61,605 nt of DNA, from contig JAGVXM010000001.1 in assembly GCA_018303785.1 (NCBI GenBank), positions 1-61,605 of the forward strand, written 5' to 3'. Positions 1 through 61,605 of the stretch are shown piece after piece. The stretch comes from Candidatus Pacearchaeota archaeon. GTDB lineage: Archaea > Nanobdellota > Nanobdellia > Pacearchaeales > GW2011-AR1. A program made the translations under genes and the position numbers. The stretch's first letter is position 1. Each line of letters starts with the position of its first letter. Below the pieces are notes generated by a model. It searched no databases and was not told the origin of the DNA. It worked only from the letters and a program-made list of their open reading frames with translations.

Positions 1-462
<462 letters not shown>

Positions 463-480
463 AATGATTATGAAATAAAC

Positions 481-503
481 AAAAACTTTTCCGTAAAGTT
501 TTT
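481..503 (-). other. Perfect 9-bp hairpin in the 16S 5' leader
   Basis: aaaaacttt-tccgt-aaagttttt lies about 20 nt upstream of the 16S 5' end. Any role in processing is speculative. Confidence 0.2.
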
Positions 504-774
504 GCTAAAAATCCTCCATACTGCTATAATTTCCACAATACAAAATTGTTAGAATTGACGAGATAACTATGACTACTCTACTACATCCTACCTAAACGAC
601 GTTAAGGTAATCATCCCAGTTAATCTAATTAACATTTTATAAAAAATTATCATCCTCAGGATATATAAACGTTTCTATTATTTTTTTAATTTTGTCGAAC
701 AGAAATAACATGAAAATCGTCGGAAAATTAATTTAGTTAGAGTTTATTATCAACAAGAAAAATTTATCGAAAAT

Positions 775-788
775 TTTATCGTCGATAA
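775..788. repeat. 14-nt palindromic motif TTTATCGTCGATAA (copy 1)
   Basis: The identical 14-mer recurs at 28386-28399. Half-site-like strings lie at 763-770 (tttatcga) and 716-723 (atcgtcgg). Confidence 0.5.
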
Positions 789-802
789 ATTAAATAATAA
801 TA

Positions 803-810
803 TTTATAAA
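803..810 (+). promoter_or_regulatory. TATA box (TTTATAAA) 28 nt upstream of ATG 831
   Basis: The same TATA-to-ATG spacing (28-30 nt) recurs at more than 12 genes in the window. This implies a leaderless transcript. Confidence 0.45.
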
Positions 811-830
811 GATAAACTATTAACAAATTT

Positions 831-1607
831 ATGACAGATTATCTTTTTACAGAACGACAGGAAACAAGATTAATGGAAATCGTCTCGTTATTAGCAAAAT
901 ACCCGGAGATAAGATCAATGACAGATTACGATAACAAATTTGATTTTACACTTGATGAAATTAAAAGAGAATTTGCTGGCAGTGTCGATGATTTATTAGA
1001 TATTTTCCCAAAAAGTCCTGAACCAAAAAAAATTAGGAATGAAAGATTAGAAATGTTAGTTGGCAGTATTTCGTCAATCTTACCGATTGCACATGTGTTA
1101 ATGATAGCTGAACAAAAAGGATATTCTTTTACCTTTCCTGATAGCCATAATTCCAAAGAGATAGAATTTTTAATTATGAAATCAAATGCTTATGAAAAAT
1201 TAGTAGATTATCCATTGAAACCTAATCCTCCTATGGATGAATTATTACCAAAAAATACAATACTATTAGGAAAAATGAGAAAAAAATTTAAAGAAAGGGG
1301 TTGGAAGCGAAAAGAATTGGAGTTAGGAAATCCTGAATTGAAATTAATTGCCAGATTAGATAATGCCAATAGATCACAATATTTAATGGGGAATAATTAC
1401 GGTATTTCAACAGTTGTTGTTGAAGATGTCATGAGTGTTTTACATATTTGTGGTGAGAGATCAGTTTACACTATCAGTAATATAGAATTATGGTTTCCAG
1501 AAAATGAAAATTATCTTAACAGAGATGATTACGAATCACTTTTAGAATATTTAATCTCTGGAAAATATAATAAAAAATTAACTGAAAGATTATTCACGGC
1601 AGATTAA
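831..1607 (+). CDS. Hypothetical protein (258 aa)
   Basis: Long ORF with a TATA box at -28. I recognise no motif. Confidence 0.6.
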   Translation: MTDYLFTERQETRLMEIVSLLAKYPEIRSMTDYDNKFDFTLDEIKREFAGSVDDLLDIFPKSPEPKKIRNERLEMLVGSISSILPIAHVLMIAEQKGYSFTFPDSHNSKEIEFLIMKSNAYEKLVDYPLKPNPPMDELLPKNTILLGKMRKKFKERGWKRKELELGNPELKLIARLDNANRSQYLMGNNYGISTVVVEDVMSVLHICGERSVYTISNIELWFPENENYLNRDDYESLLEYLISGKYNKKLTERLFTAD

Positions 1608-1684
1608 TTTTTATCCTCCAAAACATTTATAACTACAATTTTTAAATAAACCGTATTTGGTGATAAAAATTTATGAAGCAAATC

Positions 1685-1692
1685 TTTATAAA
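1685..1692 (+). promoter_or_regulatory. TATA box (TTTATAAA) 29 nt upstream of ATG 1714
   Basis: The context is CTTTATAAA and the spacing is leaderless. Confidence 0.45.
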
Positions 1693-1713
1693 CAAACTTC
1701 CCAATAAATTTTT

Positions 1714-2502
1714 ATGGTTGAAAAAGTATCAGAAAAAACGTCATTGAAAAGTTTAGCTGAACAATTGAAAGAAAGAATTTCTAAAGATGAAATTGAACTA
1801 AAAGAAAAAAAATCTAAAGAAAAAGTTAAGGATATCTCTGATGAAGATATAGAGGAAATCTCAAAAAAAATTTCTAAAAAAGAAGTTGAAGAAGAAAAGA
1901 AAAGTATTTCATCAAAAGATGAAACATTATTGCCTTTGGAAGATTACATAAAATGTGCTGTTCACTTGGGTACAAAAGTAATAACTCCGAGCATGAGAAA
2001 ATATGTATATAAAAGACGTGCAGACGGATTAGCTGTAATTAATACGATTAAAATAGATCAAAAATTAAGAGAGACTATAGATTTTTTGAAAAATTACAAA
2101 CCGGAAACAATTTATCTTGTGTGCAAACGAGAAGCTGGTTGGAATGCGGCTAAAAAATTCGAGGAAGCAACAGGAATAAAAGTTTTCACAAAAAAATATT
2201 CTCCAGGTATAACTACAAATTTATCATTAAGCAATTTTTTCGAATCTGAATTAACAATGATATGCGATCCATGGATTGATAAAAACGCATTAAATGACAC
2301 TATCAAATTAAAAAAACCGATCATTGCGTTGTGTGACACAAACAATTACACTTTCGGCATAACTAAAATAATTCCTTGTAACAACAAATCTGGGAAATCT
2401 ATAGGCTGCATTTTATTTATTTTAGCGAGAGAATATTGCAAGCAAATAGGGAAGCCATTCAAATATTCTCTTGAACATTTTACAGGTCCTTTGGAAGCAT
2501 AA
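1714..2502 (+). CDS. rps2: 30S ribosomal protein uS2 with a ~70-aa K/E-rich N-terminal extension
   Basis: The core LLPLEDYIKCAVHLGTKVITPSMRKYVYKRRADGLAVINT ... IALCDTN is typical of archaeal S2. The first ~70 aa are low-complexity KE-rich sequence. Confidence 0.85.
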   Translation: MVEKVSEKTSLKSLAEQLKERISKDEIELKEKKSKEKVKDISDEDIEEISKKISKKEVEEEKKSISSKDETLLPLEDYIKCAVHLGTKVITPSMRKYVYKRRADGLAVINTIKIDQKLRETIDFLKNYKPETIYLVCKREAGWNAAKKFEEATGIKVFTKKYSPGITTNLSLSNFFESELTMICDPWIDKNALNDTIKLKKPIIALCDTNNYTFGITKIIPCNNKSGKSIGCILFILAREYCKQIGKPFKYSLEHFTGPLEA

Positions 2503-2544
2503 CAATTCGTAGTAACGATGAAGTATATTTCTAACAGCACATCA

Positions 2545-2552
2545 TTTATATT
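2545..2552 (+). promoter_or_regulatory. TATA-like box (TTTATATT) 29 nt upstream of ATG 2574
   Basis: The spacing is identical to the other leaderless promoters in the window. Confidence 0.4.
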
Positions 2553-2573
2553 TTCCAAAGACTTTGATTTAAC

Positions 2574-3131
2574 ATGAAAAAAATATGTATTTTATTTTTA
2601 TTGGTATCTACATTATTGCTCGCTACAGTTTTTGCAAATAGTTATTATTATGAGCGATATGATACTGATCGTGAATCTAGAGATACTCAATGGGTTTCAA
2701 TAATGCCTAAACAATGCAATAATCCATGGGAGTCGTCTAATGGAAATGAGAATTCACAGTTAAGAAATTATTTAGAAAAAAAAGATATCCGAGCATATTC
2801 TATAGTTAAAATAAAAAAAGACATAATCACTTGTTCTGCATGTAATTGTCCTCGAGGAGACACAATTTATATTTTAATTGATGAAGACGATTTCAAAAAA
2901 ATAAACAAGCTTGGATTCATGAAATCTGCTTCACCGAATTACTCAATAGAAAAGGAAAGAAATAATTTTAATAGAAATTTTAATCATAAATTTAGATCAA
3001 GATTTGAAACTGAATTTTTTAAAAAATATTTTCCAACAAGAACTCCAATAAACAAAATGCATGAATTTACCATGTGTTATGAATTTTACGACGGCATTAA
3101 AATGCAAAATAGATGCATCAAATTACCTTAG
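2574..3131 (+). CDS. Secreted or membrane-anchored hypothetical protein (185 aa)
   Basis: It has an N-terminal hydrophobic signal-like segment (MKKICILFLLVSTLLLATVFA) and several Cys residues. Confidence 0.6.
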   Translation: MKKICILFLLVSTLLLATVFANSYYYERYDTDRESRDTQWVSIMPKQCNNPWESSNGNENSQLRNYLEKKDIRAYSIVKIKKDIITCSACNCPRGDTIYILIDEDDFKKINKLGFMKSASPNYSIEKERNNFNRNFNHKFRSRFETEFFKKYFPTRTPINKMHEFTMCYEFYDGIKMQNRCIKLP

Positions 3132-3370
3132 TTAATTATTTTTTTAAATCCTTTAATTACATGTAATCGATTTTGAATATTCTTAAAAATATCTTCCAAT
3201 TCATCAGTTTTAAATTCAATGATTCCTGAACTTTCAGCACCTCTAAAACAAATCAAAATTCGCTCTTCCGTTGGATCCATACCTTCTTTAATAATAACTT
3301 CTTTAACGTCGCCTTGAGATTCAACACGCAGAGGTTTGTTAGACTTAATTTTTTTTATTTTGGTAATCAT
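3128..3370 (-). CDS. Hypothetical small protein (80 aa)
   Basis: The ORF fills the gap between neighbouring genes. I recognise no motif. Confidence 0.4.
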   Translation of the reverse strand: MITKIKKIKSNKPLRVESQGDVKEVIIKEGMDPTEERILICFRGAESSGIIEFKTDELEDIFKNIQNRLHVIKGFKKIIN

Positions 3371-3423
3371 AATTATATCAGGTAATTAGCTTATATAAAA
3401 ATTTAGGATGTCAGAATTTTACA

Positions 3424-4815
3424 TCAAAAATTTTCGACACGCATTGACTTGTATCCAGATAACATTCCTAAAAATCTTTTTTCAATATTCTTAATGAATT
3501 CATCAAGTTTAAATTTTTTAACCTCTCTAACTTCTCGGACGCCTCGCTGAATAAATAATGCGACTAGTAACCTTAGTATAAAACTTGCGATAAATAAGAT
3601 AATAACTGCTTTAACTCCAAAAAAATGCGGATAATTCGACGATAAATAACCGCCCAATACTGCACCAAAAAAAGCGCCCAATGAATTTATTATATTAAAA
3701 TATGCAATGCAAAACATCATTTTTTGTTTTGTTACTGCATCATAAATAAACATAGAAGCCGATAGATTAAATCCCGCCCAAACCAAACCTGCAAATAATT
3801 CAATAAAAATTAGAAAGCTAAAAAAAGCTAAAAAAGGAAGCATATTCAAATAAATGGAAAAAAACCACAATAATGGAATTAATGATATAAACAGAGAAGT
3901 AATTTTTATAACTTTTATATTTCCAAATTTATCGGCAAAATTGCCCCATAGAGGCAAAAATAAAATTGCGGATAAAACAGATGATACACTAATTATAGTA
4001 AATTGAAAATATGTCAATTTAAGATCTTCTAAAATATAGACGGTAATAAAAGGCCCTGCTAAAAAAGTTGCGAAAGACATAGCCGAGACAAGAAAGACAA
4101 ATCTTCCAAAATTATTATATAACATTCCTTTTATGAATTGCCGAAAAGTAAAATATGAAGCATCATCGTAAGTAAATCGCGGCTCATACTGTTTTAGAAT
4201 CAATAAGCTCGAAATAAATCGACCTAAAAAAGCAATGAAAAATATTATGAAAAAACCAATTAAAACTTTTCCGTTAGTAAAAAATGTTAAAATGAAACCT
4301 GCAATAAGCATGCTAATAATAGTGACCATGTTAACAATCATATTTCGTATACCGAAATATTTTCCAGAATTTTTTACGATAAGATCTTTCATCCAGGAAT
4401 TCCATGCTGGACCAGCGGATGAGCCAAAAATAATTAAAAGCGAATAAATGGTTAATAACATCCACGGTAAATATTCTCTTATCGCGGGGTAAAAATAATA
4501 TAAAACTCCGACGAAAATTAGAGGAATCCACAACAATGCCTGCATAAGGATGGCGAAAAAAACTAGTGATTTTCTTGATTTTTTTTTGATTAGCTGCGTG
4601 GTATAGAGTTGAGTTAAATTTCCCAAAAATCCAGGAAGCGTGCTGATCAAACCAACAATAAGATTTGTTGCTCCCAATGCAAGTGCATACGGTGTAATAT
4701 AGCGTACACCAAAACCTTCCATAACTCCAAAAAAAGATCCCTCTCTAATGCTTGTTTTTTCCGATTCCTTTATTTTTTTATGTTCATTCAACTCTTTTTG
4801 TTCAACTGTTTTCAT
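3424..4815 (-). CDS. MFS-type transporter (463 aa)
   Basis: It has about 12 hydrophobic helices. LWGNFADKFGNIKV resembles the MFS loop 2-3 motif. Confidence 0.7.
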   Translation of the reverse strand: MKTVEQKELNEHKKIKESEKTSIREGSFFGVMEGFGVRYITPYALALGATNLIVGLISTLPGFLGNLTQLYTTQLIKKKSRKSLVFFAILMQALLWIPLIFVGVLYYFYPAIREYLPWMLLTIYSLLIIFGSSAGPAWNSWMKDLIVKNSGKYFGIRNMIVNMVTIISMLIAGFILTFFTNGKVLIGFFIIFFIAFLGRFISSLLILKQYEPRFTYDDASYFTFRQFIKGMLYNNFGRFVFLVSAMSFATFLAGPFITVYILEDLKLTYFQFTIISVSSVLSAILFLPLWGNFADKFGNIKVIKITSLFISLIPLLWFFSIYLNMLPFLAFFSFLIFIELFAGLVWAGFNLSASMFIYDAVTKQKMMFCIAYFNIINSLGAFFGAVLGGYLSSNYPHFFGVKAVIILFIASFILRLLVALFIQRGVREVREVKKFKLDEFIKNIEKRFLGMLSGYKSMRVENF

Positions 4816-4817
4816 TT

Positions 4818-4848
4818 TTCACTCTGACGCACGATGACAAAGAGTGAA
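4818..4848. promoter_or_regulatory. Inverted repeat TTCACTCT-N15-AGAGTGAA abutting the MFS start codon
   Basis: The 8-bp arms span 4818-4825 and 4841-4848. They lie between a minus-strand TATA (4853-4860) and ATG 4815, which is an operator-like position. Confidence 0.3.
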
Positions 4849-4986
4849 TTTTTATTTAAAAATCTAACTTTGCTAAATTTTGTCAATAGAAATGTGAAAA
4901 CATTTATAAAAGGTCAGATTGTTTTCCTAAAAACCTAAATATTTAAAAATGGTTTTAAATTTAATAAATTGCAAGGAGGTTATAAT

Positions 4987-5142
4987 ATGGGTAAGGAAAT
5001 AATTATTGACAACGACGAAGACAGTGATGAAGACAGTGATGACGACGAAGAAGATGAAGAAATTGAAAAAGTCTCGGAAGAATTAGAAGATGATTCTGAT
5101 GATGATGAAGACGAAGACGAGGAAGAAGAAGGGACGATTTAG
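4987..5142 (+). CDS. Hyper-acidic 51-aa protein (MGKEIIIDNDEDSDEDSDDDEEDEEIEKVSEELEDDSDDDEDEDEEEEGTI)
   Basis: It is below the ORF-track size cut-off. GGAGGT (4975-4980) sits 6 nt upstream of the ATG, a TATA-like ATTTAAAA lies at 4941-4948 and a T-run follows the stop. Confidence 0.5.
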   Translation: MGKEIIIDNDEDSDEDSDDDEEDEEIEKVSEELEDDSDDDEDEDEEEEGTI

Positions 5143-5204
5143 TCTTTTTTTGATTCCATCATAATTCTTATTTTTATTTTTTAAAATTTTAAAGAAATTA
5201 GGCT

Positions 5205-6137
5205 TTATTCAAATAACAAAGTTTCATTCAAATGATCATACGAGATCTTATTGACCCCACGGATAATATAATCACTTTGAAGGGCAAATCCTAAATTTTC
5301 TCCAACTATTTTAAAATTATTTATTCCAACAACTTTTCCGTCAGAATTAATCAATGGTCCGCCGGAATTTCCAGGATTAAGCGCAGCATCAGTTTGTATG
5401 TAAGCAGGCAGTTCATTTGCACCAAATCTATTTTTTCCAGAAACTATTCCTTCAGAAACAGAAAATGATAATCCTAAAGGATTACCAATCGCAATTACTT
5501 TGTCTCCTAAATTTACATTCGATATATCTTCAAATTCAAGATTTTCGTATTCTCCATCAATTTTCAATAATGCAAGATCTAAATTAGCGTCGTAACCAAC
5601 TAATCTCATAGATTTTTTCTCTCGATTTGATGTTAGTGCATTGGCATAAATTGCATCAACCAAAACATGTGCATTCGTTACAACATAACCGTCAGATGTA
5701 ATAATGAATCCAGTTCCTTGAGCAGAGTTAGTAGTTATTGTAACAACAGAATCAACTGTATCTTCAATAATTCCAGAAAAATCAGCGCTTGTTTGTGCTT
5801 TGATGGAGCTAATTTCATCATTAAGCCCTTTTTCCAAATCAAGAACAGCCCCACTCAATTCAGAAATTTTAGACCGAACATCAGCAGTATTCACATCTAT
5901 TTTTTTATTCAACGTTTTTTCATATGTATCCAAAGCTATTGACAATTCATTTAGTTTTGTCCATAAAACTACCGTAAATATTAGCTGTAAAAAAAATAAA
6001 AAAATTAAAAGCGCTAAAATATGAGTAAAATATTTTTGCGAGACATCTTTTTCGCGGTGAATAACAATTCGTCTAGCCATTGCTAATGAAGGAAAATTTA
6101 ATTTAAATAGTTTAGCAAAGGTGTATTTTATTCCCAT
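5205..6137 (-). CDS. Membrane-anchored trypsin-like serine protease (S1C/HtrA-like, no PDZ domain)
   Basis: The triad contexts are TNAHVL, DLALLKI and GNSGGPLIN. There is an N-terminal TM helix. Confidence 0.8.
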   Translation of the reverse strand: MGIKYTFAKLFKLNFPSLAMARRIVIHREKDVSQKYFTHILALLIFLFFLQLIFTVVLWTKLNELSIALDTYEKTLNKKIDVNTADVRSKISELSGAVLDLEKGLNDEISSIKAQTSADFSGIIEDTVDSVVTITTNSAQGTGFIITSDGYVVTNAHVLVDAIYANALTSNREKKSMRLVGYDANLDLALLKIDGEYENLEFEDISNVNLGDKVIAIGNPLGLSFSVSEGIVSGKNRFGANELPAYIQTDAALNPGNSGGPLINSDGKVVGINNFKIVGENLGFALQSDYIIRGVNKISYDHLNETLLFE

Positions 6138-6184
6138 AAACTTTATATAATATCTGGAGTTTTCATATATATCCAGAGGTTTTC

Positions 6185-9100
6185 ATGAATACTAAAAGAG
6201 GTCCATTAGGAGGTCTTATCGGAGATGCAGCAAAAAATTTTAATGCGATTAAAGATAATGTAAATGATCGAAGTGGACTAACACCGGAGTCCCTCGCGGA
6301 ATATAAACCAATTCAAGTTCCTTCATCGGATCAGATTAAACAAAAAACAATTTCTTTTCAATCTCAATCTCCTCAAAGAGTTCCAGAGTCGCATGAAAGT
6401 TTTGTCAAGTGGTTTTCAGAACTAAACCATAAAGATGTAAAAATTGCCGGAGGTAAGGGAGCAAGTTTAAGTGAAATGTATAATGCGAAATTTCCTGTTC
6501 CTCCAGGATTTATGATCACCGCACAATCATTTGATTATTTTCTAACTAAAACGAATGTAAAGGAAAAAATCAAGGATATAATAAAAAAAGTTGATTTAGA
6601 GAATACCGAGGAGTTAACCAATGTATCAAAAGAAATCAGATTAATTATTGACAATTTAACACTCCCAGAAAATCTACAACAGGAAATTTTAGAAGCATAC
6701 AGCATTCTAAGCACAGAAAAAGTTAATTCTCACGTCTCAAGTAATGCAATGCAAATTTTGAAAAATTCTCGAGAACCGGCGTTTGTTTCAGTCAGAAGTT
6801 CGGCAACAACAGAGGATTTAGTTGATGCAAGTTTTGCTGGACAACAAGAAACATTTCTAAACGTAAAAGGTGAACGAAATTTAATTGAAAACGTAAAAAG
6901 ATGTTTCTCTTCTTTGTACACGCCGCGTGCAATTTATTATCGAGCACGAAAAGGATTCACCGAAGATCAGGCTCTATTAGCGGTTGTCGTACAAAAGATG
7001 ATTGATAGTGAAAAATCCGGAGTTGTTTTTTCAAAAGATCCGATGAATGCAAGCGATAATATAATTTTAGAAGCAGTTTTCGGATTAGGTGAGGGAATTG
7101 TTTCCGGAATGATAAATCCAGATCACTATGCAGTATCAGCAGATCTAGAAATTAAGAGCGTAAAAGTTTCTGAAAAAAAAGTTGCGATTGTACGAGATTC
7201 ATCAGGGAGAAACGAAATTGTAAGACTGAATCAAGCAAAAGCAACAAGACAAGTTATGTCTCAGGCTGAAATTTTAGATGTAGCTCATTATGCACTAAGG
7301 TTAGAAAAACATTATGAGAAGCCGCAGGATATCGAGTTTGCAATTGAAGGGGGGAAAACTTATATTATTCAATCCCGACCAATTACGACGATTGGCAAGA
7401 AATTAGAAGCTAATAAATTATTAGCAGGAAATGTTTTATTAGAAGGTAGAAGTGCAAGTCCAGGAATTGGCGTTGGGCCAGTTAAAATAATTCATTCCAT
7501 GGCAGATCTTCCAAAAATAAAAAAAGGAGATGTTTTAGTTACTCAGATGACTAATCCGGATATGGTTGTTGCGATGCAAAAGTCATCGGCAATAGTTACT
7601 GATGAAGGAGGAATGACAAGTCATGCAGCAATTGTTTCGAGAGAAATGGGAATTCCATGTATTGTTGGAACTGATAAAGCAACAAAAATTCTAACCAATG
7701 GAATGATGATAACCGTTGATGGTTCTTCAGGAAAAGTCTATGAAGGAGAAGTTTCTGAATCCAAAGCAGTTGAAATTAAGCAGGCAGTTGAAACTGAAAG
7801 AATTAAATTAAAAGTTATTGTTGACCTTCCTGATTTTGCTGAAAGAGCAGCACTATCTGGCATTAAACATGTTGGTTTAACACGATTAGAAGGGATTATT
7901 GCAAGTATGAAAAAACATCCACTGCAATACGAACGCGAAAATAATTTAGATGAATATTCTAAAAATATTTACGACGGAATTAAAAAAATTGCCTTTTTTT
8001 TTGAATCTATGTGGATTCGTGCAAGCGACATTAGGACTGATGAATATAGCTCGCTAACAGGCTCCCCAGAAAAAGAAATTAACCCTATGTTAGGATTTCA
8101 TGGAATTAGATTTAGTTTAAAGCATCCAGGTATTTTAAAAGCGGAATTAGAAGCTATTAAAAAAGTAGCAATAGAAAATCCAAAAAAGAAATTTGGCATA
8201 ATGTTTCCTCAAGTAATAACTATAGAAGAAGTTAAAGAAGCGAAAAAATATTTTGATGAAGTTAAGACGGAAAATATGGAATTTGGCGTTATGATAGAAA
8301 CACCTGCAGCAGTACAAATAATCGAAAGCATAGCTGATGAAGTAAATTTTATCTCCTTCGGTACAAATGACCTAACTCAATTTACCTTAGCCGTAGATAG
8401 AAATAATGAAGATGTTCAATATTTGTATAATGAATTACATCCGGCTATTTTTTCACAAATTAACAAAGTTATTCATACTTGTAGAATAAAAAAAGTACTG
8501 ACAAGTATTTGCGGCCAGGGAGGAAGCAAAAAAGAAATGGTTGAATATCTGTTTAGGAAAGGAATTAACAGTATCTCAGTTAATGCCGACGCTGCATATG
8601 ATGTTTCCATGTTGATAAAAAATTTAGAAGACGAATGGAAGAGAAAAAAAGAAGAAGAAATTAAAATGAAGGAAGAAAATTTAAATCAAATAAAAAATAA
8701 TCAGCAAATTCAATGGAATAAAAAAGGAAATATAAATTTAAATCCGCAGAATAATAATAATAATAATAATTTTCAATTAAATAAACAAAATTTGGTAAAT
8801 AACGGTCAGAATTTGCAAAGCAATCAAAATATATCCAATTCTCCTCAAGGAATATTAAGTAACAAACAAATTTCTGCGGAAAAATTAGGGGCTGAAGTGC
8901 AGGAATTCGAAGAGAACATAGGCCCCGTTGAACCTTTTAATAATTTAGGAAGAATAGAAAAAGTTGCTGAACAAATTCATCAAAATGTCGAGATGCATAA
9001 TGAGGAAGATGTAGAAAAAATGCATGAATATGAGGCCAGCATTAAAGTAGATGATGAAATCATAAGTGAAAACTCCGTTGATGCAGATATTCCCGCAGTT

Positions 9101-9262
9101 CATGAAACAGAACATTCAAAACCTCATGCACATCAAACAAAAGAAAGTATAGATGACGAGATAGCTCGTGATAAAAAAATGTTAGATGAAATTGATCATA
9201 TATTAGAGAATACCAAAGATTTTGAAGAGATCGATACGTATGATCCGGATAACAGGAGTTAA
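6185..9262 (+). CDS. ppsA: Phosphoenolpyruvate synthase with N- and C-terminal extensions (1025 aa)
   Basis: Motifs seen are GGKGASLSEM, RSSATTEDLVDASFAGQQETFLNV, the swivel GGMTSHAAIVSREMGIPCIVG and the C-terminal TIM domain FISFGTNDLTQ. The last ~210 aa are N/Q-rich and acidic low complexity. Confidence 0.9.
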   Translation: MNTKRGPLGGLIGDAAKNFNAIKDNVNDRSGLTPESLAEYKPIQVPSSDQIKQKTISFQSQSPQRVPESHESFVKWFSELNHKDVKIAGGKGASLSEMYNAKFPVPPGFMITAQSFDYFLTKTNVKEKIKDIIKKVDLENTEELTNVSKEIRLIIDNLTLPENLQQEILEAYSILSTEKVNSHVSSNAMQILKNSREPAFVSVRSSATTEDLVDASFAGQQETFLNVKGERNLIENVKRCFSSLYTPRAIYYRARKGFTEDQALLAVVVQKMIDSEKSGVVFSKDPMNASDNIILEAVFGLGEGIVSGMINPDHYAVSADLEIKSVKVSEKKVAIVRDSSGRNEIVRLNQAKATRQVMSQAEILDVAHYALRLEKHYEKPQDIEFAIEGGKTYIIQSRPITTIGKKLEANKLLAGNVLLEGRSASPGIGVGPVKIIHSMADLPKIKKGDVLVTQMTNPDMVVAMQKSSAIVTDEGGMTSHAAIVSREMGIPCIVGTDKATKILTNGMMITVDGSSGKVYEGEVSESKAVEIKQAVETERIKLKVIVDLPDFAERAALSGIKHVGLTRLEGIIASMKKHPLQYERENNLDEYSKNIYDGIKKIAFFFESMWIRASDIRTDEYSSLTGSPEKEINPMLGFHGIRFSLKHPGILKAELEAIKKVAIENPKKKFGIMFPQVITIEEVKEAKKYFDEVKTENMEFGVMIETPAAVQIIESIADEVNFISFGTNDLTQFTLAVDRNNEDVQYLYNELHPAIFSQINKVIHTCRIKKVLTSICGQGGSKKEMVEYLFRKGINSISVNADAAYDVSMLIKNLEDEWKRKKEEEIKMKEENLNQIKNNQQIQWNKKGNINLNPQNNNNNNNFQLNKQNLVNNGQNLQSNQNISNSPQGILSNKQISAEKLGAEVQEFEENIGPVEPFNNLGRIEKVAEQIHQNVEMHNEEDVEKMHEYEASIKVDDEIISENSVDADIPAVHETEHSKPHAHQTKESIDDEIARDKKMLDEIDHILENTKDFEEIDTYDPDNRS

Positions 9263-9274
9263 TTTTTTAAAAAT

Positions 9275-9982
9275 TTAAAATATTCTATCTCCATTTTCAT
9301 TATCCGCACTTTCATACCACACTGCAAACGGATCTTCAATAACATAACGGCAATTTGATAAACGATTTTTTATTATTTTTTCTGAATGATTTCTTCCTAA
9401 AAATAAAATACCTCGCTCATTTTCTTTCAAAGTTTTCTCAATTGTTTTTCCAATCCATTTTTCTCTGATTGATCCAAAATCAAAAGTTTTTTCTCCATCT
9501 AAAAACTCTTGAATTAACTGAAAATTATCCGCATATGATTCAATTTCTCTCATAATTTCTACAGGATTTTTTCCGTGAACGTCATATTTCAAATATTCCG
9601 CCGCTTTTCCATAACCTCCGAGTCTATTATTATAAGCGACTAATAATTGATTAAATCCTGGATGTTCAGTTAGTTCAAAAGAACAGCCTTGTGAAGCTAA
9701 TGCCCTCACCGGCTTAAGACATGAATCATTTTCTTGAAGAATCCGTTCAGCATTTTTATAATATCCATCAAATCCCTCAAAATATATTCGAGAGAAAGGA
9801 TTTTGGTAATAATCTGCCAAGATATATTCAGTAACAGACCCGTAAACTTCTCGCAGCATTTTATTCTTCTCTTCAGCTATTACTCTTAGATTATGTGGTA
9901 AGTCTTGCGACATCAACGGAGAGCAATCATGCACCATTTTAAAATGCACTAATTCACGATTTGGTTTTTTCTGTTTATCCAT
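9275..9982 (-). CDS. Hypothetical protein (235 aa), last gene of a 3-gene operon
   Basis: Its start overlaps the upstream stop (ATGGATAA). I recognise no confident motif. Confidence 0.6.
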   Translation of the reverse strand: MDKQKKPNRELVHFKMVHDCSPLMSQDLPHNLRVIAEEKNKMLREVYGSVTEYILADYYQNPFSRIYFEGFDGYYKNAERILQENDSCLKPVRALASQGCSFELTEHPGFNQLLVAYNNRLGGYGKAAEYLKYDVHGKNPVEIMREIESYADNFQLIQEFLDGEKTFDFGSIREKWIGKTIEKTLKENERGILFLGRNHSEKIIKNRLSNCRYVIEDPFAVWYESADNENGDRIF

Positions 9983-11045
9983 TTTTTTCTAATCTCACAT
10001 TCTCATAACAAACTTCTTCTCCGTCGACAAATAATAATCCTGCTAATCCTTTATCGCCATGCCCAGAATTCCAGAATAATTCTTTCGTCGGTGTTTTCTC
10101 CGGAATATAATTTCCTTTGCTGTCATGTGTTCTATGAGAGGATTCATGGAAATGTCCAGACACTGCTTTTGTGATTCCAAGTTGTTCATATAATTGTTTT
10201 AAATCTTTATTACCGCGGTTAGTTTTTTGTTCAACTAAAATTTTTAGAATATCTAATCCTCGCGTCCACATTTCTGTTTTAACCGCAGCTTCAATGTCAT
10301 TTTCTGCAGTATTTGATCTGTAAATAGGAGTATTATCTCTTTGCGCCAATGCGGAATTAAAAGCAACTGCGGGAAAAACTCCTTTACTCTGATACTCCTC
10401 TTTTCCTTTTGAATATTCTCGCGATTCATAAAAATGAGCTACATCAACTCCTCTTTCTACAGTATCAAATTTTCGTGGTACATGGCAGATAGCAATTGTT
10501 TTTTCAGGCTCAGTTACTAATGATCGTAAATCATTCATATTGCTAAAATGAAATGCAGAAACACCGCCATATTTCATGCATATGTTATATTGATTCCAAT
10601 CTCTAAATAAACTAAGAATACCGGCTTCTGATCTAACGAAATTTCCCGTAGATATTTTCTCATCTTTTCCAATAAAATATTCTCCACCACAGGTAAAATC
10701 AGAGCCTGGTAAAAATACTAAGGTGTGTTCTTTTTGTTCCACTTTTGGACTTTTTATCACGTCAATAATATTTCTAAATTTCTGGGAAAAATGTTCTATC
10801 ACAGGAGAATACCCTAACAGCGTTTCATGACTCCCTGGCTGCACATAACACTCCAATCCTGTTTTACCAATTTCATTCAAAATGAAAGCAGTATATGCCT
10901 GTGAATTTTCAAGCGAACCATAGTTACCACCAATATCTCCATTTACAATAAGCTTTTCTACGCCTTTCTGAACTAAAGCTTCAAGTAATGGATTAATTAT
11001 CCGAGGGTCCTCATGAATATCTGAAATAAAACCGTAGGTTGTCAT
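9975..11045 (-). CDS. Calcineurin-like metallophosphoesterase
   Basis: Motifs seen are ISDIHEDP, VNGDIGGN, PGSHE, ICHVP and GHFHES. The probable start is M20 (11045), 4 nt after the upstream stop. The ORF track extends it to 11102. Confidence 0.75.
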   Translation of the reverse strand: MTTYGFISDIHEDPRIINPLLEALVQKGVEKLIVNGDIGGNYGSLENSQAYTAFILNEIGKTGLECYVQPGSHETLLGYSPVIEHFSQKFRNIIDVIKSPKVEQKEHTLVFLPGSDFTCGGEYFIGKDEKISTGNFVRSEAGILSLFRDWNQYNICMKYGGVSAFHFSNMNDLRSLVTEPEKTIAICHVPRKFDTVERGVDVAHFYESREYSKGKEEYQSKGVFPAVAFNSALAQRDNTPIYRSNTAENDIEAAVKTEMWTRGLDILKILVEQKTNRGNKDLKQLYEQLGITKAVSGHFHESSHRTHDSKGNYIPEKTPTKELFWNSGHGDKGLAGLLFVDGEEVCYENVRLEKNG

Positions 11046-11049
11046 GGTA

Positions 11050-11658
11050 TTAATAAAAAGGCTGCGTAGATATTTTAATGTGTTTATCTGCCAATTCTCC
11101 ATTTTCTGTAGAATAAAGGTCTATGAATTTTTTCTTTTTGGAATCTGATTTAGCTTTTAAATAATGCTCTTCATTTATCCAAAATTTTATTGTTCTAAAC
11201 CATGCATGACGTTCGGGTAATGATGGTAAAAAATAATTTTCATTAATGTCTAATTCTACAAATACATCTAAATCTTTATTAGAATTATAAAATTCATAAA
11301 ACAAAGGATATCCTTGAGTATGTAGGATAATCTGATCATTTTCTATTGTTATTCCATCAGGTAACGATATTCCATCACCTGATAATTGATTTACTTTTTC
11401 AGTTAATTGTTGAATCTGTGAACCAAAAAGGTATATCCCCCGTACAGGTATCCGTCTAAAGTCTCGGACCAATCTAAAAAAAGATACCGATTGAATACCT
11501 TCCTTTTTGTACTCATTCGTAGGATTATATCCATTAAATTGACTCAGTAAGCCTTGTGCAATCGGATGAGCGTAATGATGGTAAAATTCACAGATATTAT
11601 TAATTAAATGGTCCAGATTTATTATATCATTTTTGTCAAAAAGCTTATTTTTTTCCAT
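11050..11658 (-). CDS. Hypothetical protein (202 aa), first gene of the operon
   Basis: IYLFGS and DLDVFVELD loosely recall nucleotidyltransferase G-S / DxD strings, but the spacing is atypical. Confidence 0.55.
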   Translation of the reverse strand: MEKNKLFDKNDIINLDHLINNICEFYHHYAHPIAQGLLSQFNGYNPTNEYKKEGIQSVSFFRLVRDFRRIPVRGIYLFGSQIQQLTEKVNQLSGDGISLPDGITIENDQIILHTQGYPLFYEFYNSNKDLDVFVELDINENYFLPSLPERHAWFRTIKFWINEEHYLKAKSDSKKKKFIDLYSTENGELADKHIKISTQPFY

Positions 11659-11694
11659 ATTGTTATACCTCGTTTATCTATATAAACCTTCCTT

Positions 11695-11991
11695 ATGTTA
11701 CCACCCAATAGGGCTGACAAACAAAAGATTTATATATTTGCGGTAATAATGAGGAGTATGAAAAGAAACCTTTCGAATAATTGTAATATAGAAACTAAGG
11801 TTAATACTTATCAATCTCCGGCTTTTGAAGTAGGAGATCCTCACCTTAAGATAGCAGGAGAATCACTGCTTAAAATAACTGGCAGGTACCTTTTAGCTAC
11901 TGGGATTACAGGTTTAACAGTATATACATTAATAAAAGCAACTGATTTCATATCCTGGGCTTATCAAGTAAATTACTTTTCAATGAAATAA
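11695..11991 (+). CDS. Hypothetical small protein with a C-terminal TM segment
   Basis: This ORF is divergent from the 11658 operon. The true start may be an internal Met (11749 or 11758). Confidence 0.4.
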   Translation: MLPPNRADKQKIYIFAVIMRSMKRNLSNNCNIETKVNTYQSPAFEVGDPHLKIAGESLLKITGRYLLATGITGLTVYTLIKATDFISWAYQVNYFSMK

Positions 11992-12324
11992 ATGGATCAC
12001 AATTACCTCGTTTATAATCATTACGAAAGACCGGTTTTGCTTACAGAAAGCCTTAAATTAGCTGAGAGATTGGCCCATGAACATAAGGGGATGTATTTTC
12101 AGGTTACGGAACAGAAAATTGAAAATCTTAAAATAAGGGAAGAAATAGAAGCAAGGAGAAAAAATGAATTGCGCTCTAAAACAAAATATAAAAGAGTTAA
12201 ACATTATAATTTACAGGAAGAAACTAACATGACAGAAAATTATGAAACTCTAATGAATCATATGCTAATCAAAATAAACCCGAATATAAAGAGGATAACT
12301 AATGGCAACTGCATACGAAACTGA
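11992..12324 (+). CDS. Hypothetical protein (110 aa)
   Basis: It starts directly after the previous stop. Confidence 0.45.
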   Translation: MDHNYLVYNHYERPVLLTESLKLAERLAHEHKGMYFQVTEQKIENLKIREEIEARRKNELRSKTKYKRVKHYNLQEETNMTENYETLMNHMLIKINPNIKRITNGNCIRN

Positions 12325-13015
12325 AATTGAAAGACGAAAAAATGCTGGATTGTACCAACAGATATTAAAGCAAAATAAGGATCGAGCAGACCAGGAAAAA
12401 ATACTACGAGCACCATTAGAAGAATTAGTAGCAGGAATACATGATCCGCAGGAAAGAGAACAAGTAATTCAAAATACTAGGCAAGACGAGGAATTATATT
12501 CATCTATTCTTCAAAATCATCTAAAAAAATTAGATGAGGAAGCTAAAAAAGCAGAAAATCTCGAAGAAATAATCGATTCTGCTCCAATAGAAGCTCTTGG
12601 AAGCTCATTACAGTATATTGGCCCTGCTAAAGATGCTAAAGATTATGGGACTCTAGTTACATACAATAAATTGCTTCAATTAGCTCGCTCATTACAAGAA
12701 TCCGAGAATAATAAAGAAAAGCTTGAAAAGCTCGATCCAGTTGTGAAAAAAACTGTCCGGGATTATATGTTATCTGATGAATATTTCGATACCAAAAATG
12801 AAGAAACTAAGAAATTTTTGGAAACATACACACGGCGAATGCCACAACAGCATTATGGACGGTTATTCGAACAGTTAATTGGAAAAGCTTCTAAATATGT
12901 TACCAGCAAAGATAATGCAGATGAAGTTCGTGGATATGTAAATGAAATTCTTAAAGATGAAACTCAACGCCCACTATTTTATCAAATTCTTTTTTCACCT
13001 CGCGACAAGGAGTAA
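12302..13015 (+). CDS. Hypothetical helical protein (237 aa)
   Basis: It overlaps the upstream ORF and has a GAGG-like string upstream. Confidence 0.55.
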   Translation: MATAYETEIERRKNAGLYQQILKQNKDRADQEKILRAPLEELVAGIHDPQEREQVIQNTRQDEELYSSILQNHLKKLDEEAKKAENLEEIIDSAPIEALGSSLQYIGPAKDAKDYGTLVTYNKLLQLARSLQESENNKEKLEKLDPVVKKTVRDYMLSDEYFDTKNEETKKFLETYTRRMPQQHYGRLFEQLIGKASKYVTSKDNADEVRGYVNEILKDETQRPLFYQILFSPRDKE

Positions 13016-13016
13016 A

Positions 13017-13247
13017 ATGGTAGACCCACTAGCTGACACAAGAACTATTAACCCTATAGAATCATATACCACAAAGAAATTTCAAATTAAATATGGACAT
13101 AGCTCTACAATAATTAATGGAAGAGAACTATCGAGTAATTTTTATAATACTCAATCAGAAAAGGATTTTATAGAATTGCCAACAGTTGACGGAAAAATAA
13201 TTAACTGGGAAGAAGTTGAAAATGAAAAACTTAGAATCTTCGATTAA
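13017..13247 (+). CDS. Hypothetical protein (76 aa)
   Basis: ATG 13017 lies 1 nt after the previous stop and is preceded by AAGGAG. The ORF-track start at 12942 overlaps the upstream gene. Confidence 0.45.
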   Translation: MVDPLADTRTINPIESYTTKKFQIKYGHSSTIINGRELSSNFYNTQSEKDFIELPTVDGKIINWEEVENEKLRIFD

Positions 13248-13337
13248 TCCATACGAATCTCCCGAGATTTTCAGGAAAAAGAAAAGCTCCCTAAAGAATT
13301 AAGTGATTGGAGATTTGCAGCAGAAACGGCGAAAATA

Positions 13338-13577
13338 TTGACCTTTGTTTCCTTAATGGGTCTTCATGCAGCTTCGTATCTTATGCGCTCATCTCAACAA
13401 GAAAAAAATAATCCTATGTCACACGGATTTTTAGGGTCGTTGTTAGGTCTATTATATTATGGAGCAGCCTGCCATGATTTAAATCTTAATGAAAACACGT
13501 CTATTGTGGTTTGTTCAATCCCTATTGTTACTAACTTTCTTTCCGCAGGTTATGAAATCATACGAAAGAAAAATTAA
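13338..13577 (+). CDS. Small membrane protein (79 aa)
   Basis: It has two or three hydrophobic segments and a non-ATG start in the ORF track. Confidence 0.35.
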   Translation: MTFVSLMGLHAASYLMRSSQQEKNNPMSHGFLGSLLGLLYYGAACHDLNLNENTSIVVCSIPIVTNFLSAGYEIIRKKN

Positions 13578-14414
13578 CTATAACACTCCATTCAAAATCT
13601 TAACTGTTTTATCAAAAAAATCCTCAGCTTTTTTCTGAAACTCATCAATAATTCTGCCATCAACTTTTCTAACCTCTCCATGTATTATTTTTTTATGGAG
13701 ATCATAAACAGAAACAAAATCTTTCAAAACTTGTTTTTTTAATAATCCTTTTTCAACAAAATGTGTTTGTAATAATTCTGGGATATGCTCTGGTGACGGC
13801 GGCACAACTTTCATAACCATTAATAATGATTGTGCACATTCAACAAAAGCCCAGTAACATCCTTCAATAGCACTCATCTCAGCAACGCGCGATCGTAAAA
13901 TATGTGCAGGAACTCTGTTCATTAAAACATAAATCGCCTCCGGAGTTGTTTTGATTTTTCCGTCGAGCAATAAAAACTTTAATGGAGAAAAAAATCCTCC
14001 GTTATCAATCAAAACTTCGCCATATCTTATAATGTTTATCACTGTGGGATCGCCAGACATAAGATCCTCCCACCATGTCGTGATTTTTACAGTATTAATA
14101 TGCAAATCTTTTTTGTAAGGATTTCCCTGAATAATTTTCCCCAACTCCTCTCTGTACCATAAAATAAATTTTTCATCAAACTTGAATGAAGCATCATCAA
14201 CGACAATAACGATATCAATATCAGATCCTACAACAGCAGTATCTTTCGCCGTAGATCCAAAAAGAATTACAGATTTAACTAACGTATTAAATTTCTGGTA
14301 CACTTTTTCAGCAAAATCCATGGCAATATCTCTGCTCGTTTTAAGTTCCAATGTAGGAAATTCCGTATTCTTCTTCACCGGTTCAGATTTTACTGACTTA
14401 TCTTGCTTTCCCAT
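13578..14414 (-). CDS. Nucleotidyltransferase-domain protein (278 aa)
   Basis: LFGSTAKDTAVVGSDIDIVIVVDD matches the pol-beta-type NTase motif. The C-terminal region is helical. Confidence 0.7.
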   Translation of the reverse strand: MGKQDKSVKSEPVKKNTEFPTLELKTSRDIAMDFAEKVYQKFNTLVKSVILFGSTAKDTAVVGSDIDIVIVVDDASFKFDEKFILWYREELGKIIQGNPYKKDLHINTVKITTWWEDLMSGDPTVINIIRYGEVLIDNGGFFSPLKFLLLDGKIKTTPEAIYVLMNRVPAHILRSRVAEMSAIEGCYWAFVECAQSLLMVMKVVPPSPEHIPELLQTHFVEKGLLKKQVLKDFVSVYDLHKKIIHGEVRKVDGRIIDEFQKKAEDFFDKTVKILNGVL

Positions 14415-14463
14415 ATCACCTTTTATTACATGTATAGAGCAAAGATATTTTTAAATGTGTTGA

Positions 14464-14580
14464 TTAAAGAATGATATCTCGCCATTGTTTGCACCGAGAG
14501 CAATAATATCTGCCCCAATGTTCGAAAACTGGCTCGTCATGATGAACTTCACACGTAGATTTTATTTCTTTTTCTTCCAT
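14464..14580 (-). CDS. Possible 38-aa Cys/His-rich mini-protein (MEEKEIKSTCEVHHDEPVFEHWGRYYCSRCKQWRDIIL)
   Basis: It is below the ORF-track cut-off. It has a C..HH...CxxC pattern, and the palindromic TATA TTTATAAA (14613-14620) lies upstream. Confidence 0.3.
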   Translation of the reverse strand: MEEKEIKSTCEVHHDEPVFEHWGRYYCSRCKQWRDIIL

Positions 14581-14760
14581 CTCTTTTTTGTGAAGGAAAA
14601 AATAGAATCTGTTTTATAAATCTAACTATATCGCAAGTAATTATTCGTAAAATTTATGCTCAACACGCGTGTGATATGACTGCCTTTGAATATACGCATC
14701 AACAATCGATTCAACACATCTTACAGCTCGCCCCAAAAAAGGAATATCATAAACCATTTG

Positions 14761-15434
14761 TTAATCGTTAGTAAAATTTTTAAAAATGTAATCAATATCT
14801 TCAAAAACAGAAAGGTCAAGATGAGGAAATATTTCTCCCAATCGTTTTGTTGAAAATGATCGCGATGGAATTAATTCGTTATTTATAAGAAATACAATTT
14901 TTTTTGGAAACTTTACTGCCTTTCCAAAAGCATTATTGGCAAAAGAAAGATAATCGTCGTAATTTTCACTTCGCTCATGTGCTGCTTTCATTAAGTACGT
15001 TCTGACACCACGCTGTCCGCAAAAATTTAAAGCTGCAGAATGTAAAACCGAATTTTTATAATCTAATCCATTCAATTTATTAAGCATTTTTTTTGTATGA
15101 ACGACTGCGTGATCCTGAAGATAAGAGGTGTAATCGTGAGAGTACGAAAGAAACCGGCCATCTCGCGCAGATTCACAATCTATAACATTTATATCTGTAT
15201 CAATTGGAGGTTCACGCTATGCAAATAATCTCCCAATATCAATCATTTTTTCATAGTCAGTCAGAATCTTACTATCAATAATTATACCCCATCAATATCG
15301 CTTCTCCCCTCATCGAAATATTCAGAATTCACGGAACCAAACGTATAAAAGCAAACATCCGGATGATATTTTTGCAAATCATCACCAAATTTCTCAATAA
15401 ATAATCTACACTTCTTTTTTAATGGTACTTCCAT
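14761..15434 (-). pseudogene. Decayed nucleotidyltransferase gene (1 frameshift plus 1 in-frame TAG)
   Basis: The N-terminus MEVPL...YTFGSVNSEYFDEGRSDIDGV runs into TAA (15282-15284). The continuation IIIDSKIL... is in another frame, has TAG at 15217-15219, and then runs in frame into ORF 14761-15087. Confidence 0.7.
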
Positions 15435-15521
15435 GCCTCAAATAAAATAACCCCATTTAAAAAATTTCATATACGAAAACACTAGCTTTATTAATTATTA
15501 TATCATTCTAATTAAAAAGAG

Positions 15522-17261
15522 ATGATCGACAATTTTGTAAACGCAATTTCAGAAAACATTATGCTTCAATTAAGCGTAATCCTTTTCATAGTCTTAGCAG
15601 TCTCGTTAATCATGCGACTTCTCAAACAACCATTAATAATTGGTTATATTATTGCGGGTGTTCTCATTGGCCCAGTTTTTTTAAATATTTTAACATATGA
15701 TGAAACCCTTGCTACATTTTCTGAATTAGGCATAGCATTTTTATTATTCATTGTAGGATTGCATCTCAGCCCTAAAGTAATTAAAGAAGTTGGCCTCATA
15801 GCATTAATTACAGGAATAGGACAAGTAGTAATCACGACATTAATAGGATATTTTTTTGGATTATTGATGGGTTTTAACTCAATAACTTCCTTATACATTG
15901 CAGTTGCAATAAGTTTTTCCTCAACAATAATTATCACCAAGCTCCTTTCAGATAAAGATGCCCTCGATAAATTGTATGGAAAAATTTCAATTGGATTTTT
16001 ATTAGTGCAGGATTTTATAGCGATAATAATTCTGTTGATAGTCTCTTCACTATCCAACAGCGGCGATGCGGCAGGTTTTATAACCTCAACGTTTACAAAA
16101 TCAATAATTTTAATTGCAATTTTATCGCCGATAAGTTATTTTATTTTGCCAAAATTAAATAATTTTTTCTCGAAATCACAGGAGTTTTTATTTGTTTTTG
16201 CAATATCATGGGGTCTCGGTCTTGCATCTTTATTTTATTACATCGGCTTTTCATTAGAAGTGGGTGCGCTTATTGCAGGAATTTTATTATCAATGTCTTC
16301 ATATAGTTGGGAGGTAAGCGCGAAGCTTCGTTCTCTTCGCGATTTTTTCTTGATTTCATTTTTTATTTTACTTGGAACACAGATGTCATTCAGCTCAGTA
16401 TCAACACAGATCAAGCCAATTATATTATATTCTTTGTTAATTTTAATTGGTAATCCTATAATTGTGATGGGATTAATGGGGTTTTTCAGGTATACAAAAA
16501 GCACGGGCTTTATGGCTGGCCTTACCGTCGCACAAATCAGCGAATTTTCTCTGATACTTATTGCTTTGGGCGCAAAGGTCGGACATCTTTCAACAGATGT
16601 ACTATCATTAATTACTGCTATTGGTTTAATTACTATCGCCGGATCTTCATACATGATAATTTATTCAGAACCCCTATACAGAAATTTGTCACCATTACTT
16701 CGAATTTTCGAAAGAAAAATAACTAAAGAAAAACAAATTAAAGAAAAAGAATATCAATATTTTTTGTTAGGTGAAAATAGAATTGGATTTTCTATAATGA
16801 AATCATTTGCAAAACTCAAGAAAAATTATGTAGTGGTGGATTATGATCCTGAACGAATTAAAAGATTGAAATCTAGAGGAATAGACTGTTTGTATGGCGA
16901 TGTTTCCGACGCTGATTTCCTGGAAGAAATTAAATTAGATCATGCACGCGTTATTGTTTCTACAATTCCAGAATCAGAAATAAATCTTATCATAATTAAT
17001 AAGATAAGAAAAAAGAATCAAAAAGCAATAATTATCTTAACTGCTCGCCAGATTTCAGATGCGTTTGAATTATATGATGCTGGAGCAGATTATGTTATCT
17101 TGCCTCATTTTTTAGGAGGCGATTACACTGCTAAGATAATTGAAAAATCTGGAGAGGACAAATCTCAATATAAAGAAGAGAAAAAGAAACATCTTAGGGA
17201 ATTATGGGAGAGAATGCAGGAAGGACACGAACATCCCAAAACTGAAAAAAATAAAAAATAA
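15522..17261 (+). CDS. CPA2/Kef-type cation:proton antiporter with a C-terminal TrkA-N/RCK domain
   Basis: A multi-TM exchanger domain is followed by the Rossmann-like YFLLGENRIGFSI...VVVDYDP. Confidence 0.8.
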   Translation: MIDNFVNAISENIMLQLSVILFIVLAVSLIMRLLKQPLIIGYIIAGVLIGPVFLNILTYDETLATFSELGIAFLLFIVGLHLSPKVIKEVGLIALITGIGQVVITTLIGYFFGLLMGFNSITSLYIAVAISFSSTIIITKLLSDKDALDKLYGKISIGFLLVQDFIAIIILLIVSSLSNSGDAAGFITSTFTKSIILIAILSPISYFILPKLNNFFSKSQEFLFVFAISWGLGLASLFYYIGFSLEVGALIAGILLSMSSYSWEVSAKLRSLRDFFLISFFILLGTQMSFSSVSTQIKPIILYSLLILIGNPIIVMGLMGFFRYTKSTGFMAGLTVAQISEFSLILIALGAKVGHLSTDVLSLITAIGLITIAGSSYMIIYSEPLYRNLSPLLRIFERKITKEKQIKEKEYQYFLLGENRIGFSIMKSFAKLKKNYVVVDYDPERIKRLKSRGIDCLYGDVSDADFLEEIKLDHARVIVSTIPESEINLIIINKIRKKNQKAIIILTARQISDAFELYDAGADYVILPHFLGGDYTAKIIEKSGEDKSQYKEEKKKHLRELWERMQEGHEHPKTEKNKK

Positions 17262-17588
17262 TTATTGTTTCGGAAATTTCTTAGCCAATTCTTTAAAAAT
17301 TATATCTGCATTGGGATAAACTTTTTTTATAATATAATCTATTTTTTCTTCGACTCGTTCACTACTTTCTTTAGATTGAGGCGAACCGACATAAAGTAAA
17401 AAAGCTAACCCTCCAACTTGCCACATGAGCTGTAAAAACTCAGATTGCCAATTCTCTAATGTATCTTTTATCGTTTCGATAAAGTATTCCTGAAACTCAA
17501 TTTGCACATTGTGATCGTTTTGCTGATTAACGTAAGAAAACCATGCAAATGTCCAGTGACCTACAATTGAAATTAGAAAAAAGCCCAA
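17262..17588 (-). CDS. Small membrane protein (108 aa), possibly DUF6766-like
   Basis: It has two hydrophobic segments and the string NWQSEFLQ. The family assignment is from memory only. Confidence 0.4.
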   Translation of the reverse strand: MGFFLISIVGHWTFAWFSYVNQQNDHNVQIEFQEYFIETIKDTLENWQSEFLQLMWQVGGLAFLLYVGSPQSKESSERVEEKIDYIIKKVYPNADIIFKELAKKFPKQ

Positions 17589-17628
17589 GGTTACCTACAG
17601 ATATCCATATTTTCGTAAATTGTTCATG

Positions 17629-18030
17629 TCAGTGACTGAGACTTCGTAACATCTCTTTCTCAAGTATATCTGGCATAGTCTTCTCTAGTATCCTTGACAT
17701 ATCTATTTCATCTGATAGAATATCTTCGCACAAATCAACTGTATCCATATCTCCAATTTTCTGCGCAATTATCTGAATTTCCATGCTTACATTCTTCAAA
17801 TTCTTGTACGACATCATTTTCATAGTCATACCCTGAACTAATACCGTGAACTGCGACATTAATTTTTTCGTATCGGCAACTTCTCCATCTAATTCAATTA
17901 TTCTATTTTCAGTCATCTCCGCATGATTTTTTGTAATCTTCATATGATCCTCAAATTCTTGGCGCAATTCGGGAAATTCTTTCGCGTCATTAACCATGCT
18001 TTTCAAATTCTGTTCAATGCCTTTTTCCAT
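17629..18030 (-). CDS. YciE/DUF892 ferritin-like protein; the reading frame extends to ATG 18078 through an in-frame TGA
   Basis: AYAMEKGIEQNL...FPELRQEFEDHMKITKNH parallels E. coli YciE AHAMEKQAESML...YPELRARIEQHLSETKNQ (recalled). The upstream in-frame sequence is MEPKDFLIQ*LNN. Confidence 0.65.
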   Translation of the reverse strand: MEKGIEQNLKSMVNDAKEFPELRQEFEDHMKITKNHAEMTENRIIELDGEVADTKKLMSQFTVLVQGMTMKMMSYKNLKNVSMEIQIIAQKIGDMDTVDLCEDILSDEIDMSRILEKTMPDILEKEMLRSLSH

Positions 18031-18099
18031 AGCATAGGCATTATTCAGTCATTGGATAAGAAAATCTTTTGGTTCCATAAACGATTTATTCAAAGTGAA

Positions 18100-18107
18100 A
18101 TTATAAA
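18100..18107 (-). promoter_or_regulatory. TATA box (TTTATAAT on the minus strand) 29 nt upstream of ATG 18078
   Basis: The spacing fits the upstream ATG, not the annotated ATG 18030. Confidence 0.4.
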
Positions 18108-18172
18108 GCAGCGCAGTATGAAGACGACATCTAATTATAAATTTGTCTGTTAGAACTGACTAACTTATTTTT

Positions 18173-18841
18173 TCAGTGATAATTCAGCGCCTCCGGCGCT
18201 ATACCGAGCAGGCGACCATAGTGATAGTCAAGAACAATCCTGCCATCCGCATTAGACCTGCTCTCGAGCCTGCCGACACACCAGGACCGCATTTCAGGCG
18301 TATTTCCTTGGGCCGAACTTGGGAAAACTCCCATAGCAGTATCATAATTAAATCTCTGTTTTCCTTCCGCAAAGATATAATCCACATAATCATCTAATAA
18401 TGCTTGGTCTCTTGCTAATGTTTTCCAAACTGGATGAGCTTTAACATCTTGAAGAGAAAGTAAAGACTCAGTTTTTCCAAGTTTTCCTTTTTTGAATTCT
18501 TCTCCTTCTAAAGAATCGTAAATATCAGTAGATAAAATTAATGCGCCACCTCGTATGTTGCTGTCAGAATTAATTTCCCGTAGATGTTGAGAACCAAGCA
18601 CAACTTTTACTTGTCCATCAGGGTGATATACAACAGCATCATCAGTATCAAAATAATTATCCATGTAGAAAGCTTTAACTCCTGTTTCATCATTTCTTAA
18701 ATTCAATCTTCTTTGCATAATCTGAGAAACACTTGCTGGAATTCTGCCGTCAGCAATAAGTTTTGGCATTTGCTTTACATTGCTACCGCTGTAAACTTCA
18801 TATCTTTTCATTTCTTCATTTGGTAAATTATATTTCGCCAT
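18173..18841 (-). CDS. Hypothetical protein (222 aa) with a GC-rich 3' third
   Basis: It is a long ORF in an apparent operon with the wHTH gene. I recognise no motif. Confidence 0.6.
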   Translation of the reverse strand: MAKYNLPNEEMKRYEVYSGSNVKQMPKLIADGRIPASVSQIMQRRLNLRNDETGVKAFYMDNYFDTDDAVVYHPDGQVKVVLGSQHLREINSDSNIRGGALILSTDIYDSLEGEEFKKGKLGKTESLLSLQDVKAHPVWKTLARDQALLDDYVDYIFAEGKQRFNYDTAMGVFPSSAQGNTPEMRSWCVGRLESRSNADGRIVLDYHYGRLLGIAPEALNYH

Positions 18842-18885
18842 ACCGACTTTAGAAATATTGATTTTATAAATCTTTAGGTTAGTTT

Positions 18886-19119
18886 CTACGTAGTAATTAC
18901 ACTAGCCTGTTTCAAGCTAAACAATCTTTCTGTTTTGTGAGAAGTTTTTCCTTGTCTCTCTTTTACTAATCTAACTCTTTTCATGAACTCTAATGCTTTA
19001 ATAGTAGTTTCCCATTGGCTTCTGACTTCTCTAGCAATACTCTTAACAGACAACTCTTTCTTTTTATCTAAGATTTTCAAAATGTCTTCAATAACATCTA
19101 AAATGTTTCTCCTAGCCAT
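18886..19119 (-). CDS. Small winged-helix DNA-binding protein (77 aa)
   Basis: The ELSVKSIAREVRSQWETTIKALEFMKRVRLV pattern is wHTH-like. Confidence 0.55.
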   Translation of the reverse strand: MARRNILDVIEDILKILDKKKELSVKSIAREVRSQWETTIKALEFMKRVRLVKERQGKTSHKTERLFSLKQASVITT

Positions 19120-19129
19120 CTGTATAAAA

Positions 19130-19175
19130 ACACAGATAGCCTTAAATATAGGATATTTGTAATTACACAGATAGC
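19130..19175. promoter_or_regulatory. Two 11-nt direct repeats ACACAGATAGC flanking a TATA-like TTAAATATA
   Basis: The copies lie at 19130-19140 and 19165-19175 in the divergent intergenic region next to the wHTH gene. Confidence 0.4.
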
Positions 19176-19177
19176 AA

Positions 19178-19276
19178 ATGAACTCAAAATTAATATTAAT
19201 AATCGCTATAATTATCTCTTTGTTAATTGGCTATTTTGCTGGAGTTTTTAGTGTAAAGCCTATTCTTCTTACTTAA
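19178..19276 (+). CDS. Possible 32-aa TM peptide (MNSKLILIIAIIISLLIGYFAGVFSVKPILLT)
   Basis: It is below the ORF-track cut-off. It may be the detached anchor of ORF 19288, which is in a different frame. Confidence 0.25.
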   Translation: MNSKLILIIAIIISLLIGYFAGVFSVKPILLT

Positions 19277-19287
19277 GCAATCCTATA

Positions 19288-19470
19288 ATGTTTAGCGTTG
19301 ATATAAATGGTGAAAATATTATCAATGTTTATCCTTCGATGTGTAGAGATGAATACATAAAAAGATATGGCTCTAATAAAGATTTTGTATGTGAATTGAA
19401 TAGTGTTCGAGCAAATACAAATCTGGGTAGAATTGCCGAGTTTAATTGCGAATGTAAGACTTATACTTAA
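19288..19470 (+). CDS. Hypothetical Cys-containing small protein (60 aa)
   Basis: The only evidence is the open reading frame. Confidence 0.3.
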   Translation: MFSVDINGENIINVYPSMCRDEYIKRYGSNKDFVCELNSVRANTNLGRIAEFNCECKTYT

Positions 19471-19612
19471 TCATTTCTTTTTCTCTGCTTTCTCAATTTT
19501 TCTTATCAAATAATAGACTTCGCCTAGAGTTAATTCAATTTTTACAGGATCAATTTCATTCATGACTGACTAAAGAAAAAATGTTTTTTAAAATGAAGTC
19601 GTAGCACAAATA

Positions 19613-21070
19613 CTAAAATCGCGGTCTTCTCTTTCTAAAATTGCTTCTCTCACGAGGACGATTTCGCCAATCGCGTGATCCTCCAGAATCTCTATCTCGA
19701 GAATCCCGTCCTCCAAAACTTCTTTTGCGGTCTCCTCCTCGAAATTCGCCAGCTCTTCCTCCAATTCTTCGATCTCTGCCTCCACTTGGTCTGCGATCAT
19801 CTCTAGTTCTTCTTTCCCTACTTCGCCTTTCGTTCATTCCTCTAAACCCGCCTCTACGAATAGGTCTTCGAGCAAATGGCCTTCTTTCAGTTTGGACTAA
19901 TTGTATCTCAGTAAAAGGAGGTACCGGTTCATTCTTTATGTACATATCCTCGATATTCAAAATATTTTGAAAATCCTCATAATCCATGTTAGATATTATA
20001 TTGATAACTTTCCCTTCTTCTTTTGCTCTAGCCGTTCGACCAATACGATGAATATACTCTTTAGACTCGTGAGGAATATCATAATTATACACGTGAGTTA
20101 CTCCTTGAATATCTAAGCCACGTGCAGCAATATCAGTGCAAATTAAAACATTAGTTTCGTTTGAATGAAATTGTTCCATTACTCTACTACGCTTATCTTG
20201 AGAAAATCCGCCGTGCAAAGCCAAAGCATTAACTCCTTGTGACTCCAAATTGCGTGCAAGACGGTCTACATTTCTTCGGGTATTGCAAAAAACCATTACC
20301 AATCTTGATTTTTCATTTTTCAGCAAATGAGTAAGTAAAGAAAATTTAAATTTAGAATTAATATCATAATAAGCTTGCGTCAATTTTTTAGGATCAACAT
20401 AAGGTTCTGCAGATACTTCGACTGGATTGTTCATATAACGTTGCGATAATCGTATAACTTCTTCAGACATCGTCGCTGAAAATAGCAAAGTCTGTCTTTT
20501 TTTAGGACAGTGATTTATAATTTTTTCAACATCCTGACGAAATCCCATGTCCAACATTCTATCTGCTTCATCAAGAACAAGAATTTTTAACTGTGATAAG
20601 TCCATAGTATGTCGAGCAATATGATCCAAAATTCTTCCCGGAGTGCCAATAATAATTTCAGCTCTTTCAAGATTTTCTATTTGGGGTCGAATTGAAACGC
20701 CGCCATACACCGAAAATATTTTTAATGGATTAAATTGGGAGAACTTCTTAACTGACTGGGAAACTTGTTCGGCAAGTTCTCGAGTCGGCGTTAAGATTAA
20801 TGCCTGAAGTCCAAAATCCTTTTGGGTTTCTTTTAATATTACTGAGCTAAATGCGAGGGTCTTACCAGATCCTGTTGATGCCTGTGCAATAACATCTCTT
20901 CCTTGTATCACAAAAGGTATGGATTTCTCCTGAATTTCAGTAGGATGTTCAAATCCTTCATGTTCAATTGCCTTTAGAAGGGGGTGTGGCAGCCCTAACT
21001 CACGAAAAGTGATACTAGGTTTATCAGAATTTTCATCTTGTTCATTGTTAATTGTTTTCGAATGCTTCAT
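19613..21070 (-). CDS. DEAD-box RNA helicase with an RG/RD-rich C-terminal tail
   Basis: Motifs seen are AQASTGSGKT, PTRELA, DEAD, SAT and HRIGRTARA. The last ~85 aa are Arg/Gly/Asp-rich. Confidence 0.9.
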   Translation of the reverse strand: MKHSKTINNEQDENSDKPSITFRELGLPHPLLKAIEHEGFEHPTEIQEKSIPFVIQGRDVIAQASTGSGKTLAFSSVILKETQKDFGLQALILTPTRELAEQVSQSVKKFSQFNPLKIFSVYGGVSIRPQIENLERAEIIIGTPGRILDHIARHTMDLSQLKILVLDEADRMLDMGFRQDVEKIINHCPKKRQTLLFSATMSEEVIRLSQRYMNNPVEVSAEPYVDPKKLTQAYYDINSKFKFSLLTHLLKNEKSRLVMVFCNTRRNVDRLARNLESQGVNALALHGGFSQDKRSRVMEQFHSNETNVLICTDIAARGLDIQGVTHVYNYDIPHESKEYIHRIGRTARAKEEGKVINIISNMDYEDFQNILNIEDMYIKNEPVPPFTEIQLVQTERRPFARRPIRRGGFRGMNERRSRERRTRDDRRPSGGRDRRIGGRAGEFRGGDRKRSFGGRDSRDRDSGGSRDWRNRPRERSNFRKRRPRF

Positions 21071-21203
21071 ATCTAATTAGATAGCGATAAGAAGGAATTA
21101 CCGTTGTCTTATATAAATTACAAAAATTCCTCTTATAAATCTTTGCTTACTCTTTCTAAAGAAAATTTATATAGAGCAGATTCATATTCTATCAAAAGAG
21201 AAG

Positions 21204-22199
21204 ATGAAAGCATATATTCATGAACAGTATCCACGACATTCAGTTGGCAGAATCATGATCCATGATTTTTTAAAAGTGCAAAACGATCTGAAAATAAGCG
21301 AAGTTCTCCAGATATTAAAAAAAGACATGAAAAAATCGAAGCTAATTGACTATGTCTATGTTATCGACTCAGATAATAATTTACTTGGCGTCTTTTCAAT
21401 TAAAGATGTTTTTGATTATCCGGGAACTGTTAGAATAAGCGCGATAACGAGAAAAAACGTAATATCTGTTACGCCAGATACAGAACGAGAAATTGCCGCG
21501 GATATAACGATTAAGCACAATATAAAAGCAATTCCTGTAGTAAAAAAAAGAAAATTACTAGGAGTAGTTTCGTCTGACGAAATTTTATCAATAATCAATC
21601 GTTCTCTCCGAGAAGATGTCCTCCATTTTGCAGGTATTCACAAATCTCATTTAAAATACGAGAACACTCTTGCAATACCATTTTTCCTAAATGTTTTACA
21701 TCGTCTGCCTTGGCTATTAGTTGGTTTAATTGGCATTACAGCATCCTCATTGTTTATTGGCATCTTCAAATCAACACTAGAGAATTATTTGATCTTAGCT
21801 TTTTTCCTCCCTTCCATCGTGTATATGAGTGGAGCTATGGGAGTTCAGCACCAAACTTTATTCATCCGCGACTTAGCAATAATGGGTAAACAGTTAAAAT
21901 TTAAATCTTATTTTCTTCGCCAAATTGGTATAGGTTCAATTTTAGGCCTCATTATAAGCCTCTTAGTTTTTTTAATCATCTTTCTTTTTTGGAGAGAACC
22001 TTATATCGCAATGGTAATATCAATCTCAATGTTTTTCACTATAGTCATCAGCAGCTGTACAGCTTTGATAACAACTATTTTAATGAATAAATTAAAATTA
22101 GATCCTGCTGTAGGCAGCGGACCACTTGGAACAATTATTTCGGATGTAACTTCAATAATAATTTATTTTGTTATTGCTTCGCTACTACTCGGAGTTTAG
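21204..22199 (+). CDS. mgtE: Magnesium transporter MgtE (CBS pair plus TM domain)
   Basis: A CBS pair is followed by a TM domain ending DPAVGSGPLGTIISDVTSIIIYF. Confidence 0.8.
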   Translation: MKAYIHEQYPRHSVGRIMIHDFLKVQNDLKISEVLQILKKDMKKSKLIDYVYVIDSDNNLLGVFSIKDVFDYPGTVRISAITRKNVISVTPDTEREIAADITIKHNIKAIPVVKKRKLLGVVSSDEILSIINRSLREDVLHFAGIHKSHLKYENTLAIPFFLNVLHRLPWLLVGLIGITASSLFIGIFKSTLENYLILAFFLPSIVYMSGAMGVQHQTLFIRDLAIMGKQLKFKSYFLRQIGIGSILGLIISLLVFLIIFLFWREPYIAMVISISMFFTIVISSCTALITTILMNKLKLDPAVGSGPLGTIISDVTSIIIYFVIASLLLGV

Positions 22200-22723
22200 A
22201 TATCCCATAAGTCAATACTGTTGTTAACCAACGTATCAAAAAATGACTCTTTATAAGAAAGCAGCAGATGCGTAAGACTTTTTCTGTCTATTATTAAATG
22301 AAATGTTTTTTCCCTTCCATTTTTTTCCATGCTTATAATTTTTTGCCGCTCTAATTTTTTTACATGCCAACTAATTATTGAGGGAGACAACGATGTAAAT
22401 CGAACTAGTTCATCAGGTGTGCAACTTTGCTGTGTTGTGAATAGAAGAAGTATATGCCGAATGCTCTGCTGTCGAAGAAGATTCAAAATTCTTCGATTTT
22501 CTATGGGAAAGGAAAACGGATAATAGCGCAAAAAATTACCTTCTTTCACTTCTGCGATTATTTTATGCCGTGATAAATAATCCAGATGATATTTCAAAGA
22601 GCTTCCGGGTATGGTACTTTTTCTCTCCAATTCACGAAAATGACAGCCTGCAAAACGATTTACCATATTGTAGACTTCTCTTCGGCGGGAAAATTCTAGA
22701 ATTTTTTCAGAGTTCAAGGTCAT
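22196..22723 (-). CDS. Transcriptional regulator with two winged-helix (ArsR-like) domains
   Basis: The two domains are HFRELERKSTIPGSSLKYHLDYLSRHKII and PDELVRFTSLSPSIISWHVKKLERQKII. Confidence 0.65.
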   Translation of the reverse strand: MTLNSEKILEFSRRREVYNMVNRFAGCHFRELERKSTIPGSSLKYHLDYLSRHKIIAEVKEGNFLRYYPFSFPIENRRILNLLRQQSIRHILLLFTTQQSCTPDELVRFTSLSPSIISWHVKKLERQKIISMEKNGREKTFHLIIDRKSLTHLLLSYKESFFDTLVNNSIDLWDI

Positions 22724-23074
22724 TTAGCCCTCCCTGCTGATTACTCCAGAAAAAAATAAGAGCAGCACTACAAATTCAAACACAATTGAAACTGGTTCAA
22801 CCCAAGTTAATTCAGCAATAAATAATTCAGATGATATCAGAAAGCTTTTTATCGAGAATAAAAAGAATGCAAGGCTTACCAAAAGGAACCGTTTTCTTCC
22901 GTCACGACTATAGGCTGCAAGTGTTATTGTAAACAATGCCAGCGCGATAACTCCATTAACAAAACTTAATGCTTTTTCCAATTCCCAATTCCCAACCATA
23001 TAATCGCCGGCATCTTCCTGCGCCTGAACAAGGGCGATCATAATCAGTATTGCAGTTATTAATAGATATTTCAT
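22724..23074 (-). CDS. Membrane protein (116 aa)
   Basis: It has a signal-like N-terminus and three TM segments. Its stop abuts the regulator start. Confidence 0.55.
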   Translation of the reverse strand: MKYLLITAILIMIALVQAQEDAGDYMVGNWELEKALSFVNGVIALALFTITLAAYSRDGRKRFLLVSLAFFLFSIKSFLISSELFIAELTWVEPVSIVFEFVVLLLFFSGVISREG

Positions 23075-23140
23075 TGAAAAATTAATTTTAAGAGATTTAT
23101 AAATCTACTCGTACAACTGTCAAAAAATGTTATAAAAAAA

Positions 23141-23512
23141 TTAATCGTATTCAGTGCTTATGACCTTAAAATCCTGATCAAGATGGACATCAGCTTCTTT
23201 TCCATTATCAAGAGTTATCTCAATTTCATAGTATCCATCTTCATCTCCAACCTCACTATCAGTAACTTGTCCTTCTCCGATATAAGCTAGTGCCACAGCG
23301 CTTACTTGATCGAGCGCTGAACCTGTTATTGGCTCTTCATACGCATCTTCTACTTCTCCAACTTCGTCATCTTCAAAAGCGTCTTCTTCATCAATAACTT
23401 TCAAAGGATGAGTATTGTTTTGAGCTGGTTGCATAACAAATGCAGCAACCAACAAAGTACCCATTAGCAAAGCGCTAAGCATTAATATGCCTAATAAAAT
23501 ATTTTTTGCCAT
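23141..23512 (-). CDS. PepSY-like secreted/anchored protein with an acidic linker
   Basis: It has an N-terminal TM segment. The C-terminal GEGQVTDSEVGDEDGYYEIEITLDNGKEADVHLDQDFKVI is PepSY-like. Confidence 0.5.
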   Translation of the reverse strand: MAKNILLGILMLSALLMGTLLVAAFVMQPAQNNTHPLKVIDEEDAFEDDEVGEVEDAYEEPITGSALDQVSAVALAYIGEGQVTDSEVGDEDGYYEIEITLDNGKEADVHLDQDFKVISTEYD

Positions 23513-23592
23513 GATAACCTCCTTACAATTATTTTCATATTTTTTATAATTAAACTATCTTTAAAAAGAATATAGAACAATAATCGAATTAT

Positions 23593-23793
23593 TTATCTCC
23601 AGAAACTTATCTCGATATTACCAACGTGATTAACTTCATCAAACAAAATCAAATCAGCAGAATAATATTCAATTTTTTTATTTTCTTTTAATCTTTCTAT
23701 CATCAATATTACCTTTGACATGTCTTCTTCAATAATGCTGCCGATTTTTTTCAATCCGCGAGCTTCAGCATCTTGATGAGTTATGAGTTTCAT
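23593..23793 (-). CDS. Hypothetical small protein (66 aa)
   Basis: The only evidence is the open reading frame. Confidence 0.35.
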   Translation of the reverse strand: MKLITHQDAEARGLKKIGSIIEEDMSKVILMIERLKENKKIEYYSADLILFDEVNHVGNIEISFWR

Positions 23794-23850
23794 GAGACAA
23801 ATAATCAGTTATGTAATTTAAAACTTATCTTTTCTTTTTTTTATGATTAA

Positions 23851-24234
23851 CTACCTTACTTGTGTACTTTTATATCGTCTCTCTTGCTCGATATATGCTT
23901 GCGCAAATGCCATACCTAATGAATCTATAGTTAATCCACGTTGAATAGCATGAAGAACTAATGTTTCATTCATAGTAATTAATTTTAATTCTAATCTGTC
24001 TCGAGGAGTAGTCGCAAATTCTTCCAAACATCCTCGTGGAATAATATATCTGCCTTCTTCTTGTCCCGATTGAATAAAATAAAGCGTGTGGTCTTGAAAA
24101 CTATAAGGTGAATTAGCTATTTTAAGTTCAGGATCTTCGTAAAAAGGCCTTTCAAGATTCCTTTTAGCATTTTCTACATTTAAAAAATCCAATGCTTGCC
24201 GATCACTTCTTCTATCAGATTCAGTCATAGTCAA
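23851..24234 (-). CDS. Hypothetical protein (127 aa)
   Basis: The only evidence is the open reading frame. Confidence 0.45.
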   Translation of the reverse strand: MTMTESDRRSDRQALDFLNVENAKRNLERPFYEDPELKIANSPYSFQDHTLYFIQSGQEEGRYIIPRGCLEEFATTPRDRLELKLITMNETLVLHAIQRGLTIDSLGMAFAQAYIEQERRYKSTQVR

Positions 24235-24285
24235 TCTAATAATGGGTTCTTTAAAAATATAATTATAATCAACTTACGGCAATAT

Positions 24286-24293
24286 TTTTATAA
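24286..24293 (+). promoter_or_regulatory. TATA box (TTTTATAA) 28 nt upstream of ATG 24314
   Basis: The spacing is leaderless. Confidence 0.4.
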
Positions 24294-24313
24294 TTCATTA
24301 TATTAAATAAAAA

Positions 24314-24877
24314 ATGGACGAAATTGCACTCGCACAGTCAACAGAAATTTGTAAATTATGTAAGAATATCGTTATCGGAAAAGGAAATTTAAGTGCTAAA
24401 ATACTATTTGTCGGAGAAGCGCCGGGAAAAAATGAAGATGAACAAGGACTTCCATTCGTAGGCGCAGCAGGAAAAAATCTTGACAAATTGCTTGAAACAG
24501 TTGGCCTATCCCTCGAAGATATCTACATAACGAATATTCTCAAGTGTCGTCCGCCTGAAAACCGTCAACCAACAACCGCAGAAATTCATGCACATACACC
24601 CTGGCTGAAAAAACAAATTAAGGAAATAAAACCAGAAATTATCTGCTCTCTCGGTAATTATGCAACAAAATTTTTTCTAGCTGGAGGAGATCCTGATAAA
24701 ATGAGTGAACAATTAGGCATTACTCATGTCCACGGCAAAGCTCTGAGTATAAATTTTGAAGGCCTTCCAATAAAACTTATTCCGTTACTTCATCCTGCAG
24801 CTATAATCTATAATAGAAATCTAATTGATCTGTGGGAAAAAGATCTGAAATATGTAAAGATAGAAATTGGAAAATAA
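24314..24877 (+). CDS. Family-4 uracil-DNA glycosylase
   Basis: Motifs seen are GEAPGKNEDEQGLPFVGAAGKNL and HPAAIIY. Confidence 0.8.
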   Translation: MDEIALAQSTEICKLCKNIVIGKGNLSAKILFVGEAPGKNEDEQGLPFVGAAGKNLDKLLETVGLSLEDIYITNILKCRPPENRQPTTAEIHAHTPWLKKQIKEIKPEIICSLGNYATKFFLAGGDPDKMSEQLGITHVHGKALSINFEGLPIKLIPLLHPAAIIYNRNLIDLWEKDLKYVKIEIGK

Positions 24878-24920
24878 TAATTAATTCTCCATCTCTCAGT
24901 TACTAAACACTCTTAACTCG

Positions 24921-25109
24921 TCAATTAAATTTTTGATTTTTCCCTGGACGATGGGCATCAACAACAATAGATTTTGCCATGAAAGGTTTTCCTTCTGAAA
25001 CCAGTACAACATCATCGGCAAGATATTTTTCAAAAAAATCCGGATCAGGTTTTAGTTCAGCTTGACAAAGCTGTTCTTCAAGATCTTTAATTTCTTCTTC
25101 AATATTCAT
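24921..25109 (-). pseudogene. Probable truncated SnoaL/DUF4440-like fragment (62 aa)
   Basis: Only the N-terminal half of an ~120-aa fold pattern is present (EEQLCQAELKPDPDFFEKYLADDVVLV). Confidence 0.3.
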
Positions 25110-25156
25110 AAAATTTTCAATCTAAATAGATATTTAAGTTTAATCAAATAAATATC

Positions 25157-25708
25157 TTAAAGAAGCCCATCTCCAATTAACAACTTTTTTTCTTTACGTA
25201 TACGATCAAGAATTCCTTTTTGAATTTCTAAAACATAAACATTGTTTTCCTCTTTTTTCTTCTTTTTTGTTAAAACCTCGATATAGAATACCGGAATATC
25301 TATTTTAACAAATCCCAAATTTTTGAGAATCTTTTCGGCAATAGGGTTTTTTGTCGTACCATATAAAATATCTGCTTTAATTCTCACAGCTTCTTTTATT
25401 TGTAATTGAACCAAATTTTTCCCTAAACCTTTTCCCTGATATTCTCTATCAATAATTAATCCAAACGCAGCCAATTTAATTTTTTTATTTTTCAATGCAA
25501 GATTTCTCCAAAGAAATTTTCCTTGTCCAATTAGCTTCCCATCTTTTTTAATCATAAAAACTTTCTAAGGTCTTATAGTAGAATAATACCTGTTCTTGAT
25601 ATAATAATCAGCAAAATCAGGATATCCTTTTACAAGTAAATTAAACATCTCTTATTTTTCCGTATGGGTTAATTCGCCTGATTTTTTTACAATATATTCT
25701 TCGGACAT
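25157..25708 (-). pseudogene. GNAT acetyltransferase interrupted by two in-frame stop codons
   Basis: This is a single 183-codon frame: MSEEY...THTEK-TAA(25652-25654)-EMFNLLVKGYPDF...-TAG(25565-25567)-KVFMIKKDG.... The GNAT core is IDREYQGKGLGKNLV. Confidence 0.7.
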
Positions 25709-25830
25709 TTAATTAATCAATGAAATTTTGTTTAAAAATTTAAGTATAAATTGATTAACCCCCACTCTATAAAAAATCCCACCCGCCATTCGCCCTGATA
25801 AATAAATTAAATCTCAACAAAATGCATCAG

Positions 25831-25941
25831 TTTAATTTTGTTGTTCAGAGGAATCATCTTTTTGGTTTTCTACTTCTTCCTCTGTCTGTTCCTCTGAAGT
25901 TTCTTCAGAAACTTCTTCGGAGTTTTGGTTTTCTTCTTCCA
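25831..25941 (-). CDS. Possible 36-aa acidic mini-ORF (MEEENQNSEEVSEETSEEQTEEEVENQKDDSSEQQN)
   Basis: It is below the ORF-track cut-off and I saw no clear promoter. Confidence 0.2.
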
Positions 25942-26048
25942 TAATCAAACATATAAATGAAGATATAAAAATGTTTGTTTAGTTGAATAATTTCTAATTA
26001 TTTAGCCTAATAAAGCACCAAAATTCTGTCATTTATCTCTGTCAAAAA

Positions 26049-26077
26049 ACGCCCCCACGATTACTTAATCCTGAGGA
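26049..26077. repeat. att-like copy A of the tRNA-Arg 3' end (ACGCCCCCACGA) followed by the direct repeat ACTTAATCCTGAGGA
   Basis: 26049-26060 matches 28407-28418 at 12/12 positions. 26063-26077 matches 26712-26726 at 14/15. Confidence 0.6.
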
Positions 26078-26140
26078 TTAAATCTCCAACTTTTTCCTAG
26101 AGATATAAAGAAATAGGTGAGTTGTGATAATTATTTTATG

Positions 26141-26392
26141 TTATCTATCATAAATATTCTTGCGATGACCAACTTTCAGGACTTGCAAAGTGTTTTGTTC
26201 GATAGCAAAAATAACTCTGTAATCTCCAATCCTTAATCTAAAATCATTGCTCCCTTTTAATCTTTTGATATCTTTAGAAAAAGGATTTTCAGATAATTCT
26301 TCAACTTTCTTAAAAATTCTTCTAGTTATAGGGGGCTCAAGTTTATTTAAAGAGTCGTATGCTTTTTCGTCCCAAACTATCTTAAAGGACAT
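26141..26392 (-). CDS. relE: RelE/ParE-family toxin
   Basis: It is 83 aa with FRLRIGDYRVIFAIEQNTLQVLKVGHRKNIY. Its start overlaps the antitoxin stop. Confidence 0.8.
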   Translation of the reverse strand: MSFKIVWDEKAYDSLNKLEPPITRRIFKKVEELSENPFSKDIKRLKGSNDFRLRIGDYRVIFAIEQNTLQVLKVGHRKNIYDR

Positions 26393-26610
26393 TATAATCC
26401 AAGCCTTTTCTTAGCTTCCTCTTGAGTTATAAACTTTCCAGACTTTACCCTCTTTCTAGCTTCTTCTATTTCCTGCTTTGTTTTTTCATTTAATTCTAAA
26501 TCGTCTTCTATCATTCTTTCTATAACCTCATTATATGTTTCTCTTTCCATCATTTTCATTTTATCTAAAACTGATTTTACATTATTTGATATTTGTATTG
26601 TTGTCTTCAT
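26392..26610 (-). CDS. Cognate antitoxin (72 aa)
   Basis: It lies upstream of and overlaps relE. The N-terminal domain KTTIQISNNVKSVLDKMKMMERETYNEVIERMI has a paralogue at 58163. Confidence 0.7.
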   Translation of the reverse strand: MKTTIQISNNVKSVLDKMKMMERETYNEVIERMIEDDLELNEKTKQEIEEARKRVKSGKFITQEEAKKRLGL

Positions 26611-26711
26611 CTTATATTGCCTTATAATCTATTATAATAAGTTATATTTAAACTTTTCGCTAGTTGGTCGTAGAACCATAAACCGAAATTTAGGTAAGTG
26701 CCCCTTTAATA

Positions 26712-26742
26712 ACTTAATCCTAAGGAATAACGCCCCCACGAG
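26712..26742. repeat. Direct repeat ACTTAATCCTAAGGA followed by att-like copy B (ACGCCCCCACGAG)
   Basis: 26730-26742 is identical (13/13) to 28407-28419 at the tRNA-Arg 3' end. Confidence 0.65.
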
Positions 26743-26865
26743 ATGTTTAACCTTAAGTTAAGAATCTCACGATACATTTTAAGAATTTGTCGATGCTGAT
26801 AGTTTTTCACAAAATAAGTTTGTTAGAATTTTGGTTTGAGGTTAAACTTTGTCAAAAAGCGTTTA

Positions 26866-26880
26866 GTTACACGCTCCCGC
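26866..26880. repeat. GTTACACGCTCCCGC repeat (R1)
   Basis: Its first 13 nt recur at 28277-28289. ACGCTCCCGC recurs inverted, with one extra C, at 28366-28376. Confidence 0.5.
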
Positions 26881-26907
26881 ATTGTGAGGTTGGTTTAAAA
26901 AGGATTT

Positions 26908-28203
26908 TTATTTTGATTCTGCTCTTAATCTTGCATTATCTACAAATCCAATAGGAGTCCATAATCCTCTTAAGAATGTTGCATCGATTGTATTTCTACC
27001 TTGCTCATCATAATTAACACCCTTTCTAGCAAATTCTTCCAATGCTCTATAAACGGGTCTAGCACAATATCTTAATTCTCCAACCAATTGAGGATTCAAG
27101 TTTCCTTCAGAATCAAAATTATATCTATTTTGTTGTATCAAGCTTTGAACTCCCCTTTTATCAATTGCTACTTCATACATCATATCAGCTTTTCTTTTTA
27201 ATACTGATGGGTCGCTTGGTTCTCCTAGATTTTTATCTCCCAACACAGAAATTCCATATTGGAAAATTCTTTTCTTATATTCTTCTAATTGTTCCGCGTC
27301 TTTTGCTTCTTGATAGATTTCAGCAAATTTGTGTTCTATTCCTAAGGCTTTTTGAGTTTCACGAGATTTCTTTAAATCTTCGAGTAGAACATTTTCATAA
27401 AATTGTGCAACCGACTCCGCTGTTGATACCGTTAAAGCTGAATCCTGTGTTAAAAAATAAGGTAATCCATTTAACCTTGTAATCACAAAATTTAGCGCGT
27501 GACCCATTCCTTCATGTCCATATAATCTAATCAATTCTTTATCTCTAATATGTAATGTTCCCTCTTCTTTTGAAAAACAAATCGCAGGAATACTTACTGC
27601 AAGATTATTTGTTAATGGATGAAAGTAAGACCTATCTTGTGTCGTAGGGACTGCATCAATGTCTCTTATAAACGCTCCTACTTTAGTTAATCCTTGTAAA
27701 AATTTACCTAAAGTTTTATGGTATCTTTGTATATGTGCTCCTGCAAATTCCTCAACCTGTCTTCTTACGCTAGGAATATCTGATGCTAATGGAAGTTCAT
27801 ATCCTTCAATTTCTCTTGAATGAAATAGTCTCTCAACAGCTTCTTGCGTTTTTTCTTTGTTAGATTCTAACCAAGGTCTTAAAGAGCTAATGTCCTCTTT
27901 GGGAATTCCTAATATGTTTACAACAGTATCAAAATCATAAAGTCTTCCGCTTAATCTTTGGTCTAAATAAGCTGCCTCTCCATGTAACCTTCTTTTTAGT
28001 TCTGATTGTATTAATTGTTCTTGAGTTTGAGGATTTGTAGTTTCTGGTATAGCATTGGCAAGATTTTGCATAGATTCAACTAGTCTTTGAGCTTCTCTTG
28101 AAGGAGTTAAATGATACTTATCTGCGAACTTTTGCATTCTATCTAACTTCTTTAATAAGCCCTCAGCTTCTTTCATTGCCCTTTCTGTTTCTTCATTTAA
28201 CAT
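26908..28203 (-). CDS. Hypothetical protein (431 aa) with a HEGMGH metallopeptidase-like string
   Basis: LYGHEGMGHALNF has HExxxH spacing, close to the M32-type HEGGHA string as recalled. There is no other assignment. Confidence 0.6.
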   Translation of the reverse strand: MLNEETERAMKEAEGLLKKLDRMQKFADKYHLTPSREAQRLVESMQNLANAIPETTNPQTQEQLIQSELKRRLHGEAAYLDQRLSGRLYDFDTVVNILGIPKEDISSLRPWLESNKEKTQEAVERLFHSREIEGYELPLASDIPSVRRQVEEFAGAHIQRYHKTLGKFLQGLTKVGAFIRDIDAVPTTQDRSYFHPLTNNLAVSIPAICFSKEEGTLHIRDKELIRLYGHEGMGHALNFVITRLNGLPYFLTQDSALTVSTAESVAQFYENVLLEDLKKSRETQKALGIEHKFAEIYQEAKDAEQLEEYKKRIFQYGISVLGDKNLGEPSDPSVLKRKADMMYEVAIDKRGVQSLIQQNRYNFDSEGNLNPQLVGELRYCARPVYRALEEFARKGVNYDEQGRNTIDATFLRGLWTPIGFVDNARLRAESK

Positions 28204-28276
28204 ATAATTTACTACAAAATTATATTTTTAAACCTTTGTATTATCACTACTATGAAGTTAATAATAATATCTCGTG

Positions 28277-28289
28277 GTTACACGCTCCC
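28277..28289. repeat. GTTACACGCTCCC repeat (R2)
   Basis: It is a direct copy of 26866-26878. The adjacent ATCTCGTGG (28269-28277) is the inverse of CCACGAGAT in att copy B. Confidence 0.5.
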
Positions 28290-28365
28290 CAACCCCATAA
28301 ACCTAAAAAATTACCAAAATCCTCTATAAAAATCTCAATTTATTTTATCGTCAATTAAAAATCAT

Positions 28366-28376
28366 GCGGGGAGCGT
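28366..28376. repeat. Inverted copy GCGGGGAGCGT (R3)
   Basis: Its reverse complement ACGCTCCCCGC matches R1 ACGCTCCCGC apart from one extra C. Confidence 0.4.
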
Positions 28377-28385
28377 TAAAACAGC

Positions 28386-28399
28386 TTTATCGTCGATAA
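28386..28399. repeat. 14-nt palindromic motif TTTATCGTCGATAA (copy 2)
   Basis: It is identical to 775-788. A degenerate copy TTTATCGTCAAT lies at 28345-28356. Confidence 0.5.
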
Positions 28400-28407
28400 G
28401 GTCGGCA

Positions 28408-28481
28408 CGCCCCCACGAGGATTTGAACCCCGGTTTCAAGCTCCGCAAGCTCGCGTTCTATCCAGGCTGAACTATAAGGGC
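28408..28481 (-). tRNA. tRNA-Arg (anticodon GCG)
   Basis: The rc reads GCCCTTA-TA-GTTC..GAAC-G-CGAGC-TTGCGGA-GCTTG-AAAC-CGGGG-TTCAAAT-CCTCG-TGGGGGC-G. The cloverleaf folds by hand (acceptor stem with 2 G-U pairs) and no CCA is encoded. Confidence 0.85.
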
Positions 28482-28542
28482 ATATAATTTATAAAATATG
28501 AAGGTTTATAGCTTTAACGAAAAAAACTAACCAATATCATTC

Positions 28543-28839
28543 ATGGAAAGAAATTATACCCAAGAGTTTTTGGACTCATTATATAATCAGCCTCCGCTTT
28601 TAGATAGTATGCATCGCCTACTCATAGAAAAACCAACTCTACTTGATAATCTCCATTCAAAAGATATAATTCAAGCATATATTTATTATAGAGTATTTAA
28701 AAAAACAGTCGAAAAAAATTTTTTGAGAAAAAAACTTGAAAATTCAGTGAGGGACGACAAGAATAATCTAATTAATAAATGCAAAATATGCGAATTGGTC
28801 GAATTTACAGCAAAAGATAACTACTTCTCACAACTCTGA
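28543..28839 (+). CDS. Hypothetical protein (98 aa)
   Basis: The only evidence is the open reading frame. Confidence 0.4.
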   Translation: MERNYTQEFLDSLYNQPPLLDSMHRLLIEKPTLLDNLHSKDIIQAYIYYRVFKKTVEKNFLRKKLENSVRDDKNNLINKCKICELVEFTAKDNYFSQL

Positions 28840-29183
28840 AAATTAATCTTTAATCCTTCAGGACAACCGCAAGTATGCGCCTTCTCTAATAATTGTCCAT
28901 TATAACAAAACAGAGGCTTTTTTTCCGAACATTCATTTAATGCTGTTCCATCTTCACATGTCTTCCCTTCGACAAAACCGGGAGTTTCCGTTTCTGATTT
29001 TGGAGTGGGTAATTTAAATTTAAAATCATAATTAAAATTAAGGTCGATCATATTTTTTTGACTCGCATAGACAAAAAGTGATATAAAATTTATAATGACT
29101 AACGTACCAATAAGAAATAACAGTTTTTTTGCATATTTTCTGCGCAGATCAAATGTTTCCGAATTATTATCACCTTTTTTCAT
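28821..29183 (-). CDS. Membrane-anchored Cys-rich small protein (120 aa)
   Basis: It has an N-terminal TM segment and a C-terminal region with 6 Cys. Confidence 0.5.
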   Translation of the reverse strand: MKKGDNNSETFDLRRKYAKKLLFLIGTLVIINFISLFVYASQKNMIDLNFNYDFKFKLPTPKSETETPGFVEGKTCEDGTALNECSEKKPLFCYNGQLLEKAHTCGCPEGLKINFQSCEK

Positions 29184-29234
29184 AATACTATATCTTCGCT
29201 GATTTTAAAAATATTTTTGCGGTGAAGTATACGA

Positions 29235-30314
29235 TTAAATTCTTACTAAGGGGGCATAAAATCGGTCTAAACGCTTTAAACAACGGACTTTATCCACGCT
29301 ATTTATCTTTGCGTCTACTATCGCTTGCTGCAAGAATTCAGTATTTTCTGTCATAACCTTCTTATCTACTGGATATGGCCAACCGTCTTTCCCACCATGA
29401 GCAAAAGAAAATTTAACCGGATCCTTCCATGATAATTCAGTTCCATGAATTAAATGCGATATCATGGCCAATGCCCGAATATTTTTCTGCCCCATGCCTT
29501 TTATTAAAATCATTTCCTCATAATTTTCCGGCTGCATTTCATAAACTTTCAGCAAAGTTTTCAAATCAGCGTTTATTGACGGGAAATGTTGTGATGGCAT
29601 AGAAAAAGCTGCAGTTTTATTAAAATCAAATAGAGTCCTTTGATTATGTATTTTTAATGGTTGAATATATTTTTTCAAACGAGTAGGATTATCCTTAATT
29701 AAATCCAAGGAACATTTTCTTGTTTCCTTACTTTCGTATGCAGTTAAATTTAACGTATTAGTTAATAAATCTGATATAATGCCAGCATGAGGCTCGTTAA
29801 CAAAATTTAAATTTTCATTATTGATCCAATGATATCGTCGAGCATATCTATCCTTCATTCCTTGCTGAACAACCGCCCACGAGTGCTGAGTAAAAAATAT
29901 TGTATGATGATATAAATTAAAACTATCCTGAACTAAAGCATTGTCAACTTTTGCAGATAATCTAGAAATTCTAATAAGTTCATTGATTTTTTGTTCTGAA
30001 AAATTAAACCTTTCTCCTAACGATTTAATTTCTTCCGGAGCTTTTCGCGCCAGTTTTTTCCCGCCGGCAATACCAATCGCAGGATTTTCTTTTAATGCTT
30101 CTTTCAAAGCGCCGGTTGTCGTCGTAGTCAATCCAGAGGAATGCCAATCAAATCCAAGCACACAGCCAAAAGACTGAAACCAATAAGGATCAGAAAGTTT
30201 TTTCAGTAATTCATCTTCACCATATTCATTAATAATTAATTCAGAAATTTCTTTAGATAAATTTTTCATTAACGGAAACAGCCATCGAGGACAGTTTCCA
30301 GTGTGCAAAGGCAA
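29235..30314 (-). CDS. DUF763-family protein
   Basis: PLHTGNCPRWLF and DPYWFQSFGCVLGFDWHSSGLTTT match my recollection of the DUF763 N-terminal signature. Confidence 0.6.
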   Translation of the reverse strand: MPLHTGNCPRWLFPLMKNLSKEISELIINEYGEDELLKKLSDPYWFQSFGCVLGFDWHSSGLTTTTTGALKEALKENPAIGIAGGKKLARKAPEEIKSLGERFNFSEQKINELIRISRLSAKVDNALVQDSFNLYHHTIFFTQHSWAVVQQGMKDRYARRYHWINNENLNFVNEPHAGIISDLLTNTLNLTAYESKETRKCSLDLIKDNPTRLKKYIQPLKIHNQRTLFDFNKTAAFSMPSQHFPSINADLKTLLKVYEMQPENYEEMILIKGMGQKNIRALAMISHLIHGTELSWKDPVKFSFAHGGKDGWPYPVDKKVMTENTEFLQQAIVDAKINSVDKVRCLKRLDRFYAPLVRI

Positions 30315-30383
30315 ATCGACTATTCCAGAAATTTTTTTGAATGTTCATCACCTGGTTCTTATGGTAATCTCTATTTTTATATT

Positions 30384-30937
30384 TTATGTGGGTAAAATTA
30401 TTTCGAAAAGAAAAGGGATTTCTTGAACTATAGCATCTGTCATTTCACAACGATATACTAACTCATCCTGGGATAAATTTCCTTTCAATTTTCTTTGTTC
30501 ATATATCTGCTTAGTCTGAGAAAGGGACTCTTGAATCATCTTAAAAATTTTCGTTTTCCCCGAAGGTTTCATAATAAATTGTAGTAATATCTGAGTTACT
30601 AATATCCTCTGGAAAAATTTCATCACTTTTTCTTCTGATATTTTCGACTAAATTAATATAATAATGAGTTAAATCTGAAAAATGAGTACTTCTTTCTAAA
30701 TGGCGTAAATTTCTCGAGAAAATTCTGTGAGTCCTCAAATAATTGTTTCTGTAAATCACTAAAAAAATCTCTTTTTACAGCAGTTTCCAATGTTTTACTC
30801 CCTAATAAATGATTTTGTATTCTTTGTTGAAATTGATAATATAATCCAGGAGTAAATTTAAGCTTAAAATTTTGTTCATACCATTCATCTGATCTTTTAA
30901 GAACATAATCTTTCTCAAGTTCCATAAAAAATGACAT
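30384..30937 (-). pseudogene. Hypothetical ~185-codon gene broken by two frameshifts
   Basis: Three overlapping ORFs (30653-30937, 30541-30759, 30384-30626) lie in successive frames and read on from one another. The junctions are near short homopolymers. Confidence 0.55.
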
Positions 30938-30948
30938 TAAAAGAGTTT

Positions 30949-31173
30949 TTAATGATTATTATTATCAACTCGATATTTCACATAAATATCATACTGCATC
31001 GTTCCATTAACAGGGTTATCACGAATTTAATATCCTTCCACAGAACGTTTTCTTAACAATAACTTTTCATTATTCCCAACTAGATACAGCAATCAATCAT
31101 CGGTGCTTAAATATAATTTAGGATAATCTGTATATTTGCCTTCTAAAAACTCAAGCCCTTGTCTCTCGCTCAT
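30949..31173 (-). pseudogene. 75-codon frame with two internal stops (TGA 31093-31095, TAA 31027-31029)
   Basis: The frame reads MSERQGLEFLEGKYTDYPKLYLSTDD*LLYLVGNNEKLLLRKRSVEGY*IRDNPVNGTMQYDIYVKYRVDNNNH. A TATA (31197-31204, minus strand) lies ~30 nt upstream of the ATG. Confidence 0.5.
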
Positions 31174-31193
31174 AAATATACAAACAAGAACTA

Positions 31194-32906
31194 TTATTTA
31201 TAATTATTGATTTGTGACGGATTTATCGGTCCACGTCCTGAATAATACATTCCGAATCTTCCTGACTGTTGCCAAGTTGGACCATAAGCCATAGAGTATA
31301 CAGGAGAATCCAATGCTTCAATACTAGGAAAAAATGGCGTACCGCCGCCTTGCTGCGCAAAAAACTGCCACCAATTACCGGCCTCAATAATCTCCTTGCC
31401 TTTGAAACCAGCTTTCTTAATCTCATCAATCATCGGCTTAAACGGAACATTACCCATTCCCATTGGCAATTCAGTATGATCCAAACCAAAATTATCTGAT
31501 AAATGAACATGATTAACAAAAGGCGCAATTTTTTTCGTCTCAGCGATAACATCTTTTTCAGTATATCCTTTCTTTCGCATCATATTAATATGACCAACAT
31601 CCCATGTCGCGCCAATCATTTTTTCAGCAGTCGCTCGCGCTTCTGATTCCGACATATTTTTCGCTTTAACCAGATTTTTAGCCATTTTCTCTCGAGACTC
31701 TTTAATCAAATTGATAAGATCATCAGCAGAACTCAATCCATGTTGTCCTGACGGTGGATTTTCAACGTTAAGAATAGGCGCTTTATCTCCATATTTTAAA
31801 TAAGCAGTAGTAGTTGCATTAGCAAAAGTTTGGGAAATTTTATCAACAGCAAATCTTTCAAGCTCTTGCCATTGTTTTGGGGGATCCTGTAAAGTGTTCA
31901 ATACTTTTAGACCTCTATCGATAACATCTCTTACCTCTTCAAGTCTCTTAGGATCTTTTTCTATACCATGAGTAATTACGGGCGCAATTTTTTTCGCAAA
32001 TTCATCCATTTTTTTCTTGTCTCCCTGATTATCTATACGATTATAAGTTTGATTAAAAAGCTCACGGAATTGACGAAAAGATCCCCGTAAATATAATTGG
32101 CTATGAGTTAATGCGCGTTGTAATTCTTCATATCGCTGTCTTTCATTTTCATCATGAATTGATTTAGGATCCATATTTTGTAGCTGTTCATAATCAGAAA
32201 TTTGTTTTAGCTCCCGTAATGGCTGTGATCCAATATCGACACCACGATTAATCTCCTGCAAACTTCCTGTCCAAAGCTCATCATTAATACGTCTCAACTC
32301 CTCTTCAGAATTATATGGCGCGGCTTTACCTGTAAATTTTCCTTCATCAGGAAAATAAGATTTTCTTGGACGTAACAGCTGGAACTGTCCCGTTTCAGGA
32401 TTAACAATCCATACTCCCTCTTCAACTTTTTTCTTGTCTTCACCAATATAATGCGGTTTTAATTCCGGCAATGCAGATGTCGAATGAACAGTCACAGAAA
32501 TATTTCCTTCATTAGACATTTTCTGCGCACGCAATAAAGTAGATTCCAATTGCTTTTCAGTTCCGACTCTAATTTCCTCTTGATAACCTCTTTCACCTAT
32601 TCCGGAAAATTCAATCATCGGACCATGTAATGAAGTAGTTACACCAGTCAATTTCGTCAATCGTCTGATTTCTTCGAGATGTTGTTCAGGAATAGATTCC
32701 CAAACAGCCGGAGTTATTCCTTGAACTTCAATGGATTTTACTCCAGGATTTATTTTTGCATTTAATTCCCCAAGTTGATTTGCAGTTCGCGGATCAACAG
32801 ACATTCCTATTTCAGAAATTCTTGATTGATAAATCGGCGCAACATAATAACTCGGTAACATCGTCGAATACTTCGACCCCGGAAAAACAGATTCATAGGT
32901 TGTCAT
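31194..32906 (-). CDS. Xylose-isomerase-like TIM-barrel protein with a ~245-aa insertion (570 aa)
   Basis: Barrel strings are SLHGP, VTVHSTS, ILNVEN, WDVGH and VNHVHLSDNFGLDHTELPMGMGNVPF. A helical insert lies between VHSTS and ILNVEN. Confidence 0.65.
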   Translation of the reverse strand: MTTYESVFPGSKYSTMLPSYYVAPIYQSRISEIGMSVDPRTANQLGELNAKINPGVKSIEVQGITPAVWESIPEQHLEEIRRLTKLTGVTTSLHGPMIEFSGIGERGYQEEIRVGTEKQLESTLLRAQKMSNEGNISVTVHSTSALPELKPHYIGEDKKKVEEGVWIVNPETGQFQLLRPRKSYFPDEGKFTGKAAPYNSEEELRRINDELWTGSLQEINRGVDIGSQPLRELKQISDYEQLQNMDPKSIHDENERQRYEELQRALTHSQLYLRGSFRQFRELFNQTYNRIDNQGDKKKMDEFAKKIAPVITHGIEKDPKRLEEVRDVIDRGLKVLNTLQDPPKQWQELERFAVDKISQTFANATTTAYLKYGDKAPILNVENPPSGQHGLSSADDLINLIKESREKMAKNLVKAKNMSESEARATAEKMIGATWDVGHINMMRKKGYTEKDVIAETKKIAPFVNHVHLSDNFGLDHTELPMGMGNVPFKPMIDEIKKAGFKGKEIIEAGNWWQFFAQQGGGTPFFPSIEALDSPVYSMAYGPTWQQSGRFGMYYSGRGPINPSQINNYK

Positions 32907-32948
32907 ATATCACCTTAAGTATAAAGAAAAATTTCTATTTAAATATTG

Positions 32949-33257
32949 TTAAAAACGTTTCATTCGTTCTTTCCGTTCATTTTCATTATCATAACTCTTT
33001 TGAGGATTTTTTTCCCGTTCAAAATCACTTCCCATTAAAACATCCGGACTACCATCAGGAGTTTGATTTTGAAACTCATAATTTTTTGAAGCAAAGTAAT
33101 CGTTGTTCAAAGAATATTCTCCCTCTCGCTTATCTAAACCATATGTAGAAAAATTAGCAATATTTTTGGTAGACGCCGATACTGGAACTTCAGTTTCCAA
33201 CGTCCTATTATTAGTAAAGTTTTCTTCAACAGGCAAAATATCCTCGAGAGTTCTCAA
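32949..33257 (-). CDS. Hypothetical protein; probably the 3' part of a gene starting at ATG 33406
   Basis: It has a TTG start in the ORF track. An ATG-initiated frame (33406) is offset by one base across a T10 run (33327-33336). Confidence 0.45.
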   Translation of the reverse strand: MRTLEDILPVEENFTNNRTLETEVPVSASTKNIANFSTYGLDKREGEYSLNNDYFASKNYEFQNQTPDGSPDVLMGSDFEREKNPQKSYDNENERKERMKRF

Positions 33258-33436
33258 TGTAATATTAGGAGAATTATCAGTAATTACAGTAACAGGAATA
33301 TCAGATTTCTTTTCCTCAATTTTTTCTTTTTTTTTTCCCTGGATAAAATTATTCCTTTTTTAATTACTTCTTTCAGGACAATAGTTTCTTTACGTAATTT
33401 TTTCATTACAAAATAAAGAAATGCAATTATATAACC

Positions 33437-35536
33437 TTACCGTGTATTAGAACGCTTCAAAAATTCTTCTATAAACTTTTTGTTTTTTTCTTGATCAACT
33501 ACACTTTTAATCTCATAAACCTTACCATCACCCTTTTTTTCGGCTTTTATCTCAGCGCTTCCCCTCTCATAAGATTCTTTTGAAATTAAAATTGTTTTAT
33601 CAGCTTGATCAGCAAGTTTCTTCGCTCCAATAATTACATTTCCTAACGGTGTAAACTTGAGCTTTTTATTTTCAACTTTAGCAAGAATCTCACCAGAATT
33701 AATACCAATTCCGTAATCAATAATCTCTTTAAATTTACCGTTATGATCTTTAATAGCCATAGAAATTTTCTCGGCAAGTTTTGCAGCTTCAATCTCATTT
33801 TTCATATTCTTCGTCATTAAATCACTAAGAATTACAAAAATAAAATTTCCTTCCTCATAAACTGCCCCTCTTCGTTGATAAACCTGTTCAATAGCCTTTT
33901 CTATATTTTGTTTTGATTGAGCGTTCAACGTATTCTTAATCTTCAAAGCAATAACAGCAGATTTACTTCGATGTCCTTTTTGCAACAAAACCGATTCAGC
34001 TTGACTAGGTGCGGGATTCATAGGTGAAAAATTCATTCCTGACTTCTCCTTCGCTTCGTCCTTCAACGTTTGAATAGTCTTGACTTCAGTTTTAGGTTCT
34101 TTAGATTTTTCTTTTATATCATGATAGGCATAAGATCTTTTTTTGAAAATATTTCTAAATAAAAATAAAACGCCAAGTAATAAAATAACTATCAAAAAAA
34201 TCCAAATGATCGGACTCTTAAAAACAGATAAACTACCTCCAGACTTTGCTTCATTAACACTAACTGCATAACCTGTAAGAACAACTCCATCCTGCAACAA
34301 TTCTGAATCTCCATCGCTAATCTTAACATTATACGCACTGTTAGCTCCAGTCAGTTTGAATCTTGCGTTTTCTCCAAGTGCTAAATCGATTTTCTTGACG
34401 AATGGCTTATCATTCAGCATTATTTCTAAATCTCTTTTATAAGGAATATTTCCAATATTTGTCACCGTCAACGTTTGATTTTGTAATAAAAAAGAAGCAA
34501 TAGCCTTTTCATTTATGAATACACGTTTCTTTGCAGAAAATTCTCCGCTGCGAGCTTCAACTTCATAATATCCTGCAGTTAAATTAGTAGGAATTATATA
34601 ATTAAACACTTCTGTTGATGCAAATATTTTTTCATAAATTCGAGTTTGCGTTTTTTCATCTCGGATTATAGTTGATACCTCGCTATCTATAGTAGATCCA
34701 GCCTGATCTAATAAATTTGCCTTAACTTCTAAGGTTTCACCAGGCTCTAAGCTCGGATAATTTAATGCCAAATCAATAGAACTTAAAATTTGAAAAACCT
34801 GCAAGCTTGCAATTGCCACACCTTCGCTTGCCTTATCATTCCCTAACATTTCATACGCTAATATCTCTAACCTAAAATTACCAGCAGGTGTTTTTTCTTC
34901 TAATGTTATAGGAATTGAAAACTGACCATTAGTTATCTTCCCATAATACGATGAAAATAAAGTAGCAGCTGTTTGCGGCGTAGTTTCTATCTCAGCAGTC
35001 GAGTTATCGCTGTCGTTGGATATATCCGTAGTCTCTGTTGTTGGAGCAGAAGTAATCACCATTTCAGGAATTGAAACCTGAAGCTCCCCATTTATAGGAA
35101 ATCCATTTTGCCTGTTCGCACTACCAGAAATTACAATTTCTTCACCAGGATTTGAAAAAAAACTATCGCTGGTTATTGAAACAACTAATCGTTTTGAAAT
35201 TTCGAAATCTTCAGAAACTCGGCTCTCACCATTATAAGAAGCATAAAAAGTACATTTTCCTTCAATTTGATTAATGGTATGAATATTTAACGGCACCTTT
35301 ATATTTACAGCGCCATTTTCAGGGAAATTGTTGAATTCTATAACTTTATTGGAATTACATAATAATACGGTGTTCAATAATCGTCCATCAACTACAGGAT
35401 CTACCGTTGTCTCTAAAACAATCATATCTCCTAAATTATATTTTTCATCAAGGCTTGAAAAGAAAACTCCGGCAGAAACATAGGATACCGTTAAAAGCAA
35501 ATATAATCCAATAAATGCAAAACTACTCTTTTTCAT
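33437..35536 (-). CDS. Surface protein (signal peptide, large ectodomain, one TM) with a cytoplasmic degenerate class-III cyclase-like domain
   Basis: The signal is MKKSSFAFIGLYLLLTVSYVSAG and the TM is IIWIFLIVILLLGVLFLF. In the C-terminus, YGIGINSGEILAKV...PLGNVIIGAKKLADQADKTILISKESYER parallels RIGIHTG...G..VN.A.RLE......I.VS..TY. Confidence 0.6.
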   Translation of the reverse strand: MKKSSFAFIGLYLLLTVSYVSAGVFFSSLDEKYNLGDMIVLETTVDPVVDGRLLNTVLLCNSNKVIEFNNFPENGAVNIKVPLNIHTINQIEGKCTFYASYNGESRVSEDFEISKRLVVSITSDSFFSNPGEEIVISGSANRQNGFPINGELQVSIPEMVITSAPTTETTDISNDSDNSTAEIETTPQTAATLFSSYYGKITNGQFSIPITLEEKTPAGNFRLEILAYEMLGNDKASEGVAIASLQVFQILSSIDLALNYPSLEPGETLEVKANLLDQAGSTIDSEVSTIIRDEKTQTRIYEKIFASTEVFNYIIPTNLTAGYYEVEARSGEFSAKKRVFINEKAIASFLLQNQTLTVTNIGNIPYKRDLEIMLNDKPFVKKIDLALGENARFKLTGANSAYNVKISDGDSELLQDGVVLTGYAVSVNEAKSGGSLSVFKSPIIWIFLIVILLLGVLFLFRNIFKKRSYAYHDIKEKSKEPKTEVKTIQTLKDEAKEKSGMNFSPMNPAPSQAESVLLQKGHRSKSAVIALKIKNTLNAQSKQNIEKAIEQVYQRRGAVYEEGNFIFVILSDLMTKNMKNEIEAAKLAEKISMAIKDHNGKFKEIIDYGIGINSGEILAKVENKKLKFTPLGNVIIGAKKLADQADKTILISKESYERGSAEIKAEKKGDGKVYEIKSVVDQEKNKKFIEEFLKRSNTR

Positions 35537-35619
35537 ATATAAAAGACTTATTTTCTCTATTTAAATTTTCTCCTAATCCACAATTATTATATTTGTAATA
35601 ACTATTCTAAACCGCCATC

Positions 35620-35627
35620 TTTAAATA
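35620..35627 (+). promoter_or_regulatory. TATA box (TTTAAATA) 29 nt upstream of ATG 35649
   Basis: The spacing is leaderless. Confidence 0.45.
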
Positions 35628-35648
35628 ATTCTTTTTCTCTCTCTTAAT

Positions 35649-36770
35649 ATGAGAAGAGCGCATCCAAGTGTTACACCGTGGGAAGTTTCTGGAGAAATCA
35701 ATTATGAAAAATTAATAAAAGAATTTGGAGTAGAGAAAATCGATGAAAAAATTCTCGAAAGAATAAAAAAACATTCTCCTATTCATTACATGCTGAAAAG
35801 AAAAGTATTTTTTGCAGGACGAGATTTAAAATGGATTTTAGATGAGTACGATAAAGGAAATAAATTTTTTTTGTATACCGGCAGAGCTCCATCTGGAAAA
35901 GTTCATCTAGGGCATATAATGCCTTGGCTATTTACAAAATGGCTACAAGATATTTTTGATGTTGAATTATGGTTTCAATTTCCGGACGAAGAAAAAATGT
36001 TATTTAAAAAAGATATTTCATTTTCAGATACCAAAAAGTTTCTTGAGGATAATATGCTCGATGTAATTGCATTAGGTTTCAATCCAAAAAAAACACATTT
36101 CATTATAGATACTAAGCACGCACAATTAATGTATAAGCCCGCCTGCGAAGTTGCCAAAAAAATTACTTTTTCTATGGTTAAAACTTCATTTGGCCTTAAT
36201 GAAAGCTCAAATATTGGCCAGATTTTTTATACAAGCATGCAAGCAGTTCCAGCATTTCTCCCATCAATAATTAAAGAAAAAAATATCCCTTGTTTAATCC
36301 CGCATGCAGTCGATCAAGACCCTCATTTTAGATTGTCGCGAGATATTTTGCCGAAGCTAGGCTATTATAAACCAGCTTCAATCCAATGTATCTTCTTACC
36401 ACCTTTATCGGGTAACGAGGGAAAAATGTCCTCATCCGAACAATATACAATCTATACTACCGATTCACCGAAAGAAGTCAAAGATAAAATTAATAAATAT
36501 GCATTTTCCGGCGGGCAAGCTACACTAGATGAGCACCGAAAAAAAGGCGGGAATCCTTACATTGATGTATCATTTCAATATCTTCGAATGCTTTTAGAAG
36601 AAGATGATAAAAAACTAAAACAGATCCATGATGATTATAAATTCGGAAAACTAACAACAGGAGAACTAAAAAAATACACCATTGAAAAAATAAATTCTTT
36701 TTTGGAAAAACATCAAAAAGAAAGAGAAAAAGCAAAAAAGAAAATTGATGAGTTTATCTATACTAGTTAA
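35649..36770 (+). CDS. trpS: Tryptophan--tRNA ligase (archaeal type)
   Basis: Motifs seen are the N-terminal VTPWEVSGEINYEKLIKEFG, the HIGH-type GKVHLGH and KMSSS. Confidence 0.85.
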   Translation: MRRAHPSVTPWEVSGEINYEKLIKEFGVEKIDEKILERIKKHSPIHYMLKRKVFFAGRDLKWILDEYDKGNKFFLYTGRAPSGKVHLGHIMPWLFTKWLQDIFDVELWFQFPDEEKMLFKKDISFSDTKKFLEDNMLDVIALGFNPKKTHFIIDTKHAQLMYKPACEVAKKITFSMVKTSFGLNESSNIGQIFYTSMQAVPAFLPSIIKEKNIPCLIPHAVDQDPHFRLSRDILPKLGYYKPASIQCIFLPPLSGNEGKMSSSEQYTIYTTDSPKEVKDKINKYAFSGGQATLDEHRKKGGNPYIDVSFQYLRMLLEEDDKKLKQIHDDYKFGKLTTGELKKYTIEKINSFLEKHQKEREKAKKKIDEFIYTS

Positions 36771-37284
36771 TAACATCATATTCCGCTTCTAATAATCCTG
36801 AATTATACAATTGTTGTTTTATTGGCTTGAGACTTATTTTTTTAATCCCGTAAAATAAAGGTATACCTTCGTCAATAATTACAGGATGCATGAATAAAAT
36901 CATGGAATCCAACAAACCAGCATTTAACAAATCGGCAATAATTCTTGTCCCTCCAACAATCCAAATATCTTTTTCCTCAATTTCTTTTAATTCTTTAACT
37001 AATGTAACCAAGTCTTTACGAATAATAATTCTTTCATCTTTAATCTCTTGTGAAGTAATTACATAACATTTTTTCCCATTATATGGCCATTCCTTCAATT
37101 CTGCAGAAAGTTCATATGTCTTCCTCCCCATGATCGTTGAACCAATTGAATTAAAAAAAGACGTGAAACCGTAATCCTGATCGTGAAACAGCCATGATAA
37201 ATCATTATTTTTCCCAGCAATAAAACCGTCAATCGAACAAGCTATGAAGAGAATTGTATTAGTCATGCTTTTCCGAATATACAA
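36763..37284 (-). CDS. Dihydrofolate-reductase-family (RibD C-terminal-like) protein
   Basis: Strings seen are LFIACSIDGFIAG and IWIVGGTRIIADLL. Confidence 0.6.
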   Translation of the reverse strand: MYIRKSMTNTILFIACSIDGFIAGKNNDLSWLFHDQDYGFTSFFNSIGSTIMGRKTYELSAELKEWPYNGKKCYVITSQEIKDERIIIRKDLVTLVKELKEIEEKDIWIVGGTRIIADLLNAGLLDSMILFMHPVIIDEGIPLFYGIKKISLKPIKQQLYNSGLLEAEYDVIN

Positions 37285-37316
37285 ATAATTAAAAATATCT
37301 CCATAATTATTTTAGT

Positions 37317-38477
37317 ATGAGATTTAATTATACTCTCTATCCGGAATCCAAACAGAAATTAATATCTGCAAGTTTAGTAGACAAAATTAAAGATAAAAAA
37401 GAAAAACATGAATTGCCGTACACTGGATACACTTCAAAATCTGATATTCACGAAATTGTTAAAGGAATGCAAGAAGAAGGTTATTTCAAAACATTACCTA
37501 AGGATGAACGAAAAGAATTTATGGAATCACTGGAAAATATTTTCAAAAATCAAGATGAAAATCCATGGAAAATTGAGAGGAGAGGAAAAATAATTAGTCA
37601 AGAAACTGAATGTGAAGATTTTTATTTTATGACAGGCTGGCTGGCTTCGTGTATCATGTCTCCGGAGGAAATTTGGAAATACCAAGAACATGGATTCTCC
37701 TCCATCAATAATTTTGTCGGAAGTATAGGTGCAGTAATTTGGAATCAAACGCATGGAAATCATAGAAAGGGTTATGAATGGACATTTCAATGGAACGGTA
37801 GGACATTTGTTAGTAATATCACAGGAGATATGAATCTTGATTTAAGGATATATAAAACCGATATCACTCCCGATAAAACTTATGATCCAATGGGAAAAAT
37901 TGTGTCATATAGGCCTGAATTAGAAGAAGACAAGCAATTGGTTTCACCATATCATTCAGAAGAGCCAAATTTTCTAATCGGCGTAATGAAATACGTCGAA
38001 CAGCTTAATTTAAAAAGTGCTATGCTTGAGAATAAAGCCCAACCATTAATTGATTATACAAAATCCTTAGGAAGAAGAATTGGAGCTGCTGCAGAATGTT
38101 TTGGAGGTTATGGAGCAAATCCTATGATTCTAATGGCTCATTTTGATTTGCCCATGCCTCAATTAGATGAAAACTATATGACTAACCATCCATCTATTTA
38201 CAATTTACATATTAGCTCAGAGAGTTCATTTGGTATGTTTATTGGCCCTAATAACGAACTTCTATTTTCAAGAAATACGGACTGTGAAACTAAAAAAATT
38301 ATCGACATGCAATTTCAACCTGATGAAGTTGATCATCTTTTAAAAGGCATATGCTTTCAAAGCTGTCAAGGTTTAGGAAGAACTGTTCCAAAAACATTAA
38401 TCGAAATTCTCGAATATTGCTATTCGGGAAAATATGAAGAAGATCTAAAAAGATTCAATGAAAAATATAAACATTAA
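37317..38477 (+). CDS. Hypothetical protein (386 aa)
   Basis: Long ORF with an AT-rich TATA-like box ~29 nt upstream. I recognise no motif. Confidence 0.6.
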   Translation: MRFNYTLYPESKQKLISASLVDKIKDKKEKHELPYTGYTSKSDIHEIVKGMQEEGYFKTLPKDERKEFMESLENIFKNQDENPWKIERRGKIISQETECEDFYFMTGWLASCIMSPEEIWKYQEHGFSSINNFVGSIGAVIWNQTHGNHRKGYEWTFQWNGRTFVSNITGDMNLDLRIYKTDITPDKTYDPMGKIVSYRPELEEDKQLVSPYHSEEPNFLIGVMKYVEQLNLKSAMLENKAQPLIDYTKSLGRRIGAAAECFGGYGANPMILMAHFDLPMPQLDENYMTNHPSIYNLHISSESSFGMFIGPNNELLFSRNTDCETKKIIDMQFQPDEVDHLLKGICFQSCQGLGRTVPKTLIEILEYCYSGKYEEDLKRFNEKYKH

Positions 38478-38484
38478 CAAAGAC

Positions 38485-38492
38485 TTTATAAA
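38485..38492 (+). promoter_or_regulatory. TATA box (TTTATAAA) 29 nt upstream of ATG 38514
   Basis: The spacing is leaderless. Confidence 0.45.
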
Positions 38493-38513
38493 TTTCTTTC
38501 TCGTTTTTATTTA

Positions 38514-39758
38514 ATGTCAATTAAAGGGGTTAAAGCACGAGAAATCTTAGATTCTCGAGGATATCCTACTATTGAAGTAGAAATTCTAACAGCAAAAGGA
38601 ATTTTTAGAGCGGATGTGCCAAGCGGAACTTCAACTGGAAAATTTGAAGCACATGAATTGCGGGATAATCAAAAGAAAAGGTATGATGGTAAAGGAGTCA
38701 AAAAAGCTATAACTGCCATAAATAATATCTCAAAAAAATTAATAGGCATGGATCCAAAAAATCAAAAAGAAATTGACATGCGATTAATTAATCTCGATGG
38801 AACAATCGACAAATCAAGTATAGGCGCGAATGCGCTATTGGGAATTAGTATAGCTGTATGCAAAGCAGGAGCAGCCGAATCAAATATGCCTTTGTTTGAA
38901 TATATAAAAAAAATATCCGGAAATAAAAAAATAAAAATGCCGACTCCATTAATGTTAGTATTAGAAGGAGGATCTCACGCAAATAATAGTTCAGATATTC
39001 AAGAATTCATGATTATTCCTAAGGCAAAAAACTGCACTGAAAAGATAAGAAAAGGAACCGAAGTTTATTATGCAGTCAAGGAAATGCTTGAAGAAAAAAA
39101 ATTCTCGACGAATGTTGGCTATGAAGGGGCATTTGCCAGTCCTTTTGAAAAAAACGAAAGAGTATTTGAGCTATTAACTACTGCAATTCATAAATCTAAA
39201 TTCGCCAAGAAAGATTTCTCATTTGCAATAGATATGGCTGCATCAGAACTTTATGATAAAAAAATGAAGAGGTACATTTTTTCAGCGGAAAAAAAATCCT
39301 ATGATGAAAATGGATTAATAAATTACTATAACAAACTCCAAAAAAAGTTTCACATAATGTCCATCGAAGACGGTTTTGAAGAAAATGATTGGAAATCCTG
39401 GAAAGATTTCACGAAAAAAACAGGAAAAAAATTAATGATTGTCGGTGACGATTTCCTGGCAACAAATCCTGCAAGAATAAGAAAAGCAATTCAAGAAAAA
39501 TCATGTAATGCATTGTTACTAAAAATAAATCAAATCGGCACTATAAATGAATCGTTGGAGGCATATGCTTTAGCAAAAAAAGCAGGATGGAAGATAATAG
39601 TAAGCCACAGAAGCGGAGAAACCACTGATAGTTTCATAGCTGACTTTGCCGTCGGTATTGGAGCAGATTATGTTAAATTTGGCGCTCCTGCACGAGGAGA
39701 AAGAACATCAAAATATAACGAGTTGTTGCGTATTGAAGAATTCGTGCGTAATAAATGA
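38514..39758 (+). CDS. eno: Enolase
   Basis: Strings seen are ILDSRGYPTIEVE and SHRSGETTDSFIADFAVG. Confidence 0.9.
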   Translation: MSIKGVKAREILDSRGYPTIEVEILTAKGIFRADVPSGTSTGKFEAHELRDNQKKRYDGKGVKKAITAINNISKKLIGMDPKNQKEIDMRLINLDGTIDKSSIGANALLGISIAVCKAGAAESNMPLFEYIKKISGNKKIKMPTPLMLVLEGGSHANNSSDIQEFMIIPKAKNCTEKIRKGTEVYYAVKEMLEEKKFSTNVGYEGAFASPFEKNERVFELLTTAIHKSKFAKKDFSFAIDMAASELYDKKMKRYIFSAEKKSYDENGLINYYNKLQKKFHIMSIEDGFEENDWKSWKDFTKKTGKKLMIVGDDFLATNPARIRKAIQEKSCNALLLKINQIGTINESLEAYALAKKAGWKIIVSHRSGETTDSFIADFAVGIGADYVKFGAPARGERTSKYNELLRIEEFVRNK

Positions 39759-40387
39759 GAGTTCGTGATTATTTTTTATATTCATTTGCAATTTTTTATT
39801 TGTTCATTGGACTAACCGCCATATTTAATACAATAGAAATTGGAAACGTCAACGGCATTTTATGGTTATGTTATATGAGCCTGTTCATGTTGTCGATTGG
39901 GATGTTTTTACAAGACGACGGGCTTATAATTAGCCAGTTAAATCTACTCATAATCCCCCTACTACTATGGAATATTGATTTCTTTTCTTATTTTATTCTC
40001 AGTAGTCAAACTTTATTGGGTATAACCAACTACATGTTTATTCCAGGAAATACCGTCGGAAAATTAGTAGGATTGCAGCATGTTATAACCATCCCCCTAT
40101 CCTTATTGGCCTTATATTTTATGCCAATAAAAAGTATTCACAGCTGGAGAATAAGTTTTGTTCAAGTAGCAAGTTTATTCTTAGTAACTTTAATGCTTAC
40201 ACCAGAAGAAAGCAATATTAATTACGTCTACAAATTAGGATTTAGCGAATCCTTTAACAATTCATTTTACCCTTTATATTGGTTTAGCTCAATTTTTATT
40301 ATTGTTGTGTTAACTAATTATTGCATAGTTTATTTAATGAAAAAAACTCATCCTAACTTTATGAAAGGTTCTGCAAGAAAGAAATAA
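39755..40387 (+). CDS. Integral membrane protein (210 aa)
   Basis: It has about 6 TM segments. Its start overlaps the eno stop (ATGA). Confidence 0.55.
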   Translation: MRVRDYFLYSFAIFYLFIGLTAIFNTIEIGNVNGILWLCYMSLFMLSIGMFLQDDGLIISQLNLLIIPLLLWNIDFFSYFILSSQTLLGITNYMFIPGNTVGKLVGLQHVITIPLSLLALYFMPIKSIHSWRISFVQVASLFLVTLMLTPEESNINYVYKLGFSESFNNSFYPLYWFSSIFIIVVLTNYCIVYLMKKTHPNFMKGSARKK

Positions 40388-40817
40388 TCTCCTGAACATG
40401 GTCTTGGGGTTTTACATTTTCAAAAATTTTAATAATTCTTTCCTGGGAAATAATAAACGTAGTACGCTTAATACCATAAAATTTTTTACCCATAAAGCTT
40501 TTTTCACCATATACTCCATATAATTTACTAACAACAAAATCAGGATCAGAAACTAAAGTTACAGAAAGATTATATTTTGAGCAAAACTTTTTCTTTGATA
40601 CATTATCTCCGCCTGATATGCCAATAACTTCTGCACCTAATTTTTTTAAATCAAGTATATGTTTTGAAAATTCAATTGCTTCAATAGTGCAACCCGGAGT
40701 ATCATCTTTAGGATAAAAATACAAAACGAGATATTTAGCATTAGTTTTCAAAAAGTGAAAGTTCCCGTCTTTATCTTGCAAAGAAAATGTTGGTGCAGGT
40801 AGATTTTCTGATAGCAT
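40359..40817 (-). CDS. bcp: Thioredoxin-dependent peroxiredoxin (Bcp type)
   Basis: YFYPKDDTPGCTIEA is the peroxidatic-Cys motif. Confidence 0.8.
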   Translation of the reverse strand: MLSENLPAPTFSLQDKDGNFHFLKTNAKYLVLYFYPKDDTPGCTIEAIEFSKHILDLKKLGAEVIGISGGDNVSKKKFCSKYNLSVTLVSDPDFVVSKLYGVYGEKSFMGKKFYGIKRTTFIISQERIIKIFENVKPQDHVQEIISFLQNLS

Positions 40818-40824
40818 TGTTAAT

Positions 40825-41103
40825 CTAAGAATTGTCTTTTATTACCTCGTCTACTAATCTTTTTTGCAAGTCAAGATGAGAGCCAATTATATCTAATACA
40901 TTTCTTTTACCAAGAACACGATGAATGTGGTTTTTTCTTGGTACTATGATACATTCTCTAAAATCAAATTTCGCCGGCAAGGCAATGTATCCTTGGTAAT
41001 TAACTTCTTCAGAAGTTTTTTCAGAAGTGAAAATCCCATAAAAATCATCTGGCAAAGGGAATCCTAACGGCATTCCGCAACTTTGACATCGAGGCTTATT
41101 CAT
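40825..41103 (-). CDS. Zinc-ribbon-containing small protein (92 aa)
   Basis: Only a CQSCGMPL string is seen at the N-terminus. Confidence 0.45.
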   Translation of the reverse strand: MNKPRCQSCGMPLGFPLPDDFYGIFTSEKTSEEVNYQGYIALPAKFDFRECIIVPRKNHIHRVLGKRNVLDIIGSHLDLQKRLVDEVIKDNS

Positions 41104-41145
41104 AATTCATGAAGCAGTCGCATCCTTAAAAATTTTTGTATAAAA

Positions 41146-41220
41146 TAGCGGGAGATGGATTTGAACCATCGACCTCCGGGTTATGGGCCCGGCGAGAACT
41201 CCAGACTTCTCTACCCCGCT
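41146..41220 (-). tRNA. Initiator tRNA-Met (anticodon CAT)
   Basis: The rc reads AGCGGGG...CCGGG-CCCATAA-CCCGG...GATGG-TTCAAAT-CCATC-TCCCGCT-A. The A1:U72 pair and three G-C pairs closing the anticodon stem are archaeal initiator hallmarks. Confidence 0.85.
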
Positions 41221-41244
41221 ATACGAAAAGTCAAATTAATAATC

Positions 41245-41268
41245 CTTATAAAGGTAACTGTTACCTTT
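41245..41268 (-). promoter_or_regulatory. tRNA-iMet promoter: TATA (TTTATAAG, minus strand) overlapped by the 19-nt palindrome AAAGGTAAC-T-GTTACCTTT
   Basis: The TATA (41245-41252) starts 32 nt upstream of the tRNA 5' end. The perfect 9-bp-arm palindrome spans 41250-41268. Confidence 0.45.
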
Positions 41269-41300
41269 TTTATAGAGTGTGTAGTTCTATTATAATAATC

Positions 41301-41308
41301 TCTATAAA
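41301..41308 (+). promoter_or_regulatory. TATA box (TCTATAAA) 29 nt upstream of ATG 41330
   Basis: The spacing is leaderless. Confidence 0.4.
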
Positions 41309-41329
41309 TCTAAAAGTAAACGCATTCTT

Positions 41330-42730
41330 ATGAGGAGACTAGATTTTTCAAGAGAATCTGAAATTGTCGGAGAAGATTTTAGTGAAGTGATAAAAAAATA
41401 CGGTGGAAAAAATGCAGGGTTATTACTCGCTAAAAAAATATGGTATAACAAAAAAGAGTTTCCTCGAGGAGACGCTCCCCTCATGATAAAAAATATTCCT
41501 ATTCCCACAATACTATATAAAATCTCGGAAGAGATACTACAAGATTCTATACGTGAACCTATGGATGAGGAAGCTTTTTTAAAAATGGATATATCTGAAA
41601 TGATGTACCAGCATAAAAATTTTAGAGATGAATTGGATAAAAATATTAGAAGATGTAAAAGAGCTTTTGGAAAATATTCACAAGAATCAGAATATTATAT
41701 ACGATCATCTACCACGCTTGAAGATTTTGTTGATGACAGATATTATGGAACGTTTGAAACAATGCAACGAAGAAAATGTTTTAAAAAAAATAAAAGAAAC
41801 CAAAAACTTTCGCTGATTGAAGATATGATAACACTTATACAAAGATTTTATGCAATGAAACATTATACCGAAGGATTTTTCGAACTGCAATCTGATGAAT
41901 CTTTAGGAATAATGGTAATGCCTTCTATTCCTGGATTACATATTATTTCGTATTCCTCATATCCTGAAATTAAAGGTTCACCAGTAATTCATGAAATCTC
42001 AAAAATAAACGATCATGATCACGCTCCAGATCCGTTAGTGCTTATTAAAGTTCACGGAGATACAATCAAAGATATAGAAATCATTCCTGCAACAGCTGAT
42101 GCATATAGTACGCAGGATCCACAAGAAAATATTTTTAATTTTCCTGACACATATAAATCGCACTATGAATATGACAATCCTTTTGAAATTAATGGTGTAA
42201 GATCTCCGATTTCTCATGCTGAAATAAGGGTATTGACCCATTTTTCTCGACGGGGAGAGCATGCATTATCCTATAGTGTAAATACTGAATTGAAGTTGGT
42301 GAGACATGAGTATTATTCTAATATATATCTGGTACAATTGCGGCCAACACCGGTTATAGAAAATTTTTCGCCATTGCCGCCATTACAAGATTCACAAATC
42401 TTGTTATCAGAAACGCCGTTTGTCTACGGTGCGTTTAGCTATTGTGCACCTGTTCTGATGACGGAAGATAAGAATGTCGCACGAGCAGGAATATCCATTA
42501 ATAAGTCGGTAATCGTTTTAGATTCAGACAGACAAAAAGGGCATCGGTTGTTTTGGGGAAATCAAGGAGACAATTGCCTTGCGTTGATTAACCCAAAACA
42601 AGGGAGAACACTCAGCCATGGATATGCAATAGTTCCTCCCTTTGGAAAATATAGAAAAAAATTTCATGCAATTGGTGCGCCTCGATTAAAAGATTTATAT
42701 CAAGAAAACCTTGTGTGTACCACACACTAA
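41330..42730 (+). CDS. PEP-synthase-like ATP-grasp (PPDK_N-like) plus swivel phosphohistidine-like domain protein lacking the TIM-barrel domain
   Basis: YGGKNAGLL, RSSTTLEDFVDDRYYGTFETM and IYLVQLRP parallel GGKGASLSEM, RSSATTEDLVDASFAGQQETF and YIIQSRP of the ppsA in this window. C-terminal GRTLSHGYAIV parallels GGMTSHAAIV. Confidence 0.6.
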   Translation: MRRLDFSRESEIVGEDFSEVIKKYGGKNAGLLLAKKIWYNKKEFPRGDAPLMIKNIPIPTILYKISEEILQDSIREPMDEEAFLKMDISEMMYQHKNFRDELDKNIRRCKRAFGKYSQESEYYIRSSTTLEDFVDDRYYGTFETMQRRKCFKKNKRNQKLSLIEDMITLIQRFYAMKHYTEGFFELQSDESLGIMVMPSIPGLHIISYSSYPEIKGSPVIHEISKINDHDHAPDPLVLIKVHGDTIKDIEIIPATADAYSTQDPQENIFNFPDTYKSHYEYDNPFEINGVRSPISHAEIRVLTHFSRRGEHALSYSVNTELKLVRHEYYSNIYLVQLRPTPVIENFSPLPPLQDSQILLSETPFVYGAFSYCAPVLMTEDKNVARAGISINKSVIVLDSDRQKGHRLFWGNQGDNCLALINPKQGRTLSHGYAIVPPFGKYRKKFHAIGAPRLKDLYQENLVCTTH

Positions 42731-42753
42731 AGTGTGTGGTTTGTTTTGGTTTT
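42719..42753 (+). terminator. 9-bp hairpin (ACCACACAC-TAAA-GTGTGTGGT) plus a T-rich tract
   Basis: The stop codon of the 41330 gene lies in the loop, followed by TTGTTTTGGTTTT. Confidence 0.45.
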
Positions 42754-42810
42754 CTGGATGATCCAAAATCTAAAACCTTAAAGCTACGACCACATACATA
42801 ACAAGTTTGA

Positions 42811-42987
42811 ATTAAAAGAATATCCTACCGACCAGGATCCGCACGCTTTGGAGAAACACCGTTTCCAATAATCATTGAATCTGACGGACGTTCGGGAAGA
42901 ATTTCCATTCCAAAAGAATTTCGTGAAATCTATGAAAAAACAAATAACCCACGGATTTTTGAGAGAAATATTGAACATCTTTTTTAA
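42811..42987 (+). pseudogene. AbrB/SpoVT-like fragment without a canonical start codon
   Basis: The frame reads ...PIIIESDGRSGRISIPKEFREIYEKTNNPRIFERNIEHLF and GRISIPKEFRE is AbrB-like. There is no ATG, GTG or TTG after the upstream stop at 42808-42810. Confidence 0.3.
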
Positions 42988-43060
42988 TTCCAATATCTTT
43001 ATAATAAGGCATTCTTTTTGAAGACCTTATTAAGGATTAGGAAATTAATAGAATAAATGA

Positions 43061-43405
43061 TTAAATTAATTGAGGAATATTTTGATAGTTGCCTTTTGGA
43101 ATTTCTAAAGTATCATCATATCTTCTTTCATTTTTTCCCCAACCAATAAGACACCTTCCTAAAGGCAATTTATTTGTCATTGCATAAATTTGAAATTCTT
43201 TATCATCCTTAAACCAAAGTGCACTAGTTCTCCAAATAAAATCTTTAAGTTCTCTAGAAGTCATTTCTCCACCATTCTTAAATCCATAATGAGAGAGTCC
43301 CAACATTCTTTTTACTAAAATTCCAGTATCCTTGACATCTCTTACAGTTTCCTCTAAATCAGCCTTCCATCCTTCCAAACTTAAATAATCTTTAGCCTTT
43401 TGCAT
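43061..43405 (-). CDS. Hypothetical protein (114 aa)
   Basis: The only evidence is the open reading frame. Confidence 0.45.
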   Translation of the reverse strand: MQKAKDYLSLEGWKADLEETVRDVKDTGILVKRMLGLSHYGFKNGGEMTSRELKDFIWRTSALWFKDDKEFQIYAMTNKLPLGRCLIGWGKNERRYDDTLEIPKGNYQNIPQLI

Positions 43406-43518
43406 TTTGACTACCTTATTTTTCTTAATAACAAACTATATTTAAACCTTTCTATATGTAATTACTTTATAATAACAAATATTTTATTCCTAATAAGGTC
43501 TTCACTTTAAAGTCCCTA

Positions 43519-43549
43519 TTTATAATATTGGAGACAAACTGTCCACTAT
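43519..43549. repeat. TTTATAAT followed by a degenerate copy of the ATGTGRGAACAAWACTTCWCACAT element
   Basis: ATTGGAGACAAACTGTCCACTAT (43527-43549) aligns at roughly two-thirds identity with 44359-44382, and the preceding TTTATAATAT is identical. Confidence 0.35.
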
Positions 43550-43621
43550 CTTGCGGAAAAAGAACTAACTGCGATTTTTATTTTTAGAAAGACTTAAATA
43601 GCAACCTTAATGAAAGTTTTT

Positions 43622-44290
43622 ATGGAAAGTAAACAAGTTGCAGGGATTAGAAGAGCAGTCAGGTTAGGTAAAACTCTGCAATCTGACTTGGGAGAAAAAT
43701 TAAGAGATTTTTATAAAGGCGGAGGCACTATTTATCAAGCAATAGATGAATTTGATGTACGAGAGATATATGCTGTTACATATAGTGTTGCGCGCGTCGG
43801 AATTAGGTTGGCGCTTGCAGGATCAAATTGGGATAATAGAAGTTTTGAACCTTATGATGGGCTTATTGAAGATGAAATGGAGAGAGATAAAATAAGACGT
43901 GAACATTTGGCTGAATCAGGTAAATCAATAGGAAATAAGATGTATCTTGAAGGAAAAGGAATTCATACTCAAACTCCAGAAGAAAGAAGAAAATTGGCTT
44001 TTAGAGGTGGCAAGACTATGGGAAATAAAGCTTACAAAGAAAAACTAGGAGTTCATGCGAGATCTCAATCACAAATGAGAAAGGACTCGCTTAAAGCATT
44101 GGTAGCAAGAGGAGGAACTCTTTGGTCTGAAGAAGAAATAAAATTAGTTCATGGGCTTAAACGAGATGGATATAAAACGCTAGAAATTGCGCAATCACTA
44201 AATGGTTCTTTTCATAATGGTGAAGAAATAAGAACAATTCATGCTGTCGGCTATATTTTATATCAATACAAAAAAGCGCAATCTAATTAA
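43622..44290 (+). CDS. Hypothetical DNA-binding-like protein with tandem ~34-aa GK..GNK.Y.E..G.H repeats and a Myb/HTH-like C-terminus
   Basis: The repeats are GKSIGNKMYLEGKGIHT and GKTMGNKAYKEKLGVHA, and the C-terminus reads WSEEEIKLVHGLKRDGYKTLEIAQSL. The TATA at 43593-43600 fits the second ATG (43622) rather than 43610. Confidence 0.55.
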   Translation: MESKQVAGIRRAVRLGKTLQSDLGEKLRDFYKGGGTIYQAIDEFDVREIYAVTYSVARVGIRLALAGSNWDNRSFEPYDGLIEDEMERDKIRREHLAESGKSIGNKMYLEGKGIHTQTPEERRKLAFRGGKTMGNKAYKEKLGVHARSQSQMRKDSLKALVARGGTLWSEEEIKLVHGLKRDGYKTLEIAQSLNGSFHNGEEIRTIHAVGYILYQYKKAQSN

Positions 44291-44319
44291 TATTAATTGC
44301 AATCTTATTTCATTATTCG

Positions 44320-44383
44320 CTCTAAGATATGAGACAAAATATCCAATATCTTTATAATATGTGAGAACAAAACTTCTCACATA
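44320..44383. repeat. ~64-nt repeat element copy B, ending in a perfect 9-bp hairpin (ATGTGAGAA-CAAAAC-TTCTCACAT)
   Basis: CTCTAAG..GAGACAAAAT...TATGTGAGAACAAAACTTCTCACATA aligns with 46263-46315. Confidence 0.55.
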
Positions 44384-44438
44384 GTGTTTTGGTGATTTGC
44401 TAAAAAGTTCCCATTTACGAAGAATATGTCTCAAAATA

Positions 44439-44975
44439 TTAAGAAGTTAGTGTTTTATTCTCGTAAGTTATCTTTACAGGTTCGCCATCTTGTAACAGCT
44501 CAACAATTCTCGCCCCACCATTACCACTTAATTTTACTTTAACTTCCATTCCTCGTGTTTCAAATCTTGCACCCCTCTCAAAAAAGTATTGTTCAATTCC
44601 ATATTCAACTTGCATACTCTCTCCATAAATCGATTTTACTTGTCCTTTAATGAATAAATCATCTTTAGAGGGTTTATCTAAAGAAGCTATTTTATATCTA
44701 GAAGTTCCGTTAACATCTTCTATAAGCGAAACATATATATTATTTCCCACTTCTGCGCCTTCAATAGAAGGAATAGAAGCAATTTCATAACGAATTACTA
44801 TATATTGCCCCCTAATTAAATCAAAAGGGTCTACTGGTTGTGTTGCCAAAACTGCTGTTTTTGTACTTAATAGAGGAATAGAAATATATAACAAAAACCC
44901 TCCTAAAATAAGAAATAAAACTACAAGAATGATCGCCAATTTCATATATTCTTTATTTTTAGATTTTGATTCCAT
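44439..44975 (-). CDS. GDYXXLXY-domain protein
   Basis: It has an N-terminal TM segment, and DPFDLIRGQYIVIRYEI matches the family signature region. It is adjacent to a DUF2157-like partner, as is usual for this family. Confidence 0.55.
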   Translation of the reverse strand: MESKSKNKEYMKLAIILVVLFLILGGFLLYISIPLLSTKTAVLATQPVDPFDLIRGQYIVIRYEIASIPSIEGAEVGNNIYVSLIEDVNGTSRYKIASLDKPSKDDLFIKGQVKSIYGESMQVEYGIEQYFFERGARFETRGMEVKVKLSGNGGARIVELLQDGEPVKITYENKTLTS

Positions 44976-44976
44976 T

Positions 44977-46149
44977 TTAGTAAATTGAATAATTTTGAGA
45001 AGATTTCTCTTTTGTCTTTTCGATTAATCTTCTTCTCCATTTTTCAATTCCCCAACCACCAGCAATTAAGATTATTCCCCCAATTATAGACATTACTGCA
45101 AATCCAACTTGCCCGCCAAAATCAAGAACAAATCCAATGTAACGAGTTATTATGTCCAATCCAAAGAACATAATTGCCAAATTGACTATTTTAGCAGATT
45201 GGTATCTTGTTCCATAACCTATAACGGAAAGTATCACAAAAATAAATAAAACGTTATCGAAAAGCCACATTACCCAAAGTCCACCACTAATTGAACCTCT
45301 AGATACGCTTTCTCCAGAAATAAGACTTGCTAAACTAATTAGTAAGATATAAAGGAAAACTAAACCTACAAATCCTATAACTTCTTTTCCTGTAAGTTTA
45401 TTTTTACTAACAGACATGAAAATTCCAACAATAGCCAAAACTATTGCTACAAGAGAAATTATTATCAAGAAAAATAATACATTAGCCGTTAGTTCAAATC
45501 CTTTTGGCCATAGCATTGTTAAAAGACTCTGGAAGCTTAAAATATAAGTTAAAAGAAGAACATAAAAAGCTGTCCAATATCTATACACTTCTGAAAATTC
45601 ATGGTCTCGCGATTTATGTATTTGGGTTAATCCGTATAATCCAACCCCAACAACTAAATAAATTATTGCTAAAATTCCAACTGAGAAATCTCCTCTAAAC
45701 AATTCAACAAATGAGAAATATTGCAAACTTATCCAAACTAAAAATTCTGCTAATGCAATAACCAAACTTGAAGATGAATCAAAAACATAAGACGCAAATA
45801 GTATTCCAATCCAAGCCAATAAAAGTAAAAAAGCATTAGCTTGTAATGACGTCGCTAAATTAAAGGTCTGCGCAATTAAAAATATACTTAATGTATAGAG
45901 TAACGCACCAAGAACTAAAAGCGAACCTCCAATTTTTTCGTAATCGTGCGTTCTGAATAAAACCCCTGCAGTATAAGCTCCTGCTGTTGCAGAAACTAAA
46001 ATTAAAACTTTCAATGCTGAAGGCATACCAGCCCAATTTAATGCAATTAGCCAAGCAATTCCTAATGCAATTAATATCGAACCGATAGTTGCAACAACAG
46101 CTCCGAAAGAAATATGTTGTTTTAGTTCAATATCTTCATTTCCTGCCAT
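44977..46149 (-). CDS. DUF2157-like polytopic membrane protein
   Basis: It has about 11 TM segments, a 1-nt gap to the GDYXXLXY gene and a leaderless TATA ~30 nt upstream. Confidence 0.5.
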   Translation of the reverse strand: MAGNEDIELKQHISFGAVVATIGSILIALGIAWLIALNWAGMPSALKVLILVSATAGAYTAGVLFRTHDYEKIGGSLLVLGALLYTLSIFLIAQTFNLATSLQANAFLLLLAWIGILFASYVFDSSSSLVIALAEFLVWISLQYFSFVELFRGDFSVGILAIIYLVVGVGLYGLTQIHKSRDHEFSEVYRYWTAFYVLLLTYILSFQSLLTMLWPKGFELTANVLFFLIIISLVAIVLAIVGIFMSVSKNKLTGKEVIGFVGLVFLYILLISLASLISGESVSRGSISGGLWVMWLFDNVLFIFVILSVIGYGTRYQSAKIVNLAIMFFGLDIITRYIGFVLDFGGQVGFAVMSIIGGIILIAGGWGIEKWRRRLIEKTKEKSSQNYSIY

Positions 46150-46262
46150 GATAGATAATAAAACTTATTCATATTTAAAAAGCTATCTTTATATCATGTT
46201 TCTCTATAACTTTTTTATCTTTTTGGAAATATTCTTTCTAAATATAATAATCAGCATATTTT

Positions 46263-46315
46263 CTCTAAGTGAGAAAAATCAAAAATCAGTATGTGGGAAC
46301 AATACTTCACACATA
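46263..46315. repeat. Repeat element copy C
   Basis: CTCTAAGTGAGAAAAATC...TATGTGGGAACAATACTTCACACATA. The last 26 nt match copy B at 22 positions by hand count. Confidence 0.55.
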
Positions 46316-46323
46316 TTTATAAA
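46316..46323 (+). promoter_or_regulatory. TATA box (TTTATAAA) 29 nt upstream of ATG 46345
   Basis: The spacing is leaderless and supports the internal start for rnhB. Confidence 0.45.
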
Positions 46324-46344
46324 TTATTCTTATTTTTTAACGGC

Positions 46345-46986
46345 ATGAAAGTTCTCGGCATTGATGAAGCAGGAAGAGGTCCGGTGATTGGTCCACTTAT
46401 TATTGCAGGCGTTATGATTGAAGACGGTGAAGAAGACAAAATTAATGGGGTCAAAGATTCTAAATTATTATCGCATAAAAAAAGAATCGAGCTAGATAAA
46501 AAAATCAGAGAAAATGCTGAGTTTATTATTATCGAAGTTCCACCAAAAGAAATTGATGAAGCATTAGAATCAGATACCTTAAATTTAAATTGGCTTGAAG
46601 CACACAAGCAGGCAGAAATTATCAATGCATTAAATCCTGATAAAGCAATTATTGATTGCCCTTCACCAAACTGCAAAGCATATGAAAAATATCTGCGAGA
46701 TTTATTGACAAATAAAGGTACAAAATTAGTTGTTGAACATAAAGCAGATGTGAATTATCCTACTTGTTCTGCAGCTTCTATTATAGCTAAAGTCAGAAGA
46801 GAAGATGTCATGGATGACATTAAAAGCATGTATGGTGACACGGGGCCTGGTTATCCTGCACATGCTACAACTCAGAAGTTTATTGAAGAGAACTGGGATA
46901 AGCATCCTGAAATATTTAGGAAATCATGGGCAACCTTCAAAAATCAGGAAAAGATGAAGAATCAAAAGACGCTGCAGGGGTTTTGA
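46345..46986 (+). CDS. rnhB: Ribonuclease HII
   Basis: MKVLGIDEAGRGPVIGPLIIAG and DSKLLS are seen. The start is moved from the ORF-track 46291 to 46345 on promoter spacing and family N-terminus. Confidence 0.85.
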   Translation: MKVLGIDEAGRGPVIGPLIIAGVMIEDGEEDKINGVKDSKLLSHKKRIELDKKIRENAEFIIIEVPPKEIDEALESDTLNLNWLEAHKQAEIINALNPDKAIIDCPSPNCKAYEKYLRDLLTNKGTKLVVEHKADVNYPTCSAASIIAKVRREDVMDDIKSMYGDTGPGYPAHATTQKFIEENWDKHPEIFRKSWATFKNQEKMKNQKTLQGF

Positions 46987-47040
46987 TATAACTCTCTTGC
47001 GTTTTTATTAACTTCTATAAAGTGGCAACAAAAAGTAAGA

Positions 47041-47048
47041 TTTAAATA
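47041..47048 (+). promoter_or_regulatory. TATA box (TTTAAATA) 29 nt upstream of ATG 47070
   Basis: It has leaderless spacing and is the first promoter of the 47070-51006 gene string. Confidence 0.45.
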
Positions 47049-47069
47049 CTTTAAAATCTTCTATACACT

Positions 47070-47408
47070 ATGAAAAACAGGCTACAGGGACAAGCATATG
47101 CATTCTTTGATTGTGATGCTTCCAAAGAAATAATTGAAAGTAAAATGCCAATTTTACGAAGAGAGAGTCAAACTCCGTCAGATTTAGAGCTTTCTTTAAC
47201 AGATGACTTAGACTCATTAAAAGAAGACGATTTACTATCTATTGTTCAGGAAGCAAAGGATTCGGGCATGAATTACCTCCTAAAGGCAACCTACCCCAAC
47301 GCAACTAATAAAAAAACTGCTGATGAGCTAGCTACAATGATAAATATGATAGAATTTAGTGGAGCTATAGTATATAAAGAAGGAGGTAACTACGTGTTTA
47401 AAGAATAA
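47070..47408 (+). CDS. Hypothetical protein (112 aa)
   Basis: It is the first gene of a co-directional, tightly packed cluster. Confidence 0.5.
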   Translation: MKNRLQGQAYAFFDCDASKEIIESKMPILRRESQTPSDLELSLTDDLDSLKEDDLLSIVQEAKDSGMNYLLKATYPNATNKKTADELATMINMIEFSGAIVYKEGGNYVFKE

Positions 47409-47414
47409 GGTAAA

Positions 47415-48173
47415 ATGGTAGACGCATATGATTTTATTGTTAACCAAAGAAAGAAGGAAATTGATGATAAAGACATTTCTGAAAAACTGGGGTTAGCAGG
47501 ACTTTCTTTTGGATTATCAGGAAATAAGTCATATGTAAGCAAAGAAGAATTAGAATTAATAAGAAGAGAAAAGTACAATTTTCCAAGTAATTATCTCCAT
47601 CCTCCTTTTTTAGTTGAATTTTCAAACGCTTATGTTATTGGAGGGGCTATAAAATTTAATGGAATTATTGAATCTAGAAGGACTTCTGGTTTATTCAGGC
47701 CAGATATGGCTTATTTATTTGTAGGAGATTTAATTGATGAGAATGGATTGTTGTTTTATCATCAAGGAGAGATATATAGAGATTCTGATTTATCACTAAA
47801 ACAGGTACTGACGGATTTCTCAAGAGCAAGAAACATGAATAAAAATAAGGATAAAGAACTTCAAATGCTTGCTATAAGAACTGGCTTTACATTAAGAACA
47901 AATCCATTAAAAAGAGAAGTTGAGGAAATGCCGGACATCGCGTGTTATAGTGTTGTTCATCCTGGAAAGTCATTTGGATTTGAATGGCCTTACTTAAATT
48001 TTCATAAAATTGAAATAAAAGAAAATGATCATGATGAACCAGAAAGAAAGGAGAGTGCTTTATCATTAGAATTATATAGGAATATACCTAAAGAAAATAC
48101 TGATAAAAGACAAAAGGTTTACGAAACATCCGATAATCCTCCAAGAAAAAATTCACAAGTATTAGAGTTGTAA
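47415..48173 (+). CDS. Hypothetical protein (252 aa)
   Basis: It lies 6 nt after the previous stop. Confidence 0.55.
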   Translation: MVDAYDFIVNQRKKEIDDKDISEKLGLAGLSFGLSGNKSYVSKEELELIRREKYNFPSNYLHPPFLVEFSNAYVIGGAIKFNGIIESRRTSGLFRPDMAYLFVGDLIDENGLLFYHQGEIYRDSDLSLKQVLTDFSRARNMNKNKDKELQMLAIRTGFTLRTNPLKREVEEMPDIACYSVVHPGKSFGFEWPYLNFHKIEIKENDHDEPERKESALSLELYRNIPKENTDKRQKVYETSDNPPRKNSQVLEL

Positions 48174-48177
48174 GAAA

Positions 48178-48450
48178 ATGAAATTTAAAACATCAAACCT
48201 TATTGGAACAATGAATGCATTAGCAGCAGGTATGATTAGTTATAATTATTTAACCGATTGTTTATCAACGGGAAATGCTCGTGAGGACTACTTAATGGGA
48301 TTGCCTATTTTAATGATTTCTATTCTTCCTTTCGCTTTTGGAGGATATATTTTTACAACTGCTTTCTGTGATAAACTTAAAAGAAAAGATAGATCATCAG
48401 AAAATAACCGCTATCATCTTGAAAATAATTTGGAGAGGAGTTGTGAATGA
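48178..48450 (+). CDS. Small membrane protein (90 aa, 2 TM)
   Basis: It lies 4 nt after the previous stop. Confidence 0.5.
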   Translation: MKFKTSNLIGTMNALAAGMISYNYLTDCLSTGNAREDYLMGLPILMISILPFAFGGYIFTTAFCDKLKRKDRSSENNRYHLENNLERSCE

Positions 48451-48451
48451 A

Positions 48452-48595
48452 ATGAATAAATTATCATCTAACGATCTAACAAAAAAATTTTCACGACGAG
48501 CATTGTTCAAAGATACCGGTTTAGCTCTTGGTACAGGTTCTATCATTGGAACGGGAGCATCGTTGAAGGTGCTGAAAAACAAATCAGAGAATTAG
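48452..48595 (+). CDS. 47-aa ORF consisting essentially of a twin-arginine (Tat) signal peptide
   Basis: MNKLSSNDLTKKFSRRALFKDTGLALGTGSIIGTGAS contains SRRALFK versus the consensus S/T-RRxFLK. It terminates 10 codons later. Confidence 0.45.
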   Translation: MNKLSSNDLTKKFSRRALFKDTGLALGTGSIIGTGASLKVLKNKSEN

Positions 48596-48636
48596 CGTTA
48601 GATGTTTCAGAGTTATCCGGCTCATTAGAAGGAAAA

Positions 48637-49767
48637 TTGCGAACAGAAAGAAAAGAGCTTGAGAAACATTATACGCAAGGAACTTTAGATATTTACGAAG
48701 ATTTAGGAATTGCAACGCCCGCTGAAATAAAAGAAATCGAACAGATTATAGAAAATTATGAGGCATTCGAAGAACATTACAATTTTGTGGAAAGAGCACG
48801 CGAATTTAAAGATCGTATTGATAGACGATTGTTAACCCTAGATGACTCATTAGAATCTTACCAACCCGAAGCATTAAGAAATATTAATGACTCTATCAGA
48901 AAGTTTTTAGGAAAACCTGCAGGAAAAGAAGGAATTTCTCATCGGAAACAAGTAAAAGATCGATTAGAAAAATTATGTACTATTTATGATACGAACAGTG
49001 ATAATAAACGTGCACAAATCGAGGTTGTAAAAACATTAAATAATTATTTAGATGATGCTACCTTAACAAAAGAGGAAAAAGATCTTTATGGATTTTTAAA
49101 AGAACAGCATGAAAAGGGCTGTAGTAAAGAGGACTTTCGACATTTCGTCGACAACTATGATAATTATTCTGAAAGACAAGAAGTTTTATTGCAATTGAAA
49201 TCTTCATTATCTGAAGCTGAAGAAATTTACGGAAAGATACAAGAAAATAAAGCTTATGTGCAAACATTACAAGATTTATTATATCAAGGCATTGCACTAA
49301 AACAAGAAGTTAGACAAAGAAGTACACAAGAAGTTTCTCAGTATAAAAAACAAATTGATACACAAATAGGAGAATTGAGAGATTCAGTTGATGGAGTAAT
49401 AAAAGAACTTAAGCAAAAAGGTTATGCAATTGAAACAAGACAAGATTATATCGATAAAGGATACTTTGCTCAATCAATTGGTGCTTTTCTCAAACCCTTT
49501 GTTATAGGAGGCACGCTAATTGCAGGTTCACTTGCTGCTATCGCTGCATTCAGAGGAAGAGCTAAAACGAGAAAAGTAAGATCAACCCAACAAGCATTAG
49601 AATCTGCGGTAGAAGCACACAATGAAATTTCTGAAAAATATGATATAGTCCATAGAAATTATGAATTATTAAAAAAAGCTAATTCCTTATTATCCCAAAA
49701 ATACGAAACAGAAAAAAATAAAAACCATGACTTACCAGATTATACAGAGGGGAGTGATATATACTAA
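48637..49767 (+). CDS. Coiled-coil protein with a C-terminal TM segment (376 aa from a TTG start); probably the body of the Tat-signal ORF
   Basis: There is no ATG start and the frame is open upstream to 48472. It is offset by one base from the 48452 ORF. Confidence 0.5.
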   Translation: MRTERKELEKHYTQGTLDIYEDLGIATPAEIKEIEQIIENYEAFEEHYNFVERAREFKDRIDRRLLTLDDSLESYQPEALRNINDSIRKFLGKPAGKEGISHRKQVKDRLEKLCTIYDTNSDNKRAQIEVVKTLNNYLDDATLTKEEKDLYGFLKEQHEKGCSKEDFRHFVDNYDNYSERQEVLLQLKSSLSEAEEIYGKIQENKAYVQTLQDLLYQGIALKQEVRQRSTQEVSQYKKQIDTQIGELRDSVDGVIKELKQKGYAIETRQDYIDKGYFAQSIGAFLKPFVIGGTLIAGSLAAIAAFRGRAKTRKVRSTQQALESAVEAHNEISEKYDIVHRNYELLKKANSLLSQKYETEKNKNHDLPDYTEGSDIY

Positions 49768-49769
49768 AA

Positions 49770-50156
49770 ATGACAACAAAAACCCTAAGAAATTGTGTTT
49801 TAATCGAACCGTTCATCTGTGATGAAAATGACTCAGTTATAGATGTAGCAAAAAAACTGCGAGAAATATCTTTACGACATATTTTCGTTGTCAATAAAGA
49901 AAATTTTCCGTTAGGAATAATTTCAATGACTGACATAAACAATAGAGTTGTTGCAGAAAATAAAAATTTAAATACAACAAAAGCCAGGGATATTATGAGT
50001 AAGCCAATTGATATTTTCGACATAAACGATGACGTACAGAGTTCTTATGAAAAGATGGTCGAGAAAAATCATGTCATGAATGCAGTAACTGAAAACAAAA
50101 AGATTAAAGGTATTATAACAATTCATCAATTGATGAAACAATGCGAGGAGAAATAA
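49770..50156 (+). CDS. CBS-domain pair protein (128 aa)
   Basis: It has the two-CBS-repeat pattern (VIDVAKKLREISLRHIFVV..., VQSSYEKMVEKNHVMNAV...GIITIHQLM). Confidence 0.65.
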   Translation: MTTKTLRNCVLIEPFICDENDSVIDVAKKLREISLRHIFVVNKENFPLGIISMTDINNRVVAENKNLNTTKARDIMSKPIDIFDINDDVQSSYEKMVEKNHVMNAVTENKKIKGIITIHQLMKQCEEK

Positions 50157-50371
50157 TGGCAGAAGAAGAAAACGATTTCTTAGAAAGAATAAGAGAGTAT
50201 AGAAATGAATTATATAAAACTAGAGAAGCTTATATTAATTTAAATAACAATACTGCAAGAGGGCATCCAATAACAAAGCATACAATTTCAGTTTATGAAA
50301 ATGCAATCAAAAGATTAGAACAATTATTTCCCGAATTAACAAACCAACCAGAAGTACAAAAAATATATTAA
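50156..50371 (+). CDS. Hypothetical helical protein (71 aa)
   Basis: Its ATG overlaps the CBS gene stop (TAATG). Confidence 0.45.
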   Translation: MAEEENDFLERIREYRNELYKTREAYINLNNNTARGHPITKHTISVYENAIKRLEQLFPELTNQPEVQKIY

Positions 50372-50373
50372 AC

Positions 50374-51006
50374 ATGAACAAAGAAAAATTCACCAAAACC
50401 TATTTTGAAAAATTATTAGATGATGAAGGTATTGAGAAATATTTCAATCAAGCAAAAACAGAAAGAGAAAAAGAAATGCTTAAGGAAAATTTGCGATTGT
50501 CGTTAGAAAAATCTTATGAAACTTATGCAAAGGAATATTTTGATTCAAAGGGTATTGGAAGTTATTTATCAACATTTTTACGATATACCGGAGCTGGGGC
50601 AGATACACTAGGAACTTACATGTTCTGGGCATTAGGAGGCGCAGGCTTTGGTGCTAAAGGAATAGGATTACTGGAAAAAACAGCAGCAGATGCCTTAGAT
50701 AGCTATCATTATGCAAAGCATGCAAAAGGAACATTAACAGAAAAGGTTGGCGATGAATCCATGGCATTGGGAGAAGGAGTTGCAACACGTGCCGCAGCTT
50801 ATTTACCTTTAGGAGTAGGGGAATTAGCTGATCTAATGAGAGGAAAAAATAAATTCGACAATAAAGTTGTCGGCAGAGCAGTGGAATATGCAAAAAACAA
50901 TTTCGTAGATTATTTGAAACGAGTCGAAGAAAAAGAACCATATATTGTTCCATTGCAGCGATTCAAAAATCCTGCGTATAGTTCAGATTATGCGCAGGCT
51001 GCATAA
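50374..51006 (+). CDS. Hypothetical Gly/Ala-rich protein (210 aa)
   Basis: It lies 2 nt after the previous stop. Confidence 0.5.
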   Translation: MNKEKFTKTYFEKLLDDEGIEKYFNQAKTEREKEMLKENLRLSLEKSYETYAKEYFDSKGIGSYLSTFLRYTGAGADTLGTYMFWALGGAGFGAKGIGLLEKTAADALDSYHYAKHAKGTLTEKVGDESMALGEGVATRAAAYLPLGVGELADLMRGKNKFDNKVVGRAVEYAKNNFVDYLKRVEEKEPYIVPLQRFKNPAYSSDYAQAA

Positions 51007-51292
51007 AATACCATCTAATATACAATATGTAGGCTTTCAAATAGAACCTCAAGGTTTAGAACAATTCTTAAAAGAACAAGGATATGAGGCATAAGATTGT
51101 GAATTAATGGAGCGATATTTTAATGTGGAATATAACAACCCGCAACTAGATGAAAGAAAAAAGGAAGAAAGCGATCAATTTCCATTGGAATCATCCTACA
51201 AAATAATCACAGAAATGATCGATTGATACCCCCACGATGATTTCTCTGCAACCGATGAAGCAGAAAAGATTTCAAAAGAACTAGTACGTTGA
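50990..51292 (+). pseudogene. 101-codon frame with two internal stops (TAA 51092-51094, TGA 51224-51226) at the end of the cluster
   Basis: The frame reads MRRLHKIPSNIQYVGFQIEPQGLEQFLKEQGYEA*DCELMERYFNVEYNNPQLDERKKEESDQFPLESSYKIITEMID*YPHDDFSATDEAEKISKELVR. Confidence 0.35.
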
Positions 51293-51401
51293 TAATCTCG
51301 ATAATTTCTTTACCAAAGATCAAATATAACCAAACAAACTCTTAAAAACCTAAATCTCTTTGTAATTTATATAAATAGGTGATTAAATCTCAATTATAAA
51401 T

Positions 51402-54269
51402 ATGACATTTATCAAAAAATTGGTGATGAAAGGTTTCAAGAGTTTTGCTCGAGAAACAGTAATAGACCTAGATCGTCATATGAACGTTATTGTTGGTCCG
51501 AATGGTTCAGGCAAGTCGAATATTACTGATGCACTCTGTTTTGTTTTAGGCAGATTATCAATTAAATCTATTAGAGCGGCAAAATCTTCTCATTTAATTT
51601 TTTCAGGAAATAAATTTTACAAGCCAGCACAATTCGCTTATGTAGAGATCGTATTAGATAACACTGCACGATTATTTGCCATCGAAAAAGATGAAATATC
51701 ATTGAAAAGAAGCGTCAACAAAAATGGACAATCAACCTATCGCATTAATGATGATGTCCGTACAAGGCAGGAAGTCCTGGAATTACTGAGTCAAGCAGGA
51801 ATAGATCCGCATGGATTCAATATCGTTCTTCAGGGAGAAATAATGAGATTTGTAAAAATGGCGTCAGATGAACGCAGAAAAATTATAGAAGAAGTCGCTG
51901 GAATTTCCATTTATGAAATGAGAAAAGAAAAATCTCTCAAAGAATTAGACAAAACAGAAGAAAAGTTGAGGCAAGTGAATGCGATCCTCCGAGAAAGAAC
52001 GAATTACATGAAAAATCTAGAAAATGAAAGAGAGGAAGCATTAAAATTCCAAAAATTACAGCAAACAGTTCTCATGTGCAAAGGATCAATTATAAACAAA
52101 ACAATCAATGAACGAGAAAAAATTATGAATGAAATTATAAAAAAGCTGGAAAACAAAAATAAAGAAATTGAAAAAATTGAGAAAGTTATTAAAACAGCAA
52201 AAATTTCAGTAGCAGAACTGCAGGAAAAAATAGACACGATAACGAAAACTATTCAAAAATCTGCAGGGGTTGAACAAGACACCCTTCTTGAAGAAATCTC
52301 ATTGTTAAAACAAGAGTTTGCGGGTATGATTGCACGAAAAGAAAATTTTGAAAATAAACTTGTAGAATTAGAAAGAAGAAAAAAAGCTCTCGATGAAACA
52401 GTGAAATCAACAGAAACAGAAATTCAATCCATGAGTAAAGAACATGGACGGGACACAAAAAAAGAACTCGATATAAAAAAGAAAAAATTAGAAACATTCG
52501 AGGAATCTAAAAGAAAATATTATCAAACAAAATCTAATTTATCCTTACTAATTTCACAGATTGAAGATAAAAAGCGACAAATCATAACGGCAAAAAATGA
52601 AACTAGCTTTATTTTACAACAAATTGAAAGTATTGAAAAAGAAATTAAAATTAAAGATACGTTGGATAATCATAAAAAAGCAGTCGTAACATTACGAAGT
52701 TCACTTGAAAAATTACGAGCAGAATTAATTGAATATAAAAAAAGTTTATTAGACAAAGAAAAAGAACAAGCAATTAAATCACAGTTAATAAAAGAGTCAG
52801 AAGAAATAAAAAAACAGGTATCAGAATTAGATGTCTGTCCTTTGTGTAAGACTGAAATTACCTCAGAACATAAAAACCATGTATTTGATAAATCAGACAA
52901 AGCTATTGACAATTCGCAGAAAAAGATTCAAGAACTACAAGAAGATATAAAGAATTCAGAGGAGACGATAAAAAAAATTGAGAAAGAGATATTTGATGCA
53001 GTCAATGAAGTAAATCTTCGGGAAATTTCTATATTAAAGTTGAATACCATTGAAGACAAAAAAGAACAAATTAAAAGAAATGAAGCTAATATAAAAATTA
53101 TCGATGAGGAAATAAAAAAATTAGGAACAAAGAAGAAAATAATTGAAGAGGAAATCTCAATGATGAAAATTAATGATGAAAATTATGATAATTTAAAATT
53201 AGAGGTCAATGAATTACAAAGAAGCGAAGAGCGCAATGTAGGATTCGAAATTTCGGCAAAACAGAGGGAGCTAGAACGTACAATACTCGCTTTAAAACAA
53301 ATAGCACGCGACGATGAAGAGATTAAAGAAGAAGTAAAAGATCTTGCAACCATTATAGCTGAAAAAGAAAAAATAATTGATGAAAAAGACAAACAAGCAG
53401 AAATGCTCAAAAAGAAATACCAGAAAATGTTTGAAGAAAGAAATTCGCTTCAGGACAAGTCAAGAGCAATCGAAACAGAACTACTCAATAAGCAAAATGA
53501 TAAGCGCATGATTGAAAATGAAATGAACAATTTAAAAATTGAAAGGGCACAGATACAGGCAAAAATAGATTCGTTCAGAGAAGAATTAAAGGAATTTGAA
53601 GTCGTAGAATTTTTGAACCTTCCCGTCGAGAGAATCCGTGAAAAACTCATGAATGCAGAAGAATCTTTAGCGAGAATCGGCAATGTAAATTTGCGTGCGT
53701 TAGAAGTATATGACTCAATTAAAGAGGAATATGAAAAAATCAGGGAAAAAGTAGAAAAATTAGAACAGGAAAAAGAAAACATCATGAAGGTTATTGCACA
53801 AATCGATAGAAAAAAGAAAAAAACATTTGTAGATACATTAGACAGAATAAATGAACTATTCACAAGAAATTTTTCAGAATTAAGCGAAAAAGGACTTGTA
53901 TCATTAGAACCGCAGGATAAAAAAGAAATGTTCGATGGAGGCTTAGATATCATTGTAAAAGTTGGTGCAGGAAAATACTTTGATGTAGCTTCATTATCTG
54001 GCGGAGAACAGTCATTAGTTGCCTTATCTTTAATTTTCGCAATTCAGGAACTTAATCCTTATTGCTTCTATATTTTCGACGAGATTGATGCCGCGTTAGA
54101 TAGAAGAAATTCTGAAAAGCTTGCTTATTTATTCAGAAAACACATGAAAAAAGGTCAATATCTAATTATTACCCATAATGATTCAATTATTAGCGAAAGT
54201 TCAAATATCTTATACGGAGTATCTATGCAAGAAGGTATTTCTAAAGTGTTGAGCTTGCAAATAAATTGA
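51402..54269 (+). CDS. SMC-family ATPase (955 aa) with a central CxxC zinc-hook-like motif in place of a hinge
   Basis: Head strings are KGFKSF...GPNGSGKSNITDA, VLQGEIMRFVKMASDERRKIIEEVAGIS, LSGGEQSLVALSLIFAI and FYIFDEIDAALD. The midpoint reads DVCPLCKTEITSEHKNH (CPLC at 52836-52847). Confidence 0.85.
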   Translation: MTFIKKLVMKGFKSFARETVIDLDRHMNVIVGPNGSGKSNITDALCFVLGRLSIKSIRAAKSSHLIFSGNKFYKPAQFAYVEIVLDNTARLFAIEKDEISLKRSVNKNGQSTYRINDDVRTRQEVLELLSQAGIDPHGFNIVLQGEIMRFVKMASDERRKIIEEVAGISIYEMRKEKSLKELDKTEEKLRQVNAILRERTNYMKNLENEREEALKFQKLQQTVLMCKGSIINKTINEREKIMNEIIKKLENKNKEIEKIEKVIKTAKISVAELQEKIDTITKTIQKSAGVEQDTLLEEISLLKQEFAGMIARKENFENKLVELERRKKALDETVKSTETEIQSMSKEHGRDTKKELDIKKKKLETFEESKRKYYQTKSNLSLLISQIEDKKRQIITAKNETSFILQQIESIEKEIKIKDTLDNHKKAVVTLRSSLEKLRAELIEYKKSLLDKEKEQAIKSQLIKESEEIKKQVSELDVCPLCKTEITSEHKNHVFDKSDKAIDNSQKKIQELQEDIKNSEETIKKIEKEIFDAVNEVNLREISILKLNTIEDKKEQIKRNEANIKIIDEEIKKLGTKKKIIEEEISMMKINDENYDNLKLEVNELQRSEERNVGFEISAKQRELERTILALKQIARDDEEIKEEVKDLATIIAEKEKIIDEKDKQAEMLKKKYQKMFEERNSLQDKSRAIETELLNKQNDKRMIENEMNNLKIERAQIQAKIDSFREELKEFEVVEFLNLPVERIREKLMNAEESLARIGNVNLRALEVYDSIKEEYEKIREKVEKLEQEKENIMKVIAQIDRKKKKTFVDTLDRINELFTRNFSELSEKGLVSLEPQDKKEMFDGGLDIIVKVGAGKYFDVASLSGGEQSLVALSLIFAIQELNPYCFYIFDEIDAALDRRNSEKLAYLFRKHMKKGQYLIITHNDSIISESSNILYGVSMQEGISKVLSLQIN

Positions 54270-54272
54270 AAG

Positions 54273-54280
54273 ATATATAA
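54273..54280 (+). promoter_or_regulatory. TATA-like box (ATATATAA) 29 nt upstream of ATG 54302
   Basis: It supports ATG 54302 rather than the TTG 54293 of the ORF track. Confidence 0.35.
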
Positions 54281-54301
54281 TAACTAATATCTTTGTATAG
54301 T

Positions 54302-54880
54302 ATGGACAAAGCTTCTGATGTTTTAAAATCAATTGAAAAAATTGCTGAAAAAAGATTTATTCCTTCGATTGGTCCGGTAAAAGGAAAAATACTCGCCGAG
54401 ATAATTAAAAAACACAAACTAAATCACATATTTGAAATTGGATCATTGTACGGATATTCAGCAATACTCATGGCTAAAGAAGATAAAAATGCTCACATAA
54501 CAACCATAGAAATTGACAAACAAAACGCTACAATAACGCAAGAAAACATCGAGAAAGCGGGTTTATCGAATAGAATAAAAGTCGTACAAGGAGATGCTGT
54601 AAAAATTATTCCTGAAATTTCAGACTCATTTGACCTTTTATTTTTGGATGCTGCAAAAGATCAATATTTGAAATATTTGCAATCAGCAGAAAAAAATCTC
54701 AAAAAAGGAAGCGTTATAGTTGCGGATAACGTCGGCATTTTTGAAAAAGAATTAAAAACATATCTTATGTACGTACGCGAATCTGGAAAATATCAAAGTG
54801 AAACAATCAAAGTATTATTGGAATATCATGATGATGTTTACGATGCAATGGAAGTAAGCGTCAAACTACATAAAGACTAA
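54302..54880 (+). CDS. Class I SAM-dependent O-methyltransferase (family 3-like)
   Basis: Strings seen are IFEIGSLYGYSAILMA, VQGDAVKIIPE and LLFLDAAKDQY. Confidence 0.7.
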   Translation: MDKASDVLKSIEKIAEKRFIPSIGPVKGKILAEIIKKHKLNHIFEIGSLYGYSAILMAKEDKNAHITTIEIDKQNATITQENIEKAGLSNRIKVVQGDAVKIIPEISDSFDLLFLDAAKDQYLKYLQSAEKNLKKGSVIVADNVGIFEKELKTYLMYVRESGKYQSETIKVLLEYHDDVYDAMEVSVKLHKD

Positions 54881-55608
54881 AGTAAATTATCTAGATCTCG
54901 CTGCATCTTACTAATTCTCTTTTTTTGTTCATTGATTGTCAGTTTTTCTAAACTATTACGTTCTGGAGAAATATCAAAGGGAGTAATTAATTCAATGCTT
55001 GACAAATAATCATGCACATAATCATCACGCAATCTGTCCATTGCAACATAAGCTCCCGAGGAAAACATTGTTTTATCATCATTATCTTTCAAAATGTTAA
55101 CTTCAGGAATTACCAGCACGGAATGTTTATTATACATTGACAGTCCAATCATATTTTTATCCATAATAAATTTATACGGCATCACTTCAACAACTTTTAA
55201 TGTATTTGTATCCCACAGATGGTTCGGCGCTTGATATCCATACGGCGCGAATCCAAAAGTACGCAATAAAACACTTTTCCCGCGAAGCATAATATCACTT
55301 TGTTCATTCAGAGAAATAGATGGATTGCTCCACTCAGTACATAAATTTTCATGCCAAGGATCAGTCCCATCTATATGATCGTATTTACATCTTCCTCTAT
55401 ATCCTCGTTGAACTAGTAGACATTTCTTATGCAGCAAATCAGTTATTTTTTCAATAGCTCGATCAGACAAGGTTTGATTAACTATTGAATAAGGGCATAT
55501 AGCAATATTGAACGGTTTTCCTTCGAGAAAATGAGGAATATCAAATTCTCTGTCAGGTAGATTAACATATATAGTTAAAATCTTTTGTTCCTTACGAGTT
55601 TTTTTCAT
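54877..55608 (-). CDS. Hypothetical protein (243 aa)
   Basis: It is the last gene of a 3-gene minus-strand string and overlaps the upstream ORF. Confidence 0.55.
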   Translation of the reverse strand: MKKTRKEQKILTIYVNLPDREFDIPHFLEGKPFNIAICPYSIVNQTLSDRAIEKITDLLHKKCLLVQRGYRGRCKYDHIDGTDPWHENLCTEWSNPSISLNEQSDIMLRGKSVLLRTFGFAPYGYQAPNHLWDTNTLKVVEVMPYKFIMDKNMIGLSMYNKHSVLVIPEVNILKDNDDKTMFSSGAYVAMDRLRDDYVHDYLSSIELITPFDISPERNSLEKLTINEQKKRISKMQRDLDNLL

Positions 55609-56170
55609 GTTTAAAAAAATTAAATCTCATTTTAAAATATATTGTGTATAAAAAGAACAATTGTTTTCTCAATGCACAATACTCCACAAATTCTTGTGAA
55701 GGGAGAACAATTACCTTATTTTGATAAGTAATGGGATGCACAAAGCCACCACGATTAGCAACAGATATACCGAAAATAGTTCCTCCATCCATCATCCCTT
55801 TGTTATATGTTGGGCTTATATTCTTGAACGCCTTTAGATATTCTTCTACAGTATCAATCCGGGTATCTGACAATGCACTTACATTAATAATTTTAGGCTG
55901 CCATTTGTCTGCATGAGAGCTTACATATAAAATGCCTCGCAGTATATTCTCTCCCTCAGTATTTTGAAGTAGAGTATCCATGGTAAAATGAAACAAGGCA
56001 TTCCAATTACCAACTGAAATCAAATCTTTTTTCTTACCTAGAATTTCATTAAGAGAATATTTTCTATTGATCTGATTAATAAAATCATCAGCATAAATAC
56101 CATTCTGAAAAGAAGCATTATTACCAATTAATTCAGGCGATATTCTATTTTCTAATTGTTCTTTTGTCAT
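55592..56170 (-). CDS. Hypothetical protein (192 aa)
   Basis: The only evidence is the open reading frame. Confidence 0.5.
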   Translation of the reverse strand: MTKEQLENRISPELIGNNASFQNGIYADDFINQINRKYSLNEILGKKKDLISVGNWNALFHFTMDTLLQNTEGENILRGILYVSSHADKWQPKIINVSALSDTRIDTVEEYLKAFKNISPTYNKGMMDGGTIFGISVANRGGFVHPITYQNKVIVLPSQEFVEYCALRKQLFFLYTIYFKMRFNFFKHEKNS

Positions 56171-56197
56171 TTTTAATTGTAAATTATTGATGAATAA

Positions 56198-56626
56198 CTA
56201 AACATTAATGTCGTGCTTTACAGTATATCCTTTATCTTCAGGCATTCTTCCTGTATACAAATCTAATAACATTTTTCTAGCTGGTCCATCATATCTATAA
56301 TCTCCAGGAATTCCAATAGTCATTCTTCCTGTATCTCCTACTACACATTGAAATTCAATAAAACTAAGAGATTCCATCTCTATATGTTCTTGAATTATTT
56401 TTCCTTCGTTTTTCTTTTGACTATAATTTAGATAAGAATCAATAACTCTTTGAAATAAATCCTTATTTTTTTGTTGAGCTATTTCTCGCAGGCAAGTAGG
56501 CAATCCGAAGGGAAACCCGAAGGGAACATCTGTATCACTAATCCAAGCTCCTTTTTCAAATGCTTGCACAAAATTTTCTGCGCATTCTTCGATACTTAAT
56601 TTTTTTGTCATCTTATCTAAAAGCAA
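56198..56626 (-). CDS. Hypothetical protein (142 aa)
   Basis: The only evidence is the open reading frame. Confidence 0.5.
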   Translation of the reverse strand: MLLDKMTKKLSIEECAENFVQAFEKGAWISDTDVPFGFPFGLPTCLREIAQQKNKDLFQRVIDSYLNYSQKKNEGKIIQEHIEMESLSFIEFQCVVGDTGRMTIGIPGDYRYDGPARKMLLDLYTGRMPEDKGYTVKHDINV

Positions 56627-56700
56627 ATCCTCTATTTATCTTTAATCATATCACCTCTTAAAAGAAAAAAACAAGTTAAAAATTAAAAAAAAGAAAAAAA

Positions 56701-58035
56701 TTAGTAATAACTTGTTTCACCGAGTTCTTCAGATTCTGTTTGTCTTCTTGTTAATAACACAATGAGTATTATCAAAAGCACAACGAAAACTATAACCAAA
56801 ACAACTGTTAAGATAACAGTTGGGCTAGCAGTAATACCATTTTCAGGTTTACCGTTTTCCTTTGGTTCGCCGTTTTCTCTCACGTTGACGTTAAAGCTAA
56901 TGTCCTGAGCTATGCCCGATTCACTAATTGCTCTAACCATAACAACATGAGTGCCTTCTTCTACATCATCATTAGTTACAACTCTAATCTTTACTGTTCG
57001 GCTTGAGTCAGCATTGACAGATACCAAAGGTTCTGTCGCTTCTACATATAATCCTTCAGTACTCTGAGGGATTAATGTATAAACAACCATTCTGTCGCTT
57101 GGATTTACCAAGACAACATCAAAAGTTGTTTCGTCGCCTGGAGCTACTGTTTTAGCAGTAACTGGAGGGACAACCCGAGCCTCAACGCCTCTAACAACAA
57201 GTCGTGCAGTTTCTTTGACGCTAGCGTCATAATTGTACGCTTCTACTGTTACTTCGTAGTTTCCTGGTGCAGCATCTCGAGGTATTGCAAGATAAACGAC
57301 TCTTTCACGAGCATCATTGATGTTGTCATCAAAATCGTCTCGATGAGATTCTAAATCTCCTACAAATACCTTTTTAGTAATTCCTAAACTAGGGACTGAA
57401 ACTTTAACGAAAACTTCGTCAAGTCTTTCAAATCCGTTGTTTTCAACAACTACGTTAACAGCAACTTGATCGCCTGCAGTTACAACTTCATCAGCTTCAA
57501 CAGATAAAATGTTCAAGCTTTGGAAGTCTCTTTGTACTTCTAAAGGTACCCACACTTCAAGAGAATCTTCTCCACGTGCGCTTACTCGAATGTTCAAAGA
57601 TACAGATTCTTCAGTTAAATCATCTAAATCCATAGTAGATGGCATTTTCAATGTGAATCGCTTCACATAAGTATTGCCTTCTAAGATATGGAATCGAGCT
57701 GATTCATCTTCAATATCTTCCTTGAAACCTTCAAGATAAACCTTCATTCGTACATCAGTAACTGCTCTTCGTGTATCATCATCTTCATCGCCTAAAGCGA
57801 TAAATTTGACTTCAACAGGAACAGATTCAGAAACACTAAGTGCCACAGCTTGGTCTATTTCGTCCCAAGCGAATGAAACACCGTTAACTTCTATTTCTGT
57901 AATACAAACATAATCATTTGAGTTAAATTCATTACAAACTAACCCATTTGACATGTCGTCTGCAGCAACTGTTGCTAAAGCTAAAGCTATAACGAATAGT
58001 GCTATTAAAGACACAAAAATAACCTTGCTTTTCAT
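56701..58035 (-). CDS. Secreted, C-terminally anchored surface (S-layer/CARDB-like) protein
   Basis: It has a signal peptide, V/E/D-rich beta-type repeats and the C-terminal TM TVILTVVLVIVFVVLLIILIVLL followed by RRQ. It is visibly GC-richer than its neighbours. Confidence 0.6.
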   Translation of the reverse strand: MKSKVIFVSLIALFVIALALATVAADDMSNGLVCNEFNSNDYVCITEIEVNGVSFAWDEIDQAVALSVSESVPVEVKFIALGDEDDDTRRAVTDVRMKVYLEGFKEDIEDESARFHILEGNTYVKRFTLKMPSTMDLDDLTEESVSLNIRVSARGEDSLEVWVPLEVQRDFQSLNILSVEADEVVTAGDQVAVNVVVENNGFERLDEVFVKVSVPSLGITKKVFVGDLESHRDDFDDNINDARERVVYLAIPRDAAPGNYEVTVEAYNYDASVKETARLVVRGVEARVVPPVTAKTVAPGDETTFDVVLVNPSDRMVVYTLIPQSTEGLYVEATEPLVSVNADSSRTVKIRVVTNDDVEEGTHVVMVRAISESGIAQDISFNVNVRENGEPKENGKPENGITASPTVILTVVLVIVFVVLLIILIVLLTRRQTESEELGETSYY

Positions 58036-58132
58036 GTTAAGGTATAAAATTTAATTAGTAAAAAGAGCTGAAGATCGTTTATAAATATTTCTATGATGTA
58101 GCAACTATAAAATAATTACAATAAAGGTAACC

Positions 58133-58140
58133 TTTATATA
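58133..58140 (+). promoter_or_regulatory. TATA box (TTTATATA) 30 nt upstream of ATG 58163
   Basis: The context is AACCTTTATATA and the spacing is leaderless. Confidence 0.45.
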
Positions 58141-58162
58141 GTACACCAAAGTATACCATTTC

Positions 58163-58441
58163 ATGCGGGAAAAAAACACACGTAATCATGCAAGCAACAA
58201 ACAAGGTAAAAAAATCACAACCGTAAAGATTTACCGAGAGACGAAAGAAAGATTAGACAAATTAAAAGAGTACAAAAGAGAAACCTATGATGATGTTCTC
58301 AGAAAAATTTTATTCATACTAAATTTCCTCAAGAAAGATCCTGATAAAGCCCAAAAAATTTTAAATAAAATAGATTCCTCACATAAGTATACACAAAAAT
58401 CAAATAGTGGGAATAAAGGTATACCAAAGGATACTGAGTAA
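58163..58441 (+). CDS. Small basic protein with an antitoxin-like N-terminal domain (paralogue of 26392-26610)
   Basis: ITTVKIYRETKERLDKLKEYKRETYDDVLRKIL aligns with KTTIQISNNVKSVLDKMKMMERETYNEVIERMI. Confidence 0.55.
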   Translation: MREKNTRNHASNKQGKKITTVKIYRETKERLDKLKEYKRETYDDVLRKILFILNFLKKDPDKAQKILNKIDSSHKYTQKSNSGNKGIPKDTE

Positions 58442-58443
58442 TA

Positions 58444-59268
58444 ATGAATTCTAATTTGTATATTGTTGGAACGATTCATACTGACTTATTGGGACCACAA
58501 AGACTTGAAAAATTCTTAGAATCAGTGCAACCGGCACATGTTTTAGCTGAGGCCCATGAAAATAGACTTAAGCTCTATGAAGAAGAATTAAAAAAAGATA
58601 GGGAAACTAAAGTTTATACTATAATTGATAGAATTTATCACGATTATGGCATATTAATGAAAGATGAACAAATGGAGAATTTACAGCTCATTTATAATCG
58701 ATTTTTGGAAAGTTATAATTTTGAATATTCAGCCTCAAAGAAATATACAGAAGAAAACAAAGTTAATTTTACTTTAATGGATCTTCCGGTTATTAATTCA
58801 ATTCATGATGGAAATTTTATGAATGAATTATTACTTTCAGAAAATTCAGAAAAAAATGATAAAAAGGCAATAAAGACTGTTTTAGATGTTCTCGGAAAAA
58901 ATCCAGAACTTTTTGTACAATATATTAACCAAGAAACGCAAGAAAGATATGAGACCTCAATAACTGAATGTTCAAAAATTAATTCACGAATAAATCTGCT
59001 CAGAAAAATAAGAAAATGGGTTCCCCGATTTTTTTTGGCGGATTGGGCAGATAAAATTGATGTGATTTTAAATATTTGTGATCCACGGAGAGATCAATAT
59101 ATGGCACAGTGTATTAGAACTGTGTTCGAGGCAGAGAAACCAAAAACGGTAGCTGTTTGTGGATTATATCATATGTATAGATTAGAAGATCTATTGCAAG
59201 ACTTACATCCTACAACTACGCCACTTAACAGAGCTGAGGAGTTAACGCAAACCCTGCCACATCTTTAA
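58444..59268 (+). CDS. TraB/GumN (Tiki-superfamily)-like protein
   Basis: LYIVGTIHTDLLGPQRLEKFLESVQPAHVLAEAHENR and AVCGLYHM match the two GxxH-type motifs of the family as recalled. Confidence 0.5.
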   Translation: MNSNLYIVGTIHTDLLGPQRLEKFLESVQPAHVLAEAHENRLKLYEEELKKDRETKVYTIIDRIYHDYGILMKDEQMENLQLIYNRFLESYNFEYSASKKYTEENKVNFTLMDLPVINSIHDGNFMNELLLSENSEKNDKKAIKTVLDVLGKNPELFVQYINQETQERYETSITECSKINSRINLLRKIRKWVPRFFLADWADKIDVILNICDPRRDQYMAQCIRTVFEAEKPKTVAVCGLYHMYRLEDLLQDLHPTTTPLNRAEELTQTLPHL

Positions 59269-60027
59269 TCCTTCAATCGAATCCTCTACCGGTGTTGGAC
59301 TTTCATTAATAATCACAATATCCTTATCTTTAAATTTCTCCAACTCGTTAAGCAATACCTTCCACTCTTCTTTCTCAGTCTTCTTATGATGCTTCTCTCC
59401 TTTATCTCCATACACAATACCAGAAAAATGACAGTGCCATTGTTTATACGGGCCAAACAATTTCTTTATTAACTCATAATCAACTTTCTTATCTCTGGCC
59501 AAAATATGTGCAAAATCAATGCAAAACTCACAACCTGTTTCATCAATTAATTTATGAATCTGTTCCACACTTCCAAACACATTAACCTTCCCCATAGTCT
59601 CCACCGCAATTTTAATCTTCCATTTTTTTTCCTTAATGATGGTTTGCATATCTTTAACTGCATTTCTAATATTATCAAAAGTTTCCTCAGGAAACATTTT
59701 TCCATAATAACCAGGATGAAAAACAACTCTATAACAACCAAGCTTTTCACCAACTTCACAACATCTCAAAATCCGTTCCTTGCTTTCCTGAATTTTTTTC
59801 GGTTCAGAACTATTCAAATTAACCCAATATGGCGCGTGAATACTTAATTTAATTTTATTTTTCTCAGCAGCTTCTTTGATAATTTTCATATCTTCATCAT
59901 GCTTGATGTAAACTCCATAGGTAAAAGCGATCTCACAAGCCTCTAACCCTTTTTTCGAATAATCTTCCAAAGTTTTCACCGCATCCTTTACAGGCCCTAA
60001 ACCTGCCGGACCAAAATGTATTGTCAT
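59242..60027 (-). CDS. Endonuclease-IV-like TIM-barrel protein
   Basis: Strings HAPYWVNLNS, FHPGYYG, VETMG, IDFAHI and HFSG appear in endonuclease IV order. Confidence 0.65.
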   Translation of the reverse strand: MTIHFGPAGLGPVKDAVKTLEDYSKKGLEACEIAFTYGVYIKHDEDMKIIKEAAEKNKIKLSIHAPYWVNLNSSEPKKIQESKERILRCCEVGEKLGCYRVVFHPGYYGKMFPEETFDNIRNAVKDMQTIIKEKKWKIKIAVETMGKVNVFGSVEQIHKLIDETGCEFCIDFAHILARDKKVDYELIKKLFGPYKQWHCHFSGIVYGDKGEKHHKKTEKEEWKVLLNELEKFKDKDIVIINESPTPVEDSIEGLKMWQGLR

Positions 60028-60215
60028 AAAACATGTAATTCACATTTATTTTTAAATACTATCACCAAATTTTTCCTCGGCGTGATGTTGAGTTAGCCTA
60101 AGAAAATAGTTTAGAATAAAAAATTAATAATTCTAACACCATAATATTAATCAGATAAATTTAAAAATATAAAAATATTCAGATTTTAATCCAATTAAGG
60201 AGAAAAAGTTCTAAA

Positions 60216-60839
60216 ATGGATAATTTCACTAATCTGATTTTGTCGGAAGATCGCAAAGAACGCGAACAACATAAATATGAATTAAGATTACAATTAGAAG
60301 ATCAATTATCAAAAATTGTAGATAAAAAATATCCTATATTAAGCTTATCTTTTTTGAAAAGTAACATAGATTTACAAAATAAACGAACAGAAATTTATAT
60401 TCCTAAAACATTTGTTTTTTCAGAAAAGGATAATTTTAGTAAAACGTACATAACAGTCAAAGACAAAATTTTTTTAGGATTAGGAAAATTAAATTTTGAA
60501 TTTTATGATGGAACTAATCAACAGATTCACCAAATTTTTATAACGCCATTACAAGAAGCATTAAATCTTTCAGAAAATCCGACTAGAAATCAATTGAAAA
60601 ATCTGAGAAAATTTGTTGGTGGAAAAAGAAAAAAATTAGAACTAATGATGGAATTAGATTTTCAATCATTCTCATCAAAAACCAATGGAATAATAGAAAA
60701 TGCTAGAACCATTTTTCCAGGTAACGTTTATGCATTAAGCGATAAATTTACTACATTGGGAGAAAAAATAAAAGATTCATGTCCAAAGATTATAGGAATT
60801 TCATTGGAAAATAAGCCTTATTTATGTAATATGTATTAA
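60216..60839 (+). CDS. Hypothetical protein (207 aa)
   Basis: An AAGGAG string lies 14 nt upstream of the ATG. Confidence 0.55.
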   Translation: MDNFTNLILSEDRKEREQHKYELRLQLEDQLSKIVDKKYPILSLSFLKSNIDLQNKRTEIYIPKTFVFSEKDNFSKTYITVKDKIFLGLGKLNFEFYDGTNQQIHQIFITPLQEALNLSENPTRNQLKNLRKFVGGKRKKLELMMELDFQSFSSKTNGIIENARTIFPGNVYALSDKFTTLGEKIKDSCPKIIGISLENKPYLCNMY

Positions 60840-60909
60840 CCTTCTATCTCCTACTAAATTTAATCTCTATAAATATAAATATTCAGAACCAATAAATTCA
60901 GTGACAAAG

Positions 60910-61455
60910 ATGAAAAAACTCATTATGTGGAACATGATCACTCTCGATGGTTATTTTGAGGGAGAGAAAAATTGGGATTTAAACTTTCACGAGCTGATTT
61001 GGGGCGAAGAGTTGGAACAAATATCAATTGAATTACTCAAATCAGCAGATATGTTGGTTTTTGGTTGTGTCACATACGAAGGTATGGCAAAACATTGGAT
61101 TGACGCCAAAGGCGAAATCGCCGATCATATGAATAGCATTCCAAAAGTGGTTTGCTCATCAACTATTAAGTCTACTAATTGGAAAAACACGATAATAGTA
61201 AGAGATGCAGTTGCTGAATTATCAAAATTAAAACAGGAAGGAACTGGAAATATATTCGTATTCGGAAGTGGAAAATTGTGTGATGTATTGATGAAAGCAA
61301 ATCTATTTGACGAATACCGGCTTGCAATCGTTCCTGTTTTTTTAGGCAAAGGAAGGCTCCTTTTCAATAAAGGATTAAATTATGAACCGCTCAAACTCTT
61401 AGAATCACGTCAGCTATCCACAGGAGGAGTTATCCTTAGGTACGCCAAAGGCTAA
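60910..61455 (+). CDS. Dihydrofolate-reductase-family (RibD C-terminal-like) protein
   Basis: MKKLIMWNMITLDGYFEG and IFVFGSGKLCDVLM are seen. The ORF-track GTG start is at 60901. Confidence 0.6.
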   Translation: MKKLIMWNMITLDGYFEGEKNWDLNFHELIWGEELEQISIELLKSADMLVFGCVTYEGMAKHWIDAKGEIADHMNSIPKVVCSSTIKSTNWKNTIIVRDAVAELSKLKQEGTGNIFVFGSGKLCDVLMKANLFDEYRLAIVPVFLGKGRLLFNKGLNYEPLKLLESRQLSTGGVILRYAKG

Positions 61456-61512
61456 AGCTGACATAACAAAAAATTTTCCTAACGTATATAAAGATAGATT
61501 TAAATTGTGACA

Positions 61513-61585
61513 TCCTCCTCGCCCTGAAGGGTTGCTCACTTCGTTCGCAACTTTTTGCCTGCGGGCAAAAAGCGAGGCGTCCTTA
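61513..61585 (+). ncRNA. Candidate structured RNA (class unknown), possibly truncated by the window edge
   Basis: It is a GC-rich island in AT-rich DNA with TATA TATATAAA (61485-61492) about 27 nt upstream. It holds a closing helix CCTCGC/GCGAGG (61517-22/61572-77), hairpin GTTGC-N11-GCAAC (61531-51) and hairpin TTTTTGCC-TGCG-GGCAAAAA (61552-71). Confidence 0.3.
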
Positions 61586-61605
61586 GTAATTTGAAGTTAT
61601 TCCGT

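Follow-up and report, generated by a model that had tools for sequence, protein, structure and literature searches.

Small recombinase-less cassettes with palindromic ends at tRNA-Arg in a Pacearchaeota-type archaeon, a probable accretion array

The CIMEs (cis-mobilizable elements) of Streptococcus retain attL and attR, carry no integrase or transfer genes and share the 3′ end of a tRNA gene with integrase elements, arranged in tandem; they are decayed bacterial ICEs or IMEs of several kilobases (PMC5704250). The ssrA islands of Dehalococcoides are 10 to 30 kb long, contain a serine recombinase module and target the tmRNA gene (PMC3146451). In this study, we analyzed the region behind a tRNA-Arg(GCG) gene in a window of 61,605 nt (the whole stretch of DNA examined) from the 874-kb, 87% complete assembly of a Candidatus Pacearchaeota archaeon. 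The host is a tiny groundwater archaeon of the Pacearchaeota/Woesearchaeota type. We consider it fairly probable that the locus is an accretion array of recombinase-less cassettes, mobilized in trans and inserted site-specifically at the tRNA-Arg(GCG) 3′ end. The repeats, the common architecture, the arrays in relatives, the integrases beside the core and the presence of the same cargo in other contexts, on which this reading is based, were observed.

Like CIMEs, the cassettes keep attL and attR without any genes for integration or transfer, and line up with elements that do carry an integrase at a tRNA 3′ end, in tandem array. Unlike CIMEs, they measure only 0.7 to 2 kb, hold a single gene or a toxin-antitoxin (TA) pair, have a dedicated palindrome and end motifs, and reside in archaea without known conjugation. 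They share with the Dehalococcoides islands the stacking of multiple units downstream of one small RNA gene, the bounding by a repeat of the target gene's 3′ end (about 20 bp in those islands) and the existence of units without an integration module (PMC3146451), but they are much smaller, are associated with tyrosine integrases and have palindromic ends. The best reading is that the cassettes operate like CIMEs and integron cassettes, yet are not canonical integrons. The locus is delimited by the following features.

28407–28482, minus strand: tRNA-Arg(GCG) (ARAGORN; Rfam RF00005, 55.6 bits)
28407–28419, minus strand: core copy 1, the proposed attachment site, consisting of the last 12 nt of the tRNA and one trailing base
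26743–28406, minus strand: proximal cassette with a 431-aa ORF, from core copy 1 to core copy 2, with exact 13-mers on both sides
26730–26742, minus strand: core copy 2, junction of both cassettes (13/13 match)
26061–26729, minus strand: distal cassette with a TA pair, in the layout common to 21 complete cassettes in relatives
26049–26061, minus strand: core copy 3, distal boundary (12/13 match, last base T)

Besides the trailing base, the 13-mer core ACGCCCCCACGAG takes in the discriminator, the 3′ strand of the acceptor stem and four bases of the T stem. The first-pass annotation had placed it at the tRNA 3′ end with two copies downstream, which our analysis bore out. A chance origin was rejected, since the expectation by chance is 0.06 and none of 100 shuffles contained three copies. 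The likeness of copy 2 to the tRNA reaches 19 of 23 nt. The tRNA is intact and a direct repeat of its 3′ segment stands at the distal boundary, as in a genomic island. Its acceptor and T stems contain three G·U pairs, with the G always on the 3′ side. Exactly five copies of the 10-nt core GCCCCCACGA exist in the 874-kb assembly: three in the window and two on contig C22 (at 5318 and 6268). The repeat is nearly confined to cassette boundaries but not to tRNA genes, as the two C22 copies bound a sister cassette (MazF/PemK) that lies away from any tRNA.

The distal cassette consists, in order, of the spacer TTAC, a palindrome, the left-end motif, the genes of a ParE/RelE toxin and its antitoxin, the right-end motif and a second palindrome.

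26065–26098, no strand: left-hand palindrome TTAATCCTGAGGATTAA and conserved left-end motif ATCTCCAACTTTTTCCT
26141–26392, minus strand: ParE/RelE-family toxin, 83 aa (Pfam ParE_toxin, 5e-10; NCBIfam RelE_StbE, 25.5 bits, just below the cut-off of 27.9 bits)
26392–26610, minus strand: DUF7557/VapB-like antitoxin, 72 aa (Pfam)
26677–26688, inverted here: right-end motif
26714–26730, no strand: right-hand palindrome TTAATCCTAAGGAATAA

The Pfam matches to both proteins agree with the RelE/antitoxin pair assigned earlier to this segment. The 15-nt direct repeat reported on its inner edges (26063–26077 and 26712–26726) is real, but it does not stand alone; it is part of the 17-nt palindrome TTAATCCTnAGGATTAA, located at 26065–26081 and 26714–26730. 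Homologues of the antitoxin travel inside cassettes of other genomes, and a cassette beside a DEAD-box helicase gene in G069 holds ParE and antitoxin homologues with 84% and 96% identity, respectively.

The same layout was found across relatives: core, 4-nt spacer, 17-nt palindrome, left end, 0.6 to 2 kb of cargo, right end, palindrome and core. Both ends are conserved (mean identity of 0.79 over 26 distinct right ends), and they recur widely: within the genus, 17 of 49 genomes have them, and among DPANN MAGs they occur in 50 stretches belonging to about 40 MAGs. The complete cassettes in relatives (n = 21) range from 671 to 2038 bp. Each carries one gene or a TA pair as cargo, which is diverse, may face either way between the ends and includes TA pairs, methyltransferases and small enzymes. 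Such single-gene units with palindromic ends form a family that spans the lineage and had not been described before; in the favored reading, it is specific to Pacearchaeota/Woesearchaeota-type DPANN archaea. Decay from a larger ICE or IME was considered and rejected; no leftover genes for integration or transfer were seen in the cassettes, whose dedicated ends are conserved around single genes across about 40 MAGs. Most members of the family, the C22 cassette included, are located away from tRNA genes, so tRNA-Arg is not their sole home. This location was counted against the reading as an accretion array.

The tRNA-Arg(GCG) gene itself carries arrays in several relatives. Core-bounded segments lie behind it in G003 (at least three), G030 (at least four), G005, G007 and G065, and in L109 a cargo-less unit directly abuts the tRNA. 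In G028 and G010, the 3′ end of this tRNA deviates from the core, and no cassettes are found behind either. The comparison, with arrays in five relatives and none at the two deviant tRNAs, is in agreement with the earlier proposal of repeated integration at the tRNA 3′ end. Synteny near the tRNA is weak among the relatives: G064 has the common 5′ side, and its contig stops 95 nt past the tRNA; the tRNA of G028 points the other way with respect to the gene beside it.

The cassettes resemble integron cassettes and CALINs, including those of archaeal integrons, in forming arrays of small units with a single gene or a TA pair (PMC9668308). They also have conserved, structured sites between cassettes that are similar within a lineage, most arrays have no adjoining integrase, and TA systems and methyltransferases abound among the cargo. 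Where two cassettes meet, the order is right end, palindrome, core, TTAC, palindrome and left end, and this junction folds into a hairpin with about 21 bp (z of −3.7 to −4.4). However, the R″/L″…L′/R′ architecture of attC and the GTT insertion point are missing. When the junction was read by eye for R″(RYYYAAC)-L″…L′-R′(GTTRRRY), AAC- and GTT-like motifs were seen only in the wrong order. The cargo is found on either strand, unlike the co-oriented cassettes that an integron transcribes from a platform promoter, the core equals a tRNA 3′ end, and the associated integrase is not IntI (42.6 bits against TIGR02249, the integron type, with a cut-off of 265). A canonical integron was therefore rejected on the grounds of the junction and the integrase.

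A different integron-like system is possible, although we regard it as rather unlikely. Here the crossover would take place between palindromes, the unit of core, spacer, palindrome and core would be a docking platform, and the tRNA match would reflect the origin of that platform. Such cargo-less solo units (core-TTAC-palindrome-core) exist in L029, L092, L103 and L109, and coreless tandem junctions with one palindrome occur in L022:5435, L023 and L034. These observations indicate recombination at the palindrome as well, and they were counted against the reading as an accretion array. The constant orientation of the palindrome's central base relative to the cassette, the hairpin at the tandem junction and a cargo like that of integron cassettes (PMC9668308) also fit a palindromic crossover. 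On the other hand, the palindrome, with 7-bp arms around a 3-nt spacer, is shorter than a usual crossover site of a tyrosine recombinase, the integrase element of G031 is bounded distally by the core alone, and deletion between direct palindromes would also yield solo units and single-palindrome junctions. In addition, a resident integrase lies beside an array in only two genomes.

As the first-pass annotation had stated, no recombinase gene is left at the locus: a Pfam search found none within 26049–28406, and the single PF00589 tyrosine recombinase of the assembly is an Xer-like protein on contig C10. No serine recombinase scored above the cut-off. The annotation had also asked for an integrase that uses the core, and candidates were found in the relatives, where three lineages of tyrosine integrases start 57 to 205 nt from the core, at this tRNA or beside cassettes. 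The arrangement is core, 63 nt, integrase, remaining element genes, core and rpl3 in G031; cassette, core, 65 nt and integrase in G033; tRNA-Arg, 57 nt and integrase in G002; and tRNA-Arg, integrase island, core, cassette and core in G065, with the integrase 205 nt after the tRNA. Among the 50 public cassette loci, an integrase adjoins the cassette in G033 alone. Like archaeal tRNA-integrating elements and XerA (PDB 4a8e, 5hxy), these neighbouring elements have Xer-like tyrosine recombinases next to attL at a tRNA 3′ end. The cassettes of the window differ in holding no integrase. Unlike XerA, the integrases of the relatives have a C-terminal zinc-ribbon extension, and they reach only 123 bits against the XerA model, their best NCBIfam match, for which the equivalog cut-off is 220. 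No integrase of these lineages was found in the 87% complete assembly, which was counted against the reading as an accretion array.

The islands had been described as either heavily eroded or mobilized in trans. Mobilization in trans is plausible given the integrases beside the core in relatives, but the cassettes are not merely eroded, as their dedicated ends are conserved; they are probably moved by integrases encoded elsewhere. They may instead be IMEX that exploit the host Xer at a dif-like site, since XerA is the sole tyrosine recombinase in the assembly. Neither a circle junction nor an empty site of this strain was found in the Logan assembled contigs, and this too was counted against the reading as an accretion array. 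In its favor, metagenome unitigs break at the cassette boundaries, with a depth about 30-fold greater over the cassette ends. Metagenome joints with sides of 21 to 27 nt and a link from 26604 to 28473 were discarded as cross-organism matches.

Y1 transposases of the IS200/IS605 type recognize hairpins at the ends of their elements and insert them on the 3′ side of a short target, for example TTAC. The assembly has 11 Y1_Tnp matches, and the cassettes have hairpins at their ends with TTAC before the left end, which would suit non-autonomous PATE- or MITE-like elements moved by such an enzyme. We give this origin almost no credence and rejected it, because the resident IS200-like elements have end hairpins that bear no relation to the palindrome or end motifs of the cassettes, and because the spacer varies (TTAC, TAAG, TAAC and ATAG). 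Furthermore, this mode of transposition does not yield a long, specific direct repeat that matches a tRNA end.

It is also very unlikely that the repeats are cis-acting signals for RNA processing or transcription termination that flank genes, rather than scars of recombination. A T-run does follow core copy 3 in the tRNA sense and resembles a native tRNA trailer (compare the T-run at the cassette-free tRNA of G028), and a hairpin with an acceptor strand recalls a tRNA minihelix. However, cargo genes point in both directions with respect to the ends, the units differ in presence and context between genomes, integrase elements bear the same core, and in an Rfam scan of the region only the tRNA matched (a mir-59 hit of 29 bits against a cut-off of 80 bits is noise).

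In the accretion array that we favor, two small cassettes would have entered the tRNA-Arg(GCG) 3′ end successively by site-specific recombination, each insertion leaving one core copy of 12 to 13 nt. The attachment site of the joined form (circle or tandem) would be palindrome, core, 4-nt spacer and palindrome, in which the core equals the tRNA 3′ end and the palindrome and spacer may loosely mimic the T arm. The recombinase would act in trans, its likely source being the tyrosine integrase on integrative elements of 5 to 7 kb with the same core. We infer that the crossover falls within the core, that an integrase of this kind acts on the cassettes and that those of the window are still mobile.

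Host-dependent and equipped with tiny genomes, DPANN archaea acquire accessory genes in ways that are poorly understood. Miniature cassettes without a recombinase would be an integron-like route of gene flow with a different site logic, in which the core comes from a tRNA end; the family recurs in about 40 MAGs and stacks at one tRNA gene. It is a tentative suggestion that DPANN archaea have a second, non-integron cassette system, in which single genes, enclosed by palindromic sites with a core copied from the tRNA-Arg(GCG) 3′ end, are captured into arrays at that tRNA and at secondary sites, shuffled, emptied and exchanged between species by zinc-ribbon Xer-like integrases acting in trans. 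The defined attachment site (palindrome, core, spacer, palindrome) and the candidate integrases are open to biochemistry. For annotation, the family accounts for repeats of tRNA fragments and contig breaks in these MAGs.

The proximal cassette has a composition of its own, with the following features.

26743–26775, plus strand: variant palindromic end (PAL2 type), ATGT TTAACCTTAAGTTAA GAATCTCACG, directly after core copy 2
26867–26878, plus strand: first copy of the 12-nt repeat TTACACGCTCCC that boxes the 431-aa gene
26908–28203, minus strand: 431-aa protein with the motif HEGMGH (HExxH) in its translation
28278–28289, plus strand: second copy of TTACACGCTCCC

The 431-aa protein is a putative zinc metallopeptidase, judging from this motif. 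It has no match in Pfam, NCBIfam or PADLOC, and its DUF885/M32-like neighbours in the Atlas provide no more than a lead. It is not strictly the orphan it had been called, since 3 of the 48 other genomes compared within the genus encode homologues (71, 58 and 45% identity), a patchy distribution. These homologues are not flanked by cores or by these cassette ends, so they provide no second copy of the cassette. One metagenome contig links 26878 to 28306 through 26 other letters, which means that the 431-aa gene is absent there. The gene seems to have entered an empty cassette frame secondarily and does not look like the cargo of a simple cassette, an appearance that was counted against the reading as an accretion array. 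The PAL2-type end (CCACGAG ATGA TTAACCTTAGGTTAAG) recurs in the genus, where 9 of 49 genomes have it in up to 7 copies.

The 13-mer ACGCCCCCACGAG spans one trailing base, the discriminator, seven acceptor 3′ bases and four T-stem bases of tRNA-Arg(GCG), and its copies in the window lie at 28407, 26730 (13/13) and 26049 (12/13). Dinucleotide shuffles gave an expectation of 0.06 copies and three copies in 0/100 cases, which confirms the claim of the first-pass annotation that the 3′ end of this tRNA is repeated. Core copy 2 agrees with the tRNA at 19 of 23 nt, reaching into the T loop. A genome-wide count of the 10-nt core GCCCCCACGA, which had been proposed as a check, came to exactly five in the assembly (874 kb, 54 contigs, 87% complete): three in the window, which is contig C46, and two on contig C22, where the nearest tRNA is an unrelated tRNA-Gln. 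The features concerned are the following.

28407-28482, minus strand, tRNA-Arg(GCG), Rfam 55.6 bits
26743-28406, proximal segment with a 431-aa ORF
26392-26610, DUF7557/VapB-like antitoxin, distal segment
26141-26392, ParE/RelE-family toxin, distal segment

The 15-nt repeat noted on the inner edges of the distal segment is present but belongs to a longer feature, the 17-nt palindrome TTAATCCTnAGGATTAA (26065-26081 and 26714-26730). Serial integration at the tRNA 3′ end, as originally proposed, is supported, and the case widens to a cassette family found across the lineage, for which there are candidate integrases. Site-specific accretion of trans-mobilised cassettes at the tRNA-Arg(GCG) 3′ end is the best-supported interpretation. 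The cassette attachment site would be the tRNA core between two palindromes; we infer the crossover point (core versus palindrome) and the identity of the acting integrase, and the two cassettes of the window may be mobile at present.

The distal cargo had been correctly read as a RelE/antitoxin pair. Related ParE/antitoxin pairs ride in cassettes of many genomes, the closest being that of G069 (84% and 96% amino-acid identity, 84% nucleotide), the second cassette of an array adjoining a DEAD-box helicase gene, a homologue of which lies 5 kb from the cassette in the window. The 431-aa ORF is not the orphan it was taken for: homologues occur in only 3/48 other genomes of the genus, with no flanking cores in those three. 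It carries an HEGMGH motif and has no match in Pfam, NCBIfam or PADLOC; its language-model neighbors, DUF885/M32-like metallopeptidases, serve as a lead only. The gene is boxed by a 12-nt direct repeat, TTACACGCTCCC (26867-26878 and 28278-28289), of which the part ACGCTCCC is one base off the core and is similar to a motif conserved in the right ends of cassettes. One low-depth metagenome contig (3.7 versus ~17) lacks the gene, with the gap exactly between the TTACACGCTCCC copies, and links 26878 to 28306 through 26 other letters. This contig mismatches the window at 13/114 positions, so its source is a relative or else a paralogous copy of the locus; it hints at insertion of the 431-aa gene into a cassette frame that was empty.

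The two extra cores of the genome, at C22:5316-6300 (L003, L004, L007), enclose a PemK/MazF toxin gene together with an antitoxin gene whose product belongs, like that of the window, to the DUF7557/VapB family; the SRP54 gene lies on one side and a 264-aa ORF on the other. The order of core, TTAC, palindrome, cargo, palindrome-like sequence and core is the layout of the toxin-antitoxin segment in the window, and it is followed by a second kind of palindromic end, with which the 264-aa ORF begins. No tRNA gene adjoins this cassette; the tRNA-Gln is 2.6 kb off and bears no relation to the core.

A left end of 27-31 nt, made up of core, 4 nt and palindrome, was found in 17/49 genomes of the genus and was absent from 24/24 sampled genomes of other genera in the same order. 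Public MAGs contain it too, with 50 stretches from ~40 MAGs, almost all of DPANN Nanoarchaeota type; public relatives are labeled Pacearchaeota, Woesearchaeota or Nanoarchaeota. With boundaries aligned, the left-side consensus reads A(C/T)GCCCCCACGA, TTAC, TTAATCCTAAGGATTAA and CTCCCCAACTTTTTCCTC, followed by cargo, and the right-side consensus AGTTATTCGGTTTATGTAG plus 5 nt, TTAATCCTAAGGATTAA and TGCCCCCACGA(G), with a mean identity of 79% among 26 distinct right ends. A second end type, CCACGAG ATGA TTAACCTTAGGTTAAG, is present in 9/49 genomes of the genus and at 26743-26775 of the window, and the proximal segment is therefore framed by a related cassette end. Complete cassettes (n = 21, 671-2038 bp) each carry one gene or toxin-antitoxin pair on either strand, including four SAM methyltransferases, a 2′-5′ RNA ligase, a ChaN-like protein, MNT/DUF2204 nucleotidyltransferases, ParE with DUF7557, a racemase, a HAD hydrolase and several unknowns. 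A reading as an RNA signal is unlikely, as it misfits the cargo orientation and the presence/absence pattern. No published description of such cassettes in Pacearchaeota or Woesearchaeota was found in an incomplete literature search.

In tRNA sense, cassette-type sequence or core-bounded segments follow the 3′ end of tRNA-Arg(GCG) in five relatives.

G003, at least three segments
G030, at least four segments
G005, a single cassette of 0.96 kb, with the end of the tRNA recurring at +1024
G007, a single cassette
G065, an integrase island, then one cassette

At L109, a solo unit (cargo-less core-TTAC-palindrome-core) abuts this tRNA. In G028 and G010 its 3′ end is unlike the core and is followed by a T-run or ordinary genes, with no cassettes. 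Most family members lie >4 kb from any tRNA. The acceptor 3′ strand TGGGGGC is constant across species, and the 5′ strand varies by C/T, tolerated as G·U pairs; this constancy fits repeated overwriting by incoming elements, and neutral drift explains it equally well. The tRNA-Arg(GCG) of G028 (L056, C8, 1382-1660) is the closest one (92% identical, different 3′ end); compared with the window, it is inverted relative to its neighbor, a homologue of the 120-aa ORF, which it faces from the opposite side. A second tRNA-Arg(GCG) type, with acceptor GGGCGAA...TTTGCCC, occurs at L068 (G031:C69, ~1590-1690) and L071 (G035:C26); ~20 nt past it lies a degenerate tRNA-like copy with a long insert, which falls short of the Rfam tRNA threshold and has the cassette core, TCGTGGGGGCA, at its end. 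At L081 (G067:C7:14997-18030, 1506-1680), the last 11 nt of tRNA-Arg(TCT), ACTCCGGGCGT, recur exactly at +159 and enclose an insert of only ~80 nt; a 374-aa integrase flanks the tRNA on its other side.

Tandem junctions run in the order right end, palindrome, TGCCCCCACGA, TTAC, palindrome and left end (L017, L090, L093, L015), as do six more from metagenomes. Such a junction would be the expected attachment site of a circular cassette if the crossover is in the core; as a single strand it forms a ~21-bp stem whose loop holds the 15-nt core plus spacer (z -3.7 and -4.4). Other junctions (L022:5435, L023, L034) lack the core and contain just one palindrome, and cargo-less units occur at four loci, which suggests recombination or deletion between palindromes as well. 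An integron-like system with the palindrome as the crossover site, a less likely alternative, would account for both. Integrons have been reported in Archaea (PMC9668308) and are alike in cassette size, cargo and array form; the present cassettes do not qualify as integrons, since they are without attC architecture, the integrase is non-IntI and cargo lies in both orientations. Accretion at the tRNA core is alike in operation to CIME accretion (PMC5704250), although the cassettes are not a decayed larger element, and to the tandem ssrA islands of Dehalococcoides (PMC3146451). At L161 (ERZ1292623 contig, 4475-4600), a palindrome-core-TTAC-palindrome junction lies 4 nt past the 3′ end of tRNA-Met, in the sense opposite to the tRNA-Arg arrangement.

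The stretch is present in twelve public groundwater and soil runs, all as contigs, of which four were examined. Unitigs break at 26051-26080, ~26850, 28221-28250 and 28435, and summed depth rises ~30-fold across 25872-26105 and 26574-26807, from which we conclude that the cassette ends are highly repeated in the community. In a groundwater metagenome, summed contig depth is ~470-490 over the cassette ends versus ~16 in the flanks, so that these end sequences must be very abundant. Neither a circle junction nor an empty tRNA site of the strain was seen in the assembled contigs of the four runs. In other contigs, the sequence leading into core copy 2 is the canonical right end of a different cassette.

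The assembly, at 87% completeness, has one tyrosine recombinase (Xer-like, 283 aa, C10); serine recombinases gave no match above the cut-off. Integrases of relatives were located as follows.

G033, 394-aa integrase, starts 65 nt from a cassette core and reads away from it
G031, integrase 54% identical to that of G033, inside a 5.2-kb element
G030 and G065, close homologues beside tRNA-Ser(TGA)
G002, 27%-identical integrase, starts 57 nt after tRNA-Arg(GCG)
G065, tRNA-Arg(GCG), a third, distant tyrosine recombinase (PF00589, 36.5 bits), two MORC-like ATPases, core, HAD cassette, core

The G031 element reads TCGTGGGTGCGT, 63 nt, integrase, remaining element genes, TCGTGGGGGCGT and rpl3, with a second-type cassette end on its other side. 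Since the G030 and G065 homologues lie beside tRNA-Ser(TGA), target choice varies within the G033-type lineage. These enzymes are Xer-like, with P. abyssi XerA as the best solved relative (2e-17), score 123 bits against the XerA NCBIfam model (cut-off 220) and carry a C-terminal zinc ribbon. Mobilisation by IS200/IS605 was rejected, as the hairpins of the resident elements show no relationship to the cassette ends and the spacer varies. The genome has eleven IS200/IS605 Y1 transposase matches (C17, C35, C20, C51, C30; starts of C12, C22, C11), and its ~580-bp IS200-like copies have GC-rich end hairpins; several are at contig ends and probably fragment the assembly. A possible defence island of 6.6 kb lies at tRNA-Arg(GCG) in G065 (L155, G065:C4:42400-52400, 484-6800); besides the distant tyrosine recombinase it encodes a nucleotidyltransferase and the two MORC-like GHKL ATPases (HATPase_c_3, Morc6_S5).

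What the first reader, a model, noticed from the sequence alone, without database searches (positions are those of the whole stretch)
51402..54269. SMC-type ATPase heads joined by a Rad50-type CxxC zinc hook instead of a hinge
**Heads are SMC-like, not Rad50-like.**
- N-terminus: KGFKSF....GPNGSGKSNITDALCFVLG
- Q-loop region: VLQGEIMRFVKMASDERRKIIEEVAGISIYE
- Signature motif: LSGGEQSLVALSLIFAI
- Walker B: FYIFDEIDAALD

**The midpoint looks like a Rad50 hook.** At the exact midpoint (aa 479-482 of 955; nt 52836-52847) the coiled coil carries DVCPLCKTEITSEHKNH. From memory this closely resembles the Pyrococcus Rad50 hook (CPVCGRELTDEHR).

**Hinge and partners.**
- I see no glycine-rich globular hinge.
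- The protein is about 200 aa shorter than canonical SMC.
- No kleisin (ScpA/B) or Mre11 gene is adjacent. The neighbours are a decayed ORF and a methyltransferase.

A head/hook chimera would imply zinc-mediated rather than hinge-mediated dimerisation of the sole visible SMC-like protein.
Basis: partly seen in the sequence, partly recalled or inferred. Interest (0 to 1): 0.7.

Follow-up and report, generated by a model that had tools for sequence, protein, structure and literature searches.

The report
Archaeal SMC with a zinc hook
This archaeal gene encodes a chromosome-organising SMC ATPase whose usual "hinge" dimerisation domain has been replaced by the zinc-hook motif of the DNA-repair protein Rad50, a swap conserved across a whole lineage of tiny DPANN archaea and previously made only by engineering in the laboratory.

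Summary
ORF 51402..54269 (+) encodes 955 aa. Its ATPase heads are SMC-type: Pyrococcus Smc head 1.5e-99, Rad50 heads only 1e-12. It has no SMC hinge: no Pfam hit at E<=1 and no hit to a purpose-built hinge HMM. A CPLC motif sits at aa 479-482, at the tip of a predicted coiled-coil hairpin.

The hook region is Rad50-like by four tests:
- Its profile finds only Rad50 hooks at the top of the PDB (1.2e-11).
- hhalign against the lineage's own Rad50 hook gives 98.8% probability, against 0.6-55% for arm controls.
- Pfam Rad50_zn_hook matches 17 of 26 diverse family members.
- The best Foldseek match of the AF2 model is 1L8D.

CPxC is invariant in every full-length relative examined, and at least 165 species-level genomes labelled Pacearchaeota, Woesearchaeota or Nanoarchaeota carry the narrow CPLC pattern. 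Hook and hinge never occur together. In a tree of the heads the hook proteins form one clade (99/100 bootstrap) among hinge-type archaeal SMCs.

The lineage also keeps a separate mre11-rad50 operon, so this is not a Rad50.

I found no published description. The closest precedent is the engineered, functional B. subtilis Smc(Zh) chimera.

Unresolved: whether a kleisin (ScpA) exists, and whether this is the only SMC in the genome.

Verdict: a new variant of a known kind.

The parts
51402..54269 (+). hook-type SMC gene (955 aa plus stop codon)
   Evidence: ORF. Pfam SMC_N 1.2e-47 over aa 3-946. SMC_prok_B 500 bits. The identical protein occurs on 18 public contigs.
51402..51902 (+). N-terminal half of the ABC ATPase head (aa 1-167), including the Q-loop Q144
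   Evidence: Aligns with the Pyrococcus Smc head from residue 1, E 1.5e-99. Mixed beta/alpha fold in the AF2 model. Many invariant columns.
51495..51518 (+). Walker A / P-loop, GPNGSGKS (aa 32-39)
   Evidence: Read directly from the sequence. G32 P33 N34 G35 G37 K38 S39 are invariant in 75 homologues.
51903..52826 (+). N-terminal strand of the coiled-coil arm (aa 168-475)
   Evidence: AF2 helices 168-344, 353-414 and 421-475. In 19 of the 21 hook-type representatives the arm measures 301-314 aa; the other two gave artefactual values. The neck segment aa 168-214 is highly conserved.
52827..52862 (+). zinc-hook loop at the arm tip (aa 476-487)
   Evidence: Non-helical loop between helices in both AF2 models. 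Aligns in register with the PfRad50 hook CPVCGRELTDEH.
52836..52847 (+). CPLC motif (C479, P480, L481, C482), the putative zinc ligands
   Evidence: TGTCCTTTGTGT. Invariant in 120 of 120 homologues. C, P and C are the only invariant columns in the diverse alignment A5.
52863..53681 (+). C-terminal strand of the coiled-coil arm (aa 488-760)
   Evidence: AF2 helices 488-587, 592-605, 615-732 and 742-759. The low-confidence breaks at 606-614 and 345-352 face each other.
53682..54266 (+). C-terminal half of the ATPase head (aa 761-955)
   Evidence: Aligns with the C-terminal part of the Pyrococcus Smc head, aa 707-954. Invariant H925 of the H-loop.
53994..54011 (+). ABC signature motif LSGGEQ (aa 865-870)
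   Evidence: Read directly from the sequence. L865 S866 G868 E869 Q870 are invariant.
54066..54101 (+). Walker B and D-loop, FYIFDEIDAALD (aa 889-900)
   Evidence: Read directly from the sequence. F889 Y890 F892 D893 E894 D896 A897 A898 L899 D900 are invariant.
46291..46986 (+). RNase HII gene, the conserved upstream neighbour of hook-type SMC (context only, not part of the protein)
   Evidence: Pfam RNase_HII. Lies upstream of the SMC gene in 52 of 82 loci, at a median distance of about 570 bp. Directly upstream.

Best explanation
The gene encodes the Pacearchaeota-lineage version of the archaeal condensin-type SMC protein. Its globular hinge, about 170-190 aa, has been replaced by a Rad50-type zinc hook.

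**Proposed mechanism.**
1. Each protomer folds back on itself. This gives an SMC ABC-ATPase head, an antiparallel coiled-coil arm of about 300 residues (roughly 45 nm), and a 12-residue loop carrying CPLC at the tip. Shown by sequence and by AF2.
2. Two protomers are joined at the arm tips by one Zn2+ ion held by the four cysteines, two from each chain, as in the Rad50 structure 1L8D. This gives a constitutive homodimer. Inferred.
3. The heads engage and disengage with ATP. All catalytic motifs are intact and invariant. The dimer acts on chromosomal DNA as prokaryotic Smc does, probably closed by a kleisin. Inferred; no partner was found.

**Origin.** The swap arose once, in the ancestor of this DPANN lineage. 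The most likely route is recombination with a Rad50-type hook segment. Some descendants later lost the hook as well, giving forms of about 800 aa.
For: **Heads are SMC.**
- SMC_prok_B 500 bits and SMC_prok_A 476 bits, against at most 90 bits for Rad50 models.
- PDB Smc heads reach 1.5e-99.

**No hinge**.

**The hook is Rad50-like.**
- The close-homologue profile A2 finds 6zff and 1l8d at about 7e-5 as its top hits.
- The diverse profile A5 finds 6zff at 1.2e-11, 1l8d at 2.6e-11, human RAD50 5gox at 1.5e-5 and 9q9h at 1e-3 as the top four hits, with CPxC and T..EH in register.
- hhalign against the Pacearchaeal Rad50 hook gives Prob 98.8 and E 7.7e-17 over 132 columns. Arm controls give 0.6-55%.
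- Pfam Rad50_zn_hook matches 17 of 26 diverse hook regions and P0143.
- The AF2 hairpin has pLDDT 92.5. Its best Foldseek match is 1l8d_B, TM 0.84, rmsd 2.3 A.

**Conservation and spread**.

**One clade among hinge-type SMCs.** 99/100 bootstrap. The nearest hinge-type relative that carries a name is a Woesearchaeota SMC.

**Housekeeping context.** Conserved RNase HII synteny, with DnaG and EF-1alpha nearby.

**A separate mre11-rad50 operon exists in the lineage**.

**Experimental plausibility.** B. subtilis Smc with the PfRad50 zinc hook in place of its hinge supports normal growth (PMC5344682). The Rad50 hook and an SMC hinge are interchangeable in yeast (PMC6969161).
Against: - No zinc binding, dimerisation or DNA activity has been measured. 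The dimer could not be modelled here.
- No ScpA or ScpB was found in the window or within 10 kb of 80 related loci. A kleisin-closed ring is therefore assumed, not shown.
- Whole genomes could not be scanned. A canonical hinge-type SMC elsewhere in the same genome is not excluded.
- The window protein's own hook region does not reach Pfam Rad50_zn_hook at E<=0.01.
- The Foldseek E-value is weak (0.047), as is usual for helical hairpins.
- The head tree is neighbour-joining and effectively unrooted, because the Rad50 outgroup failed the coverage filter.
- Descendants of about 800 aa do without the hook. The hook is therefore not indispensable in every lineage.
Confidence: 0.72

Rival explanations
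1. It is an extra, specialised SMC-like paralogue, for example for repair or defence. A canonical hinge-bearing SMC is encoded elsewhere in the same genomes, so the hook protein is not the cell's condensin.
For: - Whole genomes were not scanned.
- Archaea do carry additional hook-bearing SMC-related proteins, the ASRP/ClsN family (PMC9389158).
- PADLOC gives mad3 at 166 bits and LmuB at 90 bits.
- The score falls below the NCBIfam SMC equivalog cut-offs.
Against: - The heads are the closest relatives of canonical archaeal Smc. The clade nests among hinge-type SMCs instead of forming a distant family.
- There is one copy per locus, with housekeeping synteny (RNase HII, DnaG) and no defence partners.
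- No hinge-type protein lies among the nearest relatives of the hook clade. The nearest hinge-type relative that carries a name is labelled Woesearchaeota.
- The defence and ASRP scores are far below the SMC scores.
Confidence: 0.12
2. It works with an Mre11-type nuclease as a hybrid SMC/Rad50 machine for processing DNA ends or foreign DNA, and not (or not only) as a chromosome organiser.
For: - In a marine Pacearchaeota subclade an Mre11 homologue (396 aa; PfMre11 4e-24) lies immediately downstream of the hook-SMC gene and convergent with it. No Rad50 is next to it.
- The hook is the hallmark of Mre11 partners.
Against: - The adjacency is limited to one subclade, is convergent (not an operon), and is absent from the window.
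- The lineage has a canonical mre11-rad50 operon with its own 682-aa Rad50.
- The heads are SMC-type. The Rad50 coiled-coil base that binds Mre11 is not evident.
Confidence: 0.06
3. The CxxC is not an intermolecular zinc hook. It would be a structural or intramolecular metal site (for example with H490/H493), or a redox disulfide. Dimerisation would then occur by other means, such as arm-arm or head contacts.
For: - H490 is invariant among close homologues, and the window protein also has H493.
- Relatives of about 800 aa lack any Cys pair yet persist.
- No dimer model or metal measurement was possible.
Against: - Only C, P and C are invariant across the diverse family. The His is replaced by E, Y or A in distant members.
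- The same His position exists in PfRad50 (CPVCGRELTDEH). In 1L8D the Zn there is bound by four Cys from two chains (established structure; alignment).
- The similarity to Rad50 hooks in sequence, profile and fold is specific.
Confidence: 0.06
4. It is simply a divergent Rad50/SbcC mis-scored as SMC.
For: - CxxC at the midpoint and no hinge.
- Weak hits to Rad50 NCBIfam models at 35-90 bits.
Against: - SMC models score 476-500 bits.
- PDB Smc heads reach 1e-99, against 1e-12 for Rad50.
- The genuine Rad50 of the lineage is a different protein of 682 aa in an mre11 operon. It scores only about 20 bits on the SMC models.
Confidence: 0.02

Closest known systems
Prokaryotic condensin-type Smc (Smc-ScpA/ScpAB), e.g. 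Pyrococcus and Thermococcus Smc
   Same: - The ABC head matches, with all ATPase motifs (1.5e-99 to the Pyrococcus Smc head).
- The neck is conserved.
- The long antiparallel arm is nearly the same length: N-arm about 307 aa against about 325-340 aa.
- It is a single-copy gene in a housekeeping context.
- It nests among archaeal SMCs.
   Different: - It has no hinge domain (PF06470), only a 12-residue CPLC loop.
- It falls below the NCBIfam SMC equivalog cut-offs.
- No ScpA or ScpB is found nearby.
Rad50/SbcC zinc hook (PDB 1L8D, 6ZFF, 5GOX; Pfam PF04423)
   Same: - CPxC sits at the apex of an antiparallel coiled coil.
- Flanking motifs are in register (LDxCPxC...T.EH).
- It matches by profile, by profile-profile comparison and by fold.
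   Different: - The heads are not Rad50-type.
- The gene is not in an mre11 operon.
- The lineage's own Rad50 is a separate 682-aa protein with the hook CPTCLQxVD.
Engineered B. subtilis Smc(Zh) chimera: Smc with the P. furiosus Rad50 zinc hook in place of its hinge (Burmann et al. 2017, PMC5344682)
   Same: The architecture is exactly the same: SMC heads and arms joined by a Rad50 hook. The chimera supports normal growth, and its function depends on arm length and not on the fold of the dimerisation domain.
   Different: The chimera is man-made and bacterial. The protein here is natural and archaeal. It is conserved in at least 165 species-level genomes, and the position of its hook hardly varies.
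Archaea-specific SMC-related proteins (ASRP: ClsN/coalescin, Sph1/2)
   Same: They are archaeal SMC-superfamily ATPases with a zinc-hook motif at the coiled-coil tip (PMC9389158).
   Different: - ASRPs are a separate family of about 590 aa with divergent heads.
- The window protein scores 101 bits on the ASRP model (cut-off 300), and only over its C-terminal head, against 500 bits on SMC.
'Hinge-less' SMC variants of marine Actinobacteria (Sussfeld et al. 2025, PMC12153180)
   Same: They have SMC-type heads and arms and lack the hinge domain.
   Different: - Those are bacterial, and the authors state that they lack the CXXC motif.
- They resemble the hook-less forms of about 800 aa seen here more than they resemble the hook-type protein.

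Membership tests
SMC (prokaryotic condensin-type Smc) | SMC-type ABC ATPase head with Walker A, Q-loop, signature motif, Walker B/D-loop and H-loop, closest to Smc heads | tested here: met
   Pfam SMC_N 1.2e-47. SMC_prok_B 500 bits against Rad50 at most 90 bits. Pyrococcus Smc head 1.5e-99. The motifs are invariant.
SMC (prokaryotic condensin-type Smc) | Long intramolecular antiparallel coiled-coil arm of about 45-50 nm | tested here: met
   The AF2 full-length model gives helices 168-475 and 488-760. The N-arm is 301-314 aa in 19 of 21 hook-type representatives, against a mode of 320-340 aa in hinge-type relatives.
SMC (prokaryotic condensin-type Smc) | Globular hinge dimerisation domain (Pfam PF06470) at the arm tip | tested here: not met
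   No SMC_hinge hit at E<=1. A custom hinge HMM finds the hinge in relatives and nothing in hook-type proteins. No Gly between aa 351 and 550.
SMC (prokaryotic condensin-type Smc) | Reaches the NCBIfam equivalog cut-off (TIGR02168 or TIGR02169) | tested here: not met
   500 bits against a cut-off of 567.35, and 476.5 bits against 729.4. The match comes in two stretches that skip the hinge.
SMC (prokaryotic condensin-type Smc) | Kleisin partner (ScpA) bridging the heads, with or without ScpB | not testable with these tools
   No ScpA or ScpB Pfam hit was listed for the window, and there is no conserved candidate within 10 kb of 80 loci. Whole genomes could not be scanned.
Rad50/SbcC | CxxC zinc-hook motif at the apex of the coiled coil | tested here: met
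   Profiles hit the Rad50 hooks 6zff, 1l8d and 5gox. hhalign gives 98.8% against controls of 0.6-55%. PF04423 matches 17 of 26 relatives, though not the window sequence itself. Foldseek's top hit is 1l8d.
Rad50/SbcC | Rad50-type ATPase head | tested here: not met
   Rad50 NCBIfam models give 33-90 bits against cut-offs of 700-1087. PDB Rad50 heads give only 2e-12. The lineage's real Rad50 is a different protein.
Rad50/SbcC | Encoded with, and acting with, an Mre11/SbcD nuclease | tested here: not met
   tblastn finds no Mre11 in the window. The canonical mre11-rad50 operon lies elsewhere in the lineage. One subclade has only a convergent second Mre11.
Rad50/SbcC | Interchain Zn(Cys)4 coordination that dimerises two chains | not testable with these tools
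   Only monomer prediction was possible. No metal or oligomer data exist.
ASRP (ClsN/Sph) | Reaches the NCBIfam NF045487 equivalog cut-off; protein of about 590 aa | tested here: not met
   101 bits against a cut-off of 300, covering only aa 637-925.
Defence SMC-like ATPases (Lamassu LmuB, Wadjet JetC, MADS mad3) | Best match to a defence-family model, with cognate partner genes adjacent | tested here: not met
   mad3 gives 166 bits over the N-head only, LmuB 90 bits and JetC 54 bits, all far below SMC at 500 bits. The neighbours are housekeeping genes.

The most novel reading that the evidence does not exclude
Hook-SMC is the only SMC of the Pacearchaeota lineage, and it works with neither a hinge nor a recognisable ScpA-type kleisin. 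That would be a natural minimal SMC machine, closed only by a zinc hook and ATP-engaged heads. Sister lineages have gone further and dropped the hook too (forms of about 800 aa). The hinge, long discussed as a DNA-entry gate and DNA-binding site, would then be dispensable in nature, and the lineage would offer a graded natural series: hinge, then hook, then nothing.
Probability: 0.2. Interest if true: 0.85.

Novelty: new variant of a known kind. Interest (0 to 1): 0.66.

Why it matters
The role of the SMC hinge is a long-running question. It may be a mere dimerisation clasp, or an active DNA gate and DNA-binding module.

In 2017 an engineered B. subtilis Smc carrying the Pyrococcus Rad50 zinc hook was found to be functional. 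The conclusion was that the fold of the dimerisation domain is irrelevant and that arm geometry matters.

This finding shows that evolution made the same swap. The swap has been maintained across a large archaeal lineage, at least 165 species-level genomes. The hook position is almost invariant, which is consistent with a constraint on arm length.

It provides:
- natural proteins for testing hinge-independent SMC loading and loop extrusion;
- a probable case of domain exchange between the two oldest branches of the SMC superfamily;
- with the hook-less relatives of about 800 aa, a natural series of deletions at the arm tip.

It also has a practical consequence for annotation. These proteins fail the SMC equivalog cut-offs and are named inconsistently ('AAA family ATPase', 'hypothetical protein').

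Tried and rejected
1. **Looking for a kleisin.**
   - Pfam scans of essentially all window ORFs of >=100 aa listed no ScpA or ScpB. Three matched families and one were not listed.
   - Clustering about 1300 ORFs flanking 82 hook-SMC loci gave no conserved candidate.
   - I tried to obtain an archaeal ScpA seed from smc neighbourhoods of hinge-type relatives. It was not adjacent, or the contig ended at smc.
   - Database searches list only the 120 best hits, so a Euryarchaeal or bacterial ScpA query could not reach Pacearchaeota. I abandoned this line.
2. **Hypothesis that hook-SMC replaces Rad50.** Rejected. The lineage has a canonical mre11-rad50 operon and more than 3700 Rad50 homologues.
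3. **Window ORF 9975-11102 as Mre11.** No PDB hit. tblastn finds no Mre11 in the window.
4. **Genome scan with the diverse hook alignment A5.** It failed because no stretch was conserved enough. I repeated it with A2.
5. **Rad50 outgroup for the head tree.** The Rad50 sequences failed the HMM coverage filter, so the tree is unrooted.
6. **C-arm lengths from the head-C HMM.** The values were noisy because the coiled coil gives spurious hits. Only N-arm lengths are used.
7. **How much of the arm is Rad50-derived.** hhalign on the flanking helices gave 94.8% for the post-hook helix, but unrelated controls reached 80%. Inconclusive.
8. **Co-occurrence of Rad50 and hook-SMC in one assembly.** Accession prefixes did not match, and one look-up returned only the JGI copy. 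Co-occurrence is shown at clade level only.
9. **Literature.**
   - No paper combines Pacearchaeota or DPANN with SMC and a zinc hook.
   - The supplements of the DPANN protein-family paper contain no ScpA, SMC or Rad50 terms.
   - Krishnan et al. 2020 (ABC ATPase classification) is not held, so prior mention there cannot be excluded.


Full report
**1. The observation**

ORF 51402..54269 on the + strand encodes 955 aa. CPLC lies at aa 479-482, nt 52836-52847.

The protein has five cysteines. It has no glycine between aa 351 and 550.

Pfam reports SMC_N at 1.2e-47 spanning aa 3-946. It reports no SMC_hinge hit even at E<=1.

The window is archaeal. It carries a partial 16S rRNA at 1-461 and has about 32% G+C. 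It corresponds to a 62-kb metagenomic contig, and the identical protein occurs on 18 public contigs.

**2. Heads and arms**

NCBIfam scores:

| Model | Bits | Cut-off |
|---|---|---|
| SMC_prok_B | 500 | 567 |
| SMC_prok_A | 476 | 729 |
| Rad50 models | 33-90 | 700-1087 |
| ASRP | 101 | 300 |

The SMC matches come in two stretches that skip the hinge.

Against PDB sequences, the best hits are Pyrococcus Smc heads at 1.5e-99. Rad50 heads reach only about 1e-12.

In 75 homologues every ATPase motif is invariant, and the neck of the coiled coil (aa 168-214) is highly conserved.

The full-length AlphaFold2 model has mean pLDDT 78.
- It gives a head, then helices 168-344, 353-414 and 421-475.
- A loop follows at 476-487, then helices 488-587, 592-605, 615-732 and 742-759, then the C-terminal head.
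- Two low-confidence breaks face each other at 345-352 and 606-614.

In 19 of the 21 hook-type representatives the N-terminal arm measures 301-314 aa; the other two values are HMM artefacts. In canonical hinge-type relatives the mode is about 320-340 aa. The roughly 200 missing residues are therefore essentially the hinge.

**3. The hook**

*PDB profile searches.*
- A profile of aa 415-550 from close homologues finds the P. furiosus Rad50 hook structures 6ZFF and 1L8D as its two best PDB hits, at about 7e-5. CPLC aligns on CPVC, and T..EH aligns on TDEH.
- A profile from diverse family members (13-49% identity) raises this to 1.2e-11 and 2.6e-11. It adds human RAD50 hooks (5GOX at 1.5e-5, 9Q9H at 1e-3) as hits three and four.

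*Control for coiled-coil composition.* Coiled-coil composition can inflate such scores, so I ran hhalign with controls.
- Hook-SMC hook against the Pacearchaeal Rad50 hook gives probability 98.8% and E 7.7e-17 over 132 columns, with CPxC in register.
- Seven comparisons of arm against hook or arm against arm give 0.6-55%.

*Pfam and fold.*
- Pfam Rad50_zn_hook matches 17 of 26 diverse hook regions at E<=0.01, best 3.2e-7. It does not match the window's own segment.
- The AF2 model of aa 415-550 is a confident helix-loop-helix hairpin, pLDDT 92.5.
- Its best Foldseek match in the PDB is 1L8D_B, with TM 0.84 and rmsd 2.3 A. The E-value is weak (0.047), as expected for hairpins.

**4. Family, distribution and evolution**

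*Conservation of the hook.*
- The 120 best database hits are 60-69% identical and about 954 aa long. All carry CPLC at the same position.
- In a library of 50%-identity representatives, 21 full-length clusters down to 39% identity have CPxC and no hinge.
- None of the hinge-bearing relatives has CPxC, so the two features exclude each other.
- Of 94 further long relatives, 93 have CPxC.

*Spread across genomes.*
- A scan of one genome per GTDB species with the narrow pattern [KE][LI]D[ITV]CPLC[KQ] found 165 genomes.
- The 80 best loci listed are titled Pacearchaeota, Woesearchaeota, Nanoarchaeota, Nanoarchaeia or 'archaeon', except one probably mis-binned 'Dojkabacteria' contig.
- In 79 of those 80 loci the gene is present with its first Cys at aa 479-485. 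Inteins or longer N-termini shift the numbering in a few.

*Phylogeny.*
- A neighbour-joining tree of the heads used 359 columns and 130 representatives.
- It puts all hook-type proteins, plus four forms of about 800 aa, in one clade with 99/100 bootstrap support. The clade sits among hinge-type SMCs.
- The tree is effectively unrooted.
- The nearest hinge-type relative that carries a name is a Woesearchaeota SMC. Distant hook-type proteins and the 800-aa forms are labelled Pacearchaeota.

**5. Context and partners**

*Neighbours.*
- RNase HII lies upstream of hook-SMC in 52 of 82 loci.
- In the window, a block of unknown ORFs about 4.4 kb long separates the two genes.
- Other recurrent neighbours are a surface-protein-like gene, an AP_endonuc_2 gene, DUF7557, DnaG and EF-1alpha.
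- No hinge domain and no second SMC-like gene occurs in any flank.
- No ScpA or ScpB was detected in the window or in the flanks. Searches list only 25 of the 28 and 26 matched families.

*Mre11 and Rad50.*
- In a marine subclade an Mre11 homologue (PfMre11 4e-24) lies convergent and directly after hook-SMC, without a Rad50.
- Following that lead showed that the lineage has a canonical mre11-rad50 operon.
- Its Rad50 is 682 aa, with the hook L[ED]xCPTCLQxVD. There are more than 3700 homologues, and many of those that carry a name are labelled Pacearchaeota.
- Hook-SMC is therefore not a substitute for Rad50.

*Defence families.* PADLOC models score far below SMC models.

**6. Mechanism**

Shown:
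- SMC head with intact catalytic motifs;
- arm of about 300 residues;
- Rad50-type CPxC loop at the tip;
- strong conservation of the Cys pair and of its position.

Inferred:
- two chains share one Zn2+ through four Cys, as in 1L8D, giving a constitutive dimer;
- ATP-driven head engagement acts on chromosomal DNA as in Smc-ScpA.

Two experiments make this plausible.
- Replacing the B. subtilis Smc hinge with the P. furiosus Rad50 hook gives a protein that supports normal growth. Its function depends on arm length (PMC5344682).
- A MukB hinge can replace the Rad50 hook in yeast (PMC6969161).

The near-invariant hook position in nature fits the arm-length constraint described in the first of those papers.

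**7. Comparison with what is known, and novelty**

It works like Smc but fails one defining feature of the family, the hinge. It also fails the curated equivalog cut-offs. It shares the hook with Rad50/SbcC but not the head or the operon. It is not an ASRP/ClsN.

'Hinge-less SMCs' have been reported in marine Actinobacteria, but the authors state that those lack CXXC (PMC12153180).

I found no paper describing a natural SMC with a zinc hook. The library lacks most subscription journals and the 2020 ABC-ATPase classification. Public annotation calls these proteins 'chromosome segregation SMC family protein', 'AAA family ATPase' or 'hypothetical protein'.

I rate it a new variant of a known kind.

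**8. Open points**

- Is there a kleisin?
- Is this the sole SMC in the genome?
- How much of the arm came from Rad50? The comparison was inconclusive.
- Zinc binding and dimerisation have not been measured.
- How do the relatives of about 800 aa, which have neither hook nor hinge, dimerise?

Noticed in passing
Related proteins P0140-P0142, P0144, P0416-P0449 and others (no window coordinates): A family of SMC proteins of about 790-809 aa, with named members labelled Pacearchaeota, has SMC heads but neither a hinge nor any CxxC. Its apex region is not conserved. In the head tree it nests inside the hook-type clade, which suggests secondary loss of the hook along with arm shortening.
   Followed up: partly
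L024 8823-9755, L028 11627-12817, L042 12482-13618, L047 2878-3597, L037 13684-14769; L088-L098: In a marine Pacearchaeota subclade a second Mre11 homologue (396 aa; PfMre11 4e-24) lies convergent and immediately downstream of the hook-SMC gene, with no Rad50 next to it. The canonical mre11-rad50 operon is elsewhere.
   Followed up: partly
L099 3056-5059; L100 11159-13207; L104-L112: The Rad50 of this lineage is unusually short, about 682 aa, so its arms are about half the usual length. Its hook motif L[ED]xCPTCLQxVD sits at aa 349. The local synteny mre11-rad50-proteasome-aCPSF1 is conserved.
   Followed up: partly
Related proteins P0081, P0088, P0094, P0126, P0129; loci L021, L056, L071, L074, L077, L087: Some hook-type SMC genes encode proteins of about 1475-1510 aa because of an intein (PF14528/PF14890). 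It is inserted about 25 residues from the N-terminus, at or beside the Walker A loop.
   Followed up: no
window 47070-51006: A block of about 4.4 kb interrupts the otherwise conserved RNase HII-SMC adjacency. It holds ORFs without family matches plus one CBS-domain protein, including a 376-451 aa coiled-coil/membrane-like protein and a 210-aa protein. The same block occurs in only about six related loci.
   Followed up: partly
An A+T-rich TTTATATA element lies about 35 nt before the ATG. I did not test whether the gap is a gene remnant.
   Followed up: no
Related proteins P0152, P0154, P0208, P0218, P0221, P0224, P0238 and others: Hinge-bearing SMCs with much shorter arms exist among the relatives. 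They are 818-963 aa in total, with N-arms of about 160-220 aa. Arm length is therefore not uniform across these lineages.
   Followed up: no
L017 (JAFCCB010000021.1): One hook-type SMC locus sits in an assembly titled 'Candidatus Dojkabacteria bacterium' (CPR bacteria), and P0109 is named 'Dehalococcoidia bacterium'. These are probably mis-binned archaeal contigs and not horizontal transfer.
   Followed up: no
window 1-461 (-); 28408-28481 (-); 41146-41220 (-): The window starts inside an archaeal 16S rRNA gene (model positions 1-478) and carries two tRNA genes.
   Followed up: no
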